Assembly: GCF_017302985.1 (NCBI RefSeq)
Contig: NZ_JAFIMU010000011.1
Coordinates: 1 to 61,685 of the forward strand
From: Corallococcus macrosporus
Lineage (GTDB): Bacteria > Myxococcota > Myxococcia > Myxococcales > Myxococcaceae
Reading direction: 5' to 3'
Length of the DNA: 61,685 bases
The position numbers and the translations under genes are program-made. The notes under the pieces were generated by a model. It had not been told where the DNA came from. It ran no database searches and was given only the letters and a program-made list of their open reading frames with translations. Position 1 is the stretch's first letter. Each line of letters opens with the position of its first letter. This document shows, piece after piece, positions 1 through 61,685 of this stretch.

Positions 1-2
1 CG

Positions 3-1331
3 GTGAGCCCAGGGCGTCCCGTCCCCAGCGGCCTCGCCGTGGCGCTGTTCGCCGGGGCGCTCGTGCCCGCCGCGCTCGCGGTGGCGAGCCCCGCCTTCGG
101 GTGGCTGGCGCTCGCGGTGGACGTGGCCGTGCTGCTCCTGTGCGCGGTGGACTTCGTGCGCGCGCCCCGCGCCCGCGACGTGGAGGCCCACCGCGAGGTG
201 GAGCCCATCCTCTCCTCCGGCGTGGACAACACCGTGCGCTGGGAGCTGCGTTCGCGCACGGACCGGCCCGTGCGCGGGGAACTGCGCGACGAGCCGCCCC
301 TGGACGTGGAGAGCCACGGCCACCGGCAGCCCTTCACGCTGGAGGCTTCGAACGCGTCCACGCGGCTGACGTACCGGGTGCGGCCTCCGGCTCGCGGCGA
401 CGCGCGCTTCGGCGACGTGAACCTGCGCCTGATGGGGCCCCTGGGGCTTTGCTCGCGGCAGGTGAAGCTGCCCGCGGCCCGCGACGTGAAGGTGTACCCG
501 GACCTGAGCGCCCTGTCGCGCGAGGCGCTGACGCTGGCGCGCGCGTCAGAGGCCGTGTCCGCGCGCACGCTGATCCGCAAGTCGGTGGAAGGCCGCGAGT
601 TCGAATCGCTGCGCGAGTACCGCCCCGGCGACGACTACCGCCACATCGACTGGAAGTCCTCCGCGCGCCATGGCCGTACGCTGGTGCGCACGTGGCAGCC
701 GGAGCGCAACCAGCCGGTGCTGCTCCTCCTGGACTGCGGCCGCCACATGGCGGGCCGGGTGCAGGGCCGCAGGAAGCTGGACCACGCGGTGGACGCGGCG
801 CTGCGGCTGGCGCGCGTGAGCCTGGACGCGGGGGACGTGGTGGGCGTGCTCGCCTTCGCCAGCGACGTGCGCGCCTTTCTGCCCCCGCGAAAAGGGGCGG
901 AGCACCTGCGCCTCATCACCGAGTCCCTCTACCGCGCGGAGGCCGGCCTGGAAGAGAGCGACTACGGCCGCGCGTTCGACTTCGCGTTCGCCCGCCAGAC
1001 GCGCCGCGCGCTGGTGGTCCTGTTCACCGACCTGGTGGACCCGGACGCGTCCGCCGCGCTCCTCACGCGGACGCTGGCCCTGCGCCCCCGGCACCTGCCT
1101 GTCGTCGCGTCGCTGCTGGACGAGGACCTGGAGGCCGCCGCCACCGACGTGCCCGGCGACGCCCCTTCCGCGTACGCACGGCAGGCCGCCTCCCGCATGG
1201 AGGCCGAGTACCGCCGCACCGCCACCACGCTGCGCGACGCGGGGGCGCTGGTGGTGCGCGCACCGGCGCGCGGCTTCGGCGCCGCTGCACTCAACGTGTA
1301 CCTGGACGTGAAGGCGCGCGGACGGCTCTGA
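3..1331 (+). CDS. DUF58 domain protein (vWA-like, MoxR-associated); 5' partial at window edge
   Basis: ORF 3..1331 runs off the window start. The 'EFESLREYRPGDDYRHIDWKSSAR' motif is typical of DUF58. Stop is TGA at 1329-1331. Confidence 0.8.
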   Translation: MSPGRPVPSGLAVALFAGALVPAALAVASPAFGWLALAVDVAVLLLCAVDFVRAPRARDVEAHREVEPILSSGVDNTVRWELRSRTDRPVRGELRDEPPLDVESHGHRQPFTLEASNASTRLTYRVRPPARGDARFGDVNLRLMGPLGLCSRQVKLPAARDVKVYPDLSALSREALTLARASEAVSARTLIRKSVEGREFESLREYRPGDDYRHIDWKSSARHGRTLVRTWQPERNQPVLLLLDCGRHMAGRVQGRRKLDHAVDAALRLARVSLDAGDVVGVLAFASDVRAFLPPRKGAEHLRLITESLYRAEAGLEESDYGRAFDFAFARQTRRALVVLFTDLVDPDASAALLTRTLALRPRHLPVVASLLDEDLEAAATDVPGDAPSAYARQAASRMEAEYRRTATTLRDAGALVVRAPARGFGAAALNVYLDVKARGRL

Positions 1332-1465
1332 GGAGTCCTGTCGCATTCGTCAAGCCCTTTGAGACATCCCCGCGCGTGCGCACGCGTGTGGCGTTTCGCC
1401 GAACGCCACGCTTGCCAATCGCGCGGAGGCCGAGTTTTCGGCCTCGGGGAGGACCCCCTTTACAG

Positions 1466-4294
1466 ATGCGGATCGCTGCCCAGAATGGCGCGCCTCAACT
1501 GTTCGCGCGCACGCGCGCACGCTCCAAACCGGACGGGAGGCGGGACTTGGCGGAGGTCGCGAGGGGTTTGAAGCTGGAAGTGGAAGCGGACGCCGCGGCC
1601 ATCGCGGCCCGTGCCGCGGAGGAGCTGGTGGAGGCGGGGCTGACGCCCTTCCACGAGCGGCTCCTGGCCGAGGAGCTTCTGGCGCGCAGCGGTGACACGC
1701 AGCAGCGGCTGGCCGGCGCGCTGGCCGAAGCGAAGGTGGACCTCAACCCCCACCAGGTCGAAGCGGCGATGTTCGCGCTGGACGCGCTGTCGCGCGGCGG
1801 CTGCATGCTCGCGGACGAGGTGGGCCTGGGGAAGACCATCGAGGCGGGCCTCGTCGTCGCCCAGCTCATGGCGGAGGGCAAGAACCGCATCCTCATCCTG
1901 GCCCCGGCGGTGCTGCGCGCACAGTGGGCCGCGGAGCTGCGCGAGAAGTTCGATCTGGACAGCGTCCTCGTCGACGGCCGCGACGTGAAGAAGCACAACA
2001 ACTGCTTCGACCAGCCCTTCCCCGTCATCTGCTCGCACCCGTTCGCCGCGAACCGCTCCGCGCTGGTGGCGGAGATCCCGTGGGACCTGGTCATCATCGA
2101 CGAGGCCCACCGCCTGCGGAACGCGCACCGCCCCAACAACAAGACGGGCCAGGCGCTGCGCGCGTCACTTGCCGGGCGCCCCAAGCTGCTGCTCACCGCC
2201 ACCCCGCTCCAGAACGACCTGATGGAGCTGTTCGGCCTGATGTCGCTCCTGGACGAGCAGATCCTGGGCCCCGAGCACGCCTTCCGCAGCCGCTACCGCG
2301 CCGACGAGGGCGGCGGCATGACGGAGGCCGCCGCGTGCGAGCTCAAGGAGCGGCTGGCCCCGGTGGTCCAGCGCACGCTGCGCCGCCAGGTGCGCGAGTA
2401 CGTCCGCTACACCAACCGCCGCAGCATCGTGGAGGACTTCCTCCCCTCCCCTGAAGAGCACGACCTCTACGAGAAGGTCAGCGAGTACCTGCAGCGCTCG
2501 GAGGCCGCGGCCATCGAGCCCGGCAAGAAGACGCTCCTGACGCTGTGCTACCGCAAGCTGCTGGCCTCCTCCACGTTCGCCATCGCGCCCACGCTGCGCC
2601 GGCTGTCGGAGAACCTGGAGAAGCGTCTGGCGGCCGCGCGGCTGGGACAGCAGGCCCTGGCGCTCTTCGAACCGGAAGAGGCCAAGCAGTTCGTGGAGGA
2701 AGGCGAGGAGTGGTCCGACGACCCCTCCAAGGCGCCGCAGGTCCGCACGCTGGAGCAGGAGGTCTGGGAGCTGCGCCAGTACGCGGACCTCGCGGATTCC
2801 ATCCGCACCAACGCCAAGGGTGAGGCGCTCAAGCGCGCCCTGGACCGCACCTTCGCGGTGATGCGCACGCACTCCTGGCCGGAGAAGGCGCTCATCTTCA
2901 CGGAGTCCAAGCGCACGCAGCAGTACCTCTTCAACCTGCTGTCGGAGCACGGCTACAAGGGCAAGATCTCCCTCCTGTCCGGCGACGTCGGCGGCACGCC
3001 CGAAGAGCGCAAGGCGCTGGTGGACGAGTTCCGCAACAAGACGCAGATCCTCATCTGCACGGAAGCGGGCGCGGAGGGGCTCAACCTCCAGTTCTGCAAC
3101 CTGGTGGTGAACTACGACCTGCCGTGGAACCCGCAGCGCGTGGAGCAGCGCATCGGCCGGTGCCACCGCTACGGCCAGCAGCGCGACGTGCTGGTGCTCA
3201 ACTTCCTCAACCGGCAGAACGCGGCGGACGCGCGCCTCTTCGAACTGCTGGAGAAGAAGCTCAACCTCTTCGACGGCGTGTTCGGCGCGTCCGACGAAAT
3301 CCTGGGCGCGCTGGAGAGCGGCGTCGACTTCGAGCGGCGCGTGCTGGACATCTACCAGTCCTGCCGCGACCCGAAGGACATCAACGCCGCCTTCGACAAG
3401 CTGCGCGAGGAGCTGGAGGGCACCATCAGCCAGCGCATGACGTCCATGCGCTCGGTGGTGCTGGAGCGCTTCGACGGCGACGTGCGCCGCCGGCTGCGCG
3501 TGGCGGGAGACGCGGCCAAGGAGGTCGTGGCCAAGCGCCAGCAGGAGGCGAAGGCGCTCACCGCCTCCGTGCTGGGCAGCCGCACCTCCGGACGGCTCCA
3601 GGTGGCCAAGGCCGCCTACGCGGTGCGCGACCGCACCCAGGACACCGTCAGCTACCTGCAGTTGGACGCGGCGGGCCTTCCCTCACGGCTGGCGCGGCTG
3701 GCCGGCAGCGAGGGCTGGTGGTTCGTCTACAAGTTCGAGACCACCGGCCTGAAGCCGGAGGAGAAGCTGGTCCACCTGGTGCTGGTGAAGGACCGGGACG
3801 GCGGCTTCCGCGCCCTGCCGCTGACGGACGGTGTCCACTTCACGAAGCTCGACGCCAAGGAAGAGAAGCGGCGGCAGCCCGCGCCGGTGTCGGTCCAGCT
3901 CATGCAAGAGCAGTCGCTCATGACCGCCAAGGATGAGCTGATTCGGGCCGCGGAACGGCGCAACGCGTTGGAGCTGGACAAGGCCAAGGAGCGCGCGGAC
4001 CGCTACGTCGAGGACTGCCTGATGGAGTCGCGCGAGGTGGTGGAGGCCGCCCGCCAGGCGTGGTTCGACGCGCGCAAGGACGTCTCCGGCATCGAGGACG
4101 TCGCGGAGCGCGCGAAGGCCCGGGCGCACGCGGACCGCCTGGAGCGCGACTACCGCCGCAAGCTGGCGTCGCTGCGCAACGAGGAGGAGAAGCGCTACGC
4201 CTCCAAGGACCGGCAGCTGGCGGAGCTGGCCAACAAGGGGCGCGTGACGGAGAAGCGCACCCTCATCGCCTCCGCGTACTTCTGGCTGTCCTGA
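1466..4294 (+). CDS. SNF2/Swi2 family DEAD/H helicase with long C-terminal coiled-coil extension
   Basis: In-frame ATG at 1466 inside the long ORF 101..4294; the upstream part of that ORF is an off-frame overlap of the DUF58 gene. Motifs: 'DEVGLGKTIEAG' (Walker A), 'LVIIDEAHRLRN' (DEAH box), helicase-C 'LICTEAGAEGLNLQFCNLVVNYDLPWNPQRVEQRIGRCHRYGQ'. The last ~200 aa are Glu/Arg/Lys-rich and predicted coiled-coil. Confidence 0.85.
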   Translation: MRIAAQNGAPQLFARTRARSKPDGRRDLAEVARGLKLEVEADAAAIAARAAEELVEAGLTPFHERLLAEELLARSGDTQQRLAGALAEAKVDLNPHQVEAAMFALDALSRGGCMLADEVGLGKTIEAGLVVAQLMAEGKNRILILAPAVLRAQWAAELREKFDLDSVLVDGRDVKKHNNCFDQPFPVICSHPFAANRSALVAEIPWDLVIIDEAHRLRNAHRPNNKTGQALRASLAGRPKLLLTATPLQNDLMELFGLMSLLDEQILGPEHAFRSRYRADEGGGMTEAAACELKERLAPVVQRTLRRQVREYVRYTNRRSIVEDFLPSPEEHDLYEKVSEYLQRSEAAAIEPGKKTLLTLCYRKLLASSTFAIAPTLRRLSENLEKRLAAARLGQQALALFEPEEAKQFVEEGEEWSDDPSKAPQVRTLEQEVWELRQYADLADSIRTNAKGEALKRALDRTFAVMRTHSWPEKALIFTESKRTQQYLFNLLSEHGYKGKISLLSGDVGGTPEERKALVDEFRNKTQILICTEAGAEGLNLQFCNLVVNYDLPWNPQRVEQRIGRCHRYGQQRDVLVLNFLNRQNAADARLFELLEKKLNLFDGVFGASDEILGALESGVDFERRVLDIYQSCRDPKDINAAFDKLREELEGTISQRMTSMRSVVLERFDGDVRRRLRVAGDAAKEVVAKRQQEAKALTASVLGSRTSGRLQVAKAAYAVRDRTQDTVSYLQLDAAGLPSRLARLAGSEGWWFVYKFETTGLKPEEKLVHLVLVKDRDGGFRALPLTDGVHFTKLDAKEEKRRQPAPVSVQLMQEQSLMTAKDELIRAAERRNALELDKAKERADRYVEDCLMESREVVEAARQAWFDARKDVSGIEDVAERAKARAHADRLERDYRRKLASLRNEEEKRYASKDRQLAELANKGRVTEKRTLIASAYFWLS

Positions 4295-4301
4295 GCCTCC
4301 G

Positions 4302-4634
4302 TTAGAGGGGCTTGAGCCGCACCCACGTCGCGCCCCAGCCTCCGTCCGACTCGGAGGCGGTCCGGAAGCTTTCGACTTCCGGCAGGCCCGGCAGCAGGGA
4401 CTGCACGGTGCGCCGCAGCGCGCCCGTCCCCTTGCCGTGGATGATGCGCACGTCCAGCACGCCCTTCTGGCGGCAGGCCCAGAGGTACTCGGTGACGAGT
4501 TCCCTCACCTCGCGAGGCTGGAAGAGATGCAGGTCGAGGTTTCCATCGACCGGAATTTCTACCGCCTCCAGCTCATCGGGCGGGGGCTCGGGCCCCTCCG
4601 GCGGCAGGGGCGGGAGTGGCTTTCGGCGTGACAC
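4302..4634 (-). CDS. Smr domain protein
   Basis: 'LDLHLFQPREVRELVTEYLWACRQKGVLDVRIIHGKGTGALRRTV' matches the Smr/MutS2 C-terminal nuclease-fold domain. GTG start at 4634. Confidence 0.7.
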   Translation of the reverse strand: MSRRKPLPPLPPEGPEPPPDELEAVEIPVDGNLDLHLFQPREVRELVTEYLWACRQKGVLDVRIIHGKGTGALRRTVQSLLPGLPEVESFRTASESDGGWGATWVRLKPL

Positions 4635-4878
4635 CGTAGCGGGCCTCCTCCTGGCGCTGCTTCTCCTCGGCCGCCAGACGCTGGCGCTCGCGCGCGAGCC
4701 GGAACTGTTCCTTGAGGCTGGTGATCTCCCCCTTGAGCGTGGAGATCTCCTCCTTCACCGCTGCGCGGGGGTGGGCATTCGCCTCGTCGACGTGGTTGCC
4801 CGCCCGCTTGCCTTCCGAGCCGGCACCACCGGCGGAGGTCATCTGCATCAGCAGGGCAGCCAGGGTCATCGCCATCAT
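4573..4878 (-). CDS. Hypothetical small protein (hydrophobic N-terminus + coiled-coil); questionable
   Basis: ORF sits between the DUF72 stop and the Smr start on the same strand and overlaps Smr by 62 nt. Signal-like 'MMAMTLAALLMQMTSAGGAG' followed by a heptad-like segment; low-complexity C-terminus. Confidence 0.2.
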   Translation of the reverse strand: MMAMTLAALLMQMTSAGGAGSEGKRAGNHVDEANAHPRAAVKEEISTLKGEITSLKEQFRLARERQRLAAEEKQRQEEARYGVTPKATPAPAAGGARAPAR

Positions 4879-4916
4879 GGACTTTCACGTAAGCAAGCGG
4901 CGTGCTCGCGCGCAAG

Positions 4917-5975
4917 TCATGTTGCGTGAGCAGCGCTTCGCTGGCCGCCCTCCTCCTTGTGTGACACGACGCGTTCCGCGAGCCGGACGGCGGACAAAGG
5001 AGCGCTGCCTTCCGCCTTGTTGTTGATGGTCACGAAGACGGGTCGCTCGCGCCGCACGGCGGCCATGCACACGCGGGCCAGCACGTCGCGGGTGCCCACG
5101 TCCTCGTCCACCAGCCGGTTGAAGGGCGCGTAGCGGGCGTAGGCCTCCTCGTAGCCGAGGTTCGGCGGCAGCATCCAGCGCACCACCACCGCGCGGGCCT
5201 CGAAGGCGCGCGTGAGCTTCGCCTGCCGCGCGACGGGCGGCATGTGGGCCCACACCGCGAGCACCGGGCTCACGCCCGTGTCCGCGAGCGCCTGCGCGAA
5301 GGCTTCCGTGAGCAGTTCCTCGTTGCGGACCTCCACCGCGTACAGCGGGCCTTTGGGCAGCGCGGAGAAGAACGCGTGCAGCCGCTCCACGAAGCGGCCC
5401 GCGCCGCCCAGCGCCGCGGGGTCCTGCGGCGGGAACTGGAAGACGAGCGGGCCGGCCTTGTCGCCCAGCCCCTCCAGGAACGGCGCCACCACGTGGTCCA
5501 CCGCGTAGGCCGCCTGGAGGAAGCGGTCGTTCACCTGCCCCCGGTGCGCGCCGTAGCGCTCGTGCACGGGGAAGCGCGCCAGCGTGCACGCCTCGTGGGC
5601 CTTCACGAGGAAGCGGAAGCCGTCCGGCACCTGCTGGGCGTACTCGGCGAAGGTGGTGGCGGGCACCGGCGCGTAGAACGTCCGGTCGATGCCCACCGTG
5701 CGCAGCACCGGGTGGTGCGCGTAGGCGGCCAGGCCCTCGCGCGCCAACTGGGTGGTGCTGGCCTCGTGGTCGTAGACGAGGCCGTTCCAGCCCGGGAAGG
5801 TCCACGACGACGTGCCCAGGTAGACGCCCCGGGGAAGCTGCTCGCCCAGCATGCGCAGGCTGTCGGACGGCTCCGCGGGCCCTACCGGCTGGGTCCGGCG
5901 CCGCGAGGACACGGGAGGCTCCTCCACCGCGCCGGTGAAGAGGTCGAACTGCGCGGGTCGTCGCGATGCGCTCAT
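4917..5975 (-). CDS. DUF72 (YecE/UPF0759) family protein
   Basis: 'VYLGTSSWTFPGW' signature and a TIM-barrel-like DUF72 pattern along the whole ORF. Confidence 0.8.
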   Translation of the reverse strand: MSASRRPAQFDLFTGAVEEPPVSSRRRTQPVGPAEPSDSLRMLGEQLPRGVYLGTSSWTFPGWNGLVYDHEASTTQLAREGLAAYAHHPVLRTVGIDRTFYAPVPATTFAEYAQQVPDGFRFLVKAHEACTLARFPVHERYGAHRGQVNDRFLQAAYAVDHVVAPFLEGLGDKAGPLVFQFPPQDPAALGGAGRFVERLHAFFSALPKGPLYAVEVRNEELLTEAFAQALADTGVSPVLAVWAHMPPVARQAKLTRAFEARAVVVRWMLPPNLGYEEAYARYAPFNRLVDEDVGTRDVLARVCMAAVRRERPVFVTINNKAEGSAPLSAVRLAERVVSHKEEGGQRSAAHAT

Positions 5976-6242
5976 GCGTTCAGCTCCTCTCCCAGCGAGG
6001 AAGAAACCAGGGTGGGACCCAGGCAGTAATCCCGGAGCCTGGCCGATGCAGCAGGTTGCCTGGAATCGGGACGACGTTCCAGGTTTCTGGCACGCCCTCC
6101 AGGCGGACGGGCACGCACGACCTGTCTCCCTGCTGACGCGGCGGTCTGTGATTGCCGTGTGTCCAAATGCAAACGCAATCGGAGCGCGGTAAGATAGTCA
6201 AACCGAGGATTTCAGCATCAAATCTGTAAAGCTTGACCGTGG

Positions 6243-7187
6243 TTGCAACGGCTGGGGGGCATCATGGACTGGTCGTTGACGGCATCCCTGCTCGCCGAGC
6301 GGGACACGCGCCCCATCGTGGTGATGGACCGGCGCGGGCGCATCGAGCTGGCGAACGGCGCTTTCACGTCGCTCTTGTGCCGGCCCCGTGAGGAATTGCT
6401 GGGGCGGCGATGGACGGAGGTCTGCTCGCCGCGCGAGCACGGCCGCGAGGTGGGACGCGCGCTGCGCGCCATCTTCACCAGCGCCGAGACCCGGCTGGAG
6501 ACGGAGGTGCTCACCCGCGACGGCGAGCGGCTGTCGGTGGAGCTGGACGTGGCCGCCGTGGGCCAGCCGCCGCTGCGGCTGGTGGCCATCATCACGCGAG
6601 CGTCGCCACGCCTCTCCGTCCCGGAGCGCGCCGCCAGCGTGGAGCCGGCCCACGCCTCTGGACCGCACCAGGACCTGAACTACGAAATCTCCACCGAGCT
6701 GGCGTCGTTCGGGACGCTCAAGGCGGTGTGGACCTCCGGGCACGCGCAGCAGGAGGAGATGGTGGGCCGGCCCTGCTTCGGCGCCTTCGCCCACCGGGAC
6801 GCGCCCTGCCTGGACTGCCCGCTGACGGCGACGTCCCCCACGTCCTGGCCCCACACCATCGTGCGGCAGGCCCCCGCGCACGGCGACGGCTACGAGGTCG
6901 TCACCGCCACGCCCACCGGCGCCGGCACCGCGCGCGTCAGCGTGCACACCATCGGAGACGCCACGCTCAGCGGCCTCTTCGAGGCGAAGGTGCGGCGCAT
7001 GGCGAGCGCGGCGCGGCTGTCGGAGCGGGAAGGCGATGTGTTGCGATATCTCGCGCTCGGCCGCTCGCCCGCGGACATCTCGACCGTGTTAGGGATTACC
7101 GAGCGCACCGTAAAATTCCATCAGGCGAACCTGCTCCGGAAGCTGGGAGCGGAGACGCGGTATGACCTGCTCCGCCTGTTCTTCTGA
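6243..7187 (+). CDS. PAS domain / LuxR-family HTH transcriptional regulator
   Basis: N-terminal PAS-like region ('IVVMDRRGRIELANGAFTSLL...'). C-terminal 'EREGDVLRYLALGRSPADISTVLGITERTVKFHQANLLRKLG' is a LuxR/GerE HTH. True start may be the ATG at 6264 (MDWSL). Confidence 0.75.
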   Translation: MQRLGGIMDWSLTASLLAERDTRPIVVMDRRGRIELANGAFTSLLCRPREELLGRRWTEVCSPREHGREVGRALRAIFTSAETRLETEVLTRDGERLSVELDVAAVGQPPLRLVAIITRASPRLSVPERAASVEPAHASGPHQDLNYEISTELASFGTLKAVWTSGHAQQEEMVGRPCFGAFAHRDAPCLDCPLTATSPTSWPHTIVRQAPAHGDGYEVVTATPTGAGTARVSVHTIGDATLSGLFEAKVRRMASAARLSEREGDVLRYLALGRSPADISTVLGITERTVKFHQANLLRKLGAETRYDLLRLFF

Positions 7188-7280
7188 CCAGGACCCCTTC
7201 CCTCCGGGACAGCTTTCTTAAAGCACGCATTGCGCCATGCTGGCGGTTCGACCCTGGAGTCCGGGGGTCGGGGGGGCCGT

Positions 7281-7347
7281 TGCCCATGGGCAGCGCCAGT
7301 CAAAGCCATACCATCAAAGACATACAGTCTGTCTGGACTTCCGTCCA
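7281..7347 (+). promoter_or_regulatory. Two palindromic candidate operator sites upstream of the che operon (TGCCCATGGGCA; TGGAC-TTCC-GTCCA)
   Basis: A perfect 12-bp palindrome at ~7281-7292 and a 5-bp inverted repeat at ~7334-7347, both in the 200-bp region before cheA. Confidence 0.3.
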
Positions 7348-7391
7348 AGGGCGACCTCTCCGTGGGTGAGACTCCGGGCTGGGACGACGTG

Positions 7392-9530
7392 ATGCGGGAG
7401 TTCCTCCTCGAGTCCCGCGAGCATGTGCAGAGCATCGAGGCGACGGTGCTGGAGCTGGAGGCGCAGCCGGGCTCGCAGCCGCTGCTGGCGCAGCTGTTCC
7501 GCAGCCTGCACACCGTGAAGGGCACCTGCGGCTTCCTGGGCTTCACCCGCCTGGAAGCGCTGATGCACGCCGCCGAGGAGCTGCTCGGGCTGGCGCGCGA
7601 CCGGCGCCTGGTGCTGGACCGCGAGCGCGTGTCCACGCTGCTGGCGCTGGCGGACGCGGCGCGCGCGGCGCTGGAGCACATCGAGGCCACCGGGCTGGAG
7701 CCCGCGGTGGACCACTCCGCGCTGCTCGCGCGCATGGCGGGCGCGGCGACCCCGAGCGCGCCGGTCGTGGTCTCCGAGCCCCTGACGCCTCCGGGCGCCC
7801 TGCCCTGGCGCGGCGCCGCCACCGGCGTGGACGCCAAGCTGCGCGTGGACGTGGCGCTGCTGGACCGGCTGATGAACCTGATGGGGGAGCTGGTGCTGGC
7901 GCGCAACCGCATCCTCCAGTGCGCCGCCTCGCCCACGCCGGGCGCGGACCTGATGACCGCGTCGCAGCGGCTGGACGTCATCACCACGCAGGTGCAGCAG
8001 GTGGTGATGAAGACGCGGCTCCAGCCGGTGGGCCAGGTGTGGAACCGCTTCCCCCGGCTGGTGCGCGAGCTGGCGCACGGGTGCGGCAAGCAGGTGCGGC
8101 TGCAGCTCCAGGGTGCGGACACGGAGCTGGACAAGACGCTGGTGGAGGCGCTGCATGATCCGCTCACCCACCTGCTGCGCAACGCCGTGGACCACGGCGT
8201 GGAGACGCCCGAGCAACGCCGCGAAGCGGGCAAGCCGCCCGTGGGGTGCGTGACGTTGAGCGCGTCGCACGAGGGCGGGCTCGTGCACCTGGGCATGTCC
8301 GACGACGGCGCGGGCATCGACGTGCAGCGCGTGCGGCAGGTCGCGGTGCAGCGGGGCCTGCTCACGGCCGACCAGGCGGCGCGGCTTCCGGACGCGGACG
8401 CGATGATGCTCATCTTCATGCCGGGCTTCAGCACCGCGGAGCGCGTCACGTCGCTGTCCGGCCGGGGTGTGGGCATGGACGTGGTGCGCACGCAGGTGGA
8501 GCGCATTGGCGGCACCGTGGAGGTGCACAGCCGGCCCGGTCAGGGCACGACGTTCACCCTGAAGATTCCCCTCACGCTGGCCATCATCCCGGCGCTGCTC
8601 GTGACGTGCCGGGGCGACCGCTACGCGCTGCCGCAGGCCTCCCTGCGGGAGGTGGTGTGGCTGGATCCGGCCCAGGCCCGCAGGGACATCACCCGCATCC
8701 AGGGCGCGTGCGTGCTCCGGCTGCGCGGAGAGCTGCTGCCGCTGGTGGTGCTGGCCTCCGAGCTGGGCGTGGGTCCCGCGACGCCGGACCTGGACGAGGG
8801 CGCCACCCTCGTCGTGTTGCAGGCCGGGGAGCGCACCTTCGGGCTGTGGGTGGACGCCATCCACGACACGGAGGAGATCGTCGTCAAGCCGCTGTGGAAG
8901 CACCTGAAGGGACTGGCCTGCTACGCGGGCGCGACGGTGCTGGGAGATGGGCGCGTGGCGCTCATCCTGGATGCCATGGGGCTGGGCCGCCGCGTGGGCA
9001 CCGTCGCCGAGACGCCGGCCCAGGTCGTCGTCCCCGAGGTCGTCCCGGAGGCGCCTGCTCCCGAGGACGCGCGCGAGCGGGTGCTGCTGTGCCGCACCGG
9101 CGCGGAGGGCCGGGTGGCCATCCCGCTGTCCCGCGTGGCCCGGCTGGAAGAGCTGCCCGCGTCGGACGTGGAGCGGCTGAGCGGAGGCATGGAGATGGCG
9201 CGCTATCACGGCCAGTTGCTGCCGCTGGTGCGCGTGGCCTCCGTGCTGGAGGCGAGGCCCGGCGCGACGGAGCGGCTCACGCAGGGGCTCCAGGTCGCGT
9301 TCGGCGAGTCGCTGTCCGTCGTCGTCGCCACGCACGCGGACACGCGCGTGGGGCTGGTGGTGGACGCCATCCTCGACGTCGCGGAGGTGGAGGTTTCACT
9401 CCAGCGCGAGACGCGCCGCCCGGGCGTGCTGGGGTCCATGGTGGTGCAGAGCCGGGCCACCGAGTTCCTGGACGTGGAGGGCACCGTGCGCGCCGTGCAC
9501 CCGGAGCTGCTGACAGGAGGTGCGCCGTGA
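7392..9530 (+). CDS. cheA: Chemotaxis histidine kinase CheA (Hpt, dimerization, HATPase_c, two CheW-like domains; no receiver)
   Basis: Hpt motif '[17 protein letters not shown]'; HATPase '[12 protein letters not shown]...[10 protein letters not shown]...GRGVGMDVV'; two CheW-like segments at the C-terminus. In-frame ATG at 7392 within ORF 7230..9530. Stop TGA at 9528-9530 overlaps the cheW GTG. Confidence 0.9.
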
Positions 9531-10015
9531 GCGCGTCCCGACAGATGTGCTCGTTCCTGGTGGGCGACCACCTGTTCGGCCTGGACATCGAACGCGTGCA
9601 GGAAATCCTCATGCCGCCTCCGCTCACGCGCGTGCCCGGCGCGCCCCCGGAGGTCGCGGGGCTGCTCAACCTGCGCGGGCAGATCGTCCCCGCCATCGAC
9701 CTGCGCCGCCGCCTGGACCTGCCCGACGGCAATGCCCCCTCGGACGCGCCCCACGTCGTCCTGCGCGGCGACGAGGGCGCGGTGAGCCTTCGCGTGGATG
9801 CCATTGGCGACATCCTCCCCTTCGAGCAGTCGGACCTGGCGCCCCTGCCGGACAACCTGCGCGGTTCACTGCGCTCGCTGCTCCTGGGCGTCCATGCGCT
9901 GCCGGACCGGCTGCTGCTCGTGTTGTCCGCGGACGCGGTGGTGAACGGGCTCGCGCCCGCGACCAGCGCCTCCGCCTCCCCTTCCTTCCCCGTGCTTCCC
10001 CAGGAGTCCCGCTGA
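9527..10015 (+). CDS. cheW: CheW coupling protein
   Basis: CheW fold '[54 protein letters not shown]'. GTG at 9527 overlaps the cheA stop (GTGA); alternative ATG at 9545. Stop TGA at 10013-10015 overlaps the next ATG (ATGA). Confidence 0.85.
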
Positions 10016-12075
10016 TGGCCCGCTCGACCGCGCCCAACTTGAAAACCACCCTCTTCCAGCGCCTGGGCGGCAAGGCCCCGCTGACGGCCGCCGTGCAGAA
10101 GCTCTACGCGCGGGTGATGACGGACGCGCTGCTCAAGCCCTTCTTCCGCCGCGCGGACCTGGTGCAGCTCCAGCGCCAGATGGTCGCGTTCCTCACCCAG
10201 CACCTGGGCGGCCCGGCCGTCTATCGCGGCCCGTCGATGGGCGAGGTGCACGCGCGGATGGAGCTGCGTCCGCACCACTTCGAGCGCGTCGCCGAACACC
10301 TGGCCACCGTGCTGGATGAGCTGGACGTGCCGGGCCCCGTCGCCCGCGAGCTGCTGTCGGCCGTGGGGACGCCGAGCGAGGCGAAGATCCGCCGGCCCGC
10401 CGCGAAGCGCACTCCGGCGCGTGCCCCTCGCACCGAGGGACGCCGGGTCGCCGCGGTGTCCGCGCCCGCGGCCCGTTCCTCCCGCCGCCGCGCGGCCACG
10501 CCGCTCTCGGGCGCCTTCAATGAAACGCTGCTCAACGCGGCGCGGGTCAACCTGTTCGTCCTGGACGCGGACCTGGGCGTCGTCTTCATCAACGCGGCCG
10601 CCACGGAGGCCATCGAGCGCATCAGCGACGGCGCGGGGGACGCGGCGGGCAACGACTTCCTCGGCCACTTCGAGCACCTGCTGCGGCTGGAGGAGGACCG
10701 GCTGAGCACGCCCTCGGGGCTGCCGTACGAGACGACCTTCGCGGTGGGCCCCACGCTGCTCAAGGCCCACGTCGACGGCATCGAGGGCCGTGGCGGAGCG
10801 CTCAGCGGCTACGTGGTGACGTGGACGGACATCACGGATCAGCAGCGCGTGGACACGGAGATGGCGCGCCTGCGGGCCATGCTGGAGAACGCGCCCACCT
10901 GCGTGATGGCGGCCGACAAGGACCTGAAGATCGTCTACCTGAACCCCGCCTCGCGCCGGCTGCTCCAGCGGGTGGAGAAGCACCTGCCCGTCAGCGCGGA
11001 CCGGGTGCTGGGGGCCACCATCGACATCTTCCACCGCGACTCGGCGTACCAGCGGAAGATCCTGGCCAACGACAAGAACCTGCCGGTGCGCGCGAACATC
11101 CCCATCGGGCCGGAGGTCGCGGACCTGCTGGTGACGGCGGTGTACGACGGCCAGGGCCGATACCTGGGCCCCATGGTGACGTGGGAGCTCATCACGGAGA
11201 AGCTCGCCGTGCAGAAGCGCGAGCAGGACCTGGACAGCACGCTGCGCGGCATCTTCCAGGAGGTGACGCAGCACTCGCAGACGCTCGCGGCATCGTCGCA
11301 GGAGCTGTCCAGCGTCAGCCAGCAGATGGTGAGCAACGCGCAGGAGACCGCGGCGCAGGCCACCCAGGTCTCCGCCGGCGCAGAGCAGGTCAGCCGCAAC
11401 GTGCAGAGCGTCGCGTCCGGCATGGAGGAGGTCAACGCGAACATCCGAGAGGTGGCGCGCAACGCCAGCGCCGCGGCCAAGGTCGCGGCGTCCGCCGTCA
11501 AGCTGGCGGATACGACCTCCGGCCTCGTCGGCAAGCTGGGCACCAGCAGCCAGGACATCGGCAAGGTCATCAAGGTCATCACCTCCATCGCGCAGCAGAC
11601 GAACCTGCTCGCGCTCAACGCGACCATCGAGGCGGCGCGCGCGGGCGAGGCGGGCCGGGGCTTCGCGGTGGTGGCCAACGAGGTGAAGGAACTGGCGCGC
11701 GAGACGGCCCGCGCCACGGAGGACATCGGTCAGCGGATCGGCAGCATCCAGGGCGACACCGAGGAGGTCGTCAACGCCATCCTGGAGATCGGCGCCACCA
11801 TCAGCCGCATCAACGAACTGCAGACGTCCATCGCCTCGTCGGTCGAAGAGCAGACGGCGACCGCGGGCGAGATCCTGCGCAACGTGGGCGAGGCAGCCAA
11901 GGGCAGCCAGCAAATCTCCGAGAACATGGCCGCCGTGGCGGAGGCCGCGCGCAGCACCACCGAGGGCGCGGGCAGCACGCAGCGCTCCGCGGTGGAGCTG
12001 GCGCACATGGCGCAGTCGCTGCAACGGCTGGTCGTGCAGTTGGACACCACGGACAAGCAGACGCGGGCGAAGTAG
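10015..12075 (+). CDS. Soluble methyl-accepting chemotaxis protein with N-terminal truncated haemoglobin (group I trHb) domain + 2 PAS + MCP signalling domain
   Basis: N-terminus '[32 protein letters not shown]...[27 protein letters not shown]' aligns to trHbN, with a B10 Tyr and a proximal His. PAS-like segments start '[25 protein letters not shown]' and '[24 protein letters not shown]'. MCP core '[34 protein letters not shown]'. No TM helices seen. Confidence 0.85.
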
Positions 12076-12093
12076 CGCGGGGAGCCACGGCAC

Positions 12094-13623
12094 GTGCGAA
12101 CCGGATTGAAGCGGTGGTGGGAGCTGGGTCAGGTGGCCCGCGTCTCCACGCGTCTGCGGCGGGTCTCCCGTCCCCAGGACGCGGAGCGCGTGCGGCGCGA
12201 GCTGACCCAGCGGCTCCTGGGCCTTCGAGGGCTGCCACAGAAGGTGGGCCAGGTGCTCACGCTCGCGGAGCTGGGCGCGGAGACGCCGGGGTTCGGCTCG
12301 CTCGCGGAGGCGCCCTCCCCGCTCGCGCCGGAGGATGCGCTGGCGGAGGTGTCCCGCCGCCTGGGCCGCCCGTGGCAGGAGGTGTTCACGTCGCTGGACG
12401 GCGCGGGCATCGCCGCGTCGCTGGGCCAGGTGCACCGGGGCGTGCTGCGCGACGGACGCACCGTGGCGGTGAAGCTGCGGCACCCGGGCATCGCGGAGGC
12501 CGTGCGGGATGACCTGCGCGCGCTGGGATGGCTGGCCGCGCCGCTGGGAGGCTGGCGCGGGAAGCTGGACATGTCCGCCTACCGCCACGAGCTGGCCCGG
12601 ATGATCCAGGGTGAGCTGGACTACCACCACGAGGCCCAGGCCCTGCGCAACGCGGGCGCGCGCATGGCGGACGTGCCGGGCGTCGTCGTGCCCGTGCCCG
12701 TGGACGAACTCACCCGTGAAGACCTGCTGGTGATGAGCTGGGTGGAAGGTGAATCCCTCGCGGAGGGATGGCGCTGGAGCGAAGCGGACCGCCGGGCGCT
12801 GTCCACCACGCTGGTCCGGCTGTTCCTCCATGGCTGCTTCACGTGGGGCGCGCTCCACGCGGATCCGCACCCGGGCAACTACCGCGTGTCCCGGGGACCC
12901 GATGGCAAGCCCGTGCTGGGGGTGCTCGACTTCGGCTGCGTGAAGCCGCTGGCGCCGGAGCTGGCCGCGGGGCTGGGGCGGTTGATCTCCCTCCTCCGGT
13001 GCCCCGACACCACGCCGCGTCCGGAGCAACTGGTCTCCGCGTGGGTGATGATGGGCTTCACGCCGGAGCTGCTGGAGCCCATGGCGGAGGCGCTGCCCGC
13101 CGTCAGCCGCGTGCTGCTGGAGCCCTTCCTCCTCGACGGACCCTTCCGCGCGAAGAACTGGCGGCTGGGGGCGCGGCTCACCGAAGCGCTGGGACCGCAC
13201 CGCTGGAACTTCCGCGCGGCCGGGCCCGCGTCGCTCCTGTTCGTCCTGCGCGCGTTCCACGGGCTGGTGCGCCACCTCGACGTCCTGGATGCGCCCATTG
13301 CATGGGGGCCGCTGCTGGAGGAGGCCCGCGCCCCGTCGCTCCCGCCTCCGCCGTCGCCGCCCGAGGCGCGGGTGGAGGGCACCGCGCTCTACCTGAAGGT
13401 CCGCGTGACCGAAGGGGAGCACACGCGCGTCGCGCTGACCTTCCGCGCGGACGTGACGGCGCACCTGGAGGACCTGTTGCCGGAGGACCTGCCACGGAAG
13501 CTCTCGGCGCGGGGGCTGGATCCGGTCGCCATCGGCGCGGAGGCGGTCGCGGCGGGACTGCGGCCGTCGGAGCTGTTCCACCTGGACGAGGGCGACCGCC
13601 ACGTCCGGGTCTGGCTCGAGTGA
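12094..13623 (+). CDS. ABC1/UbiB-family atypical protein kinase with ~130-aa C-terminal extension
   Basis: GTG start 19 nt after the MCP stop. 'GQVLTLAELG...IAASLGQVHRGVLRDGRTVAVKLRHPGI' is the ABC1 kinase signature. The C-terminal region ('PSLPPPPSPPEARVEGTALYLKVRVTEGEH...') is of unknown function. Confidence 0.8.
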   Translation: MRTGLKRWWELGQVARVSTRLRRVSRPQDAERVRRELTQRLLGLRGLPQKVGQVLTLAELGAETPGFGSLAEAPSPLAPEDALAEVSRRLGRPWQEVFTSLDGAGIAASLGQVHRGVLRDGRTVAVKLRHPGIAEAVRDDLRALGWLAAPLGGWRGKLDMSAYRHELARMIQGELDYHHEAQALRNAGARMADVPGVVVPVPVDELTREDLLVMSWVEGESLAEGWRWSEADRRALSTTLVRLFLHGCFTWGALHADPHPGNYRVSRGPDGKPVLGVLDFGCVKPLAPELAAGLGRLISLLRCPDTTPRPEQLVSAWVMMGFTPELLEPMAEALPAVSRVLLEPFLLDGPFRAKNWRLGARLTEALGPHRWNFRAAGPASLLFVLRAFHGLVRHLDVLDAPIAWGPLLEEARAPSLPPPPSPPEARVEGTALYLKVRVTEGEHTRVALTFRADVTAHLEDLLPEDLPRKLSARGLDPVAIGAEAVAAGLRPSELFHLDEGDRHVRVWLE

Positions 13624-13645
13624 AAGACAGACAAGGACGTGACGC

Positions 13646-13981
13646 ATGGTCACCATCGGCATGAACTACGAGGTGCGTGAGGGCAAGGCGGAAGCCTTCG
13701 AGCGGAAGTTCGCGCTCGTCCTGGAGGCGATGCGGACGCTGCCGGCGCACGCGCACACGGAGCTGTTCAAGAGCGTGGGGGCGCCGGGGCGCTACCTCAT
13801 CGTCTCCGAGTGGCACAGCCGCGAGGGCTTCGACGCCTTCATCGCGTCCGAGGCCTTCCACCGCGTGACGGACTGGGGCGCGAGCGCCATCCTCGCGAGC
13901 CGCCCGCGCCACGAGGTGTATGGCGATGCGGCCTCCAGCGTCCCCTCCGGCCGCTGCCCGGTCGCGCACGCGGTCCGGTGA
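13646..13981 (+). CDS. ABM (antibiotic-biosynthesis-monooxygenase-like) domain protein
   Basis: ~110 aa with a ferredoxin-like ABM pattern ('MVTIGMNYEVREGKAEAFERKF...YLIVSEWHSREGFDAFIASEAF'). RBS AAGGA upstream. Lies inside the che operon. Confidence 0.6.
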   Translation: MVTIGMNYEVREGKAEAFERKFALVLEAMRTLPAHAHTELFKSVGAPGRYLIVSEWHSREGFDAFIASEAFHRVTDWGASAILASRPRHEVYGDAASSVPSGRCPVAHAVR

Positions 13982-13992
13982 CACGGGTGCGA

Positions 13993-15057
13993 ATGAACGC
14001 CATCCGGGTCCTGGTCGTCGACGACGCGGCCGTGGTGCGGCGACAGGTGTCGCAGCTCCTGGGCTCGGCGCCCGGCCTGGAGGTCGTCGCCACCGCGGCC
14101 AACGGCCGCATCGCCCTGGCGAAGGTGGAGCAGTTCCAGCCGGACGTGGTGCTGCTGGACCTGGAGATGCCGGAGCTGGACGGGCTGGAGACGCTGAAGC
14201 TCTTGCGCCAGCGCGCCCCGGAGCTGCCCGTGGTGATGTTCAGCGCGCTCACCGAACGCGCCGGCATGCTGACCCTGGAGGCGCTCGCGCTGGGGGCACG
14301 TGACTACGTGACGAAGCCCACGTCCGCGGGCGGGATGAACGTCACCGTGGAGTCCGTGCGCGACGAATTGGTGCGCAAGCTCAGGGCGTTCGACGTGCGT
14401 CCCCCGTCCCCCACGATGGCGCCGTTCCCGGCGACGCGCGCACTTCAGCCCCGGCCTCGGGTGCCCGCGCGGGTGGAGGCCATCGTCATCGGCGCGTCCA
14501 CCGGAGGCCCGGGCGCGCTGGTGCGCGTGGTGTCCGCGCTGCCAGCGGACCTGCCGGTGCCGGTGCTCATCGTGCAGCACATGCCTCCCCTCTTCACGCG
14601 GCTGCTCGCGGAGCGGTTGCAGGGCGTGAGCCCGCTCTCCGTTCGAGAGGCCGTGACGGGTGCGTCCGTGCAGCCTGGCGCGGTGTGGGTCGCCCCGGGG
14701 GACTTCCACCTCGCCGTGTATCGCGACGCGGGGGGCGTGCGGCTGCTCACGCACCAGGGGCCCACGGAGAACGCGTGCCGTCCGGCGGTGGACCTGCTCT
14801 TCCGCTCGGCGGCGGAGGTTTACGGCGCGGGCGTGCTGGCGGTGGTGCTCACCGGCATGGGCCAGGACGGGCTGCGCGGCTGCCGCAAGGTGAGCGAAGC
14901 GGGCGGTCAAGTGGTGGTGCAGGACCAGGCCAGCTGTGTCATCGGCAGCATGCCGGGCGCGGTGGAGCAGGCGGGGCTCGCGGATGCGGTGGTGCCCCTG
15001 GACGCCCTGGCCCTGGAGCTGGTGCGGCGCGTGGATCCGCGCGGACGGAGGACCTGA
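13993..15057 (+). CDS. cheB: Chemotaxis response regulator protein-glutamate methylesterase CheB (REC + CheB_methylest)
   Basis: REC 'IRVLVVDDAAVVRR...VVLLDLEMPELDG'; catalytic 'IVIGASTGGPGAL...VLIVQHMPPLFTR...VVLTGMGQDG'. An in-frame GTG at 13987 is an alternative start. Confidence 0.9.
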   Translation: MNAIRVLVVDDAAVVRRQVSQLLGSAPGLEVVATAANGRIALAKVEQFQPDVVLLDLEMPELDGLETLKLLRQRAPELPVVMFSALTERAGMLTLEALALGARDYVTKPTSAGGMNVTVESVRDELVRKLRAFDVRPPSPTMAPFPATRALQPRPRVPARVEAIVIGASTGGPGALVRVVSALPADLPVPVLIVQHMPPLFTRLLAERLQGVSPLSVREAVTGASVQPGAVWVAPGDFHLAVYRDAGGVRLLTHQGPTENACRPAVDLLFRSAAEVYGAGVLAVVLTGMGQDGLRGCRKVSEAGGQVVVQDQASCVIGSMPGAVEQAGLADAVVPLDALALELVRRVDPRGRRT

Positions 15058-15059
15058 TC

Positions 15060-15953
15060 ATGTCCCTGCTTCCCGACGACTTCGCGTATCTGCGCAAGCG
15101 CGTGCTGCGCCGCTCCGGGCTCGTGCTGGAGCCCGACACGCACGCGCTGGTGGAGACGCGGCTCACGCCGCTCATGCGCGAGGAGCATCTGCCGGACATC
15201 TCCGCCCTGGTCGCGCGGCTTCGCTCACAGCCGGAGAGCAGCCCGCTCCACCAGCGGCTGGCGGAGGCGCTGGCCAACCACGAGACGGCCTTCTTCCGCG
15301 ACGCGCCGGTGTTCGACGCCCTGCGCACCACGGTCCTGCCCGCCCTGCTGGCGAAGCGCTCCCGCACGCGGACGCTGCGCATCTGGTGCGCGGCGTGCGC
15401 CTACGGCCAGGAGCCCTACAGCGTGGCGATGACGCTGGCGGAGGCCGGGCTGCTCATCACCGGCTGGACGGTGCGCATCCTCGCCACGGACTTCTCCACC
15501 CGCGCGCTCATGCGCGCCAGCGAGGCCCGCTACGACGCGCAGGAGATCCACCGGGGCCTGTCACCCAAGCTGCGCCAGCGCTACTTCCATCAGGACCGCG
15601 ACAAATGGCGGCTGAACGAACAGGTGCGCAGGCCGGTGGAGTTCCGGCCGCTCAACCTGATGGACGACTTCCCACCGGAAGCGCCCGTGGACCTCGTCTT
15701 CCTTCGCAACGTGATGATCTACTGGGACGCGACCACCCGGCACGCGGTGCTCGCGCGCGTGCGGCGGATGATCCACGCGGAGGGCTACCTGGTGCTGGGC
15801 GCCGCGGAGGCCTCTCCCCTGGGCGAGGACGGCTTCACGCGGCACCTGATTGGACAGACCAGTTGGTACCGCCCCACGCCCGCGTCGCAGACCAGCGCGG
15901 GCGCCCCCATGCGGGATGCGCCGCGCCCTCCCCGCTCCGGCGCTACACCTTGA
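15060..15953 (+). CDS. cheR: Chemotaxis protein methyltransferase CheR
   Basis: 'TAFFRDAPVFDAL...RIWCAACAYGQEPYSVAMTL...VFLRNVMIYWD' are CheR SAM-methyltransferase motifs. ATG lies 3 nt after the cheB stop. Confidence 0.9.
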   Translation: MSLLPDDFAYLRKRVLRRSGLVLEPDTHALVETRLTPLMREEHLPDISALVARLRSQPESSPLHQRLAEALANHETAFFRDAPVFDALRTTVLPALLAKRSRTRTLRIWCAACAYGQEPYSVAMTLAEAGLLITGWTVRILATDFSTRALMRASEARYDAQEIHRGLSPKLRQRYFHQDRDKWRLNEQVRRPVEFRPLNLMDDFPPEAPVDLVFLRNVMIYWDATTRHAVLARVRRMIHAEGYLVLGAAEASPLGEDGFTRHLIGQTSWYRPTPASQTSAGAPMRDAPRPPRSGATP

Positions 15954-16863
15954 GGCGGATGGCGCCGGGCAGCAGCGTCATGGTGCAGGGCAGCCGGCCC
16001 GGCGTCTCGCCGTCCACGTCCAGGAACACGTCGCCGTCCTCCGACTCCGCGTGGATCGTGCGGCAGCGCAGCCGCCGCGTGCCCTTCCAGGTGACGTGGT
16101 CGCCGTTGTAGACGCCCTTCGACTTGAGGACGAAGTCGGACAGGCCGTAGTTGGACCAGATGGTGACGTCGAACAGGCCGTCGTGCGTCACCGCGTCGGG
16201 CGCGACGAACATGCCGCTGCCGAAGTAGCGCCCGTTGGCCACGGCCACCGCGGTGACGCTCACCGTCTCCGGCGTGCCGCCATCCACCGTGAGGCGCACC
16301 TGCCGCTCCTGGTACTTCAGGAGGCCCTTCACGGTGCCCCACATGAAGCTCAGGTTGCCGCCCAGCGCCTTGCTGCCCTGGTTCACCTCGCGGGCCACCA
16401 CCGCACTCACGCCAAACGAGGCGATGTTGGCGAAGAAGCGCGTGGCCGGGTTGCCGTCGTTGCCGATGAACTCCAGCCGTCCCACGTCGAACGGCTCCGT
16501 CTTCTCCGTGCGCAGCCGCTCCAGCGCGGACGTCAGCTCCAGGTCCCACCCGAAGGTGCGGCGGAAGTCTCCGCCGGTGCCGCGGGGCAGCAGGCCCAAC
16601 GCCGCCTGCGGGTTGATGACCTTCCCGTCGCGGAAGAAGCCGTTGGTGACCTCGTTGAGGGTGCCGTCACCGCCCACCGCGACGATGCACTCATAGCCGT
16701 CGTCGATGGCCTGCCGCGCCAGACGCGCCGCATCCATGCCGCCGCTGGTGAAGCCGTGCCCGAACTCGCCGAGCACCTTGCCCACCTGCGCGGAGATCTC
16801 CACCCATCGCTTCCCCGTCTGCCCGTTGGCGCTGCGCGGGTTGACCACGAGGAACGTCTTCAT
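15943..16863 (-). CDS. Diacylglycerol-kinase catalytic-domain lipid kinase (YegS/BmrU family)
   Basis: 'FLVVNPRSANGQ...ECIVAVGGDGTLNEVTNG' is the DAGK_cat signature. 3' end convergently overlaps cheR by 11 nt. Confidence 0.75.
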   Translation of the reverse strand: MKTFLVVNPRSANGQTGKRWVEISAQVGKVLGEFGHGFTSGGMDAARLARQAIDDGYECIVAVGGDGTLNEVTNGFFRDGKVINPQAALGLLPRGTGGDFRRTFGWDLELTSALERLRTEKTEPFDVGRLEFIGNDGNPATRFFANIASFGVSAVVAREVNQGSKALGGNLSFMWGTVKGLLKYQERQVRLTVDGGTPETVSVTAVAVANGRYFGSGMFVAPDAVTHDGLFDVTIWSNYGLSDFVLKSKGVYNGDHVTWKGTRRLRCRTIHAESEDGDVFLDVDGETPGRLPCTMTLLPGAIRLKV

Positions 16864-17022
16864 TCAGTGCCTTCTCCCTGCTGCCAGAACGGCCTGTTTA
16901 CGCAATTGTGCGCCCAGGCTCCACTCTGTGACCCGCAGGAGGACCCCGCCGGCCGGGGTGTTTGTCACCCAGACCGCTCCGTGCTGGGCTTCCCGCCCCC
17001 CCTCTTCCGCCCCGGACCCCGA

Positions 17023-17700
17023 GTGAAAGTCCCCACCGCCACCGAGCAGCTCGCGCCCCACCGGGAGGCCACGCGCGCCCTGGACTGGGCGCTGCCCGCG
17101 CTCCGGGCGGACCTGGCCGCGGCGGCGCGGCAGCCCTTCCGGGAGACGGGGACCCAGGAGGACTTCCTCCTGCGCCATGACGCACCGGCCCATGAAACGC
17201 AGGGGGCCGCGCGGACGGAGCGCTTCAAGCAGGCCCTGGCCCGGGTGCGGCGACTCGCGGACGCGGGCGAGCCGCTGACCTTCGCCCGGATGCTGGAGGT
17301 CCAGTCGGAGCTGCTGGGCGGGCCCACGGGCTTTCGCGACGGCGACGCCTTCGCGTGGGGTGGCGCGCACCGCTACGCGCTCGAGCCCGGGCTGGAGGCG
17401 GCCTTCCGCGAGAAGGTGGAGGCGGACGCTCGCGAGGACCGCCATCCGGTGGCGCATGCCACGCGGTTGTACCTGGACCTGTGTTTCTTCCATCCCTTCC
17501 CGGACGGCAACGCGCGCGCGGCGCGGCTGTGGCTGGAATACATGCTGCGCCGGGGCCGGCTGCCCACACCGCCGCTGGCGCCCGTGGTGCTGTGGCCCAA
17601 GCGTCCGGGAGACGCGGTGAACTACACGCGGCTGGCAAGGCTGCTGGCCCGGACCATCGCGGGGCCGGACGCCCCGTGCCGCAATGAGGTGCCTGAATGA
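17023..17700 (+). CDS. Fic/Fido domain protein (variant motif HPFPDGNARAAR)
   Basis: Fic core motif 'HPFPDGNARAARLWLEYML'. Start uncertain: GTG at 17023 is the first plausible start after the divergent lipid-kinase gene. Stop TGA at 17698-17700 overlaps the next ATG (ATGA). Confidence 0.75.
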   Translation: MKVPTATEQLAPHREATRALDWALPALRADLAAAARQPFRETGTQEDFLLRHDAPAHETQGAARTERFKQALARVRRLADAGEPLTFARMLEVQSELLGGPTGFRDGDAFAWGGAHRYALEPGLEAAFREKVEADAREDRHPVAHATRLYLDLCFFHPFPDGNARAARLWLEYMLRRGRLPTPPLAPVVLWPKRPGDAVNYTRLARLLARTIAGPDAPCRNEVPE

Positions 17701-18362
17701 GCAGTGATACTTCGGCGTTCACGTGGCGGCGCATCCGCGACAGCCTGGATGTCTATTCGCCGGAGCAACTGGCCTCCCGGCTTCGGGAGGCGTTGGCTCC
17801 GCTGCGGGTCGGCAGCATCCATCCGAGCCGGCTCAAGCAGGCGCAGAACGCCGTCCAGGATCTGCTCAAGAACGAGCTGGGGCCCTGGTACACCATGAGC
17901 GGCCTGCCCCTGGGCAATGAAGTCCTGGGGGGCTATTGCTGGTGCCACTCGTTCTTCAACCAGAACCCGCCGCATCGCACGACGGATGTGAATGAGAACA
18001 TTCAGCTCATGCTGACGTCGCTGGAGCGGATCCGTTCGTTTCTGTACGCGCTGGACGGCGTGTATCAGACCGCGCGCCGTCAGATCGAGGCAGCGGGCGA
18101 CGACAAGGCCCTCCGGGCGAAGGCGCTCGAGGAAGGGCTGGTGCGGAGCGTGGACCTGACGGCGGAGACGACGTCCTGCGAGGAGACCTGGTACTCGGTC
18201 GCGCAGGACGCCATGTCGTGGTGCATCGAGGCGATGGGGCTGCCCGTATCGGACGCCACGGAGGAGCTGCTGGACACCGCCTTCGTCTTCGAGTCCTGGA
18301 TCGCGCCCCCTCCGGAAGTCCTCCGGGCCGCGGCGGCGCGGGTGGCGGAGATAGCGGTATGA
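17697..18362 (+). CDS. Hypothetical protein, paralogue A of a tandem pair (GGYCWCH motif family)
   Basis: Translationally coupled to Fic (ATGA). Shares 'LGPWYT..GL.LGNE..GGYCWCH.FF...P...DV..NIQLM...LER', 'EE.WY..A..A.SW...A.GL' and 'F.FESW' with the downstream ORF. Confidence 0.5.
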   Translation: MSSDTSAFTWRRIRDSLDVYSPEQLASRLREALAPLRVGSIHPSRLKQAQNAVQDLLKNELGPWYTMSGLPLGNEVLGGYCWCHSFFNQNPPHRTTDVNENIQLMLTSLERIRSFLYALDGVYQTARRQIEAAGDDKALRAKALEEGLVRSVDLTAETTSCEETWYSVAQDAMSWCIEAMGLPVSDATEELLDTAFVFESWIAPPPEVLRAAAARVAEIAV

Positions 18363-19054
18363 CCCGGTCGGCCCTGGGCCACTGGTTGCTCATCCGCGAC
18401 AGCCTGGAGGGGTATGCGCCGGAGAAGCTCATCCGCCTGCTGCGCGAATACCTGGCGCCGCGCGTGCCTCCGGGGACGCGCAAGCTCACGGACGAGCAGC
18501 ACGACACGATGGCCAAACACGTCCAGCGGCTCCTCGGCCAGAACCTGGGCCCCTGGTACACGGAGACGGGCCTGTACCTGGGCAATGAGAGCTTCGGCGG
18601 CTACTGCTGGTGCCATCGCTTCTTCAGACAGAAGCCCACGCCGAACATGGACGTGGAATACAACATCCAGCTCATGATCGACGCGCTGGAGCGGTCACGC
18701 GAATGGCTGTTCAAGCTGGACGCCCACTTCCAGGCATTGAAGCGCGACCTGCCCTCCGCCCCCGAGGACACGGACATCCGGTTGCTGGCGCTGGCGGACG
18801 GCATCGTCACCACGATGAACCTCACCATCGAAGCCATGGGCGGCGAGGAGGCCTGGTACACCTTCGCGGATGAGGCGCTGTCGTGGATGTTCGACGCCCT
18901 CGGCCTGCGCCCGGGCTATCAGGCCGGCAAGCTGATGCGAAAGCTGTTCGCCTTCGAGTCCTGGCACACGCCGGGCGAGTGGGAGCTGCGCGACTCCGCG
19001 GAGAAGGTGGCGGCGGCCGTCGTGGAGGACGAGGGCCGCCGGCACACGCACTGA
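18359..19054 (+). CDS. Hypothetical protein, paralogue B of a tandem pair (GGYCWCH motif family)
   Basis: ATG overlaps the paralogue A stop (ATGA). Clear paralogy to 17697..18362 over the whole length. Confidence 0.5.
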   Translation: MTRSALGHWLLIRDSLEGYAPEKLIRLLREYLAPRVPPGTRKLTDEQHDTMAKHVQRLLGQNLGPWYTETGLYLGNESFGGYCWCHRFFRQKPTPNMDVEYNIQLMIDALERSREWLFKLDAHFQALKRDLPSAPEDTDIRLLALADGIVTTMNLTIEAMGGEEAWYTFADEALSWMFDALGLRPGYQAGKLMRKLFAFESWHTPGEWELRDSAEKVAAAVVEDEGRRHTH

Positions 19055-19071
19055 ATCACGCGCCCGTCCCT

Positions 19072-19740
19072 TCAGTGGATGGGCTTCCCGGGCTTCAGCC
19101 GGGCCTGCCCGCCCGAGCCTCCCTTCACCTCGATGCGCTTGCCCTGCGGCTGGGGCTGCGGAAGCTTCAGGGAGACCTCCAGCACGCCGTTCTCGAAGTT
19201 CGCCTGGACCGTCTCCGTGTCGATGCCTTCTGGCAGCGGGATGGCCCGGTGGAACGAACCGGTGCTGCGCTCCAGGCTCCAGACCCCTTCGGTCTCCGAC
19301 TCCTCCTCCTTCTCGAAGCTGCGCTCGCCCTCAATCACAAGCATGTCGCTCAGCAGCTCGACGTGGATGTCCTCCTGCTTCATTCCCGGTAGGTCTGCCT
19401 TCACGATGAGATTGCCGTTGCGCTCCAGCACGTCCACCTGCGGTGACCAGAGGCCCTCGTCCAGCACGCTGCTCCGGCCGATGAGGCCCCTGCCCCCGAA
19501 GTCGGTGAAGAGCTGATCCATGTCCTCCATCATCCGGCGCAGCAGTCCAAACGGGCTCAGGGGAATGGCCTCCCGCCCGGTGATGGGGGCGTAGGACTCG
19601 CGGCGGGTGATGCCCGTACCCTTCCTGGGCTCCTGGGCCTGCGAGCCGCCGCCCTGCACGTCGTCGGCCTGGGTGTTCTTCACGGCGGGCGAGGAAGAGG
19701 GCCCCCCCTTCGCCCCCGGATTCGGGTTGTTCGTTGCCAT
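19072..19740 (-). CDS. Hsp20/alpha-crystallin small heat-shock protein with disordered N-terminal extension
   Basis: Alpha-crystallin domain 'WSPQVDVLERNGNLIVKADLPGMKQEDIHVELLSDMLVIEGER...FHRAIPLPEGIDTETVQANFENGVLEVSL'. Strong SD GGGGGAGGA 4 nt before the ATG. Confidence 0.85.
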   Translation of the reverse strand: MATNNPNPGAKGGPSSSPAVKNTQADDVQGGGSQAQEPRKGTGITRRESYAPITGREAIPLSPFGLLRRMMEDMDQLFTDFGGRGLIGRSSVLDEGLWSPQVDVLERNGNLIVKADLPGMKQEDIHVELLSDMLVIEGERSFEKEEESETEGVWSLERSTGSFHRAIPLPEGIDTETVQANFENGVLEVSLKLPQPQPQGKRIEVKGGSGGQARLKPGKPIH

Positions 19741-19900
19741 GACATCCTCCCCCGGTGGAGTCCGGCTGGCGCCCGGCCGCCGGCTCGCACCGGTGACTCA
19801 AGCGGGGATGGAAGTATCCCCCATCCAAATTAGCCGTGCGTGCGGGACCATCAAGGGCGCGGGGTTCGAGCCCCGCTGTCTGTCATTGGCGGCAGCCTCG

Positions 19901-20788
19901 CTACGCGAGCAGCGTGGCGTCCATCACGGTGAGGGCCACCCCGCCCACGCGGGCCCGCTCGATGTGGCCCGGCCGCCCGGTGACCTGGATGTCGATGCGG
20001 CCCGGCTTGCCCAGCGTGTCGCCCTGCTCGACGCGGCTGGCCACCGTGCCGCCCTGCTCGGGCAGCCGGAGGCTCCCATGCTCGGCCAGGTACGCCGCCA
20101 GCGGCCCCGCGGCGGAGCCCGTCACGGGGTCCTCCAGGATGCCGAACCCCGGGACGAAGTAGCGCGCCTGGGCCGCGCTCCCCTCCTCCTTCGCTTCGCG
20201 GGTGAAGAGGTAGACGCCGCGCAAGCCGTGCGGCATCAGCAGCGCGTTCATCGCCGCGCCTCGCGGCGTCAGCGCCTCCAGGTCCGCGAGCCGCCGCAGC
20301 GGCACCACCAGCCGGTGGCCCTGGCGGATCACCGGCAGCGTCGGGTCCACCTGCGCGGCCGTCCCGCCAAGCGTGGCCATCAGCGCCTCCATGGCCACGG
20401 GGTTGGGCTCAGCGGGGGGCTGAGGCGTGGTGATCCACACGCGCGTCCCTTGCCCGCCCCGGGGCTCCAGCTCGATGCCGAAGGTGCCACCGGGGCACTC
20501 CAGCGTGTACGTCCCCGGGCACTTCAGCAGCCCCTTCTCCGCGAGCAGGTGGAAGGTGGCCACCGTGGCGTGGCCGCAGAAGGGAATCTCATCCACGGGC
20601 GTGAAGTAGCGCAGGCGCACCGTGGCGTCGCCGGGCCGGGACAGGACGAAGGCGGTCTCCGACGCGCTGACGGCCGCGGCGGTCCGCTGCATCGTCGGGA
20701 CGTCCAGCGCCGTGGCGTCGAGCACCACGCCCGCGCGGTTTCCTGCACCGGCGGTGCGGGTGAAGGCATCGATGATGTGGACCTGCAT
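19901..20788 (-). CDS. PhzF-family isomerase
   Basis: 'MQVHIIDAFTRTAGAGNRAGVV' and the PhzF/DAP-epimerase-like fold along the full length. Confidence 0.8.
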   Translation of the reverse strand: MQVHIIDAFTRTAGAGNRAGVVLDATALDVPTMQRTAAAVSASETAFVLSRPGDATVRLRYFTPVDEIPFCGHATVATFHLLAEKGLLKCPGTYTLECPGGTFGIELEPRGGQGTRVWITTPQPPAEPNPVAMEALMATLGGTAAQVDPTLPVIRQGHRLVVPLRRLADLEALTPRGAAMNALLMPHGLRGVYLFTREAKEEGSAAQARYFVPGFGILEDPVTGSAAGPLAAYLAEHGSLRLPEQGGTVASRVEQGDTLGKPGRIDIQVTGRPGHIERARVGGVALTVMDATLLA

Positions 20789-20932
20789 GGGCGGACTCCG
20801 GCCAGGGGAAGGGGCTGGGAAACGGCGCAGGCATGCTCCGCTCCCCCGCTGGCGTCAAGCGCTGGACCGACGCACACGGACGCCGCACAACGGGGTTGAA
20901 CAGGAGGGCGCGAGCAGGCACAGCGATGGCGC

Positions 20933-21709
20933 ATGGGTCTCCTGAAGTCGTGTGGGTGGGTGGTGCTGGGGGTGCTGCTCCACGCGAGCAGCGCGGCGGC
21001 ACAGATCGTCAACGTGCAGGCGCTCTTCGATGAGAAGGCGGAGCTGGGGCCGGCCGCGGCCATCGAGCTGGGCGGCGACTGGCGCACGGGCAGCACGGAG
21101 CTGTTCTCCATCCGGGGCTCGCTGGTAGGGCAGCTGCGCTCCGAGCGGGACGTCTGGCTGGGCGTCATCCGGGGCGAGTACTCGTTCGCCAGCGGTGAGC
21201 GCATCGTCAGCCAGGTGCTGGAGCACGTGCGCTACCGGCGCAGGTTCAACGATCGGGTGTCGGGCGAGGTCTTCGCGCAGCACGAGTACAACGAGTTCCG
21301 CCGGCTCCAGTTCCGGGCGCTGCTGGGCGCGGGTCCCCGCTTCGTGCTGCTCAACACGGAGGCCACGGGGCTCACCTTCGGCGTGGCGCTGATGGTGGAG
21401 CACGAGCGGCTGCGCAAGGACGGCGAGGTGGACGCGGGAGACCGCTACACGGATCCCCGCGTGTCCAGCTACCTGCTGGCCCGGGTGAAGCTGATGGAGA
21501 ACATCAACCTGGTGGAGACGGTCTACTTCCAGCCGCGCGTCACCCGCCCCTCCGACCTGCGCGTGCTCAACGAGACGCTGTTCGCGGTGACGCCCAATCC
21601 CCGGGTCACGGTGGGCATCGGCTTCAACCTCACCTACGACAGCGCGCCGCCCGCGACGGTGCCGCCGCTGGACACGCAGCTGCGCACCACCGTGGGCGTG
21701 AAGTTCTAG
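20933..21709 (+). CDS. DUF481-like putative outer-membrane beta-barrel protein
   Basis: N-terminal signal peptide 'MGLLKSCGWVVLGVLLHASSAAAQ', alternating beta-strand pattern, C-terminal aromatic residue (…VGVKF). Confidence 0.55.
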   Translation: MGLLKSCGWVVLGVLLHASSAAAQIVNVQALFDEKAELGPAAAIELGGDWRTGSTELFSIRGSLVGQLRSERDVWLGVIRGEYSFASGERIVSQVLEHVRYRRRFNDRVSGEVFAQHEYNEFRRLQFRALLGAGPRFVLLNTEATGLTFGVALMVEHERLRKDGEVDAGDRYTDPRVSSYLLARVKLMENINLVETVYFQPRVTRPSDLRVLNETLFAVTPNPRVTVGIGFNLTYDSAPPATVPPLDTQLRTTVGVKF

Positions 21710-21724
21710 GGGTAGACTCCGGAC

Positions 21725-22576
21725 ATGGCATCCCATCCCGTTCCCGCACCCGTCGCCCTCCTTGGAGGCGGCAAGCTCGCCGAAGCCATCATCCAGGGGC
21801 TGCTGCGCTCCGGCCACGCGCGTCCGTCCGACCTCCGCGTCACAGTCCGCCGCTCCGAGCGCGGCGAGGAGCTGCGTTCCCGGTACGGCGTGAACGTCCT
21901 CACGGACAACGCGCAGGCGGTGCGCGGCGCGGCGGTGGTCCTGCTGGTGGTCCGGCAGGCGCAGATGCGCGAGCTGATGGCGCTCATCTCCCCGGCCCTG
22001 GAGCCGGGTCAGACCGTGGTGTCGCTTTCCGCGGACGTGCGGCTCGCGCAGCTGGAAGCCGCGCTGCCCTCCAGCGTCTCCGTGCTCCGCGCCATGCCCC
22101 ACACGCCCGTGCGAGTGGGCGCGGGAGTGACGCCCCTGACGCCCGGGACGCGGGTGACGGAGACCGCGCGGCGGGCCGCGGAGTCGCTCTTCGCGGCAAC
22201 AGGCCGGCCGCTTTGGGTGTCCGAGGAAGCGCTCACGGTGTGCACCGGCGTCTCTGGTACGGGCCCCGCGTATGTCTTCCGGTTCGTGGAGGCGCTGGCC
22301 CAGGCCGCGATGGCGCACGGGATGGACGCGGCGGAGGCGGCGGAGCTCGCTCGAGGAACGCTCATCGGCGCGGCGAAGCTGCTGGCCGAACCCGACGCCA
22401 GCACCCCGCGCCTCATCGCGGAGGTGGCGACGCCGGGAGGCATCACCGAGGCGGGACTGAAGACGCTGGAAGCCCAGGGCCTCGCCCGCGTCGTGGGTGA
22501 AGCGGTGTCCGTCGCCATCCAACGCACGAGGGAGCGCGCGGACGCCTCCGCCGCGGCCTACGTCACGCCGAAGTGA
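21725..22576 (+). CDS. proC: Pyrroline-5-carboxylate reductase
   Basis: NAD(P)-binding 'LLGGGKLAEAIIQGL' and a ProC C-terminal dimerization region. Confidence 0.85.
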   Translation: MASHPVPAPVALLGGGKLAEAIIQGLLRSGHARPSDLRVTVRRSERGEELRSRYGVNVLTDNAQAVRGAAVVLLVVRQAQMRELMALISPALEPGQTVVSLSADVRLAQLEAALPSSVSVLRAMPHTPVRVGAGVTPLTPGTRVTETARRAAESLFAATGRPLWVSEEALTVCTGVSGTGPAYVFRFVEALAQAAMAHGMDAAEAAELARGTLIGAAKLLAEPDASTPRLIAEVATPGGITEAGLKTLEAQGLARVVGEAVSVAIQRTRERADASAAAYVTPK

Positions 22577-23241
22577 CGCTTGAGCCCCCGCTGGCCTCCA
22601 GACGTGACGATGAGGCCACGGGAGTCAGGCTGACGTTCCACCCACCCCAGCGAGAGCACCCGGGATGCGAGCGCCGCGCCCAGCGCCCCCGCGAGGTGGT
22701 CCCGCCGCTCGCTCCAGTCCAGGCAGCGGTGGGCGAAGTGGCGCCGCTGTTCACGCACGGGCGTCAGGTCGATGCCGAAGTCCTGGAACCAGGCCTCGCT
22801 GCTCGGGGTGAGCGCGAAGGCGCGGCGGCGGAGGGACAGGTGCCCGGCCCGAAGCAGCGCGTCGGTGATGCCCATGCCCAGCCTGCCCGCGAGGTGGTCG
22901 TAGCAGTAGCGCGCGGCCCGCAGGGGCTCCGGAGTCGCTGAAGCGCGAGGCCCCCGCACCGCCACGGTCATCAACGCTTCCACCATCCGCGCCACGGTGG
23001 GCGTGGCGAGGCGGAACACCTTGTTGCGGCCCTGCTTCGTGGAGCGCACCAGCCGGGCCTGCTCCAACCGCTGGAGGTGCGCGGTCGCCGTCGCGGGGCT
23101 GACGCCCGTGCCAAACGCGAGCTCCTTGGCCACGAGTGCCCTGCCCTCCATGAGCAGCTCCAGCATCCGGATCCGCGTGGCGTCCCCCACCGCTCCGGCC
23201 AGCGTCGTGAGGTCCGGCCCTGCATTCATCGTTCGGTCCAT
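22558..23241 (-). CDS. ArsR-family HTH transcriptional regulator with C-terminal extension
   Basis: ArsR HTH 'RIRMLELLMEGRALVAKELAFGTGVSPATATAHLQRLEQARLVRSTKQGRNKVFRL'. Internal ATG at 23241 (or 23229) preferred over the upstream ORF start at 23319. Confidence 0.6.
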   Translation of the reverse strand: MDRTMNAGPDLTTLAGAVGDATRIRMLELLMEGRALVAKELAFGTGVSPATATAHLQRLEQARLVRSTKQGRNKVFRLATPTVARMVEALMTVAVRGPRASATPEPLRAARYCYDHLAGRLGMGITDALLRAGHLSLRRRAFALTPSSEAWFQDFGIDLTPVREQRRHFAHRCLDWSERRDHLAGALGAALASRVLSLGWVERQPDSRGLIVTSGGQRGLKRHFGVT

Positions 23242-23305
23242 GGCGAACCATTTCCTAGCACACGGCCAGGGCGGTGGGAGGAGAGTGCCCGGGAAGCGAG
23301 GACCG

Positions 23306-24427
23306 ATGAAACCGCCCACCGACCCGTATCAGGCCGTCACCCACCCCGACCCCTACCCGTACTACGCGGAGCTTCGCGCCCGAGGCGGCCTGCACCGCAT
23401 CCCCGGCTTCGGCCCGTGGATCGCGGCGGACGCGGCCACCGTCCGCGCCGTGCTCACGAGCGAGCACTGCCGGGTCCGGCCGAAGGCAGAGCCGGTGCCC
23501 TCGCATCTGGAGGGCACCTCCGCCGGAGCACTCTTCGGGCGACTGGTGCGGATGAACGACGGAGGTCCCTACCCTGCCGTGAAGCAGACGCTGTCACGCG
23601 CGTTGCCGGAGGCGCTGCGGGAGGTGGAGGCGGAGAGCCGCCAGTGGGCGAGGCGGTTGTTCACGGAGCCGTCCCTGTCGCGGCTTCCAGACGCGGCCCT
23701 TCAGCTTCCCGTGTTCGTGCTGGCGTCGCTGCTGGGCTTCCCGGAGGACACACTGGAGGCGAGCGTGCAGGACGTGGAGGCCTATGTCCGCTCGGTCGTT
23801 GATCCCACGGTGAGTGGCGAGGGCGCGGCGAGGCTGACCGAGCGCGTGGCAGCCTGTTTCCACGCCACGCCAAGGACCGCGTTCACGACCCTGCTCATGT
23901 CGGGCCTGGGCGCGGAGGACCTGCGCGTTCCGAACGCCGTGGGCCTGCTCACCCAGGCGTATGAAGCGACGGCCGGGCTCCTGGGGGCGACGCTGCGGGC
24001 CATTGCTCGCGAGCCCGCGCTGCGGGAACAGCTCTCCCGGGGCGAGTGCACGCTCGACGATGTGGTCCAGGAGGCGACGCGCCACGAGTCGCCGGTCCAG
24101 AACACGAGGCGCTTCACCCATGCGCCAGCGACCGTCGCGGGTCAGGAGCTGGAGGCCGGTGCGACGGTGGTCGTCGTGCTCGGCGCGGCGAATCGCGATC
24201 CGCGGGAGAATCCCCGGCCCGATGCCTTCCTGCCCCGGCGCGTGGGCCGCCAGACCTTCACCTTCGGCCTGGGCGCGCATGCCTGCCCGGGACCATTGCT
24301 GGCGACGGCGATGGCCACGGCGGCGGCGGAGCATGTGCTCGCGACCGGCGTGGACCTGACGCCGCTGTCGGGCCCCGTCACTTGGCGAGCTTCCACCAAC
24401 ACCCGCGTCCTGGGAGGACTGCGATGA
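23306..24427 (+). CDS. Cytochrome P450
   Basis: Heme-binding loop 'FTFGLGAHACPG' and the ExxR region. In-frame ATG at 23306 with an upstream GGAAG RBS. Stop overlaps the next ATG (ATGA). Confidence 0.85.
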   Translation: MKPPTDPYQAVTHPDPYPYYAELRARGGLHRIPGFGPWIAADAATVRAVLTSEHCRVRPKAEPVPSHLEGTSAGALFGRLVRMNDGGPYPAVKQTLSRALPEALREVEAESRQWARRLFTEPSLSRLPDAALQLPVFVLASLLGFPEDTLEASVQDVEAYVRSVVDPTVSGEGAARLTERVAACFHATPRTAFTTLLMSGLGAEDLRVPNAVGLLTQAYEATAGLLGATLRAIAREPALREQLSRGECTLDDVVQEATRHESPVQNTRRFTHAPATVAGQELEAGATVVVVLGAANRDPRENPRPDAFLPRRVGRQTFTFGLGAHACPGPLLATAMATAAAEHVLATGVDLTPLSGPVTWRASTNTRVLGGLR

Positions 24428-24768
24428 TTGCTGTCATTTTCGAGGTCTGGGAACACGAGGAGCATCGGCAGCGGTACCTGGACCTCGCGGCGGAGCTGCG
24501 CCCACTGCTGGCAGGCATTGATGGCTTCATCTCCATCGAGCGGTTCCAGAGCCTGAGCACACCCGGCAAGTTGCTGTCACTGTCCTACTGGCGCGACGAG
24601 GCCGCGGTGGCGGAATGGCGGCGGCTGGAAGCCCACCGTGAAGCCCAGCGCGAGGGCCGGGAAGGCGTGTTCAGCGACTACCGCCTGCGCGTGGCGCACG
24701 TCGTGAGGGATTACGGCCTGAAGGACCGGGCGGACGTGCCCGCCGACAGTCGCACCGTGCACGGCTGA
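24424..24768 (+). CDS. ABM domain monooxygenase-like protein (translationally coupled to P450)
   Basis: 'MIAVIFEVWEHEEHRQRYLDLAAELRPLLAGIDGFISIERFQS...LSLSYWRDEAAVAEWRRLEAH' matches the ABM fold. Confidence 0.6.
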   Translation: MIAVIFEVWEHEEHRQRYLDLAAELRPLLAGIDGFISIERFQSLSTPGKLLSLSYWRDEAAVAEWRRLEAHREAQREGREGVFSDYRLRVAHVVRDYGLKDRADVPADSRTVHG

Positions 24769-24839
24769 CGCGGCCGACGCACGGCGGCCGTCCCTCGCAT
24801 GCGGGTCATGCCTCCCCCACCTTCTCCTGGGGGTGCACG

Positions 24840-25238
24840 ATGAAGCGAGGCCAATGGAGAGGAGCCTGGGGGCTGGCTGCCGCGCTGCTTGGGCTTCCGG
24901 CGATGGGGCAGCTCGAGGAGCCGCCCGAAGACGCGCCGCAATACTCCTGCTTCGAAGCGGCACGAGAGGCCGGCGTGTTGAGCGAAACCAACGCGGCCCA
25001 GCTCTGCCAGGGAGCCCGTTCGGACGCCCCGGCGAAGTGTTTCCAGCGAGTCCAGGAGGAAGGGTTCCTCTCAGAGCCGCAAGCGCTCCAGCTCTGCCAG
25101 TATGCCCAGCCCTCGGATGATCCCGCGTCCTGTTTCCTCAAGGCGCGGAAGTCCTCGTTCCTGGACGAGACACAGCTCCTGCTGCTCTGCCGCCCGCTCA
25201 TCGCGGATCAGATGAACCTGTATCCCTACGGTCTTTGA
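24840..25238 (+). CDS. Secreted small protein with triplicated cysteine motif
   Basis: Signal peptide, then three ~30-aa repeats 'CF.......G.LSE...A.QLCQ'. Confidence 0.5.
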   Translation: MKRGQWRGAWGLAAALLGLPAMGQLEEPPEDAPQYSCFEAAREAGVLSETNAAQLCQGARSDAPAKCFQRVQEEGFLSEPQALQLCQYAQPSDDPASCFLKARKSSFLDETQLLLLCRPLIADQMNLYPYGL

Positions 25239-25239
25239 C

Positions 25240-25995
25240 TCAAGGGGCTGAGCGCCCGCCAATCGCAGGGAACCGCTCGTAGGCCCGCAGGAGCGCGTCC
25301 AGGTGGGCAGGGGTGTCCAGGTCGAGCGGCGCGTCGGTGAGCTGCACGACCCATCCGCCCGACTCCGTGCGACGCGCTCGCGAAAGCAGGTCCGCATCCC
25401 GGGCCGGGTCCGGGAATCCAATGGCCTGCGCGGCAGCGGCCGACCAGTAGTTCAACCACCCAAGGTAATAGGGAATCTCAGGCGAGCGGATGTGCTCGAA
25501 GAGCTTCAGTGCGGGAAGCCCTCGGCGCGGGGACGGTGGACCTTCCAGAGTGGGAGCAGTCTGATACGCGATGTCCACAGCGGTGTCGTATGGCGTCGCG
25601 TGTCCCCATGACGCGCGCGCTCCTTCCGCCAGGCCCTCGATTACAGCCGCCGCTGACGCGATCACAGGCTCGTCCAGGGGCATTTTTGCGTGCACCTCAA
25701 ACTGGGCCTGACCGCCTGCGCTGAAAAGCCCATCTCTTGCCCTGCCCCAGACCGTCACGGGGTAACGCAGGTCCCCATTGCACACGATGGGAAATCCGCC
25801 GTCCTCAATGCTGTCAAGGAGCCAAGCGTCTCGTTGCGGCAATGCAATGGGGCGCCCGCCTTTGGAGAGGCGCCAATCTAAGCGCAAGCCGGGCAGCGCC
25901 CTCTCCATTCCATGAACGCAATCAGCAGTGCGTCGGTCTTTTCCCACGAGCGCAGGCGCATAGACAATGACAGCAAGTTTTCTTCGCGCAGTCAT
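25240..25995 (-). CDS. Putative immunity protein for the upstream lipoprotein toxin (SitI-like)
   Basis: Start overlaps the stop of the toxin ORF. No recognizable catalytic motifs. GC intermediate between the toxin and the host background. Confidence 0.45.
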   Translation of the reverse strand: MTARRKLAVIVYAPALVGKDRRTADCVHGMERALPGLRLDWRLSKGGRPIALPQRDAWLLDSIEDGGFPIVCNGDLRYPVTVWGRARDGLFSAGGQAQFEVHAKMPLDEPVIASAAAVIEGLAEGARASWGHATPYDTAVDIAYQTAPTLEGPPSPRRGLPALKLFEHIRSPEIPYYLGWLNYWSAAAAQAIGFPDPARDADLLSRARRTESGGWVVQLTDAPLDLDTPAHLDALLRAYERFPAIGGRSAP

Positions 25996-26909
25996 CGCTT
26001 ACACCCTGTGACAACAACATTCAGAGACTGGTCCGCCTGCTGCAGCGCGTCTTTATGCACTTGAGTGCTCACCCCAACAACAAAGCCATACCCACACGCC
26101 GTCGCAGCTCTTCTTTCTTTCGTCAGCTGCTTGACTTCTTTTGCAATCTCTCGCTCCTGGACAAAGTCATTGTAAGTGTCGAACTGATGGGTCTTGATCT
26201 CCCACAGCTTGGGCACGCCGACTTGCAGCGCATCGAAGCGTACACCGTCCACAAGCACGTCCATGCCGGGATAACGGTTGGGCGGGAACTCGTCGGCGCA
26301 CTCATTATGCGCGTCGTCTTCGCCTGCGTGGGGCACGGGAACAGGCTCGCAACTGGCGCGGCCCGTCTGGCCCACGGGCACGGGCGGCACCGGGGGCTGC
26401 CTGCTCTGCCCCGCTGGCTGGGGCTTCAGCCTGGGACTGCGTTGCGCTTCAGCTTCCCGGGAGGCCACCTTCGTTCCACGTGAGGTCCCTGCTTCCTCGG
26501 GGTAGGCGTGGCGGAACTCATACGCATCCAGCTCTTCCTTGATGGCGGCGGCGACCACCACCACGCCAAGCACGATCACGGCTCCCACGGCGATCTCAGG
26601 GGCCGCCAGCACGCAGAACCCGACTCCCACAGCGGCGGCGTCAGCGGAGGCGACCGCGCATCTTCCCTCCGTGTCGTGGAACTCGATCCGGTCATGGTCG
26701 AGGGCCGGGTAGCAGCGCTCCACCAGCACGGGCCAAGGCTGGGAAGCCTCACGAACGACGCACCGCCCCCTGTCCGACCACGGCAGCGTCGCTGCGCGCT
26801 GGAGGTTGGCGTGCCTCGGATTCCGCGCCGCGCGAGCCGCTGGGCTCGGCGCGGACGTAGCGCAGGCAGAGAGGAAGAGAAGAAGTGCGATGCCTGCTCG
26901 GAGATGCAT
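25992..26909 (-). CDS. Lipoprotein polymorphic toxin with C-terminal restriction-endonuclease-fold (PD-(D/E)xK) domain; SitA-like
   Basis: Lipobox 'LLLFLSAC'. Hydrophobic segment 'VGVGFCVLAAPEIAVGAVIVLGVVVVAAAI'. C-terminus 'DVLVDGVRFDALQVGVPKLWEIKTHQ' has a D...E-x-K arrangement. The last ~90 codons show many A/T-ending codons (cat, act, aat, ttt, aaa, gaa, aga, gtt, tgt), unlike host genes. Confidence 0.6.
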   Translation of the reverse strand: MHLRAGIALLLFLSACATSAPSPAARAARNPRHANLQRAATLPWSDRGRCVVREASQPWPVLVERCYPALDHDRIEFHDTEGRCAVASADAAAVGVGFCVLAAPEIAVGAVIVLGVVVVAAAIKEELDAYEFRHAYPEEAGTSRGTKVASREAEAQRSPRLKPQPAGQSRQPPVPPVPVGQTGRASCEPVPVPHAGEDDAHNECADEFPPNRYPGMDVLVDGVRFDALQVGVPKLWEIKTHQFDTYNDFVQEREIAKEVKQLTKERRAATACGYGFVVGVSTQVHKDALQQADQSLNVVVTGCKR

Positions 26910-26919
26910 GGTCCCGTTC

Positions 26920-28141
26920 TAAACGACCGCGCATGAATCCCGATCGGCTCGGAGGGTAGGCAGGCGCTGGGAGCTGAAGGAAAGGGGCAGGAGCTCGCGC
27001 CGTTCGGCCTTGTGTGCGCAAGAACCGGATGAAGAAGCGAGCCCTGCCTCAGGGAAGGCAACAGCTGCGCCTGCGATGTCCTGACCGCAGGCGGCTGATT
27101 CGCTGGGGAGAGAGGACTGGCTGCCCGCTCACCCTGCGGCGGTGCCTGGCGGTAGCGAAGGTGGCCAGTGGTCAGTCACGGGCGCAAGCAGCGCGGCAGT
27201 TGCTGTGCGCCACGTCCACGGTGGTGTCCGCGGTTCAGCGCTTCCAGAAGTCAGGCCGAGAAGGCCTCTCGGACAGGCGCGCTCAGAATGGGCCACGCAA
27301 AGTGGACGAGCGATTTCGGCAGACGCTGCGCCGGGTGCTGGAAGGCACGCCGCAGCAGTCCGGTTGGCGGCGCACGACGTGGACGCGCGAGTTGCTGGTG
27401 CGTGAGGTGCAGAGGCGAGGCCGGGTACGCGTCTCGCCCGCGACGATGGGACGCGCCTTGGCCTCGGTGGGAGCCCACAGAAGGCGTCCGCGTCCCGTGG
27501 TGCGCTGCCCTTGGCCGGAGCGCCGACGTCGACGGCGCCTCTGGCAGCTGAAATGCCGTGCGGCCTTCGCCCGGCCCGACGAGCCCGTGCTTTTCGAGGA
27601 TGAAATGGACGTGCACCTCAACCCGAAAATCGGCCCCGACTGGACGTTGCCCGGACAGCGCAGAGAGGTCGTCACTCCCGGCAACAACCAGAAGCGTTTC
27701 GTGGCAGGGGCGCTGGATGCGAGCACGGCCCGGATGACTTGGGTGCAGGGGGAGAAGAAGACGAGTGCGCTCTTCATCGACCTGGTGCGCGCCGTGGACG
27801 CCGCCTATCCCAGAGCGAAGCGCCTACATTTCATCCTCGACAATGCCGCCACCCACTCCAGCAAAAAGACGCAGAAGGCGCTGGAGGCTCTGGGTGAGCG
27901 GCTGGTGCTGCACTTCCTGCCGCCGTACTGCCCGGAGGGCAACCGCATCGAGCGCGTGTGGTGGGACGTGCACGCCAACGTCACCCGCAACCATCGCTGC
28001 AAGAAGATGGAGGCGCTCATGACCGAGGTGGACGCCTACCTCGACGCACGGAACACCCAGAAGTCCGCCAGCCCCTTGCTGCGCGTCGCCTCCGCTCGAC
28101 GCGCAGCTTGAGACCGTTCGAGAATCACGATCGGTCGTTTA
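26920..28141 (+). mobile_element. IS630-family insertion sequence: 8-bp terminal inverted repeats AACGACCG, flanked by TA target-site duplication
   Basis: Left end 'cTAaacgaccg' at ~26919-26929; right end 'cggtcgttTAg' at ~28132-28142. Element about 1.2 kb. The TA dinucleotide on both sides is typical of Tc1/IS630 insertion. Confidence 0.75.
27014..28111 (+). CDS. IS630-family (DDE_3) transposase
   Basis: N-terminal HTH, then 'LFEDEMDVHLNP...HFILDNAATHSSKK...LHFLPPYCPEGNRIERVW', the DDE transposase of the IS630/Tc1 family. Stop TGA at 28109-28111. Confidence 0.85.
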   Translation: MRKNRMKKRALPQGRQQLRLRCPDRRRLIRWGERTGCPLTLRRCLAVAKVASGQSRAQAARQLLCATSTVVSAVQRFQKSGREGLSDRRAQNGPRKVDERFRQTLRRVLEGTPQQSGWRRTTWTRELLVREVQRRGRVRVSPATMGRALASVGAHRRRPRPVVRCPWPERRRRRRLWQLKCRAAFARPDEPVLFEDEMDVHLNPKIGPDWTLPGQRREVVTPGNNQKRFVAGALDASTARMTWVQGEKKTSALFIDLVRAVDAAYPRAKRLHFILDNAATHSSKKTQKALEALGERLVLHFLPPYCPEGNRIERVWWDVHANVTRNHRCKKMEALMTEVDAYLDARNTQKSASPLLRVASARRAA

Positions 28142-28173
28142 GCGCGGAGGCGAGCGCCGTGGGGCGCGGCCTG

Positions 28174-29199
28174 CTACGTGGGAGTGGCCGGGATGACTCC
28201 CTCGCGGTTGTCTTTGAGGAGCTGGGTGATGCGGACCTTCGCCTGGGGTCCCAGCGTGGGATTGAACATCAACGACGGCAGATAGAAGCGGTAGGTGCCG
28301 CCGTCCTGCCAGCGGTCCGTGTTCCAGACCTTGTCACAGCGAATCGACGCCAGCACATCCTCCGGGGCCACCTCCTCACAGGCCACCTCCCGCGCCGCGA
28401 GTGGCCACGCGACCTGGTCCTCGTGTGAATCGAAGATGGGCGGGTAGTACTTTCGCAGCAGCTCCACCTCCGCACGCTGCTGCTCGTACGTGTTGAAGCC
28501 CTCGCGGAGGAAGCACACGAAGACGTAGGTCTTCGTCACGGCCGTGTCGTTCGGGAAGATGGTGGCCCCGGTCACCCGCGCCGAGAAGCAGTGCGCGGAC
28601 TCCGGGAAGATGTCGCCGACCTTGGGAAAGGCCTCCTGGTCCAGGGTCATCCCGATATACGAGTTGGTGCGGTACTGAATCGTCCATGGCTTGCCGCCAT
28701 CGTCATCATTCTTCCGCACGGGAAAGCCCTTCTTGAAGATCTTCAAGCAGGTCAGCGGGCTGGGCAGGTTGAGTCCGCGAAACGCCAACATGTTCAGCGG
28801 GCCCTGCCGGTACGTCACATCGGTATAGGCAAACGAGGGCTCGAACCCGATCTCCGCGGTCCAGAGGAAGTACGCATCGCACCTGTCGCACGAATACATG
28901 GATGCGTTCGTGTTGAAGATGCCGTCCGCTCCCTGCCGCGTTACGTCATCCGAACGGCAATTGAGCAGCGGACACCGGGGCTTGAAGACCATCGTCTGCT
29001 TGCTCTTCTCCATCGCCACGACCTGCTGCGCCTGGGTCAGCGCTCCGAGCACCGGGGCGGAGTGACGCCGCTCCAGTCGCGGTGGGCCGGGCTGCCGGTT
29101 GACCTCCTCGTTGAGGAGCTTCTGGCAGTAGCGACAGGACGTGGCGCGCCCTTCGGACATGAAGGTCTTCATGCAGCCGTAGCACTTGTAGAACGGCAT
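28174..29199 (-). CDS. Hypothetical protein with N-terminal zinc-ribbon (CxxC...CxxC)
   Basis: 'MPFYKCYGCMKTFMSEGRATSCRYCQKL' is a Cys4 ribbon. Host-like GC-rich third positions despite lower overall GC. No other recognizable domain. Confidence 0.5.
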   Translation of the reverse strand: MPFYKCYGCMKTFMSEGRATSCRYCQKLLNEEVNRQPGPPRLERRHSAPVLGALTQAQQVVAMEKSKQTMVFKPRCPLLNCRSDDVTRQGADGIFNTNASMYSCDRCDAYFLWTAEIGFEPSFAYTDVTYRQGPLNMLAFRGLNLPSPLTCLKIFKKGFPVRKNDDDGGKPWTIQYRTNSYIGMTLDQEAFPKVGDIFPESAHCFSARVTGATIFPNDTAVTKTYVFVCFLREGFNTYEQQRAEVELLRKYYPPIFDSHEDQVAWPLAAREVACEEVAPEDVLASIRCDKVWNTDRWQDGGTYRFYLPSLMFNPTLGPQAKVRITQLLKDNREGVIPATPT

Positions 29200-29448
29200 C
29201 GACGCACCTCGCCCACGGGAGCAGCGCCGGCCCTTGGCGCGTGGAGACCCGCCTCACGCCAGTAGCAATTCAGGAGCCACGCGCAGGAGCCCGGCGTCCA
29301 CCACGAACCCCTCTCGCGAGACACCCGGAACGCGTCCGCACAAGACGCGCCCGCGTTGCCCAGGGACGCGAAGGGGCCGCGCACACCGCACCGCAGCGGA
29401 TGCGCCCCAGGGCATGCCGGCGCTCATTGCGGTGCGCGGTGATACCGC

Positions 29449-31752
29449 TCAGTCGACGGTCAACAGCACGAACTTGTTGTTGATGTCCCGGTCCACGGGC
29501 GTCACCACGTGGTCCGGCCCCACCGCGTCGCGCACCAGGTTGAGCCGGTTGTGCTCCACCAGCACCCATACCCGGCCCGGCCGCGCCGCCAGGTTGCGCA
29601 TTCGCGTGCTGGCGTCGCGGGCGCGGAACTGCTCCACCGTGTTCTGCGAGTAGAACGTCTCACCGCGCCAGTTCATCATGTACGCGACGATGGGCTCGTC
29701 CGCCTTGCGCTGCTCGTAGTAGCGCCAGAAGAGGTCACGCTGCGTCCAGTGGTGGGCCAGGTCCACCCAGTGGCTCCAGTTGAACCAGAGGGCCACGCCC
29801 GCGGCGAGCACCCAGAACGTACCGAACAGCATCACCCGCGCGCGCCTGAGGGCCGCCACCACCGCCAGCGCCCCGGCCACCGCGAAGGTGAAGCCCAGCG
29901 TCCTTTTGATGTTGACGGGCTCGGTCAGCGCCTTGAGCAGCGAGTCCTCCGCCACCGGCTGGCGGAAGCCCCTCACCGCGAGCGCAACGCCCACCACCGC
30001 GATGAGGCCCGCCACCGTCCGCAGTGACAAGCGACCCTCCGCGCCCGGGCGAGAGGACTGCCAGCCCAGGAAGCCGGCCACCGCCAGGAACGCCAGCCCC
30101 AGCAGCGCCTCCGCGGACACCTGCGCCCGCGACGCCACCGCGCCCAGCGTGGCCGCACCGGACAACAACAACAGCAGTGCCACCGCGCGCGCGCCCGGCG
30201 AAGCTTTCTCCTTCGCGCGGGAGGCGAACGCGTCGAACGCGAGGTACACGCCGAAGGCCAGCAGCACCAGCGTCACCAGGTCACCCGCCCACAGCGGGCG
30301 AGCGGCGAAGAAGGCGATGGGCTTCGTTACCAGGTCCTGCGGATACGGCCGGTCGTAGTTGAAGACAAACAGGTCGGTGAAGTTCTTCGGGTTCTCCGCC
30401 AGGTCCTTGCCCACGAGGATGAAGAGCATGAGCCCGAAGATGAGGCTCACCGCGTGCGCGGAGATGCCCTCCTCCCACAGCCGGTCCGCGAAGAGGGCCA
30501 GCAGGATGGCCAGGCCCGGCAGCACGGGGAAGACGTAGTGGTGGAACTTCGTGGCGCTGGAGGACAGCAGCCAGAACGCGAAGGCCACCCACAGCACGGC
30601 GATGAGGGCCAGGTGGTCCGCCTTGCTCGCCGAGCGCAGGCGCAGCCGCGACACGACGGCGAAGGCGCCGGGCAGCAGCGCCACCCAGGGGAAGATGGCG
30701 AAGCCGCCCTGCTCGATGAAGTAGATGAAGGTGCCGCCCGGCGTGGTCGTGTAGACGCCCGCCGTGAGGCGGTTCAGGTGGTCGTGGATGAAGAAGCGGT
30801 ACCAGAAGAGCTTGCCCTCATCGTCCACCTCCTTGAAGAGGGACAGGGTGAGGTACCAGGGCACCGCCACCGCGAGGAACACGAGGATGCCCGTGCCCAG
30901 GTGCATCCGGAACATCTGCCCCCACAGCACGGGCATGGGCAGCCGACCCTCGCGCACGTCCTTTCGGAAATCCTTGTCCGACAGCCAGCGCAGGTGCCGC
31001 TCCACGCTGCCGCCGTCCCAGGGGATGACGGCCAGCGCCGCGTACAGCACCAGGATGACGGCGGGCAGGCCCACGCCGAGCAGGCCCTTGGCCAGCGTGG
31101 CCAGGCCGGCGAAGAAGTAGAAGCCGTACCACCACGCGGCGCGGTGCTTCGTCGTCTCATCCAGCTGACCGATGAGCGCGCACGCCATGGCGCAGATGAA
31201 GGTCGTGACGAAGGGCGTGTCCGTCACCGTCTGCCGCGTGAGCAGGAAGTACAGCGGCATGGTGGCCAGGATGAAGCCCGTGGCCAGGCCCGCGCGGTGG
31301 CTCACCACGCGCGCCACCGCGAGCGAGAGGAGCGCCACCGCGGTGATGCTGAGGAGGGCGAAGGGGATGCGCATGCCCCACTCGGTGTAGAGGGCCACCG
31401 CGCCGCTGCCGCGCACGGTGCCCACCACCTGCATGCCCAGCGCCTGCATCCACATGGTGAGCGGAGGCTTGGAGAAGAAGTGGGCGCCTTCCCAGAAGGG
31501 ATACACGTAGTCGCGGCGCTCGATCATCATCCGAGCCACCTCGCCGTAGTGCGTCTCCCAGCAGTCCCACAGCCCCACCGCGCCCAGATACGGGAGGAAC
31601 AGGAGGGCCGCGAAGCCGGCGGTGGCCACCACGACACGCGTACTGAAAGGCAGCCGAAGCCACCGCTTCATCCAGGTCGTGGAGAGGGTTTCCTTGCCGA
31701 GAATGGCCTCGGTGAAGGTCTGCTCCGGCTGCTGTTTCCCTTCGCTCGCCAC
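29449..31752 (-). CDS. GT39/GT83-type membrane glycosyltransferase (PMT/ArnT-like)
   Basis: Multi-TM protein. N-terminal 'YVYPFWEGAHFFSKPPL' loop motif is typical of the PMT_2/ArnT family. Confidence 0.75.
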   Translation of the reverse strand: MASEGKQQPEQTFTEAILGKETLSTTWMKRWLRLPFSTRVVVATAGFAALLFLPYLGAVGLWDCWETHYGEVARMMIERRDYVYPFWEGAHFFSKPPLTMWMQALGMQVVGTVRGSGAVALYTEWGMRIPFALLSITAVALLSLAVARVVSHRAGLATGFILATMPLYFLLTRQTVTDTPFVTTFICAMACALIGQLDETTKHRAAWWYGFYFFAGLATLAKGLLGVGLPAVILVLYAALAVIPWDGGSVERHLRWLSDKDFRKDVREGRLPMPVLWGQMFRMHLGTGILVFLAVAVPWYLTLSLFKEVDDEGKLFWYRFFIHDHLNRLTAGVYTTTPGGTFIYFIEQGGFAIFPWVALLPGAFAVVSRLRLRSASKADHLALIAVLWVAFAFWLLSSSATKFHHYVFPVLPGLAILLALFADRLWEEGISAHAVSLIFGLMLFILVGKDLAENPKNFTDLFVFNYDRPYPQDLVTKPIAFFAARPLWAGDLVTLVLLAFGVYLAFDAFASRAKEKASPGARAVALLLLLSGAATLGAVASRAQVSAEALLGLAFLAVAGFLGWQSSRPGAEGRLSLRTVAGLIAVVGVALAVRGFRQPVAEDSLLKALTEPVNIKRTLGFTFAVAGALAVVAALRRARVMLFGTFWVLAAGVALWFNWSHWVDLAHHWTQRDLFWRYYEQRKADEPIVAYMMNWRGETFYSQNTVEQFRARDASTRMRNLAARPGRVWVLVEHNRLNLVRDAVGPDHVVTPVDRDINNKFVLLTVD

Positions 31753-31813
31753 GGACTGAAGCTCCTTGAGTCGTTTCGGCCGGGTGGACCGTGCAGGTCA
31801 CCGTATCCCAGAC

Positions 31814-34501
31814 TCACCGGGTGCGGAGGAATGCCTTGACGCTCGGGGCCTGGACCTCCTGGGCCTTGATGCACAGACGGATGGACTCCAGGGCCCGGGC
31901 GAGTGCTCGCGGACCGCCTTCAATCTTGCCCACGCGGGGCGAGAGGAACGTCTCCACCTGCGCCAGATCCATCTCGTTGCAGAGGTTCCCTGTCTGTCCA
32001 ATCAGCCGTCCCAGCTCATCCGAGCGCAGCCGCTGGCTCAGTGCATCGAAGTGCGTCTGGTAGAAGTTCCACGCCAGGGACTGCGACTCCGGCGACATCA
32101 GCGCCATGCCGAGGATGACCTGCGAATCGCGCACATCGAAGTCCGGTGAGACCACGACGCCCAGCGCCCGCCACAGCAGGTCCGGGTTCCGGAAGTACGC
32201 CAGCGACGACAGCAGCCGGGAACGCTCGCTGCGGTCCTGCTCCTGCTTCGCCGCCTCCAGCAGCGCGTCGAACAGCGCCGCGTCGCCATGCGTCGCCGCC
32301 CGGGGCAGCGCGCTGCCAAACGCCTCCGGATCCACCGACTTCCGATCCGCCAGCCACGCGCGCACCAGGGGCAGCGCTTCCTTCACCAGTTGCGGATCAT
32401 CCCCGGTCCCACCGGCCAGCCGGAGGAACAGCGAGCGCGACTCCTTCACCGAGTCGTCCTCGCCCGGCTTCGGCACCCAGCCCATCGCCCTTGCGCGTGC
32501 GGAGTAGAGCGACGCCACCCACGCGCGGAAGCGCTTGCGCTCCTCCTGCGTGAGCTGATCCACGCGCACCTGCCCGAGCAGCGAGGCGCCGCTCTGCACC
32601 ACGAGCCGGTTCGCCGACTTCGCCGAGGCCGGCACCGCCTTCAAGGCCTCCCCCAGCGGCAGGTCTCCGCGCGACACCGCCGCGTCCACGTCCGCCCAGA
32701 GGGCCACCTGCTCCGCCGGGGTGAAGGCTGCGACCGGTGTTGCGAGCAGCTTCGTCAGTTGCTCGCGCGTGTAACCGCCGCGGTAGTAGCCCGTGCCGCC
32801 CGCGTTGAGCAGCACCCACGCCGGGCACTGCTTCGTGGGCAGCGCCACCTCCGCCGACGGCCCCTGCAACATCGAGCACACCCGCGACGACTGCGTCCCC
32901 GTCCCTACGCGCAGACACACGGGCACCTGCCACTCCTGCTTCGCGTCCGCCTTGGACCCCACGGGCAGGTAGCGCTCCTGTGACAGCTTCACCGCCGGCG
33001 CGCCGCCCGCCGGGCACGACACCTGGGCGGTGATGCGCGGCGCCCCCTTCTGCACGATGAACCCGCCGAAGGACCGCGCCACCTCCGGCCCCGCCGCCTG
33101 GGACAGGTCCGCGAGGAAGTCCTCCATCGTCGCGACCTTCCAGGCGTGCTTGCGGATGTAGCCCCGGATCACGTCGCGGAAGCGCTCCGGCCCCAGCCAG
33201 GCCTCGTACATGGCGATGACGGACGAGCCCTTGTCATACGTGGTCCCGTTGTCGAACGAGCCCACGATGTCGTCATTGCTCTCCACCGGCTTGCGCACGG
33301 GCAGCGCGGCCTCCAGCGCATCCGACTCCAGCGCGGACCGCGTCGCGGACATGGCGCGCTCCTGCTGGTAGTCCCAGGACGGCTCCAGCCGGTCCACCGT
33401 CTGCCGGTCCAGCCACGCGGTGAAGGACTCATTCAGCCAGATGTCGTTCCACCACAAGCAGGTGACGACGTCGCCGAACCAGTAGTGGCCCAGCTCATGG
33501 TTGGCGATGACCGCGTAGGACTTGCGGCGGACCAGCGTCTCCTCTTCGGGCCGGATGAGCGTGAGCGGCTGCCCGAGCGCGACGATGCCCGGGTGCTCCA
33601 TGGTGCCCCAGTACCGGGGCACCACGGCCACATCCAGCTTCTCGTACGGATACGGCTGGTCGAAGAAGTCCTCCAGGCCCTTCACGATGCGAGGCGTGAT
33701 GCTCGCGGCGTAGCGCGTCTCCGCGCCCCGGCCCTTCGGGACGATGAAGCGCAGCGGCACGTTCGTGCGGCCCACGGTGCCCGCCTCCACCACGTCGAAC
33801 GGCCCCACCATGAAGGCCACGAGGTAGCTGGGCATCGGCTTGCTCTCCGCGAACGTGACGCGCTCCAGCCCGTCCGCCAGCGGTTCGCGCGACACGACGG
33901 GATGGTTGGCCAGCGCCACGTGTCCGGCCTTCACGGTGAAGCGCAGGCGCCACGGCACCTTGAAGGTCGGCTCATCGAAGCACGGGAAGGCACGGCGCGC
34001 GTCGATGGGCTCGAAGAACGTGTAGAGGTAGGGCTCACCACCCTCGGTGACGCCATAGAGGCCCTGGCTGCGCTCGCGGTCCACCTTGCCGGTGAAGTCC
34101 AGCAGGAGCTGTGCCTTGCCGACGGGCAGTTCCTCCGGCAGCAGCAATCCCAGACGTCCCTCGTTCGCGGTGACGGGCTTCGCGTCGAACGTGCGGCCAT
34201 TCACGGTGACGCGCGCCCGGGTGACGTCCACGTCCTGCGCGTGCAGCCACACCTGTCGCACCGGCTCACGGACCTCCACGTCGATGGTGACGCTGCCGGG
34301 ATACGTGTCCTCCGATGGCACGAGCTTCAGGTCCAGCGCGTAGTGCACGGGCCGCACGGTGTCCGGCAGCCGCAGCGCGGGAGGCAGGGCCTCCGGCCAC
34401 GACACGGCGGCGGACGGCGCGGGAGCCGGCGGGGCGGCCTCCGGCGCGTGCGCACAGCGGACGGTCAACACCACCAGGACAAGGAGTGGGATCAGTCGCA
34501 T
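31814..34501 (-). CDS. M1-family zinc aminopeptidase (aminopeptidase N-like), secreted
   Basis: 'HELGHYWFGD' (HExxH) and 'WLNESFTAW' (glutamate zinc ligand), with GAMEN-like context. Start taken at the ATG at 34501 (MRLIPLLVLVVLTV signal peptide) rather than the ORF start at 34603. Confidence 0.9.
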   Translation of the reverse strand: MRLIPLLVLVVLTVRCAHAPEAAPPAPAPSAAVSWPEALPPALRLPDTVRPVHYALDLKLVPSEDTYPGSVTIDVEVREPVRQVWLHAQDVDVTRARVTVNGRTFDAKPVTANEGRLGLLLPEELPVGKAQLLLDFTGKVDRERSQGLYGVTEGGEPYLYTFFEPIDARRAFPCFDEPTFKVPWRLRFTVKAGHVALANHPVVSREPLADGLERVTFAESKPMPSYLVAFMVGPFDVVEAGTVGRTNVPLRFIVPKGRGAETRYAASITPRIVKGLEDFFDQPYPYEKLDVAVVPRYWGTMEHPGIVALGQPLTLIRPEEETLVRRKSYAVIANHELGHYWFGDVVTCLWWNDIWLNESFTAWLDRQTVDRLEPSWDYQQERAMSATRSALESDALEAALPVRKPVESNDDIVGSFDNGTTYDKGSSVIAMYEAWLGPERFRDVIRGYIRKHAWKVATMEDFLADLSQAAGPEVARSFGGFIVQKGAPRITAQVSCPAGGAPAVKLSQERYLPVGSKADAKQEWQVPVCLRVGTGTQSSRVCSMLQGPSAEVALPTKQCPAWVLLNAGGTGYYRGGYTREQLTKLLATPVAAFTPAEQVALWADVDAAVSRGDLPLGEALKAVPASAKSANRLVVQSGASLLGQVRVDQLTQEERKRFRAWVASLYSARARAMGWVPKPGEDDSVKESRSLFLRLAGGTGDDPQLVKEALPLVRAWLADRKSVDPEAFGSALPRAATHGDAALFDALLEAAKQEQDRSERSRLLSSLAYFRNPDLLWRALGVVVSPDFDVRDSQVILGMALMSPESQSLAWNFYQTHFDALSQRLRSDELGRLIGQTGNLCNEMDLAQVETFLSPRVGKIEGGPRALARALESIRLCIKAQEVQAPSVKAFLRTR

Positions 34502-34552
34502 GGGGGCGCAGCCTAGACCAGGGGGATGCCGCGTGAGGTACTGTGTGCCCTG

Positions 34553-34846
34553 ATGGCGGAAAGCCGGAACCCAACCTCCATGCCCCTGGGAAGTCCACGA
34601 CACGAGAGCCTTCTGCGCGACGTCGCAGTTCGTCTCGAAGCGCTGAAACCTCGCCTTGCCTCGGCGCGGCTGACGCCCCAGATCCAGGGCCTTCTAGCCG
34701 CGATTTCACGGCACGTCACGGCGGCGAACGAGTATCTGCTCGGTGCACGTCGCGGCATGTCGCTTCCACGGATGGATGTGGAGATGCACCTGGAGCAGGC
34801 GCTCGCGCGTTGCAAGGAACTCGAGGCAGCGCTGAATCGAATGTAA
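34553..34846 (+). CDS. Hypothetical small alpha-helical protein; doubtful
   Basis: ORF inside a 545-bp intergenic region. Many A/T-ending codons, atypical for this genome. No homology recognized. Confidence 0.25.
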   Translation: MAESRNPTSMPLGSPRHESLLRDVAVRLEALKPRLASARLTPQIQGLLAAISRHVTAANEYLLGARRGMSLPRMDVEMHLEQALARCKELEAALNRM

Positions 34847-35046
34847 CGGGCGCGCTGTCCCGGGAACCGCGACGGTCCCAGCTCCCCCCGTTTCAGCGAC
34901 AAGCCGAGGGAAAACTCGTTTCGTTGCAGCCCAGGCCTGCCTCCTTACGCAGTAACCGACAGTCGGGGCCGGGGGCTCTCACGGGTCCCCGCGTCCCGCG
35001 TGTCTTCCAGATGCACGCGGCGGTGGACTGGGCAAGGATGCGCCCC

Positions 35047-35868
35047 ATGTCCAACCTCCAAGGCAAGACCCTCTTCATCACCGGCGCCAGCCGCGGCATC
35101 GGCAAGGCCATCGCGCTGCGCGCCGCCCGTGACGGCGCCAACATCGTCATCGCGGCGAAGACGACCGACCCGCACCCCAAGCTGCCCGGGACCATCTACT
35201 CGGCGGCGAAGGAGATTGAAGAGGCCGGTGGCAAGGCCCTCCCCTGCGTGGTGGACATCCGCGACGAGGCGCAGATCCACGCCGCCGTCGCCAAGGCCGT
35301 GGAGACCTTCGGCGGCATCGACATCCTGGTGAACAACGCCAGCGCCATCAGCCTCACCGGCACGCTGGAGACGCCGCTCAAGCGCTTCGACCTCATGCAC
35401 GGCATCAACACGCGCGGCACCTTCGCGTGCTCGCAGGCGTGCATCCCGTACCTCAAGAAGTCCTCCAACCCCCACATCCTCAACAACTCGCCGCCGCTCA
35501 ACATGGAGCCGCGCTGGTTCGGCCCCCACGTGGCCTACACCATTGCGAAGTACGGCATGAGCCTGTGCGCCCTGGGCATGGCCGAGGAACTCAAGGACGA
35601 CGGCATCGCCGTCAACACGCTGTGGCCCCGCACCGTCATCGCCACCGCCGCCGTGCAGAACCTGCTGGGCGGTGACGACACCATCAAGGGCAGCCGCACC
35701 CCGGAGATCATGGCGGACGCCGCGTACGCCATCCTCACCAAGCCCAGCCGCTCCTTCACCGGCAACTTCTGCATCGACGACGAGGTGCTGCGCGCCGCGG
35801 GCGTCACCAACTTCGACAAGTACCAGTCCGTGCCCGGCGCGGAGCTGCTGCCCGACTTCTTCCTCTAA
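35047..35868 (+). CDS. SDR-family oxidoreductase (HSDL2-like short-chain dehydrogenase)
   Basis: 'GKTLFITGASRGIGKAIA' (TGxxxGxG), 'NNAS' and 'YTIAKYG' (YxxxK). An upstream in-frame ATG at 35011 is an alternative start. Confidence 0.85.
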   Translation: MSNLQGKTLFITGASRGIGKAIALRAARDGANIVIAAKTTDPHPKLPGTIYSAAKEIEEAGGKALPCVVDIRDEAQIHAAVAKAVETFGGIDILVNNASAISLTGTLETPLKRFDLMHGINTRGTFACSQACIPYLKKSSNPHILNNSPPLNMEPRWFGPHVAYTIAKYGMSLCALGMAEELKDDGIAVNTLWPRTVIATAAVQNLLGGDDTIKGSRTPEIMADAAYAILTKPSRSFTGNFCIDDEVLRAAGVTNFDKYQSVPGAELLPDFFL

Positions 35869-35890
35869 GGACGTCCGGCCTGAAGGCCCC

Positions 35891-36811
35891 ATGCCCCCGC
35901 GCAAGCTCCAGCGACACCTGGTCTGGCTCGAGTCCTTCACCGCCGCCGTGGAGGCCGGCAGCATCGACGCCGCCGCGGAGCACCTGGGCGTCGCTCGCTC
36001 CGTCGTGAGCGAGCACATCCGCGCCCTGGAGGAAGTGCTCGCGGATGGCGCCGCCCTGCTGGAGCGGGGGCCGGGCCGGCGCCTCCAGTTGTCCGCGCGC
36101 GGCGAGCGCCTCTACGCGGGCACCCAGACGCCGCTGCACCAACTGGACGTGAAGCGGCTGATGGACCTGGCCCGCGTGGAGCCCACCCTGCGCCTGGGCC
36201 TCAACCCCACCCTCTCCATGTCGCTGCTGGGCGGCATCGCGCATGACGCCGCCGCCACCGACCTCAAGCTGGTGGTGGGCTTCGGCGGCTCGCATGAGCT
36301 CATGCGGCAGGTGCAGACGCGGCAGCAGGACCTGGTGCTCGACTTCACCCCCCTGCCCCCGCATGAGGGCGTGGACACCGAGTCCCTGCTGCGCATGTCC
36401 TTCGTCGTCATCGCCGGCCCTGACTCCGCGCTCGCGAAGGCGCACGCGTCCCGCCGCTCCCTGGACGTGAAGGACCTCGACGGCCAGCGCTTCGTGGACT
36501 GGCTGCGGGACGACCCCTACGGCGGCGCCAACAGCGCACGCTTCGCCGCCCACGGCGTCTCCGTCACGGAGGTCGGCCGCGTGGAGAGCTTCCTCCACCT
36601 CTATGAGCTGCTGCGCGCCTACAAGGCCTGCACCATCGCCCCCGACGTGCGCCCCACCCAGCCCTTCCCGCCCGACCTCCACGTCTGGCCCCTGCGCGAA
36701 CAGGAGCCCCAGGTCGTGGAAGTGGTGGCCCTGTGGCCCTCCGGCGGCCTCAGCCCCGGCGGCCAGAGCATCCTTGACGGGCTGCGTCGTCGGCTGAACA
36801 AGCGACGATAA
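35891..36811 (+). CDS. LysR-family transcriptional regulator
   Basis: N-terminal HTH 'LESFTAAVEAGSIDAAAEHLGVARSVVSEHIRALEEVL' plus a LysR substrate-binding domain. Confidence 0.8.
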   Translation: MPPRKLQRHLVWLESFTAAVEAGSIDAAAEHLGVARSVVSEHIRALEEVLADGAALLERGPGRRLQLSARGERLYAGTQTPLHQLDVKRLMDLARVEPTLRLGLNPTLSMSLLGGIAHDAAATDLKLVVGFGGSHELMRQVQTRQQDLVLDFTPLPPHEGVDTESLLRMSFVVIAGPDSALAKAHASRRSLDVKDLDGQRFVDWLRDDPYGGANSARFAAHGVSVTEVGRVESFLHLYELLRAYKACTIAPDVRPTQPFPPDLHVWPLREQEPQVVEVVALWPSGGLSPGGQSILDGLRRRLNKRR

Positions 36812-36903
36812 TCCGACGAAGACGTCGATTTCTGCCGGATTTCCGTCTTCCAGTGCGATGCGTATTCTTCAGGAGTCCTGTTTCTCTTGAAGGAGCCGCC
36901 CCG

Positions 36904-45714: not shown

Positions 45715-47235
45715 ATGACACTCCCAGGCACGCGACATACGGTGGCCGCCGCCATGCGCCGCGCCCTCCATCCCGCCTGCGTTGCCCTCCTCCTGTCCGC
45801 CTGCACCCACGCGCCCGCCACGCCGGGCGGCGCGAACGACACCCTGACCGGGGTGACGGACGCCCTGCTGGAGACCCTGGAGGCGGACGGCGCGCTCGCG
45901 GGCGCGTATGTGGTGGATGCGCGCACCGGGGAGCCCCTCTTCACCCACCGGGAGAACGTGCGGCTGTTGCCCGCGTCCACCATGAAGGTGGTGTCCACCT
46001 CCGCCGCGCTGTCCGCGCTGGGGGCGGACTTCCGCTTCGTGACGCCGGTGTCCCTGGAGGGCTCGCAGACGGGAGGCCTGTTCCTGGGCGACGTGGTGGC
46101 GCAGGCGTCCGGCGACCCGTCGCTGGGCTCGTGGCGCTTCCCGGAGACGGCGCTCGCGTGCGACCGCATCGCGGAGGCCTTCCAGGCGCGCGGCATCCAC
46201 CAGTGGCGCGGCAACGTGCGCATCGCCGGCACGGACGGCCTGGACGGCGGCATGGGCCCCGGCTGGGCCTGGGACGACGCGGCGTATGCCTACAGCGCGG
46301 CGCCCACGCCCTTCGTCTTCCGCGAGAACGTGGTGGACCTGGCGCTCGCGCGCGCCCCCGGCGCCACCTGCGCGGACGCGCCCTCCATCCAGTGGACCCC
46401 CACCTTCGCCACGCTGTCCGCGGTGGTGAACGTGGACGTCAACGCGGAGCGCGCGAACCTGGCCTGCGTGCGCGGCGGTGGCGGCGTGCGCTGCACGTGG
46501 CGCTCGCCGTCCGGTGGGCCGTGCCCCCAGTCCGCCGCGGTGAAGCTGTCCGTGGACGCGCCGGAGGCCCTCTTCGCCGCGTGCGTGGACGACGCGCTGG
46601 CGCGCCACGGCGTGACGCGGCTGCCCATGTCGCTGGAGGCCCCCACCTCGCCCATGCCGCCGGTGCCGGTGCCGCTGGTGGAGCTGATCAGCCCGCCCCT
46701 GTCGGAGCTGGTGCGCGCGACGAACAAGGAGAGCCTCAACCTGTACGCGGAGCGGCTGGGCATGCGCTTCGCGCGCGAGCGCACCGGCAACGAGGGCTAC
46801 GCCGCGCTGCGCACGGCCCTGGTCGCGGAGCTGACGCGCCGGGGCGTGCCCACCAAGGACCTGCGCCCCGTGGATGGCAGCGGCCTGTCCCGCTACAACC
46901 TGGCCACGCCCCGGGGCATGGCGCGGGTGCTGCTCACCAGCCTCCAGGAGCCCTACGGCGCCGCGCTGGTGGACAGCCTGCCGGTGCTGGGCGTGGACGG
47001 GACGCTGGCGGGCCGCAAGACGAAGCCGTCCACCGCGGGCCGGATCCGCGCGAAGACGGGGACGCTCACGGGCCAGAAGTGCTTCGTGGGCGTGGCCGAG
47101 CGCCCCAACGACACGGAGCACCCGCGCGTCGTCTTCGCGCTGATGCTCGGCAACATGGACGAGGGCACGAAGCCCAACGCCAACGAGACCTTCGACACCT
47201 TCTCCACCGCCCTGGTGGAGCTGCCCCTGCGATGA
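45715..47235 (+). CDS. dacB: D-alanyl-D-alanine carboxypeptidase/endopeptidase (PBP4, peptidase S13), lipoprotein
   Basis: Lipobox 'LLLSAC'; 'STMKVVSTSAAL' (SxxK); 'DGSGLSR'; 'KTGTL' (KTG). Confidence 0.8.
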   Translation: MTLPGTRHTVAAAMRRALHPACVALLLSACTHAPATPGGANDTLTGVTDALLETLEADGALAGAYVVDARTGEPLFTHRENVRLLPASTMKVVSTSAALSALGADFRFVTPVSLEGSQTGGLFLGDVVAQASGDPSLGSWRFPETALACDRIAEAFQARGIHQWRGNVRIAGTDGLDGGMGPGWAWDDAAYAYSAAPTPFVFRENVVDLALARAPGATCADAPSIQWTPTFATLSAVVNVDVNAERANLACVRGGGGVRCTWRSPSGGPCPQSAAVKLSVDAPEALFAACVDDALARHGVTRLPMSLEAPTSPMPPVPVPLVELISPPLSELVRATNKESLNLYAERLGMRFARERTGNEGYAALRTALVAELTRRGVPTKDLRPVDGSGLSRYNLATPRGMARVLLTSLQEPYGAALVDSLPVLGVDGTLAGRKTKPSTAGRIRAKTGTLTGQKCFVGVAERPNDTEHPRVVFALMLGNMDEGTKPNANETFDTFSTALVELPLR

Positions 47236-47272
47236 GCGTCCCGCAGGGGTCCACCCGCATGCGAGGTGAACC

Positions 47273-49453
47273 ATGAAGTCGAGAATCGCAGTGACGACCG
47301 CCGCGCTGCTCGTGCCGCTGGTGGCGGGGGCCGCCGGCAAGGCGCCCGCGAAGCCGGCCGCCGCGGAGAAGCAGCCCGTGGAGACCACCTACCACGGCAC
47401 CACCGTCGCGGATCCGTACCAGTGGATGGAGTCCGCCACCGACCCCAAGGTCCAGCAGTGGACCGACTCGCAGAACGCGTACACGCGCGCGTACCTGGAC
47501 AAGCTCCCGGGCCGCGAGCCGCTGCGCCAGCGCATCTCCGAGCTGCTGTCCTGGAAGTCGCCCTCGTACGGCGGCCTGGATGAGCAGGGCGGCACGCTCC
47601 TGGGGCTGAAGTTCCAGCCGCCCAAGCAGCAGCCCACGCTCATCGTGGTGGGCTCGCTGGACGACACGTCGAAGGAGCGCGTGCTGGTGGACCCCACGCA
47701 GGTGGACACCTCCGGCAAGACGACCATCGACTGGTTCCAGCTGTCGCACGACGGCAAGAAGGTCGCGGTCTCCATGTCCAAGGGCGGCACGGAGAGCGGC
47801 GACGTGTCCGTGTGGGACGTGGCCACGGCGAAGGCGATGCCCAACGAGCTGGTGCCCCGCGTCAACGGCGGCACGGCGGGCGGCAGCCTCGCGTGGAACG
47901 CGCAGGGCACGGGCTTCTTCTACACGCGCTACCCGCGCGGCGAGGAGCGCCCGCCCGTGGACCGCGAGGTGTACCAGCAGGTGTACTTCCACGCGCTGGG
48001 CACGCCCACGGAGAAGGACACGTACGCGCTGGGCAAGGACTTCCCGCGCATCGCGATGACGGACCTGGAGTCCAGCGACGACGGCCAGTACACCTTCGCG
48101 CGCGTGGCCAACGGCGACGGCGGCGAGTACGACCTGTACCTGCACGGCCCCAAGGGCGCGTGGACGCAGGTGGCGAAGTACGCGGACAAGGTGGTGGCGG
48201 CGCGCTTCGGCAGCGACGGCGCGGCGTACCTGCTCAGCCGCAAGGACGCTCCCAAGGGCAAGGTGCTGCGCCTGCCGCTGGCCACGCCCACGCTGGACAA
48301 GGCCACCGTGGTCGTCCCCGAGGGTGAGGCGACGGTGCAGGCCGTGGTGCCGACGAAGAGCCGCCTGTACCTGCTGGAGCAGCTGGGCGGCCCGTCGCAG
48401 CTGCGCATGGTGGACCTGACCGGGAAGGCGCTGGGGCTGGTGCCCACGCTGCCGGTGTCGGCGGTGGGCGGCGTCGTGCGCCAGGGCGCGGACGACGTGC
48501 TCTTCGTCAACGGCAGCTTCACCCAGCCGGCCGCGTGGTTCCGCTTCACGGCGGCGGACGGCAAGGTGGCGAAGACGGCGCTGGCGCGCACGGCGCCCAT
48601 CGACATGAGCGACGTGGAGGTGGTGCGCACGGAGGCCACGTCGAAGGACGGCACCAAGGTGCCGCTCACCATCCTGAAGAAGAAGGGCACGAAGCTGAAC
48701 GGCAACAACCCCACGTGGCTCACCGGCTACGGCGGCTTCAACGTGTCCATCAACCCGGGCTACAGCCCGCTGACGGGCATGTGGCTGGAGCAGGGCGGCG
48801 TGTTCGCGGTGGCCAACCTGCGCGGCGGCTCCGAGTTCGGCGAGGAGTGGCACAAGGGCGGCTCGCTCACGAAGAAGCAGAACGTGTTCGACGACTTCTA
48901 CGCGTGCGCGAAGCTGCTCACGGACCAGAAGTACACGCAGCCGAAGAAGCTGGCCATCCAGGGCGGCAGCAACGGCGGCCTGCTGATGGGCGCGGCCCTG
49001 ACGCAGCACCCGGAGCAGTACGGCGCGGTGGTGGCGCGCGTGGGCATCTACGACATGCTGCGCACGGAGCTGACGCCCAACGGCCAGTTCAACGTGACGG
49101 AGTACGGCTCCGTGAAGGACCCGGAGCAGTTCAAGGCGCTATACAACTACTCGCCGGTGCACCAGGTGAAGGACGGGACGAAGTACCCGTCGGTGCTCTT
49201 CACGTCCGGAGCCAATGACCCGCGCGTGGATCCGTTCCACTCGCGCAAGATGGTGGCGCGGATGCAGTCGGCGTCGGCGTCCCCCAAGCCCATCCTGCTG
49301 CGCGCCAACGCGGAGACGGGCCACGGCATGGGCACGCCGCTGTCCGCGCGCATCGAGGAGGAGGTGGACGTCTACTCCTTCGTCTTCAACGAGCTGGGCA
49401 TGACGTACAAGCCCAACGCGACGAAGAAGGTCCAGGCGCCCGCGCCGAAGTAG
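47273..49453 (+). CDS. Prolyl oligopeptidase family serine peptidase (S9A), secreted
   Basis: Signal peptide. Beta-propeller N-terminal region. Catalytic 'GGSNGGLL' (GxSxGG). C-terminal Asp/His within an alpha/beta-hydrolase domain. Confidence 0.9.
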   Translation: MKSRIAVTTAALLVPLVAGAAGKAPAKPAAAEKQPVETTYHGTTVADPYQWMESATDPKVQQWTDSQNAYTRAYLDKLPGREPLRQRISELLSWKSPSYGGLDEQGGTLLGLKFQPPKQQPTLIVVGSLDDTSKERVLVDPTQVDTSGKTTIDWFQLSHDGKKVAVSMSKGGTESGDVSVWDVATAKAMPNELVPRVNGGTAGGSLAWNAQGTGFFYTRYPRGEERPPVDREVYQQVYFHALGTPTEKDTYALGKDFPRIAMTDLESSDDGQYTFARVANGDGGEYDLYLHGPKGAWTQVAKYADKVVAARFGSDGAAYLLSRKDAPKGKVLRLPLATPTLDKATVVVPEGEATVQAVVPTKSRLYLLEQLGGPSQLRMVDLTGKALGLVPTLPVSAVGGVVRQGADDVLFVNGSFTQPAAWFRFTAADGKVAKTALARTAPIDMSDVEVVRTEATSKDGTKVPLTILKKKGTKLNGNNPTWLTGYGGFNVSINPGYSPLTGMWLEQGGVFAVANLRGGSEFGEEWHKGGSLTKKQNVFDDFYACAKLLTDQKYTQPKKLAIQGGSNGGLLMGAALTQHPEQYGAVVARVGIYDMLRTELTPNGQFNVTEYGSVKDPEQFKALYNYSPVHQVKDGTKYPSVLFTSGANDPRVDPFHSRKMVARMQSASASPKPILLRANAETGHGMGTPLSARIEEEVDVYSFVFNELGMTYKPNATKKVQAPAPK

Positions 49454-49515
49454 TCCTGCTTCTCCCAACGCCCGTCTCCGGCGCCACGTGGCCCTGGGGA
49501 CGGGCGTTTCTTCTT

Positions 49516-49971
49516 GTGGATTTCGTGGCAGCCTGCCGCCCCATGAGCCCGCTCATCCCCTACTTCATCCTCTCGCCCATCGTCGCGGGCGGCCTTGCCT
49601 GGTGGACGCTCACCCGCCTTGGAAAGAAGCGGAACGCCCGCGCGAAGGGCTCGCTGGACGCGGTGGTGGAGAAGCTGCGCGGCCAGAAGGTGCTGGGCGC
49701 GGTGGACCTCGTCGTCCAGGACGTGTCCTGGTCCGGCGACACGGAGCTGTCACCGCAGAACTGCCGCGTGCGCGTGGTGATGGGCGGCGTCGACGCCGCG
49801 AGCATTCCCCCGCGCTTCGAGGTGGAGAGCGCCCCGGGAGCGCCCCGCCCGCCCGCGGAGGTGCTCACCGCGCTGCGCGTGCTGGATGCGCAGGCGACAG
49901 AGGCCCTGAAGTCCGGCGGCTGGAGCTGGCAGCGCCCGACGGTGGCCTTCGAGCCCGCTGCGAAGCAGTAG
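49516..49971 (+). CDS. Hypothetical membrane-anchored protein
   Basis: Single N-terminal TM 'LIPYFILSPIVAGGLAWWTLT'. No known domain. Confidence 0.4.
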   Translation: MDFVAACRPMSPLIPYFILSPIVAGGLAWWTLTRLGKKRNARAKGSLDAVVEKLRGQKVLGAVDLVVQDVSWSGDTELSPQNCRVRVVMGGVDAASIPPRFEVESAPGAPRPPAEVLTALRVLDAQATEALKSGGWSWQRPTVAFEPAAKQ

Positions 49972-50039
49972 CGCGCGTGGCGTTGCCTGCCGCACGTCCA
50001 ACGGGATTCGGGTGACGGGTCGAGGAGCGCGGTGCCAGC

Positions 50040-51134
50040 ATGCGCCGCATGTCCTCGACCTTCCTCGACACGCTCGACACGCCCGCCGCCATCGTGGACC
50101 TGGACCGCGTGGAGTGGAACCTCCAGCGCGTCGCCACCTACGCCCGTGAGCACGGCCTGCGCTGGCGTCCCCATACGAAGACGCACAAGACGGCGGAGCT
50201 GGGCGCGATGCAGGTCGCGGCGGGAGCCACCGGCGTCACGGTGGCCACCCTCCTGGAAGCCGAGGTCATGGCCTCCGTGTCCGACGACGTGCTGCTCGCA
50301 TACCCGCCCGTGGGCGCACGCAAGCTGGCGAGGCTGATGGCCCTCCCCCCGCGCGTGCGGCTCACCGTGGCGCTCGACTCCCATGACGTGCTGGAGGGCC
50401 TGGCGCGCGCGGCCCGGGACGCGGGGCGCACCGTGGGCGTGCTCGTGGAGGTGGACCTGGGCATGCGCCGCGTGGGGCTGCGCACGCCGGAGGAGGCCGT
50501 GGCCCTGGCTCGCGCGGCGGCGTCCACGCCCGGCGTGGCGTTTCGTGGAGTGACGTTCTACGCGGGCCATATCCGCGTCCCGCAGGCGGAGCTGCCCACC
50601 GCGATGAACGCCCAGTCGGAAGCGCTGGCGACGTTCGTGGGTGCCTTGAGCCACGCGGGATTGCCGCCGGAGGTGGTGAGCGGCGGCTCCACGCCGACCC
50701 TCTGGCAATCCCATACGGTGAAGGGCCTCACGGAGATCCGCCCCGGCCTCAACGCGCTGAACGACCGCAACGCGGCGGTCATCGGCGCCTGTGATTGGAC
50801 GGAGTGTGCCTATTCGGTCCTGGCCACCGTGGTGAGCACGGCCGTGCCCGGCCAGGTGGTCATCGACGCGGGAGCCAAGGCGCTGGTGAAGGAGGAAGGG
50901 CTGGCGCCAGGCTATGGCGTCCTGCTGGACCGGCCGGAGGTCGTGGTGAAGAACCTGTCGGAGGAGCACGGGCTGCTGGACGTGTCCGGCACGACGTGGC
51001 GCCCGCGCATCGGCGAGCGCGTGCGCGTGGTGCCCAACCATGTCTGTGTTTCCGTCCCGCAGCATCCCCGGCTGTACGTCTTGCGCGGCGACACGCACGT
51101 GGCCACGTGGGAGGTCGCGGCGCGCGGCTGGTAA
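50040..51134 (+). CDS. Alanine-racemase-fold PLP enzyme (D-serine dehydratase-like / D-threonine aldolase family)
   Basis: 'WRPHTKTHKTAELG' PLP-Lys motif typical of the DSD1 family, plus the C-terminal D-ser_dehydrat-like domain. Confidence 0.75.
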   Translation: MRRMSSTFLDTLDTPAAIVDLDRVEWNLQRVATYAREHGLRWRPHTKTHKTAELGAMQVAAGATGVTVATLLEAEVMASVSDDVLLAYPPVGARKLARLMALPPRVRLTVALDSHDVLEGLARAARDAGRTVGVLVEVDLGMRRVGLRTPEEAVALARAAASTPGVAFRGVTFYAGHIRVPQAELPTAMNAQSEALATFVGALSHAGLPPEVVSGGSTPTLWQSHTVKGLTEIRPGLNALNDRNAAVIGACDWTECAYSVLATVVSTAVPGQVVIDAGAKALVKEEGLAPGYGVLLDRPEVVVKNLSEEHGLLDVSGTTWRPRIGERVRVVPNHVCVSVPQHPRLYVLRGDTHVATWEVAARGW

Positions 51135-51137
51135 GCC

Positions 51138-52133
51138 TCAGGCGATGCGCTTCAGCTCCTGCGTCAGCATCTCCTCCAGGTGCCGGATGTTCCGGTAGAC
51201 GAGGCACCGGTAGCTGGAGACGTCGAAGCGAAGCTCCTTCACGTCGCGCACCAACATCAGGGTGGGCTTGCCGCGTCCCCAGGCGTAGCCCACCTCCAGA
51301 TAGACATTGGGGTTGGCCAGCGACAGGTCCGCGATGACGACCTTCGCCGTGTCGATGCGGTCCCGGATGCGCTGGATGATGGGGCCGTCGAAGACGGCCT
51401 GGTCCACGCGCTCACACAGGAGCCCGGCTGCCTTCACCGGGTTCAGGATGCCGTAGTGGTAGGTGTCCTCCAGCTCCGGCGCGAAGGGCATGGCCACGAA
51501 GGCATGGGGCTTCTCGTTGGAGTTCGCGCCCGCGGACGCCATGGGCGGCGCCTGGACGAAGCGGGACGTGCGCCGGACGCGGAAGCCCGTGGCCCCCATC
51601 AGCGGCTCCACGCCCGGCGTGAGCCCCAGGCCCAGCGCGATGGCCTTGCGCAGCCGCTCCACGCGCTTGGGGTTCAGCTCCACCACCGTGATGCGCTCCA
51701 GGTCGCGCGGACCGCTGCCGCGCTGGAACGCGTCCACGAAGCCGCCCACCAGGGCCAGCACGGCCTCGTCCTCGTCCAGCCCGTAGTTGGGGCCGTGCAC
51801 CGTGCACGCGAGGTGGCGCACCTCGTGCCGTGGCTCCAGGAGCTGGAGCGCGCGCACGGAGAACTGGCGGATCTCGTGGTAGCCGAACTGCCGCAAACGC
51901 ACCGTGCCCAGGAAGAGCACCAGCGGAGCCCCCAGGCTCCGGCGCGTGTCGATGAAGCGGTGGTCCCCGGGGAGCAGGTCGAAGGCGTCCATGCCCAGGC
52001 CCGCCGCCTCCAGCCGGCGCGACACCGCGCCGTCCGCCCCGTGGAAGCCCTGCGCGTACTTCAGCAGCACGGCGTCCGCGGCCGTCTCCGCCACGTCTCC
52101 CAGGTCCACCACGACGTCCAGCGTGTCTCCCAT
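51138..52133 (-). CDS. Macro-like domain + nucleoside 2-deoxyribosyltransferase-like (NDT/TIR-like Rossmann) domain fusion protein
   Basis: N-terminal 'LGDVAETAADAVLLKYAQGFHGADGAVSRRLEAAG ... LACTVHGPNYGLDEDEAVLALVGGFVDAF' aligns with macro-domain motifs (GDIT..DAIVNAAN..GGGV..AI ... A.PA.S.G.YG). C-terminal 'AFVAMPFAPE...NVYLEVGYAWGRGKPTLML' matches the NDT-like signature (YLAGPFF ... FEIGYAxAxGKPV). Confidence 0.55.
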   Translation of the reverse strand: MGDTLDVVVDLGDVAETAADAVLLKYAQGFHGADGAVSRRLEAAGLGMDAFDLLPGDHRFIDTRRSLGAPLVLFLGTVRLRQFGYHEIRQFSVRALQLLEPRHEVRHLACTVHGPNYGLDEDEAVLALVGGFVDAFQRGSGPRDLERITVVELNPKRVERLRKAIALGLGLTPGVEPLMGATGFRVRRTSRFVQAPPMASAGANSNEKPHAFVAMPFAPELEDTYHYGILNPVKAAGLLCERVDQAVFDGPIIQRIRDRIDTAKVVIADLSLANPNVYLEVGYAWGRGKPTLMLVRDVKELRFDVSSYRCLVYRNIRHLEEMLTQELKRIA

Positions 52134-52345
52134 GGGCCCGGGACTGTAGGGCGTCCCGGTCCGCCCACGCCATCCCCCGCGCCCGTCGCCTTGCGTCAGG
52201 AGGGCGAAACACAGACGTGACAGGAGCCGTCAATCCCTGCTCAATGACGCCTTGCGCCTGCCTGGCTGTCTTTCAGGCCAGCCCTGGCGTGCCTGTGAAG
52301 CGCTTCACAGTTTCCGCCTGGCCGCCCCGGTAGCATTTGCGCACC

Positions 52346-53239
52346 ATGTCCCTGTTCGCGCGCCTGCAGGCCCTGCTGTCCGCCCACCCGTCCGCCCCGG
52401 TCTCCTCCGGCGGGCAGACGTCCGCGAGCTCCGCCTCGGCCCCGGCGGTGGCGAGCGCCCCGGCGGACGCGGAAGGCGCTCCCGCGCCGCCTGTCTGCAC
52501 GCGCTACCTGCCTGCGGGCCAGGTGGTGGTGCGCGAGGGCGACCCGGGCCACTCGATGTTCGTCGTGCTGGAGGGCCGCGTCGCGGTGCTGCGCGGCGGC
52601 GACAACGGCGCCAACACGGAGGTCGGCCGCCTGGGCGCCGGCGAGTTCTTCGGCGAGCTGGCGCTGCTCACCGGCACGCAGCGCACCGCCACCATCGTGA
52701 CGGTGGAGGACGCCGTGCTGCTGGAGCTCACCCAGGCCGGCGTCCGGGAGCTGGGCAAGGACTACGGCGTCAAGGGCGAGCAGATGCAGGTCACCGCCCG
52801 GGAGCGCCTGCTCGCGGACGCGCTGCGCAGCAACCCGCTCATCGCCGCGCTGCCCCCGGAGGTGCAGCACGAGCTGGGAGACGCCTTCGTCCCCTGTACC
52901 GTCCCCGCCGGAGAGACGCTGCTCACCCGGGGCCAGCCGGGCGACGCGCTCTACGTCCTCATCCGGGGCCAGTGCGAGGTCTTCCACACGCACGGTGACG
53001 GCCGCCAGTCCCCCTACCCCACGCTGGAGGAAGGCGCCCTCTTCGGAGAGATCTCCCTCTTGCGCAGCCGGCTGGCCACCGCCACCGTGCGCACCGTGAC
53101 TCCCTGCACGCTCCTCAAGCTGGAGCGCGACGTGTTCAAGAAGGCCTTCCTGGGCCAGCCCGACCTGCGCGGCGCCCTGGTGCGCCTGGGCCTGGAGCGG
53201 CTCAAGCACACGATGGAGGTCATGGGCGAGCCGAAGTAG
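52346..53239 (+). CDS. Tandem cyclic-nucleotide-binding (cNMP) domain protein, no output domain
   Basis: Two cNMP-binding units: 'FFGELALLTGTQRTATIVTVEDAVLLEL' and 'LFGEISLLRSRLATATVRTVTPCTLLKL'. The ORF-track start at 52337 is TTG; in-frame ATG at 52346. Confidence 0.8.
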   Translation: MSLFARLQALLSAHPSAPVSSGGQTSASSASAPAVASAPADAEGAPAPPVCTRYLPAGQVVVREGDPGHSMFVVLEGRVAVLRGGDNGANTEVGRLGAGEFFGELALLTGTQRTATIVTVEDAVLLELTQAGVRELGKDYGVKGEQMQVTARERLLADALRSNPLIAALPPEVQHELGDAFVPCTVPAGETLLTRGQPGDALYVLIRGQCEVFHTHGDGRQSPYPTLEEGALFGEISLLRSRLATATVRTVTPCTLLKLERDVFKKAFLGQPDLRGALVRLGLERLKHTMEVMGEPK

Positions 53240-53412
53240 TCCGCCGTCCTGCGCCATCCCGTCTTCTACCCTCCGAGAGTGTCTATCTTCACCGAGAGGG
53301 AAATGGTTCATCCCAGACATGCGGTCGCCTGACGGACGCGGCCGTCTGTCCAACGCCTCACGACTGGCATTGTGAATGCAATCACGCCCTTCCGGAGCAA
53401 CCGGGAGGCGTC

Positions 53413-55422
53413 ATGCAAGGCAGGGCTGTGCGTTGGGGCGTGAGAAGTATGGGGTGGCTGTCCGCGTTGGTGCTGTGCACGCATTGCGGTGGGGTGGCGG
53501 AACAGGACGGGCCCGGGGAGCCCCGTCCGTCTGGAACAGCGAGCGTCGAGTCGCAGGCCGTCAGTTGTCCGTCGGAGACCGTCTACGACACCGTCGGCAC
53601 CCAGGACCGGGGCGACGCGTACGTGGACGCAGCGCAGCCGACGGTCAACTTCGGAGAAGCCGACCTGCTGCTGACGGATGGCTCGCCGCGGCTGGAGTCG
53701 TACCTGAAGTTCGAGGTGACGCACGACGATCCCAACATCCCCATCGTCGGAGCGCGGCTGCGCCTGTTCGCGGTGGATGGCAGCACGGACGGCCCCGCGC
53801 TCTACCGTGCGGACAATGAGTGGACGGAGGGCACGCTCACCTGGAACACGCGGCCCGCGCTGCTGGGCGCGCCCCTGGGGGACCTGGGCGCCGTGGAGAA
53901 CAACAGCGTGGTGGAGTACGACGTGAGCACGGTCGTCCGCTCGGCGGGCGACTACAGCTTCGCGCTCATCCCCACGGGCGGGAACGGCGTCGACTTCGAG
54001 TCCTCCGAGTCCACCTATTACATGGGTGGGGCCTCCCTGGAGCTGACCCGCGCCATCACGTTCTGCGCCCGCCAGGGCACGGGCGGAGCCCTTCAGGGCG
54101 TGCGGCGGTACGGCGGTCCGGGCGAGGAGGTGCCCAGGGGCGTGGCCGCCGCGCAGGATGGGGGATGGGTGGTCGCGGGCCGCTATTACAACTCCGGTGA
54201 CTTCGGCGGCGGGCCCCTGGAGCCGTTCGGGTACCTGGTCCTCGCGAAGTACGGCGCGGACGGCAGCCATCAGTGGTCGCGCACCTACGCGCCCTACCCG
54301 GGCTCCATCTCCGAGGTCAACGTGGGCGGCCTCACCGTGACGCCGCTCGGGAACATCCTGGTCGTGGGCTCCTACACGGGCAGCCCGGACTTCGGCACGG
54401 GAGCACTGCCAGCCACCTGGGGCTATACGCCGGGCCTCTTCATCGCCAAGTTCTCGCCGAACGGCACACCGGTCTGGTCCAAGGGCTTCCTCGCGGGGAC
54501 TCCGCAGGTGGGCTCCAACACGAAGGCTCCCATCCAGGGACTCGCCGTCGCCACGGACGCCGCGGGCAGCCTCGTCGTCACGGGCACCTTCTCCGGTCAG
54601 GTGAACCTGGGAGGCGGGGTGCTGGACGCGGGCGCGAGCGCTTCCGGGGTGAGCGCGCTCTTCGTGGCGCGCTTCTCCTGGGAGGGTGACCCCCTCTGGT
54701 CCCGCGTCCATGCGGCCGGGAGCACGGGGTCGGAAGGACAGGCGCTCGCCACGGACAGCACGGGCGCGGTGCTGCTCGCGGGCGTCGCGAGCCCGCACGC
54801 CACCAACACCGTGCTCGGCGTGCAGGGCCCCCGGACGCCCTTCGTGGCGAAGTACTCGGCCACCGGGACGCCGCTGTGGTCCCGTGCGCTCAACGGCGGC
54901 CGGGGCTCGATGCGGGGCGTCGTTTCACGGCCGGGTGACGCCGTGGCCTTCGCCGCGGATTTCGGCGGCACGTTCTCCTTCGCGGGGCGCTCGTACAGCG
55001 CGGCTCCGGAGGGTTCGCAGGACGGCCGGACGGACGTCGTCCTGGGCGCGCTCTCCGCGTCGGGCTCGGACCAGTGGGGACGGCAGCTGGGCGGTCCGGA
55101 CAAGGATGACGTCCGGCGACTCGCGGTGGACTCGCAGGGACGCCTGACGCTGGCGGGCTATCTGGGTTCGCAGGCGGACCTGGGCGGCGGGCTCATCGGG
55201 CACCCGAGCTATCCGACGAACTACGTGGCGCGGTACGCGGCGGACGGCACGCACCTGTGGTCGCGCGGCCTGGACATCCGCCTCAGCCTGACCATGGCCG
55301 GCAACGGCGCGGGGGAGACGCTGCTCGTCGACCAGCTCGACCGGACCGTGCAGGTGGATGGAACAGCCTACTCGCCAGTCGATGGGAGCACGGACCTGCT
55401 GCTGCTGAAGCTCGCGCCGTAG
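53413..55422 (+). CDS. Secreted DNRLRE-domain + SBBP beta-propeller-repeat protein
   Basis: Signal/lipoprotein-like N-terminus. 'LRLFAVDGS...YRADNEWTEGTLTWNTRP' matches a DNRLRE-type domain. Multiple ~50-aa repeats 'W...G..G.D.G..VA.D..G' are SBBP-like. Confidence 0.6.
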   Translation: MQGRAVRWGVRSMGWLSALVLCTHCGGVAEQDGPGEPRPSGTASVESQAVSCPSETVYDTVGTQDRGDAYVDAAQPTVNFGEADLLLTDGSPRLESYLKFEVTHDDPNIPIVGARLRLFAVDGSTDGPALYRADNEWTEGTLTWNTRPALLGAPLGDLGAVENNSVVEYDVSTVVRSAGDYSFALIPTGGNGVDFESSESTYYMGGASLELTRAITFCARQGTGGALQGVRRYGGPGEEVPRGVAAAQDGGWVVAGRYYNSGDFGGGPLEPFGYLVLAKYGADGSHQWSRTYAPYPGSISEVNVGGLTVTPLGNILVVGSYTGSPDFGTGALPATWGYTPGLFIAKFSPNGTPVWSKGFLAGTPQVGSNTKAPIQGLAVATDAAGSLVVTGTFSGQVNLGGGVLDAGASASGVSALFVARFSWEGDPLWSRVHAAGSTGSEGQALATDSTGAVLLAGVASPHATNTVLGVQGPRTPFVAKYSATGTPLWSRALNGGRGSMRGVVSRPGDAVAFAADFGGTFSFAGRSYSAAPEGSQDGRTDVVLGALSASGSDQWGRQLGGPDKDDVRRLAVDSQGRLTLAGYLGSQADLGGGLIGHPSYPTNYVARYAADGTHLWSRGLDIRLSLTMAGNGAGETLLVDQLDRTVQVDGTAYSPVDGSTDLLLLKLAP

Positions 55423-55465
55423 GCACCGCTTCACGCTGGAGGCCCGCGGCCGTGAGCGCGGGCCT

Positions 55466-56062
55466 TCAGCCGTGGAGCGTCTCTCCGGCCTCCAGCATGG
55501 CGATGAACTTCTCCAGCCGCCGCACGCGCGTCTCGGGCTTCTTCGCGTCGTGGAGCCGGTAGAGGATGGCGTAGCGGTTGGCGCTCTTGAGCGTGGCGAA
55601 GAACGCCTTCGCCTTCGGGTTCTTCTCCAGCGCGAGCGTCAGGTCCTCCGGCACCTCGATGGTCTTCGCCCCCGCGTACGCCGCCTCCCAGCGGCCGTCC
55701 GCGCGCGCGGCCTCCACCTCGCGCAGGCCCGCGGGCTTCATGCGTCCGGAGGCGACCAGGGCGTCCACCTTGGCGCAGTTGATCTTCGACCACTTGCTGC
55801 GCGGCTTGCGCGGCGTGAAGCGCTGGAGCCAGTACTCCGCGTCGAACGCGTCCTTCTGCCCGTCAATCCAGCCGTAGCAGAGCGCCACCTCCAGCGCCTG
55901 CGGGTACGTCACGGACGGGATGCCGGACTCCAGCTTCGCGAGCTTCAGCCAGACACCCGGCGAGTCGGCGTGGTGCTTCTCCAGCCACTTCTCCCAGGCC
56001 TTCTCCGACGCGAACGGCATGGTGGGGAGTTCCTGCTGCTTCGCCTTCGCCTTCGCATTCAT
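55466..56062 (-). CDS. YdeI/OmpD-associated family protein
   Basis: Full-length similarity pattern to the YdeI family: 'FASEKAWEKWLEKHHADSPGVWLKLAK...', '...RFTPRKPRSKWSKIN' and 'RVRRLEKFIAMLEAGE'. Confidence 0.7.
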   Translation of the reverse strand: MNAKAKAKQQELPTMPFASEKAWEKWLEKHHADSPGVWLKLAKLESGIPSVTYPQALEVALCYGWIDGQKDAFDAEYWLQRFTPRKPRSKWSKINCAKVDALVASGRMKPAGLREVEAARADGRWEAAYAGAKTIEVPEDLTLALEKNPKAKAFFATLKSANRYAILYRLHDAKKPETRVRRLEKFIAMLEAGETLHG

Positions 56063-56138
56063 CCAGGGTCACGCCTTTCGCGACGGGTTCATGACAATCC
56101 CACTCTAGCGGCGGAAGGCAGCGGGCGCGGAAGCGGTT

Positions 56139-56894
56139 ATGAAACACGCCATGGCTGACTCCAAGACCCCGCCGCCCGGCGCCGTGCCGCCCTCGCTCGC
56201 CCGCGTGGCCTTCCACGCCGTGGCGGCAGGGCTCACGCCGCTCATCCCCGTGCCCTTCCTGGACGACTACGCCCTGCGCCAGGTGCGCGAGCAGTCCGTG
56301 CGCGACCAGTTCAAGGAGAAGGGCCTGAAGGCACCGGACAAGGCCGTGGCGGTGCTCGCCGGCTCGTACGACGAGCGCAGCCTGGGCGGCCGGCTGGTGT
56401 CCTATCTCAAGGCCGTGGCGCTCTTCCCGGTGCGCAAGGTGTTCCGCAAGGTCTTCTTCGTCCTCTGGGTGAAGGACTGCGTGGACCTGACCAGCGTGTG
56501 CCTGCACCACGGCTACCTGCTGCACCACGCGCTCCAGCGCGGGGACCTGGACGCGGCCTCGCTCCAGGGGGATGCGCCCCGGAAGGTGCAGGCCGCCATC
56601 GTCGCCGCGTGCGCGGAGATGGACGCCCGCCCCGTCAACCAGGCCCTGCGCCGCCTCTTCCGGAGCAGCCGCGTGCTGATGGCGGAGGCCACGCGCACCT
56701 TCCTCGACCCGAAGGCAGGCCCCCGCGTGCCCGACCCGAAGGGCGAGAGCGCGGAGGTGAAGTCCCTCACGGACCGGCTCCTCCAGGAGTTGTGGGAGGA
56801 GCGCGGCTACTTCACCGCGCTGGAGGCCCACTACGACAAGCACCTGAAGAGCGGCCTTGCGCCCTCCGGGCCCCGGGCCGCGACGGGCACCTGA
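56139..56894 (+). CDS. Hypothetical protein
   Basis: Codon usage typical of the host; no recognized domain. Confidence 0.4.
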   Translation: MKHAMADSKTPPPGAVPPSLARVAFHAVAAGLTPLIPVPFLDDYALRQVREQSVRDQFKEKGLKAPDKAVAVLAGSYDERSLGGRLVSYLKAVALFPVRKVFRKVFFVLWVKDCVDLTSVCLHHGYLLHHALQRGDLDAASLQGDAPRKVQAAIVAACAEMDARPVNQALRRLFRSSRVLMAEATRTFLDPKAGPRVPDPKGESAEVKSLTDRLLQELWEERGYFTALEAHYDKHLKSGLAPSGPRAATGT

Positions 56895-57902
56895 TCAGGG
56901 CACGGGCGCGGCGGCGGTCTGGAGCGGTTCGCGGATGCGGGCGGAGAAGTCGTCCCGCCCCTGCGCGGCCAGGGCGCGCGCGTTGATGTGGTAGCGCTGG
57001 CGGACCTGCTCCAGCGGCGCGTCCGTGTCGATGATGCCCAGCTCGTACGCGAGCGCGTCCGAGAACGCCGGCAGCAGCGTGCGGTGGTCGTACGGCACGT
57101 CCTTCGTGGCCACCTTCTCGAAGTGGCGCACCAGGTTGGTGGTGCAGTTGCTGGTGAGCGTGTCGTAGAACTCCGGCTGCGTGTGCAGCCCGTTCATCCG
57201 CTGCACCATGTCCATGAAAAACGCGGTGATGCGCTCCTTCGACGCGTTCACCGGATACACATACACGTCGTCGTGGCGGAAGTTGGAGCGCAGCTGCACC
57301 AGGTCCCGCTCGTCGCCCACGACGTAGGTGATTTCAAAGCGGCGGAACAGGCCACCCAGCGCGGAGAACGTCTCCCCCTGCTCGCGCCGCACCTCCACGG
57401 AGAACACCACGTGGCGGCCGTCCTGGAAGCCGAAGCTCACCATCGTGTGCGCGGCGCCGTAGACGCCGGAGAACGGCTCCACGATGAACGACGCGCCCGT
57501 GAGCGCGTCCGTGTCGTAGGTGGCCGTGTACCAGGCCGGGTCCCAGTCCGTGGTGCTGCGGTAGCGGAAGTCGCGCACCTCGTGCAGCGTCACCTGGGAG
57601 CCCGCGACCTCCGCCCACGGCGCCCGCGCCAGGTCCGGCGCCCAGTCCCGCGCGTTGGAGGGCTGGATCGTCCGCACCCAGCCGTACACGGACAGGCACC
57701 CCAGCAGCATCACCGCCACGCCCCAGCGCCGGGAGCGCCACCGCCAGGCCGCCACCGCCAGGGCCACCAGGGCCGCCGCGACGAGCGTCCGGGCCACGTG
57801 CGGCCCCTCCGGCCCCGTTCCTGTCAGGGCCAGGGCCAGCGAGGCCCAGGCGCCCCCCACGAGGAGCACGAGCCCCGACACGGCGTTCTTCCAGATGCGC
57901 AT
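56895..57902 (-). CDS. DUF4105 domain membrane protein
   Basis: N-terminal TM helices followed by a region matching the DUF4105 (Lnb N-terminal-like) pattern. Confidence 0.6.
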   Translation of the reverse strand: MRIWKNAVSGLVLLVGGAWASLALALTGTGPEGPHVARTLVAAALVALAVAAWRWRSRRWGVAVMLLGCLSVYGWVRTIQPSNARDWAPDLARAPWAEVAGSQVTLHEVRDFRYRSTTDWDPAWYTATYDTDALTGASFIVEPFSGVYGAAHTMVSFGFQDGRHVVFSVEVRREQGETFSALGGLFRRFEITYVVGDERDLVQLRSNFRHDDVYVYPVNASKERITAFFMDMVQRMNGLHTQPEFYDTLTSNCTTNLVRHFEKVATKDVPYDHRTLLPAFSDALAYELGIIDTDAPLEQVRQRYHINARALAAQGRDDFSARIREPLQTAAAPVP

Positions 57903-58089
57903 GCGCCCGAGTATCGGTGCCCCACGCCGCTCGTGTCACGGACGCGGATTCCGGGTGCAACCCCGCCGGCCGGCCGGGCGCGGATCCGCCCTCCTGGGAA
58001 GGCCCGGGATTTGTCGCATCCACCTACCTTGACCGCTTTTCCCCGGGTGTGCGACGAAAGGGGGTCCCCTGCTTCCAGGAGCCCCCCCG

Positions 58090-58317
58090 ATGAGCGACGA
58101 GCGCGAAGACACGACCATCTACAAGGTCGTCGTGAACCACGAAGAGCAGTACTCCATCTGGCCTGCGGACCGTGAGAACGCGCTGGGCTGGAAGGATGCC
58201 GGCAAGCAGGGCCTGAAGGCCGAGTGCCTGGAGTACATCAAGGAGGTCTGGACGGACATGCGTCCCCTGAGCCTCCGCAAGAAGATGGAAGAGGACGCGG
58301 CCCGCAACAAGAACTGA
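58090..58317 (+). CDS. MbtH-like protein
   Basis: '[49 protein letters not shown]' carries the MbtH signature (NxExQxSxWP...GW...CL.YI...WTDxRP). Confidence 0.8.
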
Positions 58318-58379
58318 GGGCCGCGCCGCGCTTCCCACCGCGCCCTCCCCGCTTCAACGGGGAGGGTGGGCCGGCCTCG

Positions 58380-59066
58380 TCAGAGGTCCGGCGGAGGCCT
58401 GACGCCCAGGTGGCAGGCGCGCAGGGCAAGCTGGGTGCGGTTCTCCGCGCCCAGCTTGCGGTAGAGCTGCGTGACGTGTGACTTCACCGTGCGCTCGGCG
58501 ATCTGGAGATGCGCGGCGATCTTCAGGTTGTCCGCGCCGCCCGCCACGTACTGGAGCACCTCGCGCTCCCGCTGCGTGAGCAGCAAGAGCACGCTCGCCG
58601 TGGGTGACGTCACCGGCGGATGCTCGAAGTCGTTGCGGAGCAACTGCACCGGGAAGAGGCGCTCGCCGCGCACCAGCGACTGGACCGCGGAGGACACCGC
58701 GTTCACGCCCAGCCCCGCGCGGAAGAGATACCCGGAGGCCCCTTCGTCGAAGCACTGGGAGATGACCTCCGGCGTGCTCACCGCGGACAGGAGCAGCATG
58801 CGCACTTCCAGCCGGCGCTTGCGTGCCTCGCGCAGCAGGTTGAGCCCCTCCGTCACGGAGCATCCGATGGCGGCCTCGCCGTCGCTCTCCACGTCGAGGA
58901 TGGCCACCTGCGGTGGATCCGTGCCGAGTCCGTCCAGGAAGCCGCGCACGTCGCGCGTCACCGAAGTGGAATGACCCTCACCCCGAAGCCCATCGGACAA
59001 GCCCTGCCAGGCCGCCCACGGTCCTTCGAGAATCGAAATACGCACTGCTGATTGATTCGCTGCCAT
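58380..59066 (-). CDS. LuxR-family response regulator (atypical receiver + GerE HTH)
   Basis: C-terminal 'TQREREVLQYVAGGADNLKIAAHLQIAERTVKSHVTQLYRKLG' is a LuxR HTH. N-terminal receiver-like domain with acidic pocket 'VAILDVESDGE'. Start taken at the ATG at 59066. Confidence 0.7.
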   Translation of the reverse strand: MAANQSAVRISILEGPWAAWQGLSDGLRGEGHSTSVTRDVRGFLDGLGTDPPQVAILDVESDGEAAIGCSVTEGLNLLREARKRRLEVRMLLLSAVSTPEVISQCFDEGASGYLFRAGLGVNAVSSAVQSLVRGERLFPVQLLRNDFEHPPVTSPTASVLLLLTQREREVLQYVAGGADNLKIAAHLQIAERTVKSHVTQLYRKLGAENRTQLALRACHLGVRPPPDL

Positions 59067-59251
59067 GCGATGGCCCCCCAGCCGTCGTGGCGAATTGCTT
59101 TCAATGCTACCTGTCGACTTCAACCTGCCCCGGAGTCGGTGGAAACGCGGCGGAACTTCCGCCTGTGCTGAGCGTGCGAGAACCGCGCTTCAACTCCATC
59201 CGGGGGTCTTGTCAGTGCTGCCCTGCGGACTGCGCTTGCGACTGCCGAACT

Positions 59252-59284
59252 GGCCCGTTCGGGCCGTTCCTCCTTTTCCGTTTC
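59252..59284 (+). terminator. Rho-independent-terminator-like hairpin (GGCCCG-TT-CGGGCC) followed by T-rich tract in 5' leader region of the RDD gene
   Basis: Perfect 6-bp inverted repeat with a 2-nt loop at ~59252-59265, then 'gttcctccttttccgtttc'. Confidence 0.35.
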
Positions 59285-59551
59285 AGGCAATTCCTGCCAA
59301 CCGAGACCCTAACATCATCCAAGGCCTGTTGCGAACCGCCCCTGTCGGGACTGTCAATTGCGCACGAATCGTATCGAAATCCAGGGCCTCGTCCGTCAGG
59401 TCGTGATCGCTGTCGTCCTGGGGACACGCATCCGGCGTCCACATTCCGATGTTTCTCTCGTTGTTTCGGGCAGTATCCAGGAGAGAGCGCGGCGATGCAC
59501 ACGGATGGCGCTTGTTGGACGCCAAGGGCGTATGCTGTGCGTCCCGCGCGC

Positions 59552-60331
59552 ATGACTCCCTCCGCCCCCGCACCCCACGTCGACGTCGCGACCCCCGAAC
59601 GCGTCGCGCTCTCCCTGCCCGTGGCCGGCATCGGCTACCGCTGTCTCGCGTGGTTGGTGGACGCGAGCCTGCTGTTCTTCTTCTGGGTGGCGCTCTACTT
59701 CGTCATCACGCTGCTGGTGTCCGACGTGCTGGGTGCCTTCCAGGCGCTGTCGGGGCTCACGCAGACACTGCTCGCGGTGGGCCTCTTCGCCACGCAATGG
59801 CTTTACTGGACGCTGGCGGAGGTCTTCTTCCATGGACAGACACCGGGCAAACGCGCGCTGCGCATCAGAGTGGTGCGTGAGGATGGCTCACCGGTGGGCT
59901 TCTTCGAAAGCGCGGTGAGAAACCTCTGCCGCGCGGTGGATTTCCTGCCGGTGCTCTACGCCACCGGTTGCATCACCATGCTGCTGGACTCGCGCCACCG
60001 CAGGCTGGGGGACCTGCTCGCCGGCACCGTGCTGGTGCGCGAGGAGGCCATCGACCTGGACAAGTACACCCAGGCGCCCACGACGGACGCCACGCCCGCG
60101 CAGACGCCTGGCGCCAGCGTGCAGCGGCCCCTGGACGCGGAGGACGTGGAGCTGGTGCTGGCGTTCCTCGCGCGTGCGCCGGGCCTGGAGCCGGAGGTGC
60201 GCCGGCGGCTGGGCGCGCGGCTGGTAGACCGCGTGGGCGCGTCGCTGACGGACGAGGAGCGCGCGCGCGTGCTCCAGTCCTCCGAAGCCACGGAGGCCTT
60301 CCTGCGCACGCGCGCGAAGGCGGCGCACTGA
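59552..60331 (+). CDS. RDD family membrane protein
   Basis: RDD-domain topology: 'GYRCLAWLVDASLLFFFWVALYF...GQTPGKRALRIRVVREDGSPVGF...RRLGDLLAGTVLV'. An in-frame ATG at 59495 is an alternative start. Confidence 0.65.
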   Translation: MTPSAPAPHVDVATPERVALSLPVAGIGYRCLAWLVDASLLFFFWVALYFVITLLVSDVLGAFQALSGLTQTLLAVGLFATQWLYWTLAEVFFHGQTPGKRALRIRVVREDGSPVGFFESAVRNLCRAVDFLPVLYATGCITMLLDSRHRRLGDLLAGTVLVREEAIDLDKYTQAPTTDATPAQTPGASVQRPLDAEDVELVLAFLARAPGLEPEVRRRLGARLVDRVGASLTDEERARVLQSSEATEAFLRTRAKAAH

Positions 60332-60332
60332 C

Positions 60333-61343
60333 ATGGCGGTGCCCCTGCCCACGTTCGTCACGAGGCGCCGGCCGGACTGGGACGCACTCCAGGCGCTGCT
60401 CACGCGCCAGCGCACGGGCCGCCTGGGGCTGACGGAGCTGCGCACGCTGGACACGCTGTACCGGCGCGCGGCCGCGGACCTGGCGCAAGCCCAGACGTTC
60501 TATCCGGGCACGGACGCGCACCGCTTCCTCAACCAACTGTGCGCGCAAGCGTATGGCGCCATCTACCAGCCGCCGCGCGAGCGCTGGGCCTCCACGCGCG
60601 ACTTCTTCCGCCGCGACTTCCCCGCCACGCTGCGCCGCGAGGCGCGCTTCGTGGGCGTGAGCGCGGGCCTGCTGATACTGGGCCTGCTGTTGGGCGCGCT
60701 GGTGGTGACGCTGGAGCCGCGCGGCGCGGAGCTGCTGGTGCCGGAGGGCGTGCGGCGCTACGTGGCGCAGGGACGCATGTGGACGGACGACCTCTTGTCC
60801 GTGGCACCGCCCAACGCCGTCGCGTCCGGCATCGCGACCAACAACCTCACCGTCACGCTGTTCGCGTTCGCGTCCGGCATCCTGCTGGGCGTGGGGCCCA
60901 TCTTCACGCTCGTGAACAACGGCGTGCTCATTGGCGCGGTGGGCGCGCTGTGCTTCCGCGAGGGCATGGCGGCAGGCTTCCTGGACTTCATCGCCGCGCA
61001 CGGGCCGGTGGAGCTGTCCATCATCGTCATCGCGGGCGGCGCGGGGCTGATGGTGGGCCAGGCGCTCATCGACCCCGGCGAGCTGCCGCGCGCGCAGGCG
61101 CTCCAGGCGCGCGGACGTGAGGCGGTGAAGCTGGTGGTGGGCTGCGCACCCTTCCTCGCCGGCATCGGCGTGGTGGAGGGCTTCATCTCCCCGGGTCACC
61201 TGTTCCCCACCTGGGCCAAGGTGGGGCTGGGCCTGTCATTGGGAGCGCTGTTCTGGCTCTACCTGCTGCGCGCGGGCAGGACGGACGCGGGCGCGGCGCG
61301 CGTGGACGTGCCGGACGCCATGGCCTCCAGCCGCTTGCGCTGA
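60333..61343 (+). CDS. Stage II sporulation protein M-like (DUF95) membrane protein
   Basis: Multi-TM region 'GIATNNLTVTLFAFASGILLGVGPIFTLVNNGVLIGAVGA' is typical of SpoIIM/DUF95. Immediately downstream of RDD. Confidence 0.65.
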   Translation: MAVPLPTFVTRRRPDWDALQALLTRQRTGRLGLTELRTLDTLYRRAAADLAQAQTFYPGTDAHRFLNQLCAQAYGAIYQPPRERWASTRDFFRRDFPATLRREARFVGVSAGLLILGLLLGALVVTLEPRGAELLVPEGVRRYVAQGRMWTDDLLSVAPPNAVASGIATNNLTVTLFAFASGILLGVGPIFTLVNNGVLIGAVGALCFREGMAAGFLDFIAAHGPVELSIIVIAGGAGLMVGQALIDPGELPRAQALQARGREAVKLVVGCAPFLAGIGVVEGFISPGHLFPTWAKVGLGLSLGALFWLYLLRAGRTDAGAARVDVPDAMASSRLR

Positions 61344-61678
61344 CGGTGCTTGAGGATGCGCTCGTAGGCGTCGTTGACCTCGCGCATCTGCTCCGCGGAG
61401 CCGCCCCGGTCCGGGTGCCGCTCCAGGGCCAGCGCGTGGAAGCGCGCGCGGATGACGTCCGGCGAATCCAGCGGCGACACGCCCAGCGTCTGGTACGGGC
61501 ACTGCTCCTGGACGGCGGTGAGCCACTGGTCCAGCCGGGCCTTCACCTCCACGAAGCGCGCGTCCGCGTCCGCGGTGTCCTTCACCGGGTGCGTGCGCAT
61601 CTTCGCGTCCGCGCGGAAGACCTCGCTGTAGGTGCTGGACACCCAGCGGTGGCATGAACCGCACCGGTAGTACTTCAC
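61259..61678 (-). CDS. J-domain (DnaJ-like) protein with N-terminal CxxC
   Basis: 'YQTLGVSPLDSPDVIRARFHALALERHPDRGGSAEQMREVNDAYERIL' contains the HPD motif. 3' end overlaps DUF95 convergently. Confidence 0.7.
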   Translation of the reverse strand: MKYYRCGSCHRWVSSTYSEVFRADAKMRTHPVKDTADADARFVEVKARLDQWLTAVQEQCPYQTLGVSPLDSPDVIRARFHALALERHPDRGGSAEQMREVNDAYERILKHRQRKRLEAMASGTSTRAAPASVLPARSR

Positions 61679-61685
61679 CCGGCTC

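Follow-up and report, generated by a model that had tools for sequence, protein, structure and literature searches.

The analysed window, a 61,685-nucleotide stretch of Corallococcus macrosporus DNA, encodes a soluble chemoreceptor. From the N to the C terminus, the protein comprises a truncated haemoglobin (trHb), a disordered linker, two PAS domains (PAS1 and PAS2), and an MCP kinase-control module (Table 1). This trHb-PAS-PAS-MCP receptor is a real feature and its domains are real. On balance, we favour a model in which the receptor probably binds two haems and has an Aer2-like working core, with PAS2 as the main transmitter and the globin as an accessory module.

Table 1. Coordinates of the receptor, its domains and the neighbouring genes in the window
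Feature	Position	Strand	Residues or length	Evidence or remark
PAS-LuxR (GerE) one-component regulator	6243..7187	+		Pfam GerE 2.9e-15, PAS_4 1.8e-10
cheA histidine kinase	7392..9530	+		Pfam Hpt, dimerisation, HATPase_c and CheW-like
cheW coupling protein	9527..10015	+		Pfam CheW 2.2e-29
Receptor gene	10015..12075	+	686 aa	Soluble; ATG 10015, stop 12073-12075
Group-I (N-type) truncated haemoglobin domain	10042..10368	+	10-118	Pfam, phmmer, AlphaFold2, Foldseek
Disordered linker (Ala-, Arg- and Pro-rich)	10369..10509	+	119-165	pLDDT and composition
PAS1	10510..10839	+	166-275	Aer2-like fold, Iβ-Trp W270, DxT (D272, T274)
PAS2, predicted Aer2-type haem-PAS	10861..11208	+	283-398	H340 (Eη), L371 (Hβ), W390 (Iβ), T394
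MCP kinase-control module	11209..12072	+	399-686	MCPsignal
ABC1/UbiB-family atypical kinase	12094..13623	+	509 aa	Pfam ABC1 4e-47
ABM-family monooxygenase	13646..13981	+	111 aa	Pfam ABM 3e-14
cheB methylesterase with receiver domain	13993..15057	+		
cheR methyltransferase	15060..15953	+		

The receptor gene lies inside a tightly packed operon of the order cheA-cheW-mcp-abc1-abm-cheB-cheR, with intergenic gaps of 0-22 bp, which bears out the link to the adjacent Che genes made in the preliminary description. Its start codon overlaps the stop codon of cheW (TGATG at 10013-10017), and an AGGAG sequence lies 9-13 nt upstream. The product matches an equally long NCBI Corallococcus macrosporus protein at 100% identity. 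A longer reading frame from GTG 9520 was rejected because it overlaps cheW in another frame; all 17 full-length homologues of the Corallococcus clade begin with MAR, which also counts against that start. We infer that cheA starts at MREFLL, where the Hpt match begins. Pfam annotation of the cluster genes reveals no CheY gene. A promoter scan of the operon finds no promoter-like site, and a terminator scan gives a single terminator-like match, below the number expected from shuffles. The PAS-LuxR regulator just upstream of cheA contains no receiver domain. It occupies the same position in C. exercitus (95% identity) and is possibly associated with the cluster.

The N-terminal domain is assigned by profile, sequence and fold comparisons to the group-I truncated haemoglobins, with a 2-on-2 fold and predicted haem binding. 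As the preliminary description expected, the Pfam profile for Bac_globin (PF01152) matches residues 12-108 (E=4.4e-18; 66 bits, cutoff 21), and the scan of the receptor finds no Protoglobin (PF11563) or Globin (PF00042) domain. In a phmmer search of residues 1-138 against the PDB, group-1 truncated haemoglobins rank first (3e-19 to 2e-12), headed by Tetrahymena 3aq5 at 3e-19 and including Chlamydomonas THB1, Synechocystis GlbN, and M. tuberculosis HbN at about 6e-16. Weaker matches (3e-10 to 1e-5) come from the entries recognised there as group-2 proteins, namely HbO, YjbI, and the Thermobifida and Geobacillus globins. The AlphaFold2 model has a pLDDT above 90 for residues 10-118. Foldseek superimposes it on HbN with an rmsd of 1.1 Å over 107 residues (TMt 0.80) and on the Tetrahymena and Paramecium proteins with a TMt of 0.86. 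Across HbN, GlbN, and these two ciliate globins, the rmsd is 1.1-1.3 Å and the identity 31-38%. A 3-on-3 globin and a group-II trHb are both rejected by the Pfam, phmmer, and Foldseek results.

The domain aligns with 3aq5 over 106 residues without gaps. The alignment assigns Y31 to B10, F44 to CD1, L52 to E7, M56 to E11, and H79 to F8, with H79 opposite His73. The other key residues are G18G19, G65G66P67, and V92, which aligns with Val94 (G8) of HbN. A tryptophan at G8 is absent from group I and separates that group from groups II and III. The receptor thus shares both Gly-Gly motifs, Tyr B10, Phe CD1, His F8, and Val G8 with group-I trHbs, and Leu E7 with HbN. All motifs named in the preliminary description are present: LGG (17-19), LYARV (30-34), PFF (42-44), HLGGP (63-67), VHARM (78-82), and HHF (87-89). 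Among 67 trHb domains of related receptors, F44, H79, and G18G19 are invariant, Y31 and G65G66 are each found in 66, and L52 is found in 62.

The globin differs from other group-I trHbs in its fusion to a signalling protein and, in the Corallococcus clade, in the distal pocket. Position E11, typically Gln in trHbN and Gln in 44 of the 67 domains, is Met in all 18 Corallococcus-clade sequences. With Leu at E7 and Met at E11, Tyr B10 would therefore be the sole polar distal residue, and so the stabilisation of O2 or the ligation state may depart from that of a usual trHbN.

The globin is followed by a linker whose pLDDT is below 50 at residues 123-165 and of which 92% of the residues are disorder-promoting. 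Across lineages the linker spans 23-100 residues and varies in both length and sequence. An internal translation start is not supported in the window's own linker, which contains no ATG. The sole candidate there is a GTG at V148, with GAGGGA 15 nt upstream; the internal-start signal is clear only in other lineages.

AlphaFold2 builds two PAS folds, at about residues 166-275 and 283-398. In PAS1 of Corallococcus, the column of the haem-ligand histidine is occupied by Glu220. PAS1 has thus lost its canonical haem ligand and probably plays a structural or modulatory role. PAS2, by its residues and modelled fold, is an Aer2-type haem-PAS and a predicted haem binder. It matches 3vol (E=3e-15), 4hi4 (2e-14), and 6ceq (3e-13) in the PDB; Foldseek superimposes it on 6ceq at 1.5 Å (TM 0.83) and also matches 3vol and 4hi4. 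Across 40 homologues, no variation is seen at D337, F339, H340, Q346, L371, W390, or T394, and the putative haem ligand H340, O2-bonding W390, and gating L371 align to the P. aeruginosa Aer2 residues in 3vol and 4hi4. In the Aer2 proteins of P. aeruginosa, V. cholerae, and V. vulnificus, experiments have shown that these residues bind haem, form the bond to O2, and transmit the signal (PMC10107281). PAS2 reads W390-E-L-I-T394, in which the DxT motif keeps its Thr and the Asp is replaced by Leu, compared with D272-I-T274 in PAS1. Since an Aer2-type haem pocket is combined with a trHb, the receptor probably carries two haems. The two segments described earlier as PAS-like are therefore indeed PAS domains, but they are not generic, PAS2 being of the Aer2 haem-binding type by sequence.

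The kinase-control module contains MCPsignal (PF00015) at residues 483-645 (E=7e-33), which completes the architecture proposed for the receptor. The hairpin tip lies near E545, and candidate methylation sites are Q429/E430 and E611/E612, in the motifs ASSQELSSV and SSVEEQTAT. The coiled coil begins directly after the end of PAS2 (about residue 398); in the model, helix 394-409 follows strand 383-392 immediately. The Pfam scan of the receptor finds no HAMP domain, although a HAMP-like segment is inserted in some homologues (P0099, P0103, P0105, and P0107). The C terminus, DKQTRAK, has no xWxxF pentapeptide. The hairpin arms of 147 and 141 residues correspond to 21 and 20 heptads and would be compatible with a 40-heptad class; PDB alignments to the 36H Tsr and the 44H TM1143 both need indels. 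The 19-residue Kyte-Doolittle mean of the receptor peaks at 1.64 on a PAS1 β-strand containing two Asp. There is consequently no transmembrane helix, as noted before, and a membrane receptor is rejected.

The preliminary description called the globin the sensor domain. This label overreaches, because the globin sits on a disordered linker, about 45 residues of which have a pLDDT below 50, and PAS2 is joined directly to the kinase-control helix.

Two families of soluble oxygen receptors invite comparison. The Aer2 proteins of P. aeruginosa, V. cholerae, and V. vulnificus are likewise soluble MCPs and carry between one and three PAS domains with haem b. In common with the Corallococcus receptor they have the Eη-His ligand, the Iβ-Trp, the Hβ-Leu, the extended PAS fold, and a gene position after cheA-cheW; the output-proximal PAS is the signalling one in Aer2 and, by analogy, would be here. 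Unlike Aer2, the receptor has no HAMP domain flanking the PAS domains, no DxT Asp in PAS2, and no C-terminal pentapeptide, and it adds an N-terminal trHb. Its arms also fit a module longer than the 36-heptad one of Aer2. Against the NCBIfam Aer2 model (NF041847), the receptor reaches 188.6 bits, where the cutoff is 1200. Full membership of the Aer2 family is rejected on the missing HAMP, the missing Asp, and this score, and the absence of a di-HAMP unit means that the transmission route differs from that of every characterised Aer2. HemAT and other globin-coupled sensors of the S family resemble the receptor in placing a haem globin at the N terminus of a soluble MCP, with a proposed role in aerotaxis. 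However, the Corallococcus receptor has a 2-on-2 globin of the T family (PF01152) rather than a 3-on-3 globin or Protoglobin (PF11563), and a disordered linker and two PAS domains replace the continuous helix. The contrast with HemAT-type sensors drawn in the preliminary description therefore holds, and the only bacterial chimeric T globins listed in a 2020 review belong to T2/O and T3/P.

Hundreds of relatives were found by full-length search and by exhaustive HMMER search. The trHb-PAS-MCP architecture occurs in about ten phyla, including Acidobacteriota, Gemmatimonadota, Nitrospirota, Verrucomicrobiota, Myxococcota, Bdellovibrionota, and Actinomycetota, and also in Proteobacteria MAGs. It is usually accompanied by its own CheA/CheW/CheB/CheR set and often by an ABC1 kinase. 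At least 12 named Corallococcus species retain both the full-length gene, at 80-94% identity, and the order of the seven genes; C. exercitus and C. praedator have exactly this order. In some strains the annotated protein is shorter (P0035, 404 aa; P0049, 496 aa; P0023, 572 aa). A related metagenomic cluster of the same gene order possesses a CheY.

The globin is always N-terminal in fused receptors. It need not be covalently joined to the receptor, because it is encoded by a separate gene adjoining the MCP gene at three loci (L007, L038, and L001). Other combinations include a trHb-MCP protein without any PAS (P0219), a trHb-HAMP-GAF-MCP protein (P0199), and a CheA fragment in which a trHb is embedded. 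Many close relatives contain no globin (about 54 of the 120 best matches, and 56 of 82 loci).

Receptors with a globin have a conserved partner in the ABC1 kinase, whose gene lies 38-204 bp downstream of the receptor gene at 9 of 21 trHb-containing loci versus 1 of 48 trHb-free loci (Fisher p=4e-5, on counts taken without phylogenetic correction), and the position immediately downstream is kept in other phyla too. The protein contains the KxGQ, VAVK, HADPHPGN, and DFG motifs and matches ABC1/COQ8 relatives in the PDB at 5e-30 to 7e-15. The ABM partner is retained only in the closest relatives, among them L005 and the contig of P0019. It weakly resembles the haem-degrading enzymes MhuD and HmoB (about 1e-4). 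A haem oxygenase of the IsdG/MhuD type is not supported, since Asn7 is kept in the alignment, whereas Trp66 is replaced by Phe and His75 by Glu. A chimera of a truncated haemoglobin and an ABM monooxygenase is mentioned for Streptomyces avermitilis (Bonamore et al. 2007, as cited in PMC7475203). The Corallococcus operon likewise associates a trHb with an ABM protein, here by gene neighbourhood two genes downstream rather than by fusion.

The analysis establishes the domain identities, the conserved residues, the disorder of the linker, the packing of the operon, and the synteny. For haem binding, ligand, signalling direction, and cellular output, we infer the following scheme. PAS2 would bind haem b via His340. 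O2, and possibly CO or NO, would bind at this haem, stabilised by Trp390, with displacement of Leu371. The signal would pass through Thr394 and the helix leaving the last PAS strand to the kinase-control coiled coil, with no HAMP between them. The coiled coil and the co-translated CheW would set CheA activity, and CheR and CheB would adapt the receptor at the QE and EE sites. The trHb would bind a second haem via His79. Given its flexible tether, it is most likely an accessory module rather than the primary transmitter, and could act either as a second gas or redox input docking on the PAS dimer or by shaping which ligand reaches the PAS haem. The choice of PAS2 over the globin as the kinase-coupled domain is probably correct by analogy with V. 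vulnificus Aer2, in which signalling requires the output-proximal PAS alone and is no more than modulated by the haem-PAS domains upstream (PMC10107281). Several features count against the scheme: PAS2 lacks the DxT Asp, there is no di-HAMP unit, and the receptor falls far short of the NCBIfam Aer2 cutoff. The Met at E11, the absence of CheY from the cluster, and the non-flagellated, gliding habit of the organism count against it as well.

The globin could instead be the primary gas sensor, with the PAS domains relaying its haem-ligand signal to the kinase-control module. Its haem pocket is strictly conserved in about 66 fused receptors, and it always occupies the usual place of an input domain. 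Judging by P0219, which has no PAS, and by P0199, a trHb can be the sole recognisable input; given P0219, the globin may signal more directly than the favoured scheme assumes. However, the linker is non-conserved and disordered in every lineage and thus forms no continuous helix of the kind that runs from globin to coiled coil in HemAT. The globin is a separate polypeptide at L007 and L038, PAS2 itself has, by sequence, a haem pocket complete for O2 sensing, and many close relatives are globin-less. We consider this reading unlikely. The flexible tether and the split genes would also fit a module working through a diffusible ligand. The globin might then be an enzyme-like accessory, an NO dioxygenase or O2 buffer beside the PAS haem, which removes NO that would lock that haem or sets the local O2, with ABC1 and ABM supporting redox chemistry. 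Among the closest solved relatives (1.1 Å) is HbN, an NO dioxygenase that likewise has Leu at E7 and Tyr at B10. ABC1 is kept specifically by globin-bearing receptors, ABM is also kept in closer relatives, and the Streptomyces fusion mentioned in PMC7475203 joins a trHb to an ABM domain. Yet Gln E11, important in HbN chemistry, is Met in Corallococcus, the operon contains no evident reductase partner, the ABM protein has neither the catalytic Trp nor the His of MhuD, and ABC1 proteins have no known experimental connection to globins. We regard an enzymatic role as rather improbable.

The N-terminal modules of Corallococcus could also be decaying relics of a horizontally acquired system, leaving a single-PAS Aer2-like receptor or a non-functional cluster. 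The losses specific to Corallococcus (Gln to Met at E11 and His to Glu220 in PAS1), the missing CheY that the related metagenomic cluster possesses, and the shorter annotated variants point in this direction, and Sharma et al. suggested a possibly 'rudimentary' system (PMC6194562). Decay is nonetheless very unlikely: the gene and the seven-gene order persist across at least 12 named Corallococcus species, the haem-pocket residues of the globin are intact except E11, and the reading frames are intact and translationally coupled.

A broader proposal, which we put forward only tentatively and consider doubtful, is that trHbs constitute a second, so far unrecognised class of globin-coupled chemosensory inputs over about ten phyla. 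The class would have originated from a separate trHb gene adjoining an Aer2-like haem-PAS receptor. Later fusion would have followed, after which many lineages would retain a ribosome-binding site and a start codon inside the gene, from which a globin-less isoform could still arise, and the receptor would cooperate with a dedicated ABC1/UbiB atypical kinase. If true, the receptor would integrate signals from both haems, such as O2 at the PAS together with NO or redox state at the globin, and the role of the ABC1 protein would be to connect chemosensing with the quinone pool or to act on the basic linker.

The receptor and its gene cluster were already predicted in a sister species in 2018, and the fusion is accordingly not newly recognised. 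Sharma, Parales and Singer described an orthologous C. coralloides receptor with Bac_globin, PAS, and MCPsignal domains, and proposed in silico that its cluster Cc-5 (CheA-CheW-MCP-ABC1-ABM-CheB-CheR) is a putative aerotaxis system (PMC6194562). The receptor analysed here shares the genus, Pfam architecture, and lack of a transmembrane helix with Cc_4972 (WP_014397685.1) of C. coralloides DSM 2259, and its operon shares the seven-gene order and the absence of CheY with Cc-5. A 2026 review still cites the Cc-5 aerotaxis system as an in-silico prediction only. The 2018 account worked at the Pfam level, did not term the globin truncated or group I, counted one PAS, and discussed it chiefly through the FAD-binding Aer of E. 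coli. It reported seven such proteins, ABC1 and ABM in no other cluster, and the system in one myxobacterium (PMC6194562). Each of these points, namely globin class, PAS number and type, protein count, ABC1/ABM occurrence, and host range, is revised here. New are the group-I assignment of the globin, the Met at E11 and the PAS1 without a haem-ligand His in Corallococcus, the spread over about ten phyla, the ABC1 association, and the split globin and MCP genes.

Chemoreceptor inputs for O2 understood so far are the FAD-PAS of Aer, the haem-PAS of Aer2, and the 3-on-3 sensor globin of HemAT. A 2-on-2 globin and an Aer2-type haem-PAS in one receptor would constitute a fourth arrangement, one that has spread beyond a single genus. 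Because the prediction was already published, the value of the present analysis lies in a sharper, testable model rather than in discovery. The receptor would be a natural test of combining two chemically different haem domains in one signalling protein and, in myxobacteria, there is no other candidate for a direct O2 sensor tied to a Che pathway.

The receptor gene encodes a 686-residue protein that is 100% identical to an NCBI entry of Corallococcus macrosporus, annotated merely as 'PAS domain-containing protein'. Its ATG shares bases with the stop codon of the upstream cheW (TGATG), and an AGGAG sequence lies 9-13 nt 5' of it. The high G+C content (~70% in the window) accounts for a spurious longer open reading frame from GTG 9520; the N-terminus is MAR in 17 of 17 full-length Corallococcus-clade homologues. 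A hydropathy scan finds no 19-residue window of membrane-helix grade in the receptor outside one PAS strand. Some Corallococcus assemblies contain shorter annotated receptors, P0035 (404 residues), P0049 (496 residues), and P0023 (572 residues). One of them is reduced to PAS2 and the MCP module, another is missing most of the globin, and the third has no PAS; either these are contig-edge or gene-calling artefacts, or the truncations are real.

The N-terminal domain is a group I truncated haemoglobin (trHb). Pfam places Bac_globin (PF01152), the family anticipated by the preliminary description, at residues 12-108 (E=4.4e-18). The best PDB sequence matches of residues 1-138 are group-1 proteins, namely Tetrahymena 3aq5 (3e-19, gapless alignment), Chlamydomonas THB1 (3e-18), Synechocystis GlbN (5e-16), and M. 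tuberculosis HbN (6e-16); group-2 globins match at 3e-10 to 1e-5. Topological positions were anchored by the mutant names of deposited structures (Y25F, Q46E, and Q50E; TyrB10Phe and GlnE11Val of HbN), assigning Y31 to B10, F44 to CD1, L52 to E7, M56 to E11, and H79 to F8. V92 pairs with Val G8 of HbN; G8 is Trp in group II and III globins. An AlphaFold2 model of residues 1-410, built on 40 homologues, has a mean pLDDT of 82.5 and exceeds 90 at residues 10-118. The modelled globin superposes with HbN at 1.1 Å and with ciliate trHbs at a TM of 0.86. Among 67 related trHb domains, G18G19, F44, and H79 are invariant, and Y31, L52, and G65G66P67 are present in 66, 62, and 65-66, respectively. Residue E11 is Gln in 44 domains and Met solely in the 18 Corallococcus-clade sequences. 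The Pfam and PDB matches, the fold, and the lack of a membrane helix therefore bear out the domain anatomy and the globin features proposed earlier, except at the distal E11 position, which is Met rather than Gln.

PAS/PAS_8 is detected by Pfam at about residues 284-327. PAS2 (residues 283-398) matches the haem-binding PAS domains of Aer2 aerotaxis receptors in sequence (P. aeruginosa 3vol, 3e-15, and 4hi4, 2e-14; V. cholerae 6ceq, 3e-13) and in fold (1.5-2.5 Å, TM 0.79-0.83). The motifs IDIFH(R/K), ADLLV, and MVTW supply the Eη-His H340, Hβ-Leu L371, and Iβ-Trp W390, which are invariant in 40 homologues along with D337, F339, Q346, and T394. The equivalent residues in Pa, Vc, and Vv Aer2 have been demonstrated to act in haem b coordination, pocket gating, O2 hydrogen bonding, and signal relay (PMC10107281). 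PAS1 (about residues 166-275) adopts a PAS2-like fold and keeps W270 and the full DxT motif. Its His column is occupied by Glu220 in the Corallococcus clade, with His at -2 and +1, and the complete IDIFHKNP motif is found in PAS1 of all other lineages. Two haems per monomer are predicted for the window receptor, and three for most relatives.

The last globin helix stops at about residue 118. The following linker (residues 123-165) has pLDDT <50 and 92% disorder-promoting residues; its equivalent in 22 homologues is unconserved and ranges from 23 to 100 residues. In contrast, the last strand of PAS2 leads directly into helix 394-409 and the kinase-control coiled coil. Neither Pfam nor the AlphaFold2 model shows a HAMP domain in the receptor; four homologues contain an inserted HAMP. 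MCPsignal spans residues 483-645 (Pfam, E=7e-33), with E545 at the hairpin tip, so that the two arms measure 21 and 20 heptads. Plausible CheR/CheB sites are ASSQELSSV and SSVEEQTAT; a C-terminal pentapeptide is absent from the receptor.

The receptor belongs to a cluster of seven genes, separated from cheA to cheR by gaps of 0-22 bp. C. exercitus and C. praedator share the seven genes in this order, with identities of 82-98%. The cluster is plainly the orthologue of Cc-5 of C. coralloides, CheA-CheW-MCP-ABC1-ABM-CheB-CheR, which Sharma, Parales and Singer put forward as an aerotaxis system (BMC Genomics 2018; PMC6194562). The ABC1 protein retains the KxGQ, VAVK, HADPHPGN, and DFG motifs and is similar to solved ABC1/COQ8 proteins. 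The ABM protein is weakly similar to the haem-degrading MhuD/HmoB, whose Trp and His it lacks. The PAS-LuxR regulator is conserved at the equivalent place in C. exercitus, a REC-GerE regulator occurs near a related metagenomic cluster, and the accessible part of the 2018 cluster description does not mention the PAS-LuxR gene. The P450-like, PhzF, and hydroxylase-like genes all lie 3' of the Che cluster and have no evident link to the receptor. Bacterial MVP homologues were reported earlier (bioRxiv 10.1101/872010).

Features of the window and their coordinates
Feature	Position	Strand	Remark
PAS-LuxR one-component regulator	6243-7187	+	no receiver domain; directly 5' of cheA
cheA	7392-9530	+	
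cheW	9527-10015	+	
receptor	10015-12075	+	
ABC1/UbiB-family kinase	12094-13623	+	
ABM monooxygenase	13646-13981	+	
cheB	13993-15057	+	
cheR	15060-15953	+	
PhzF-family protein	19901-20854	-	
cytochrome P450-like	22910-24427	+	fragment-like match
biopterin-dependent hydroxylase-like protein	36778-38499	+	
LysM protein	38605-40215	-	VgrG3-like C-terminal domain (3.5e-53); a probable effector or hydrolase acting on peptidoglycan
Major Vault Protein (MVP) domain protein, 853 residues	41446-44007	-	MVP_shoulder (4e-45) and Vault repeat families

In relatives, the receptor gene sits 3' of cheA-cheW and 5' of cheB-cheR in almost all cases. Of 21 globin-bearing loci that could be assessed, 9 have an ABC1 gene 38-204 bp 3' of the receptor gene, compared with 1 of 48 globin-less loci (Fisher p=4e-5, computed without phylogenetic correction). 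The nine loci come from Corallococcus, a delta MAG, Acidobacteriota, Gemmatimonadota, and Verrucomicrobiota. ABC1 proteins at globin-bearing loci share 37-46% identity with the window ABC1, and those 3' of globin-less receptors mostly just 24-27%. ABC1 is likely a functional partner of globin-bearing receptors. A metagenomic contig has the order CheA-CheW-(trHb-trHb-PAS-MCP)-ABC1-ABM-CheY-CheB-CheR; ABM is retained only there, in Corallococcus, and at locus L005. These loci contradict the 2018 statement that ABC1 or ABM occurs in no other cluster and the system in one myxobacterium only (PMC6194562). In Acidobacteriota, a DUF420 membrane-protein gene immediately precedes the trHb or trHb-MCP gene, and a Nitrospirales genome has one within the same cluster (DUF420 coordinates: L001, 7989-8384; L002, 863-1396; L007, 9600-9968); none is present near the window's cluster.

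These features lean somewhat towards an Aer2-like receptor. PAS2-haem would sense O2 and signal straight to the kinase-control helix, and the tethered globin would be an accessory second haem module. PAS1 would be a degenerate modulator, and CheB/CheR would mediate adaptation. The preliminary description took the globin as the sensor domain and suggested a distinct soluble haem chemoreceptor. Its conserved B10 and F8 residues notwithstanding, the globin is not secured as the main functional element, given an Aer2-type haem-PAS joined directly to the kinase-control helix, and a primary sensor role for it is unlikely. Slightly more doubtful still is a globin of the NO-dioxygenase or O2-buffer type working with ABC1/ABM. 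Least probable is that the N-terminal modules of the Corallococcus receptors are relics in decay; E11 and the PAS1 His column have changed there, and the other haem-pocket residues of the globin are kept. For the Aer2-like receptor, we infer haem binding, ligand, signalling sign, and, most tentatively, output, as the organism glides and the window's Che cluster contains no CheY.

A full N-terminal trHb is present in 66 of the best 120 database matches to the receptor, one with two in tandem. The fusion occurs in about 26 of 82 loci (80 from a scan of GTDB species genomes and 2 from contig look-ups). Its carriers include MAGs of Alpha-, Gamma-, and 'Delta'-proteobacteria, as well as Acidobacteriota, Gemmatimonadota, Nitrospirota, Verrucomicrobiota, Acidimicrobiales, Rhodothermaeota, and, within Myxococcota, Corallococcus and a Polyangiaceae MAG. 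With the globin as the sole query, exhaustive HMMER searching yielded 634 cluster representatives at E≤1e-10. Long single-copy matches include trHb-PAS-MCP, trHb-PAS-PAS-HAMP-MCP, trHb-HAMP-GAF-MCP, and PAS-less trHb-MCP proteins. These varied architectures therefore indicate repeated recruitment of truncated globins into chemosensory proteins. Protein P0019 (1171 residues) is an MCP with two tandem trHb domains, and P0121 (1882 residues) and other top matches are multi-unit trHbs with up to 13 tandem globin units. The metagenomic representative P0225 (578 residues) is a CheA-like fragment with a trHb inserted between HATPase_c and CheW-like domains, which would be a second way to wire trHb into a chemosensory array.

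In locus L007 (Acidobacteriota), a stop codon (region 10423-10436) ends a 133-residue trHb gene, and a separate di-haem-PAS MCP gene begins 7-13 bp later, behind AGGAG. A stand-alone trHb gene lies 3' of a globin-less tri-PAS receptor in L038 and 5' of the fused receptor in L001. Of 24 non-Corallococcus fusions, nine contain an in-frame linker ATG with a Shine-Dalgarno sequence of at least 5 nt located 5-9 nt upstream; of the other in-frame ATGs in these stretches, roughly 50, about 2 have such a sequence. Loci with a strong sequence of this kind are L002, L006, L008, L009, L011, L018, L020, and L068. The window linker lacks an ATG, and its one GTG candidate is weak. The split and adjacent trHb genes and the linker start signals thus point to an adjacent gene pair as the source of the fusion. 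A globin-less isoform may arise from the internal start in those non-Corallococcus lineages.

The novelty claimed at the outset was pre-empted by the 2018 in-silico paper, which describes C. coralloides Cc_4972 as Bac_globin, PAS, and MCPsignal without a TM helix (PMC6194562). Its analysis is at the Pfam level, the word 'truncated' is absent from it, one PAS is counted and discussed mainly by analogy to FAD-binding Aer, and seven such proteins are given for 8,075 genomes. A 2026 aerotaxis review cites the Cc_4972-type receptor as a prediction only, and the only bacterial chimeric T globins named in a 2020 globin review are of groups O and P (PMC7475203). Compared with the Cc_4972 description, the window receptor now has two PAS domains and an Aer2-type haem-PAS rather than a FAD-Aer analogy. 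The receptor is a real feature and belongs to the predicted kind, now with a sharper model, a group-I trHb plus an Aer2 haem-PAS, and a far broader distribution. Genuinely new are the conserved ABC1 partner and the split and fused evolutionary intermediates.

What the first reader, a model, noticed from the sequence alone, without database searches (positions are those of the whole stretch)
17023..19054. Translationally coupled Fic-domain gene plus two tandem paralogous unknown proteins (GGYCWCH family)
Three ORFs are linked by ATGA overlaps. A short Fic protein has a variant active-site motif, HPFPDGNARAAR, with Ala replacing the second Gly of the canonical GNGR. Two ~220-230-aa paralogues follow. 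They share 'LGPWYT', 'LGNE..GGYCWCH.FF', 'NIQLM', 'EE.WY..A..A.SW' and 'F.FESW' motifs and contain no known domain. The arrangement resembles toxin-antitoxin, or enzyme plus target or adaptor modules built around Fic/Doc AMPylators. The duplicated partner with a CxCH motif, possibly metal-binding, is not a known Fic antitoxin type.
Basis: partly seen in the sequence, partly recalled or inferred. Interest (0 to 1): 0.7.

Follow-up and report, generated by a model that had tools for sequence, protein, structure and literature searches.

The report
Fic enzyme with obligate uncharacterised partner
This Corallococcus operon encodes a variant Fic protein-modifying enzyme and two copies of an undescribed 220-residue helical partner that accompanies this Fic type wherever I could check, probably as an active-site regulator.

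Summary
Three genes lie at 17023-19054 (+): Fic, then paralogues A and B (44% identical). They are joined by ATGA stop/start overlaps. The Fic motif is HPFPDGNARAAR.

The partner carries T-x-x-x-[D/E]-small-W-Y, with the spacing of the Fic inhibition motif (S/T)xxxE(G/N). Its acid is present in 73/73 pairs whose Fic keeps the motif's second arginine. It changes only in the one clade that lost that arginine.

Best reading: a two-part Fic enzyme whose partner gates the active site. The gating step is inferred, not shown. Within Corallococcus, B is the ancestral-type copy that is always kept, and A has been lost repeatedly.

This is a new variant of a known kind and of moderate-to-high interest. 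I found no paper on this family; only a few term searches of the open-access library were run.

The parts
16961..16990 (+). Conserved upstream block (TTTGTCACCC ... GCTGGGCT) in the 159-nt divergent intergenic region between the lipid kinase gene (-) and Fic (+). Possibly a promoter or operator; not tested.
   Evidence: The block is conserved upstream of the GTG start in the Corallococcus loci. The sigma-70 consensus scan finds nothing here.
17023..17700 (+). Fic-domain gene, 225 aa, GTG start, of the clade with Ala at the second Gly of the motif.
   Evidence: PF02661 at 38.1 bits against a cut-off of 24. PDB sequence relatives are FICD, NmFic and similar proteins. The 225-aa frame and GTG start are kept in the 14 Corallococcus-type loci. 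dN/dS is 0.22-0.41.
17332..17376 (+). Predicted beta-hairpin flap (target dock), FRDGDAFAWGGAHRY, aa 104-118.
   Evidence: It aligns to FRT..AFAK.GRERY of the fused homologues. In the AF2 model of P0176 that segment forms strands E327-329 and E334-336 just before the active-site helices. The role of the flap is taken from PMC3667792.
17491..17526 (+). Fic signature motif HPFPDGNARAAR, aa 157-168. His, Asp, Asn and both Arg are kept; the second Gly is Ala.
   Evidence: The motif is invariant in all 16 Myxococcaceae loci. Among 57 relatives with a Fic part, position 8 is Ala in 48, Gly in 8 and Ser in 1.
17697..18362 (+). Partner paralogue A, 221 aa, all-alpha. This is the derived, faster-evolving copy. 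Its ATG overlaps the Fic stop codon (ATGA).
   Evidence: AF2 model: pLDDT 84.7, pTM 0.85, ten helices. In the NJ tree the A copies form one clade, and A is lost or truncated in several species. dN/dS is 0.28-0.59.
17928..17957 (+). Cys/His motif GGYCWCHSFF of A, aa 78-87.
   Evidence: Among 133 near-full-length family representatives, 51 have CxC[HC], 50 have WCCxxHS and 32 have neither. It lies in a lower-confidence loop of the AF2 model.
18171..18194 (+). Candidate active-site-gating motif of A: T159-S-C-E-E163-T-W-Y.
   Evidence: Family motif T-x-x-x-[D/E]-[A/G/T/S]-W-Y, with Thr in 83 of 86 pairs. The acid is present in 73/73 pairs with the second motif Arg, R(2), and is replaced only in the R(2)-less clade.
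18359..19054 (+). Partner paralogue B, 231 aa. This is the ancestral-type copy, kept in every Corallococcus locus. Its ATG overlaps the stop codon of A (ATGA).
   Evidence: All single-copy Corallococcus species carry a B-type gene. dN/dS is 0.26-0.45.
18596..18625 (+). Cys/His motif GGYCWCHRFF of B, aa 80-89.
18836..18859 (+). The same motif in B: M160-G-G-E-E164-A-W-Y. The acid is kept, but the conserved Thr is Met and the neighbouring Cys is Gly in this strain only.
   Evidence: All other B-type orthologues read A/E/H-T-G-C-[E/N]-E; Thr is present in 83 of 86 pairs.

Best explanation
The three genes encode one two-component Fic enzyme: a catalytic Fic subunit and two alternative copies of a dedicated all-helical partner subunit.

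Shown:
- Wherever context could be read, the partner family lies next to, or is fused N-terminally with, this Fic clade.
- The fused form is predicted to fold as one compact body.
- Within Corallococcus, B is the ancestral-type copy and A a later, dispensable duplicate.

Inferred:
- The partner sits on the Fic active site. [quoted passage not shown]
- This is what the inhibitory glutamate of the known alpha-inh helices does. It blocks the gamma-phosphate site and holds nucleotide in a non-transferring pose.
- The complex would then be either switched off or working in reverse (de-modification), as in FICD and Fic-1-AntF. Release or rearrangement of the partner would switch on transfer to an unknown target protein.

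Speculative:
- The Cys/His cluster of the partner is the sensor (redox or metal) that triggers the switch.
- A and B give two regulatory inputs to one Fic.
- The nucleotide donor is unknown, because the motif deviates from the strict AMPylation consensus.
For: Association:
- Fic is immediately upstream of the partner gene(s), in the same synteny, in 15 related Myxococcaceae loci plus the window.
- In 24 of 24 informative loci from other lineages the partner is fused to, or abuts, a Fic of the same clade. L035 ends too early to tell.
- Natural fusions occur in Nannocystis, Minicystis, Kitasatospora and Streptomyces.
- AF2 of the fused P0176 gives pLDDT 94.2 and pTM 0.88 over 433 residues.

Translational coupling:
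- ATGA overlaps join the genes and are kept in relatives.

Catalytic competence:
- His, Asp, Asn and both Arg of the motif are kept, and a flap is present.

Link to the active site:
- The partner acid is D/E in 73/73 pairs with R(2). It is S, C or G in 11 of the 13 pairs without R(2). Adding L040, where the acid is also kept, makes 11 of 14.
- Of the 13 partner columns that are at least 95% conserved, it is the only one that changes in the R(2)-less clade. It is also the best discriminator among 229 partner columns.
- The pair (acid, R(2)) ranks 15th of 41,184 inter-domain column pairs by APC-corrected mutual information. It ranks 9th once six artefacts from overlapping profile ends are set aside.
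- Fic D/E one helical turn after R(2) co-changes with them.

From the literature:
- The inhibitory Glu competes with the gamma-phosphate for R(2), and the motif is (S/T)xxxE(G/N) (PMC3667792).
- The Glu-bearing complexes are deAMPylases (PMC13327609, PMC6826200).
Against: - No coordinates were available, so the acid-R(2) contact was never measured.
- The R(2)-less pairs form a single clade. The covariation therefore rests on one loss of R(2), followed by two or three separate replacements of the acid.
- Three R(2)-less cases keep the acid: L023, L029 and L040.
- In both AF2 models the Thr ends one helix and the acid caps the next. The motif is thus not one continuous helix, as I recall alpha-inh to be. 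The partner has no detectable sequence relation to the Fic domain.
- B of this window has Met instead of the conserved Thr.
- The G-to-A change in the anion nest could mean a different chemistry or weak activity.
- Nothing here shows expression, binding or catalysis.
Confidence: 0.5

Rival explanations
1. The partner is a targeting or substrate-presenting subunit, or is itself the substrate. It would recruit the protein to be modified, or be modified on one of its near-invariant hydroxyl residues (T154, Y161 or S197 of the profile), rather than gate the active site.
For: - The partner is much larger (about 220 aa) than needed to carry an inhibitory helix. It has several invariant aromatic and hydroxyl residues away from the acid: W, Y, F-x-S-W-x-x-P.
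- Fusion and compact packing fit any obligate subunit.
- From general knowledge, Fic enzymes commonly auto-modify.
- Some partners carry extra domains: a roughly 300-aa C-terminal extension in P0062 and P0077.
Against: - This does not explain why the only conserved partner residue that is lost is the acid, and only where R(2) is lost.
- The hydroxyl residues stay invariant in that clade.
- No recurrent third gene (candidate target) appears in the neighbourhoods seen.
Confidence: 0.22
2. It is a classical type II toxin-antitoxin module of the FicT/FicA kind. Fic would be a growth-arresting toxin, and A and B labile antitoxins whose loss frees the toxin.
For: - The small genes are translationally coupled.
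- An alpha-inh-like motif sits in a separate protein.
- At least one partner copy is always kept with Fic.
- There are weak PADLOC matches to Fic-containing candidate defence systems.
- One relative lies beside a HEPN/nucleotidyltransferase pair.
Against: - 22 of the 133 near-full-length family representatives are single polypeptides with the partner fused. That is incompatible with differential antitoxin turnover.
- The partner is three to four times the size of known FicA antitoxins, and in this window it is encoded downstream.
- The module sits at one syntenic chromosomal locus across Corallococcus and Pyxidicoccus and diverges in step with its neighbours.
- There is no match in 72,556 plasmids, 50,697 phages or the viral contigs.
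Confidence: 0.15
3. The Fic is a non-catalytic scaffold or pseudo-enzyme because of its non-canonical motif, and the pair has a structural or binding role only.
For: - The motif departs from the strict HxFx(D/E)GNGRxxR consensus associated with AMPylation (PMC3667792).
- One clade has also lost R(2).
Against: - His, Asp, Asn, R(1) and, in most members, R(2) are invariant over very divergent sequences.
- Position 8 is restricted to small residues: A, G or S.
- The flap segment is among the best-conserved parts.
- That pattern indicates selection on an active site.
Confidence: 0.08

Closest known systems
Class I Fic toxin-antitoxin pairs (VbhT/VbhA, EcFicT/EcFicA, Fic-1/AntF)
   Same: - A Fic enzyme plus a separately encoded, translationally linked protein.
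- That protein carries a Thr/Ser-x-x-x-acid-small motif.
- Its acid appears functionally tied to the second Arg of the Fic motif (PMC3667792; PMC13327609).
   Different: - The partner is 221-231 aa against roughly 60-70 aa (from memory) for the known antitoxins.
- It has no detectable sequence relation to the Fic domain and no known structural relative. Antitoxin sequences themselves were not compared.
- It is encoded downstream here and is duplicated.
- The acid is Asp in most of the family, followed by Ala rather than Gly or Asn.
- The module is chromosomal and syntenic, and is often fused.
- The Fic motif has Ala at the second Gly.
Class II Fic proteins with an N-terminal inhibitory helix (SoFic, FICD/HYPE, C. 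elegans FIC-1)
   Same: - In the fused relatives the regulatory element lies N-terminal to the Fic core in one polypeptide.
- FICD and FIC-1 are the nearest solved relatives by sequence profile (E = 1.5e-11) and by fold.
- A switch between transfer and removal is a plausible parallel (PMC6826200).
   Different: - The N-terminal part is a whole 215-aa domain with its own conserved motifs, not a single helix next to alpha-1.
- The candidate motif lies about 100 residues before the first Fic helix.
- The window's own Fic N-terminus has T42-x-x-x-E46-D, but that column is not acidic in the rest of the clade.
Doc/Phd and other Fido enzymes with variant motifs (Doc HxFx(D/N)(A/G)NKR, AnkX HxFxDANGRxxV)
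   Same: A deviation inside the GNGR anion nest, which in Doc and AnkX goes with a changed chemistry (Doc from my own knowledge; AnkX from PMC3667792).
   Different: - Here the change is Gly to Ala at position 8, not Lys. The first Gly and both Arg are kept.
- There is no Phd-like antitoxin.
XopAC/AvrAC type III effector Fic domain (NCBIfam NF041381)
   Same: It is the best NCBIfam match for the Fic core region (residues 58-182, E = 1.5e-8).
   Different: - The score is 33.8 bits against a family cut-off of 450.
- There are no LRR or secretion features.
- It is a soil-bacterium chromosomal gene.

Membership tests
Fic/Fido superfamily (Pfam PF02661) | Significant match to the Fic domain profile above the curated threshold | tested here: met
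   38.1 bits against a cut-off of 24, residues 85-175. PDB relatives are FICD, NmFic and similar proteins.
Canonical AMPylating Fic | Strict signature HxFx(D/E)GNGRxxR (PMC3667792) | tested here: not met
   The motif is HPFPDGNARAAR, with the second Gly as Ala. This is a clade-wide trait: Ala in 48 of 57 relatives. All other signature residues are present.
Canonical AMPylating Fic | Beta-hairpin flap (target dock) next to the active site | tested here: met
   The conserved FR..AFA..G..RY segment forms a hairpin (E327-329, E334-336) in the AF2 model of the fused homologue P0176. The window's own Fic was not modelled.
Class I FicTA (toxin plus alpha-inh antitoxin) | Small antitoxin encoded immediately upstream of Fic | tested here: not met
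   The partners are 221 and 231 aa and lie downstream of Fic. In other lineages both orders and fusions occur.
Class I FicTA (toxin plus alpha-inh antitoxin) | (S/T)xxxE(G/N) inhibition motif in the partner | tested here: inconclusive
   - A has T159-S-C-E-E163-T. B has M160-G-G-E-E164-A.
- The family consensus is T-x-x-x-[D/E]-[A/G/T/S].
- The spacing matches the canonical motif but the residues are not canonical.
- The models place Thr and the acid on either side of a turn.
- The acid covaries with R(2).
Class I FicTA (toxin plus alpha-inh antitoxin) | Fic toxic alone and neutralised by the partner | not testable with these tools
   Needs expression experiments.
Class II Fic (intramolecular N-terminal alpha-inh) | Inhibition motif in the Fic polypeptide, preceding helix alpha-1 | tested here: not met
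   T42-G-T-Q-E46-D is conserved only within Myxococcaceae. The aligned column is Arg or variable in the other clade members, which instead conserve D-G-H nearby.
Doc (Fido kinase) | HxFx(D/N)(A/G)NKR motif with Lys at position 8 (from my own knowledge) | tested here: not met
   Position 8 is Ala.
XopAC/AvrAC effector (NF041381) | Score at or above the NCBIfam cut-off | tested here: not met
   33.8 bits against 450.
PADLOC Fic-containing systems (SoFic, PDC-S24, PDC-S04) | Full-length match of the Fic protein and presence of the system's other components | tested here: not met
   Only partial core matches (E = 8e-8 to 2e-3, 15.6-29.5 bits) were found, and A and B gave no hit.
Any described family for the partner (Pfam, NCBIfam, PDB) | Sequence or fold match to a described family | tested here: not met
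   - No Pfam or NCBIfam hit for A or B.
- No consistent Pfam hit for 48 family members.
- Only weak chance-level PDB sequence hits (best E = 0.0013, RecA).
- Not related to the Fic domain itself (hhalign probability 0.4%).

The most novel reading that the evidence does not exclude
The partner defines a fourth way of controlling Fic enzymes. It would be a full-size Cys/His-bearing sensor domain, separate or fused, that inserts an alpha-inh-like acid into the active site. It would toggle the enzyme between modifying and de-modifying a still unknown target in response to a redox or metal signal. In Corallococcus the duplicated sensors A and B would feed two different signals into one catalytic subunit.
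Probability: 0.25. Interest if true: 0.75.

Novelty: new variant of a known kind. Interest (0 to 1): 0.6.

Why it matters
How bacterial Fic enzymes are switched on is largely unknown. In 2013 the physiological stimulus for relief of alpha-inh inhibition was stated to be unknown (PMC3667792). This clade offers a different handle: a large, conserved partner domain with its own sensor-like Cys/His motif. It exists in fused, split and duplicated forms in culturable, genetically studied groups (myxobacteria and Streptomyces relatives).

If the partner gates the active site through the predicted acid-arginine pair, it would extend the three-class scheme of Fic regulation. It would also give a defined mutation (E163G or E164G) with which to unlock the enzyme and find its target.

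The family has 213 representatives at 50% identity, no Pfam or NCBIfam family, and no paper that I could find, so it is a candidate for a new domain family.

Tried and rejected
- **Word-index protein searches under-report the family.** They gave 23 and 27 hits and did not even list B. The exhaustive HMMER search gave 213.
- **L016 (a Bacillota MAG) from the genome scan is spurious.** The match lies opposite a different gene.
- **Metagenome scans.** Alignments A2, A3 and A5 were too diverse to use. A4 matched patterns but no relative. A6 worked.
- **The afdb50 fold library was unavailable**.
- **The C-terminal ~300 aa of the ~510-aa relatives as a second partner or Fic domain: rejected**.
- **A class II inhibitory helix in the Fic N-terminus (T42xxxE46D): rejected as a clade-wide mechanism**.
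- **The Glu of FESW as the inhibitory residue: rejected.** That position varies among E, T, Q, S and N.
- **The acid as a fourth ligand of a Cys/His metal site: not supported.** The R(2)-less clade keeps WCCxxHS but loses the acid.
- **Mobile-element or phage origin: not supported.** No hits in the plasmid, phage or viral collections.
- **Other scans.** No Rfam family or tRNA in the window. No sigma-70-like promoter; the three terminator-like hits lie inside coding sequence.
- **Literature.** Searches for this family in myxobacteria or Streptomyces found nothing.
- **Model coordinates are not exposed**, so inter-residue distances could not be measured.
Full report
**What is in the sequence**

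The window is a Corallococcus macrosporus contig; protein A is 100% identical to JYK02_32965. The finding's coordinates match three same-strand ORFs:
- Fic, 17023 (GTG) to 17700, 225 aa.
- A, 17697-18362, 221 aa.
- B, 18359-19054, 231 aa.

ATGA stop/start overlaps lie at 17697-17700 and 18359-18362. The flanking genes are CheB and CheR (+) and a YegS-type lipid kinase (-) upstream. Downstream are a convergent Hsp20 (-), a PhzF-family gene (-), a DUF481 gene and a P5C reductase.

Fic passes Pfam PF02661 at 38.1 bits against a cut-off of 24. It carries HPFPDGNARAAR at aa 157-168. Neither hits Pfam, NCBIfam or PADLOC.

**These are real genes**

- Fifteen related Myxococcaceae loci (Corallococcus species, two Pyxidicoccus, one MAG) show the same synteny.
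- The 225-aa Fic frame and its GTG start are kept in all 14 Corallococcus-type loci. The two Pyxidicoccus Fic genes align only from residue 7, so their starts were not determined. The motif is invariant in all 16 loci, and the Fic/partner ATGA overlap is present in 15 of them.
- dN/dS against relatives is 0.22-0.41 (Fic), 0.28-0.59 (A) and 0.26-0.45 (B). The lipid kinase gives 0.08-0.26. All three genes are under purifying selection but evolve faster than the housekeeping neighbour.

**The duplication**

- Nine of the sixteen Myxococcaceae loci, counting the window, have A and B. Seven have one copy.
- In C. coralloides KYC2213 (L005), A matches only over its first 140 residues.
- In an NJ tree the A copies form one clade. 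The B copies and all single Corallococcus copies form the sister clade. The Pyxidicoccus single copies branch outside both.
- The simplest reading is one duplication at the base of Corallococcus. B would be the conserved ancestral-type copy, and A was lost at least three times.

**The partner family is wide and undescribed**

- The word-index searches found only about 25 proteins.
- An exhaustive profile search of 1.84 billion representatives found 213 at E ≤ 1e-3 and 68 at E ≤ 1e-10.
- Three signatures recur. The first is a Cys/His motif: CxC[HC] in 51 of 133 near-full-length representatives, WCCxxHS in 50, neither in 32. The second is [D/E]-A/S-W-Y. The third is F-x-S-W-x-x-P.
- 48 diverse members gave no consistent Pfam hit, and the family profile hits nothing meaningful in the PDB.
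- The partner is not a degenerate Fic domain (hhalign probability 0.4%).

**The partner always travels with this Fic**

- 22 of the 150 listed representatives are proteins of roughly 375-550 aa with the partner domain N-terminal and a Fic domain C-terminal.
- Named examples come from Nannocystis, Minicystis, a Myxococcota MAG, Kitasatospora and Streptomyces. All are annotated only as 'Fic family protein'.
- I read 25 loci outside the Myxococcaceae set and scored them with local profiles.
- In 24 of them the partner is fused to, or directly abuts and usually overlaps, a Fic of the same clade. The remaining contig (L035) ends about 100 nt after the partner.
- Both gene orders occur among the split forms.
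- The Fic parts share the unusual motif. Position 8 is Ala in 48 of 57, Gly in 8 and Ser in 1.
- AF2 of the fused Nannocystis protein P0176 gives pLDDT 94.2 and pTM 0.88 over 433 residues, with a flap hairpin before the active-site helices. That indicates one compact two-domain body.
- Foldseek matches only the Fic half, with FICD the best hit. By sequence profile the nearest solved relative is C. elegans FIC-1 (E = 1.5e-11).
- The module was not found in 72,556 plasmids, 50,697 phages or the viral contig collection.

**A link to the active site**

In known Fic proteins an inhibitory Glu in a (S/T)xxxE(G/N) motif out-competes the ATP gamma-phosphate for the second Arg of the signature, R(2) (PMC3667792). 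The partner has T-x-x-x-[D/E]-[A/G/T/S]-W-Y, with Thr in 83 of 86 pairs.

- Across 86 partner/Fic pairs the acid is D or E in 73 of 73 pairs whose Fic has R(2).
- In the 13 pairs where R(2) is A, M, L or F, the acid is S (9), C (1), G (1) or D (2).
- One further R(2)-less case, L040 (R to T), keeps Asp.
- Of 13 partner columns at least 95% conserved in the R(2)-bearing group, only this one changes in the R(2)-less group. It is also the top discriminator among 229 partner columns.
- The pair ranks 15th of 41,184 inter-domain column pairs by APC-corrected mutual information. The first six are artefacts of overlapping profile ends.
- A Fic acidic residue four positions after R(2) co-changes as well.

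Caveats:
- The R(2)-less pairs form one clade, so there are few independent events.
- The models put Thr at the end of one helix and the acid at the start of the next.
- I could not obtain coordinates to measure the contact.

**Interpretation**

Well supported (about 0.9):
- This is an obligate two-part Fic enzyme, split here and fused elsewhere.

Moderately supported (about 0.5):
- The partner gates the active site through the acid-R(2) pair. The complex would then be off, or would act as a de-modifying enzyme as in FICD (PMC6826200) and Fic-1-AntF (PMC13327609).

Unknown:
- The donor nucleotide, the target and the role of the Cys/His motif.
- The Gly-to-Ala change lies in the anion nest, where the main-chain amide of that residue contacts the beta-phosphate (PMC3667792). 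It may or may not alter the chemistry.

Less likely alternatives:
- A classical, mobile toxin-antitoxin reading is disfavoured by the frequent fusions, the partner's size, the fixed chromosomal locus and the absence from mobile-element collections.
- The partner as targeting subunit or substrate remains a live rival.

**Novelty**

Term searches of the open-access library for Fic proteins in myxobacteria or Streptomyces found nothing, so no paper on this clade or its partner turned up. It is best described as a new variant of a known kind: a Fic enzyme with a new, large, conserved partner or regulatory domain. It is not a member of the class I, II or III schemes, whose defining features it does not meet as tested.

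Noticed in passing
window 18836-18844 (B, aa 160-162): B of this strain reads A-M-G-G-E-E where every other B-type orthologue reads [A/E/H]-T-G-C-[E/N]-E. The family-conserved Thr (83 of 86 pairs) and the adjacent Cys are both substituted only here, while copy A keeps T-S-C. This may mean the regulatory role has shifted to A in C. macrosporus, or that B is relaxed.
   Followed up: partly
L005 6001-6452 (C. coralloides KYC2213); single-copy loci L008-L011 and L015: Copy A matches only over its first 140 residues in L005 and is absent from five Corallococcus species, whereas B is always present.
   Followed up: yes
L037 424-2013 and L038 298-1836 (proteins P0062, P0077; also P0064, P0085): These are proteins of about 510 aa with a CWCH-type partner domain and an unrelated C-terminal extension of about 300 aa. 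The extension has no Pfam hit and no detectable relation to the partner or Fic profiles. Each of the two whose context was read is encoded directly after a Fic of this clade.
   Followed up: partly
P0193-P0201, P0203-P0207; L023, L025, L028, L029, L033; L040 1214-1765: An actinobacterial or metagenomic clade (Kitasatospora, Streptomyces, Micromonospora) has lost the second Arg of the Fic motif (to L, F, M or A), together with an acidic residue four positions later and, mostly, the partner's acid. L040 lost R(2) to Thr and its partner keeps Asp; it was not placed in the tree. This suggests a changed activity in these members.
   Followed up: partly
P0208 (Kibdelosporangium lantanae, partial, 663 aa): A Fic domain of this clade (HPFPDGNGRAAM) lies in one polypeptide with NRPS-type condensation and AMP-binding domains, according to the precomputed Pfam list.
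   Followed up: no
P0056 (328 aa) and P0047 (277 aa): These partner-family members carry N-terminal extensions of about 100 residues and about 60 residues respectively. The extension of P0056 contains RLVYADWLEERGEDVRAEYLRLE, which from memory resembles the repeat-companion segment common in Planctomycetes and myxobacteria. It was not checked.
   Followed up: no
P0151 (2169 aa): A very long protein gave eight weak matched stretches to part of the partner profile (positions 136-200). It may be a repeat protein or a chance match on helical composition.
   Followed up: no
window 15850-17700 (+): The Fic reading frame stays open for 1.17 kb upstream of the real GTG start. It runs antisense through the whole lipid kinase gene (15943-16863, -). 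This is a GC-rich-genome artefact that could mislead gene callers into a 616-aa 'Fic'.
   Followed up: yes
window 19054-19072: B and the convergent Hsp20 gene end only 17 nt apart, with no terminator-like hairpin between them. Hsp20 stays adjacent in most Corallococcus loci. Whether this is more than synteny is unknown.
   Followed up: no
L037 2094-2820: A HEPN / minimal nucleotidyltransferase pair (a known toxin-antitoxin type) lies immediately beside one Fic-partner module. L019 has a NACHT gene next to the module.
   Followed up: no

Follow-up and report, generated by a model that had tools for sequence, protein, structure and literature searches.

We identify in a Corallococcus genome a two-gene toxin–immunity cassette made up of a lipid-anchored toxin predicted to cut DNA and a partner predicted to protect against it. 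The two genes were analyzed within a 61.7-kb window, by which we mean the whole stretch of DNA under study. Taken as a whole, our interpretation is that of a polymorphic toxin–immunity cassette for which TraAB-dependent outer-membrane exchange (OME) is the most likely route of delivery, and we consider it probable. The cassette is one allele of a large, catalogued myxobacterial family that lacks a functional label, and what follows is accordingly a matter of annotation and not of surprise.

A Lipoprotein Gene Overlapping Its Downstream Partner

The toxin gene (ORF A; 25,992 to 26,909, minus strand), identified from the ORF list and Pfam as was its neighbor, encodes a 305-aa lipoprotein and corresponds to JYK02_33020/WP_207056894.1 of Corallococcus macrosporus at NCBI (100% match). 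Its C terminus belongs to DUF6310 (Pfam: PF19829; residues 182–303, E 2.9e-57), scoring 192.6 bits against a gathering cut-off of 27. The immunity gene (ORF B; 25,240 to 25,995, minus strand) encodes a 251-aa protein of the DUF5953 family (Pfam: PF19378; residues 19–250, E 5e-117), with 390.1 bits against a gathering cut-off of 25, and no signal peptide is predicted on it. The immunity ATG takes its A from the last sense codon of the toxin and its TG from the TGA stop, giving a 4-nt ATGA overlap that recurs in 62 of 66 related loci. A sequence-only reading of this DNA had pointed to a lipobox, a hydrophobic segment, and an “FDAL...LWEIK” motif in the upstream ORF, and to a downstream ORF that starts inside the toxin stop codon and acts as the cognate immunity gene of a polymorphic toxin; all of these stand, on the family-wide evidence given here and below. 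The same reading had allowed for an undescribed allele or family. The allele is indeed distinct (the toxin shares 85% identity with its nearest homolog, and the immunity protein 89%), but the family is not, both proteins falling into existing Pfam families.

Domain Organization of the Toxin

[quoted passage not shown] The sequence, LLLFLSAC, conforms to the pattern [LVIAFM][ASTVIGC][GAS]C found in 63 of 66 family loci. Cys16 is the predicted lipidated N terminus of a mature protein that starts CATSAPS, with Ala at position +2 (the residue present in 61 of the loci) and Ser at +7. The rule for sorting lipoproteins to the outer membrane is that Lys is absent at +2 and Ala at +7 (PMC5562445), and the toxin has the lipobox and the sorting feature of SitA proteins (+2 not Lys), which would place it in the outer membrane.

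A small conserved domain follows at approximately residues 30–90 (26,640 to 26,822, minus strand), delimited by alignment and AF2 and presumably located in the periplasm. Cys50, Cys66, and Cys84 are invariant within it, Cys99 lies just past it in the alignment, and AF2 gives residues 31–70 a pLDDT of ∼81–86. The invariant motif G95-x-G97-x-C99-x-L101-x-A103-P104-E105 leads directly into a hydrophobic, transmembrane-like helix made up of E105 and 18 consecutive apolar residues, 106–123 (IAVGAVIVLGVVVVAAAI; 26,541 to 26,597, minus strand), which is kept throughout the toxin family. AF2 models a helix at residues 104–135 with low confidence, and the Hessa sum for residues 106–123, a position-independent value, is ∼−2.5 kcal/mol. 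The charged, proline-rich linker at residues 124–184 (26,358 to 26,540, minus strand; alignment and AF2) is variable, with a mean pairwise identity of 0.51–0.57 over residues 136–180 and an AF2 pLDDT below 50.

The DUF6310 toxin domain (residues 185–305; 25,995 to 26,357, minus strand) has the restriction-endonuclease-like alpha/beta core and the D...(D/E)xK motif that characterize the PD-(D/E)xK superfamily. Its putative catalytic residues are D226 (26,232–26,234), E237 (26,199–26,201), and K239 (26,193–26,195), which are at least 90% conserved in the family and retained in every DUF6310 architecture examined; Cys187, His194, His201, Cys204, Cys272, and Cys303 are conserved as well. Our functional reading is that DUF6310 is a Tox-REase-5-like PD-(D/E)xK nuclease toxin and DUF5953 its cognate immunity protein, the likeness to Tox-REase-5 being one of fold only, at 6–7% sequence identity. 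A profile search against the Tox-REase families, proposed along with the original observations, left Tox-REase-5 (PF15648) unmatched in Pfam at E ≤ 1. Searches of the toxin and immunity profiles against PDB sequences yielded chance-level matches only, among them a local match of the immunity C terminus to 4rho_A (E 0.17, “TDAP..DNP.H”). DUF5953 is only weakly linked to Imm52/TsiT: UniRef gives some of its members the name “Immunity protein 52,” and a Pfam match to Imm52 is absent. NCBIfam and PADLOC returned no match for either protein, the plasmid collection that we searched held no toxin homolog, and a literature search on DUF6310 and DUF5953 returned no papers.

Modularity and Distribution of the Cassette

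The sequence relationships of the DUF6310/DUF5953 cassette mark it as a predicted polymorphic toxin–immunity system of Myxococcaceae and Archangiaceae, because DUF6310 is found on unrelated carriers, DUF5953 is paired with it, and the N-terminal module occurs with other C termini and other downstream genes. DUF6310 always occupies the extreme C terminus of its carriers, which range from 200 to 1,130 aa and include eCIS_core, Transglut_core, and CBM_2 proteins as well as several unrelated lipoproteins. Conversely, the N-terminal lipoprotein module carries at least three different C termini: besides DUF6310 it is fused to two others, each with a different small ORF downstream. The general hallmarks of polymorphic toxins, namely a toxin on varied carriers, a carrier with varied C termini, and an immunity gene that tracks the toxin, are thus all seen. 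DUF5953 lies directly downstream of the DUF6310 toxin in 80/80 myxobacterial loci, and also downstream of two eCIS_core–DUF6310 proteins; this adjacency, the pairing on eCIS-type carriers, and a divergence that tracks the variable region of the toxin together indicate that ORF B is the cognate immunity gene.

Species-representative genomes contain 268 loci, with several to a genome, some of them in tandem arrays and with flanks that are not conserved; full-length toxin homologs at 65–85% identity number more than 1,000. Among named isolates, the N-terminal module occurs in Corallococcus, Myxococcus, Pyxidicoccus, Stigmatella, Archangium, Cystobacter, Melittangium, Vitiosangium, Citreicoccus, and Pseudomyxococcus. 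The module is found solely in myxobacterial genera, barring two loci of one assembly labeled Comamonas sp. KCTC 72670, which is most likely a mislabeled myxobacterium.

A Low-GC Region and a Candidate Specificity Module

No 200-nt stretch in the window has a lower GC than 25,999–26,198 (GC 0.50 vs. a mean of 0.70; z = −4.8), so that the AT-rich 3′ end of the toxin gene remarked on in the sequence-only reading is real and not due to chance. Its supposed coincidence with the toxin domain is not, since the domain starts at residues 182–185, whereas the dip covers only its distal half and then runs on into the immunity gene. GC3 is 0.53–0.57 in toxin codons 241–300 and 0.47–0.67 over residues 241–305, and the dip extends into the first 30 immunity codons (GC3 0.40). 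Across the whole toxin and immunity genes GC3 is 0.69–0.73, compared with roughly 0.8–0.99 in neighboring genes, and this lowering across the cassette is family-wide. The further suggestion of a foreign C-terminal domain, acquired by a swap through horizontal transfer, is unsupported, because DUF6310 is the normal C terminus of this family and the GC3 minimum, toxin residues 241–305 plus immunity residues 1–30, does not fall on the domain boundary.

The distal part of the toxin domain (residues 241–305; 25,995 to 26,189, minus strand), defined by identity and GC3, is hypervariable. It contains two surface helices (248–271 and 283–292), pairwise identity drops to 0.43–0.54 in residues 241–270 and 286–300, and we presume that it is the region of immunity contact and specificity. 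In the immunity protein, segment identity and dS delimit a variable N-terminal half (residues 1–125; 25,621 to 25,995, minus strand), whose segment identity to relatives is as low as 0.37–0.54, against 0.8–0.9 in the flanks. These two regions appear to constitute one mosaic “specificity module.” Immunity identity correlates with toxin identity over residues 241–305 (rho 0.59) and 185–240 (rho 0.45), and is uncorrelated with that of the toxin N-terminal domain (rho 0.15), helix (0.05), or linker (−0.03). The dS in the module is 1.0–1.2, compared with ∼0.7 elsewhere, and dN/dS is ∼0.3, which argues for a deeply diverged allelic module between homogenized flanks and not for a recent import. We considered positive selection at the level of segments and rejected it at that resolution, dN/dS being 0.16–0.43 everywhere. 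The variable region accounts for the GC3 dip only partly, because the correlation between per-residue conservation and GC3 is weak in the toxin (rho 0.10) and modest in the immunity protein (rho 0.32).

An IS630 Element Next to the Toxin Start Codon

An IS630-family insertion sequence, recognized from NCBIfam, its inverted repeats, and a reading of the sequence, lies on the plus strand at 26,920 to 28,141 including the flanking TA duplication (the element itself spans 26,922–28,139), with a transposase ORF at 27,014–28,111 (NCBIfam transpos_IS630, E 9e-58). Located 10 nt upstream of the toxin ATG, it cuts the cassette off from its former upstream region and may have silenced or rewired expression of the window copy. 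It is possible, although we lean against it, that this copy is silenced or decaying, the element having severed the toxin from its promoter; the locus would then mainly supply immunity, if transcribed internally, or nothing, and this would be compatible with any of the mechanisms discussed below. Besides the insertion so close to the start codon, with its TA duplications, the ∼70-nt conserved leader of many family members is largely missing, and no sigma-70-like promoter was found in 25,000–27,100, by a promoter and terminator scan that was limited to one promoter type and proved uninformative. Against decay, both ORFs are intact and full length with every conserved residue kept, a Shine-Dalgarno-like GGGA is still present, and read-through or outward transcription from the insertion sequence is possible. 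ORF341, upstream, was weighed as a possible sitB-like accessory gene and discarded; it lacks a signal peptide and has no homolog near any other family locus.

Comparison with Known Toxin Systems

SitA/SitI families and their outer-membrane exchange are reportedly the subject of Vassallo et al. 2017, Vassallo and Wall 2019, and Vassallo et al. 2021; SitA4–7 are said to have been defined by Vassallo and Wall in 2019 (PNAS), with a 2020 ISME J paper as a follow-up. Like SitA/SitI, the cassette has a lipobox bearing outer-membrane sorting features, an N-terminal module specific to myxobacteria that precedes a predicted C-terminal nuclease, and an immunity gene directly downstream in the operon, and it occurs in many diverged copies per genome in association with mobile DNA. 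It resembles in particular SitA6/SitI6, in which a small lipoprotein (pMF1.20, ∼220–240 aa) precedes pMF1.19 (255 aa) with a 4-nt overlap, and which are still DUFs in Pfam. Unlike the N-terminal regions of SitA1 (507 aa) and SitA3 (399–441 aa), whose escort domains are described as roughly 375–507 aa long, the N-terminal module here is ∼125–180 aa long; unlike SitA4 and SitA6, which carry AHH nucleases, the toxin has a PD-(D/E)xK domain; and sitB is absent. SitA6 lacks the 18-residue apolar helix, and at the corresponding position SitA3 carries only a weaker stretch rich in Gly, Ala, and Val. Neither SitA3 of DK1622 (hhalign probability 2%) nor SitA6 of pMF1 is homologous to the N-terminal module, the match being confined in each case to the signal peptide. 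SitA1/2 membership was ruled out by length, the SitA1/2 N-terminal region being 507 aa (PMC5562445). SitA4 has been described as a non-modular AHH family and SitA7 as a non-modular “predicted DNase” (PMC8546572), a description of SitA7 that would fit our toxin. By homology, then, the toxin family is neither SitA3 nor SitA6, the two SitA families whose sequences were compared.

TseT of Pseudomonas aeruginosa and TseTBg of Burkholderia gladioli are Tox-REase-5 T6SS DNase effectors with Imm52 immunity. They share with the cassette the D...ExK motif and an immunity protein of 235–250 aa encoded directly downstream (TsiT in the case of TseT). They differ from it in sequence, with the low identity noted above and no Pfam Tox-REase-5/Imm52 or PDB sequence matches, and in delivery, which here involves a lipoprotein module and not PAAR, VgrG, or T6SS. 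Polymorphic toxin systems in general were reportedly treated by Zhang, Aravind, et al. in 2012. As in these systems, including CdiA-CT/CdiI of the PD-(D/E)xK type and eCIS-associated toxins, the C-terminal toxin is exchanged among unrelated delivery domains, the immunity gene lies directly 3′ of the toxin gene, and the toxin–immunity interface is hypervariable; behind eCIS_core (DUF4157) carriers, DUF6310 and DUF5953 occur as a unit, like eCIS-associated toxins. Where those systems use filamentous, Rhs, or contractile-injection carriers, the cassette uses a short lipoprotein domain of myxobacteria that includes a transmembrane-like helix.

Proposed Mechanism and Alternatives

We propose that the toxin lipoprotein would pass between kin cells by TraAB-dependent OME, as SitA toxins do, the apolar helix forming part of an “escort” that takes the nuclease across the recipient inner membrane, and that the DUF6310 nuclease would kill by cutting nucleic acid in the recipient cytoplasm. 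The DUF5953 protein, co-translated with the toxin, would stay in the producer cytoplasm and neutralize its own toxin allele, its N-terminal half binding the variable nuclease helices. With genomes keeping several diverged copies, recombination may shuffle the conserved N-terminal delivery module against the deeply diverged toxin-tip/immunity modules and so generate strain-specific compatibility types.

By analogy with SitA, delivery by OME is plausible. The lipobox and its sorting residues favor it, as do the confinement of the N-terminal module to the myxobacterial group with reported SitA and traAB (PMC5562445), the multi-copy, mobile occurrence in tandem arrays with non-conserved flanks, and the presence of the toxin family, with the paralogs AEI62835.1 and AEI62837.1 (LILAB_04580), in M. 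fulvus HW-1, from which the tested SitA4–7 alleles came. On the other side, the conserved apolar helix would normally stop transfer, as its Hessa sum suggests, and would leave the toxin in the inner membrane with its nuclease facing the producer cytoplasm, whereas OME reportedly does not transfer inner-membrane proteins (PMC5562445). The shortness of the module relative to the SitA1 and SitA3 escorts, its lack of homology to SitA3 and SitA6, and the absence of sitB nearby also count against this route. Against the interpretation more broadly stand the weak tie of DUF5953 to Imm52/TsiT, a segment dN/dS of ∼0.3 without a blanket signal of positive selection, and the IS630 element beside the start codon, which may leave the window copy unexpressed. 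An inner-membrane topology would suit an addiction or post-segregational-killing module, in which the helix stops translocation, the lipidated N terminus and the Cys domain are periplasmic, and the nuclease in the producer cytoplasm is checked by DUF5953; a cell that lost the cassette, or in which the immunity protein decayed faster, would die, so that the mobile DNA is stabilized and neighbors are spared. The family-wide conservation of the helix, the tight coupling of the genes, and their non-conserved, IS-associated contexts agree with such a module, and pMF1.20/pMF1.19, a pair related in kind, was initially reported as a system for post-segregational killing (PMC6091211), but pMF1.20 was later classed as the OME-delivered SitA6 (PMC7843461). 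Moreover, DUF6310 is otherwise the C-terminal cargo of exported or injected carriers (eCIS_core and secreted multidomain proteins), a conserved lipobox and Cys-rich extracytoplasmic domain would be purposeless in a purely intracellular system, and the joint exchange of C terminus and downstream gene on a single N-terminal module is the hallmark of delivered polymorphic toxins, all of which makes an addiction module quite improbable.

Export as an interbacterial toxin by a route other than TraAB, such as outer-membrane vesicles, lysis with self-insertion of the helix, or another system, would account for the lack of homology to the SitA escort domains that we compared (SitA3 and SitA6), for a helix that could insert into membranes autonomously, and for the use of the DUF6310 toxin by several unrelated delivery scaffolds. 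We judge it improbable nonetheless, given that the window and the 80 loci inspected contain no PAAR, VgrG, Rhs, CdiB, or eCIS structural genes linked to the cassette, that the N-terminal module is restricted to the group of myxobacteria performing OME, and that the lipobox has outer-membrane sorting features. That the protein is instead a nontoxic nuclease tethered to the membrane, serving housekeeping or DNA uptake alongside an accessory protein, seems to us highly improbable: the PD-(D/E)xK fold is common to repair and restriction enzymes, but DUF6310 sits at the extreme C terminus of many unrelated carriers, always comes with a small cytoplasmic partner, and is multi-copy and hypervariable in genomic contexts that are not conserved. 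Finally, there is a modest chance that the family falls outside the six named SitA families, as a further class of myxobacterial lipoprotein toxins with a compact module and its own membrane-inserting helix, which would either cross the recipient inner membrane without a host entry protein or travel as an inner-membrane protein by a route other than classical OME. The SitA-like polymorphic toxin delivered by TraAB-dependent OME remains our preferred interpretation.

Implications

For the field of kin discrimination the advance is incremental, adding one more allele to a large known “barcode” repertoire. The analysis provides a functional reading for two Pfam families, DUF6310 and DUF5953, both of which are plentiful in social myxobacteria and are found on eCIS-type carriers as well. 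It maps a probable site of specificity to toxin residues 241–305 and the N-terminal half of the immunity protein, making allele-swap experiments straightforward. The transmembrane-like helix in a lipoprotein toxin, furthermore, poses a concrete, testable question as to how such a toxin reaches or crosses membranes.

Cassette Genes and Domain Layout

We find the toxin ORF (25992-26909, minus strand, 305 aa) and the immunity ORF (25240-25995, minus strand, 251 aa) joined by an ATGA overlap, so that, as the sequence-only reading had stated, immunity translation begins within the toxin stop region. The toxin ORF is annotated as JYK02_33020, a hypothetical protein, in the Corallococcus macrosporus contig. 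A Pfam search assigns toxin residues 182-303 to DUF6310 (E 2.9e-57) and immunity residues 19-250 to DUF5953 (E 5e-117); neither protein has a match in NCBIfam or PADLOC. The toxin starts with MHLRAGIALLLFLSAC, and its lipobox, already recognized in that reading, is canonical and kept in 63 of 66 toxin-family members, 61 of which have Ala at +2. Since this lipobox fits the sorting rule for outer-membrane lipoproteins (no Lys at +2, no Ala at +7; PMC5562445), the toxin is predicted to be one. Beyond the lipobox follow a small domain with four invariant cysteines (Cys50, Cys66, Cys84, and Cys99), an invariant GxGxCxLxAPE motif, 18 apolar residues in a row (106-123), which bear out the proposed hydrophobic segment, a variable Pro-rich linker, and DUF6310.

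The proposed PD-(D/E)xK nuclease assignment holds, judging from the motif FD226A...WE237-I-K239, conserved across the toxin family, and from likeness at the level of the fold. The D226/E237/K239 motif, like Cys187, His194, His201, Cys204, Cys272, and Cys303, is kept in the DUF6310 domains of all other architectures compared. The DNases of this superfamily include TseT and its Burkholderia homologues (PMC9990079), which DUF6310 resembles in fold only: the profile search against Tox-REase families that had been suggested matched the toxin to no Pfam Tox-REase model, and a PDB search with the toxin profile gave no sequence-level match.

A Polymorphic Toxin Domain

An exhaustive HMMER search with the DUF6310 domain retrieved 199 representative proteins of 60 to 1130 aa, in which the domain is always at the extreme C terminus. 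Its carriers include eCIS_core (formerly DUF4157) and transglutaminase-core proteins, one CBM_2 protein, and several unrelated lipoproteins. Conversely, the lipoprotein module at the N terminus of the window toxin is also fused to two other C termini, one of ~110 aa ending in '...GARPGHTPRPIRVRVK' and a Cys-rich one of ~60 aa, followed by distinct small ORFs (149 aa and 187 aa) that are not DUF5953. With many carriers for the domain and several C termini per module, the DUF6310 lipoprotein appears to act as a polymorphic toxin. These two other C-terminal domains, both unannotated, are found in related loci L081 (3001-4253) and L083 (3001-4295); Pfam has no family for the domains or for the small ORFs behind them, and the gene pairs are candidate new toxin/immunity pairs. 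In L081 the region immediately downstream holds a gene of DUF2381, a paralogous family of Myxococcus.

Immunity Gene and Probable Specificity Module

Among species-representative genomes, a DUF5953 gene directly follows the toxin gene in 80/80 loci, with a 4-nt overlap in 62/66. The genes flanking the cassette are not conserved, and some loci hold tandem cassette arrays (L013 and L072). DUF5953 also lies downstream of two metagenomic eCIS_core-DUF6310 proteins; behind one transglutaminase carrier its place is taken by an unrelated ORF of 118 aa. Pairwise immunity identity is correlated with pairwise identity in toxin residues 241-305 (rho 0.59) and 185-240 (0.45), and not with identity in the N-terminal domain (0.15), helix (0.05), or linker (-0.03). 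The toxin/immunity call is upheld by this adjacency and covariation, which point to DUF5953 as the cognate immunity gene. In the PDB, the DUF5953 profile finds a co-linear local match (E 0.17) between immunity residues 206-238 and residues 211-243 of 4rho_A, an uncharacterized 259-aa solved structure (consensus 'sggwvvqltdapldldnpahl' vs. 'TGTIIVSVTDAPFSVDNPEHV'), which may be its nearest solved relative.

Identity is 85% to the closest known toxin and 89% to the closest immunity protein; the window allele is thus distinct, as most are. The suggestion of an undescribed allele or family therefore stands for the allele and falls for the family, already in Pfam as two DUFs. An assembly labeled 'Comamonas sp. 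KCTC 72670' holds two full cassettes of this family, which is restricted to myxobacteria, at 77% and 66% identity (BNCN01000001.1 and BNCN01000015.1) and is probably a mislabeled or contaminated Myxococcaceae genome.

The AT-rich toxin 3' end had been ascribed to a foreign, swapped-in domain. The anomaly is real: no 200-nt stretch of the 61.7-kb window is lower in GC than 25999-26198 (GC 0.50, z -4.8), and GC3 falls to 0.53-0.57 over toxin codons 241-300 and to 0.40 over immunity codons 1-30. It does not mark the domain boundary, since GC3 is still 0.77 in toxin codons 181-240, already within the toxin domain. In a set of 66 related cassettes, GC3 is lowered to ~0.6-0.8 over both genes, with the family-wide minimum at toxin residues 241-305; the anomaly is therefore largely a family property, somewhat stronger in the window copy. 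Compared segment by segment, the cassettes are mosaic: relatives 80-93% identical in the N-terminal module are only 37-54% identical in immunity residues 61-125. The variable module has dS raised to 1.0-1.2 (vs. ~0.7) and dN/dS of ~0.3; we read it as a probable specificity module of long-diverged alleles whose flanks are kept alike by recombination, a pattern unlike that of a domain newly imported from elsewhere. The foreign swap is not supported as the explanation of the low GC. The window's second-lowest GC stretch (40246-40445; GC 0.51, z -4.5) lies between divergently placed ORFs, one ending at 40215 and the other starting at 40330.

IS630 Insertion and Neighboring ORFs

A complete 1218-bp IS630-family element (26922-28139; transposase ORF 27014-28111), recognized from NCBIfam, its imperfect terminal inverted repeats, and sequence reading, is flanked by the duplicated target TA (26920-21 and 28140-41). 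One end is 10 nt from the toxin ATG, on the upstream side, and the other is 33 nt past the stop codon of an ORF on the toxin strand (28174-29199, minus strand, 341 aa, GC3 0.87), giving a reconstructed pre-insertion gap of ~44 nt. A conserved leader ~70 nt long precedes the start codon in many family members, '...GCTGGCATACTCC...GGAAAGG.CGTGACC-ATG' (in fuller form 'GCTGGCATACTCC(A/G)...GGGCC...CCTG.CCC..AGCTC.CTG.C...TGGAAAGG.CGTG(A/G)CC'), seen at -80 to -1 from the toxin ATG in loci L003, L006, L010, L011, L023, L039, L042, and others, with an ACTCC motif fixed at about -59 in 21/64 loci. The leader probably serves as a promoter or regulatory region belonging to the cassette itself. The window copy keeps little of it, and its expression may be altered; both ORFs are intact.

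The 341-aa ORF lies where GC is locally low (0.57-0.58 around 28600-28900) and has an N-terminal zinc-ribbon-like CxxC...CxxC motif (MPFYKCYGCMKTF...SCRYCQ). It matches no family in Pfam, NCBIfam, or PADLOC and has no homologue near any of the 80 related toxin loci. On the other side, a 132-aa ORF (24840-25238, plus strand) with a signal-peptide-like N terminus and four repeats of 'CF..A...GxLSE..A.xLC' belongs to no known family and converges on the immunity gene, a single base separating the stop codons. Corallococcus aberystwythensis has a 76%-identical homologue (L044:47-439) ~3 kb from another toxin-family copy.

Relation to SitA/SitI and Delivery

SitA toxins, moved by TraAB-dependent outer-membrane exchange (OME), are lipoproteins in six families set by N-terminal escort domains, with modular toxins in SitA1/2, SitA3, and SitA5, AHH nucleases on SitA4 and SitA6, and a nonmodular "predicted DNase" in SitA7 (PMC8546572). 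The window cassette has all generic features of SitA/SitI. SitA1/2 is ruled out because its conserved N terminus alone spans 507 aa (PMC5562445), against 305 aa for the whole toxin. SitA6/SitI6 is pMF1.20/pMF1.19 (PMC7843461), a DUF2380 lipoprotein of ~220-240 aa overlapping by 4 nt a 255-aa Gmx_para_CXXCG protein; profile comparison with the DUF6310 lipoprotein family matches the signal peptide alone. SitA3 of strain DK1622 (eLife supplementary file 3) has no homology to the family. SitA7, compared by published description only, would fit, being nonmodular in cultured genomes and a DNase, with partial resistance mapping to a restriction-modification-like cluster, which we count as fitting. 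Myxococcus fulvus HW-1, source of the tested SitA4-7 alleles, has at least two tandem toxin copies (AEI62835.1 and AEI62837.1, the latter LILAB_04580) and one more immunity homologue. We infer, at roughly even chances, that the family is SitA7; membership of the window cassette in SitA is plausible but unproven.

The apolar stretch, bounded by Glu105 and Lys124, scores +0.19 on the Hessa scale for its best 19-mer, Glu105 included, from which we derive about -2.5 kcal/mol for residues 106-123 alone. Such a stretch in a Sec substrate would be expected to stop translocation, which would anchor the toxin in the inner membrane with its nuclease in the producer's cytoplasm. Mainly for this reason our confidence in the OME delivery step is only moderate; OME is reported not to exchange inner-membrane lipoproteins (PMC5562445). 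SitA6 lacks any comparable segment, and the Gly/Ala/Val-rich stretch ahead of the SitA3 toxin domain is weaker. Two readings remain: the helix would be part of an entry device moving the nuclease across the recipient inner membrane, or the family would work differently, as an addiction module or via another delivery route. The cassette appears to be authentic, a PD-(D/E)xK nuclease toxin of lipoprotein type paired with the immunity gene cognate to it. By sequence comparison its allele is new within a large family.
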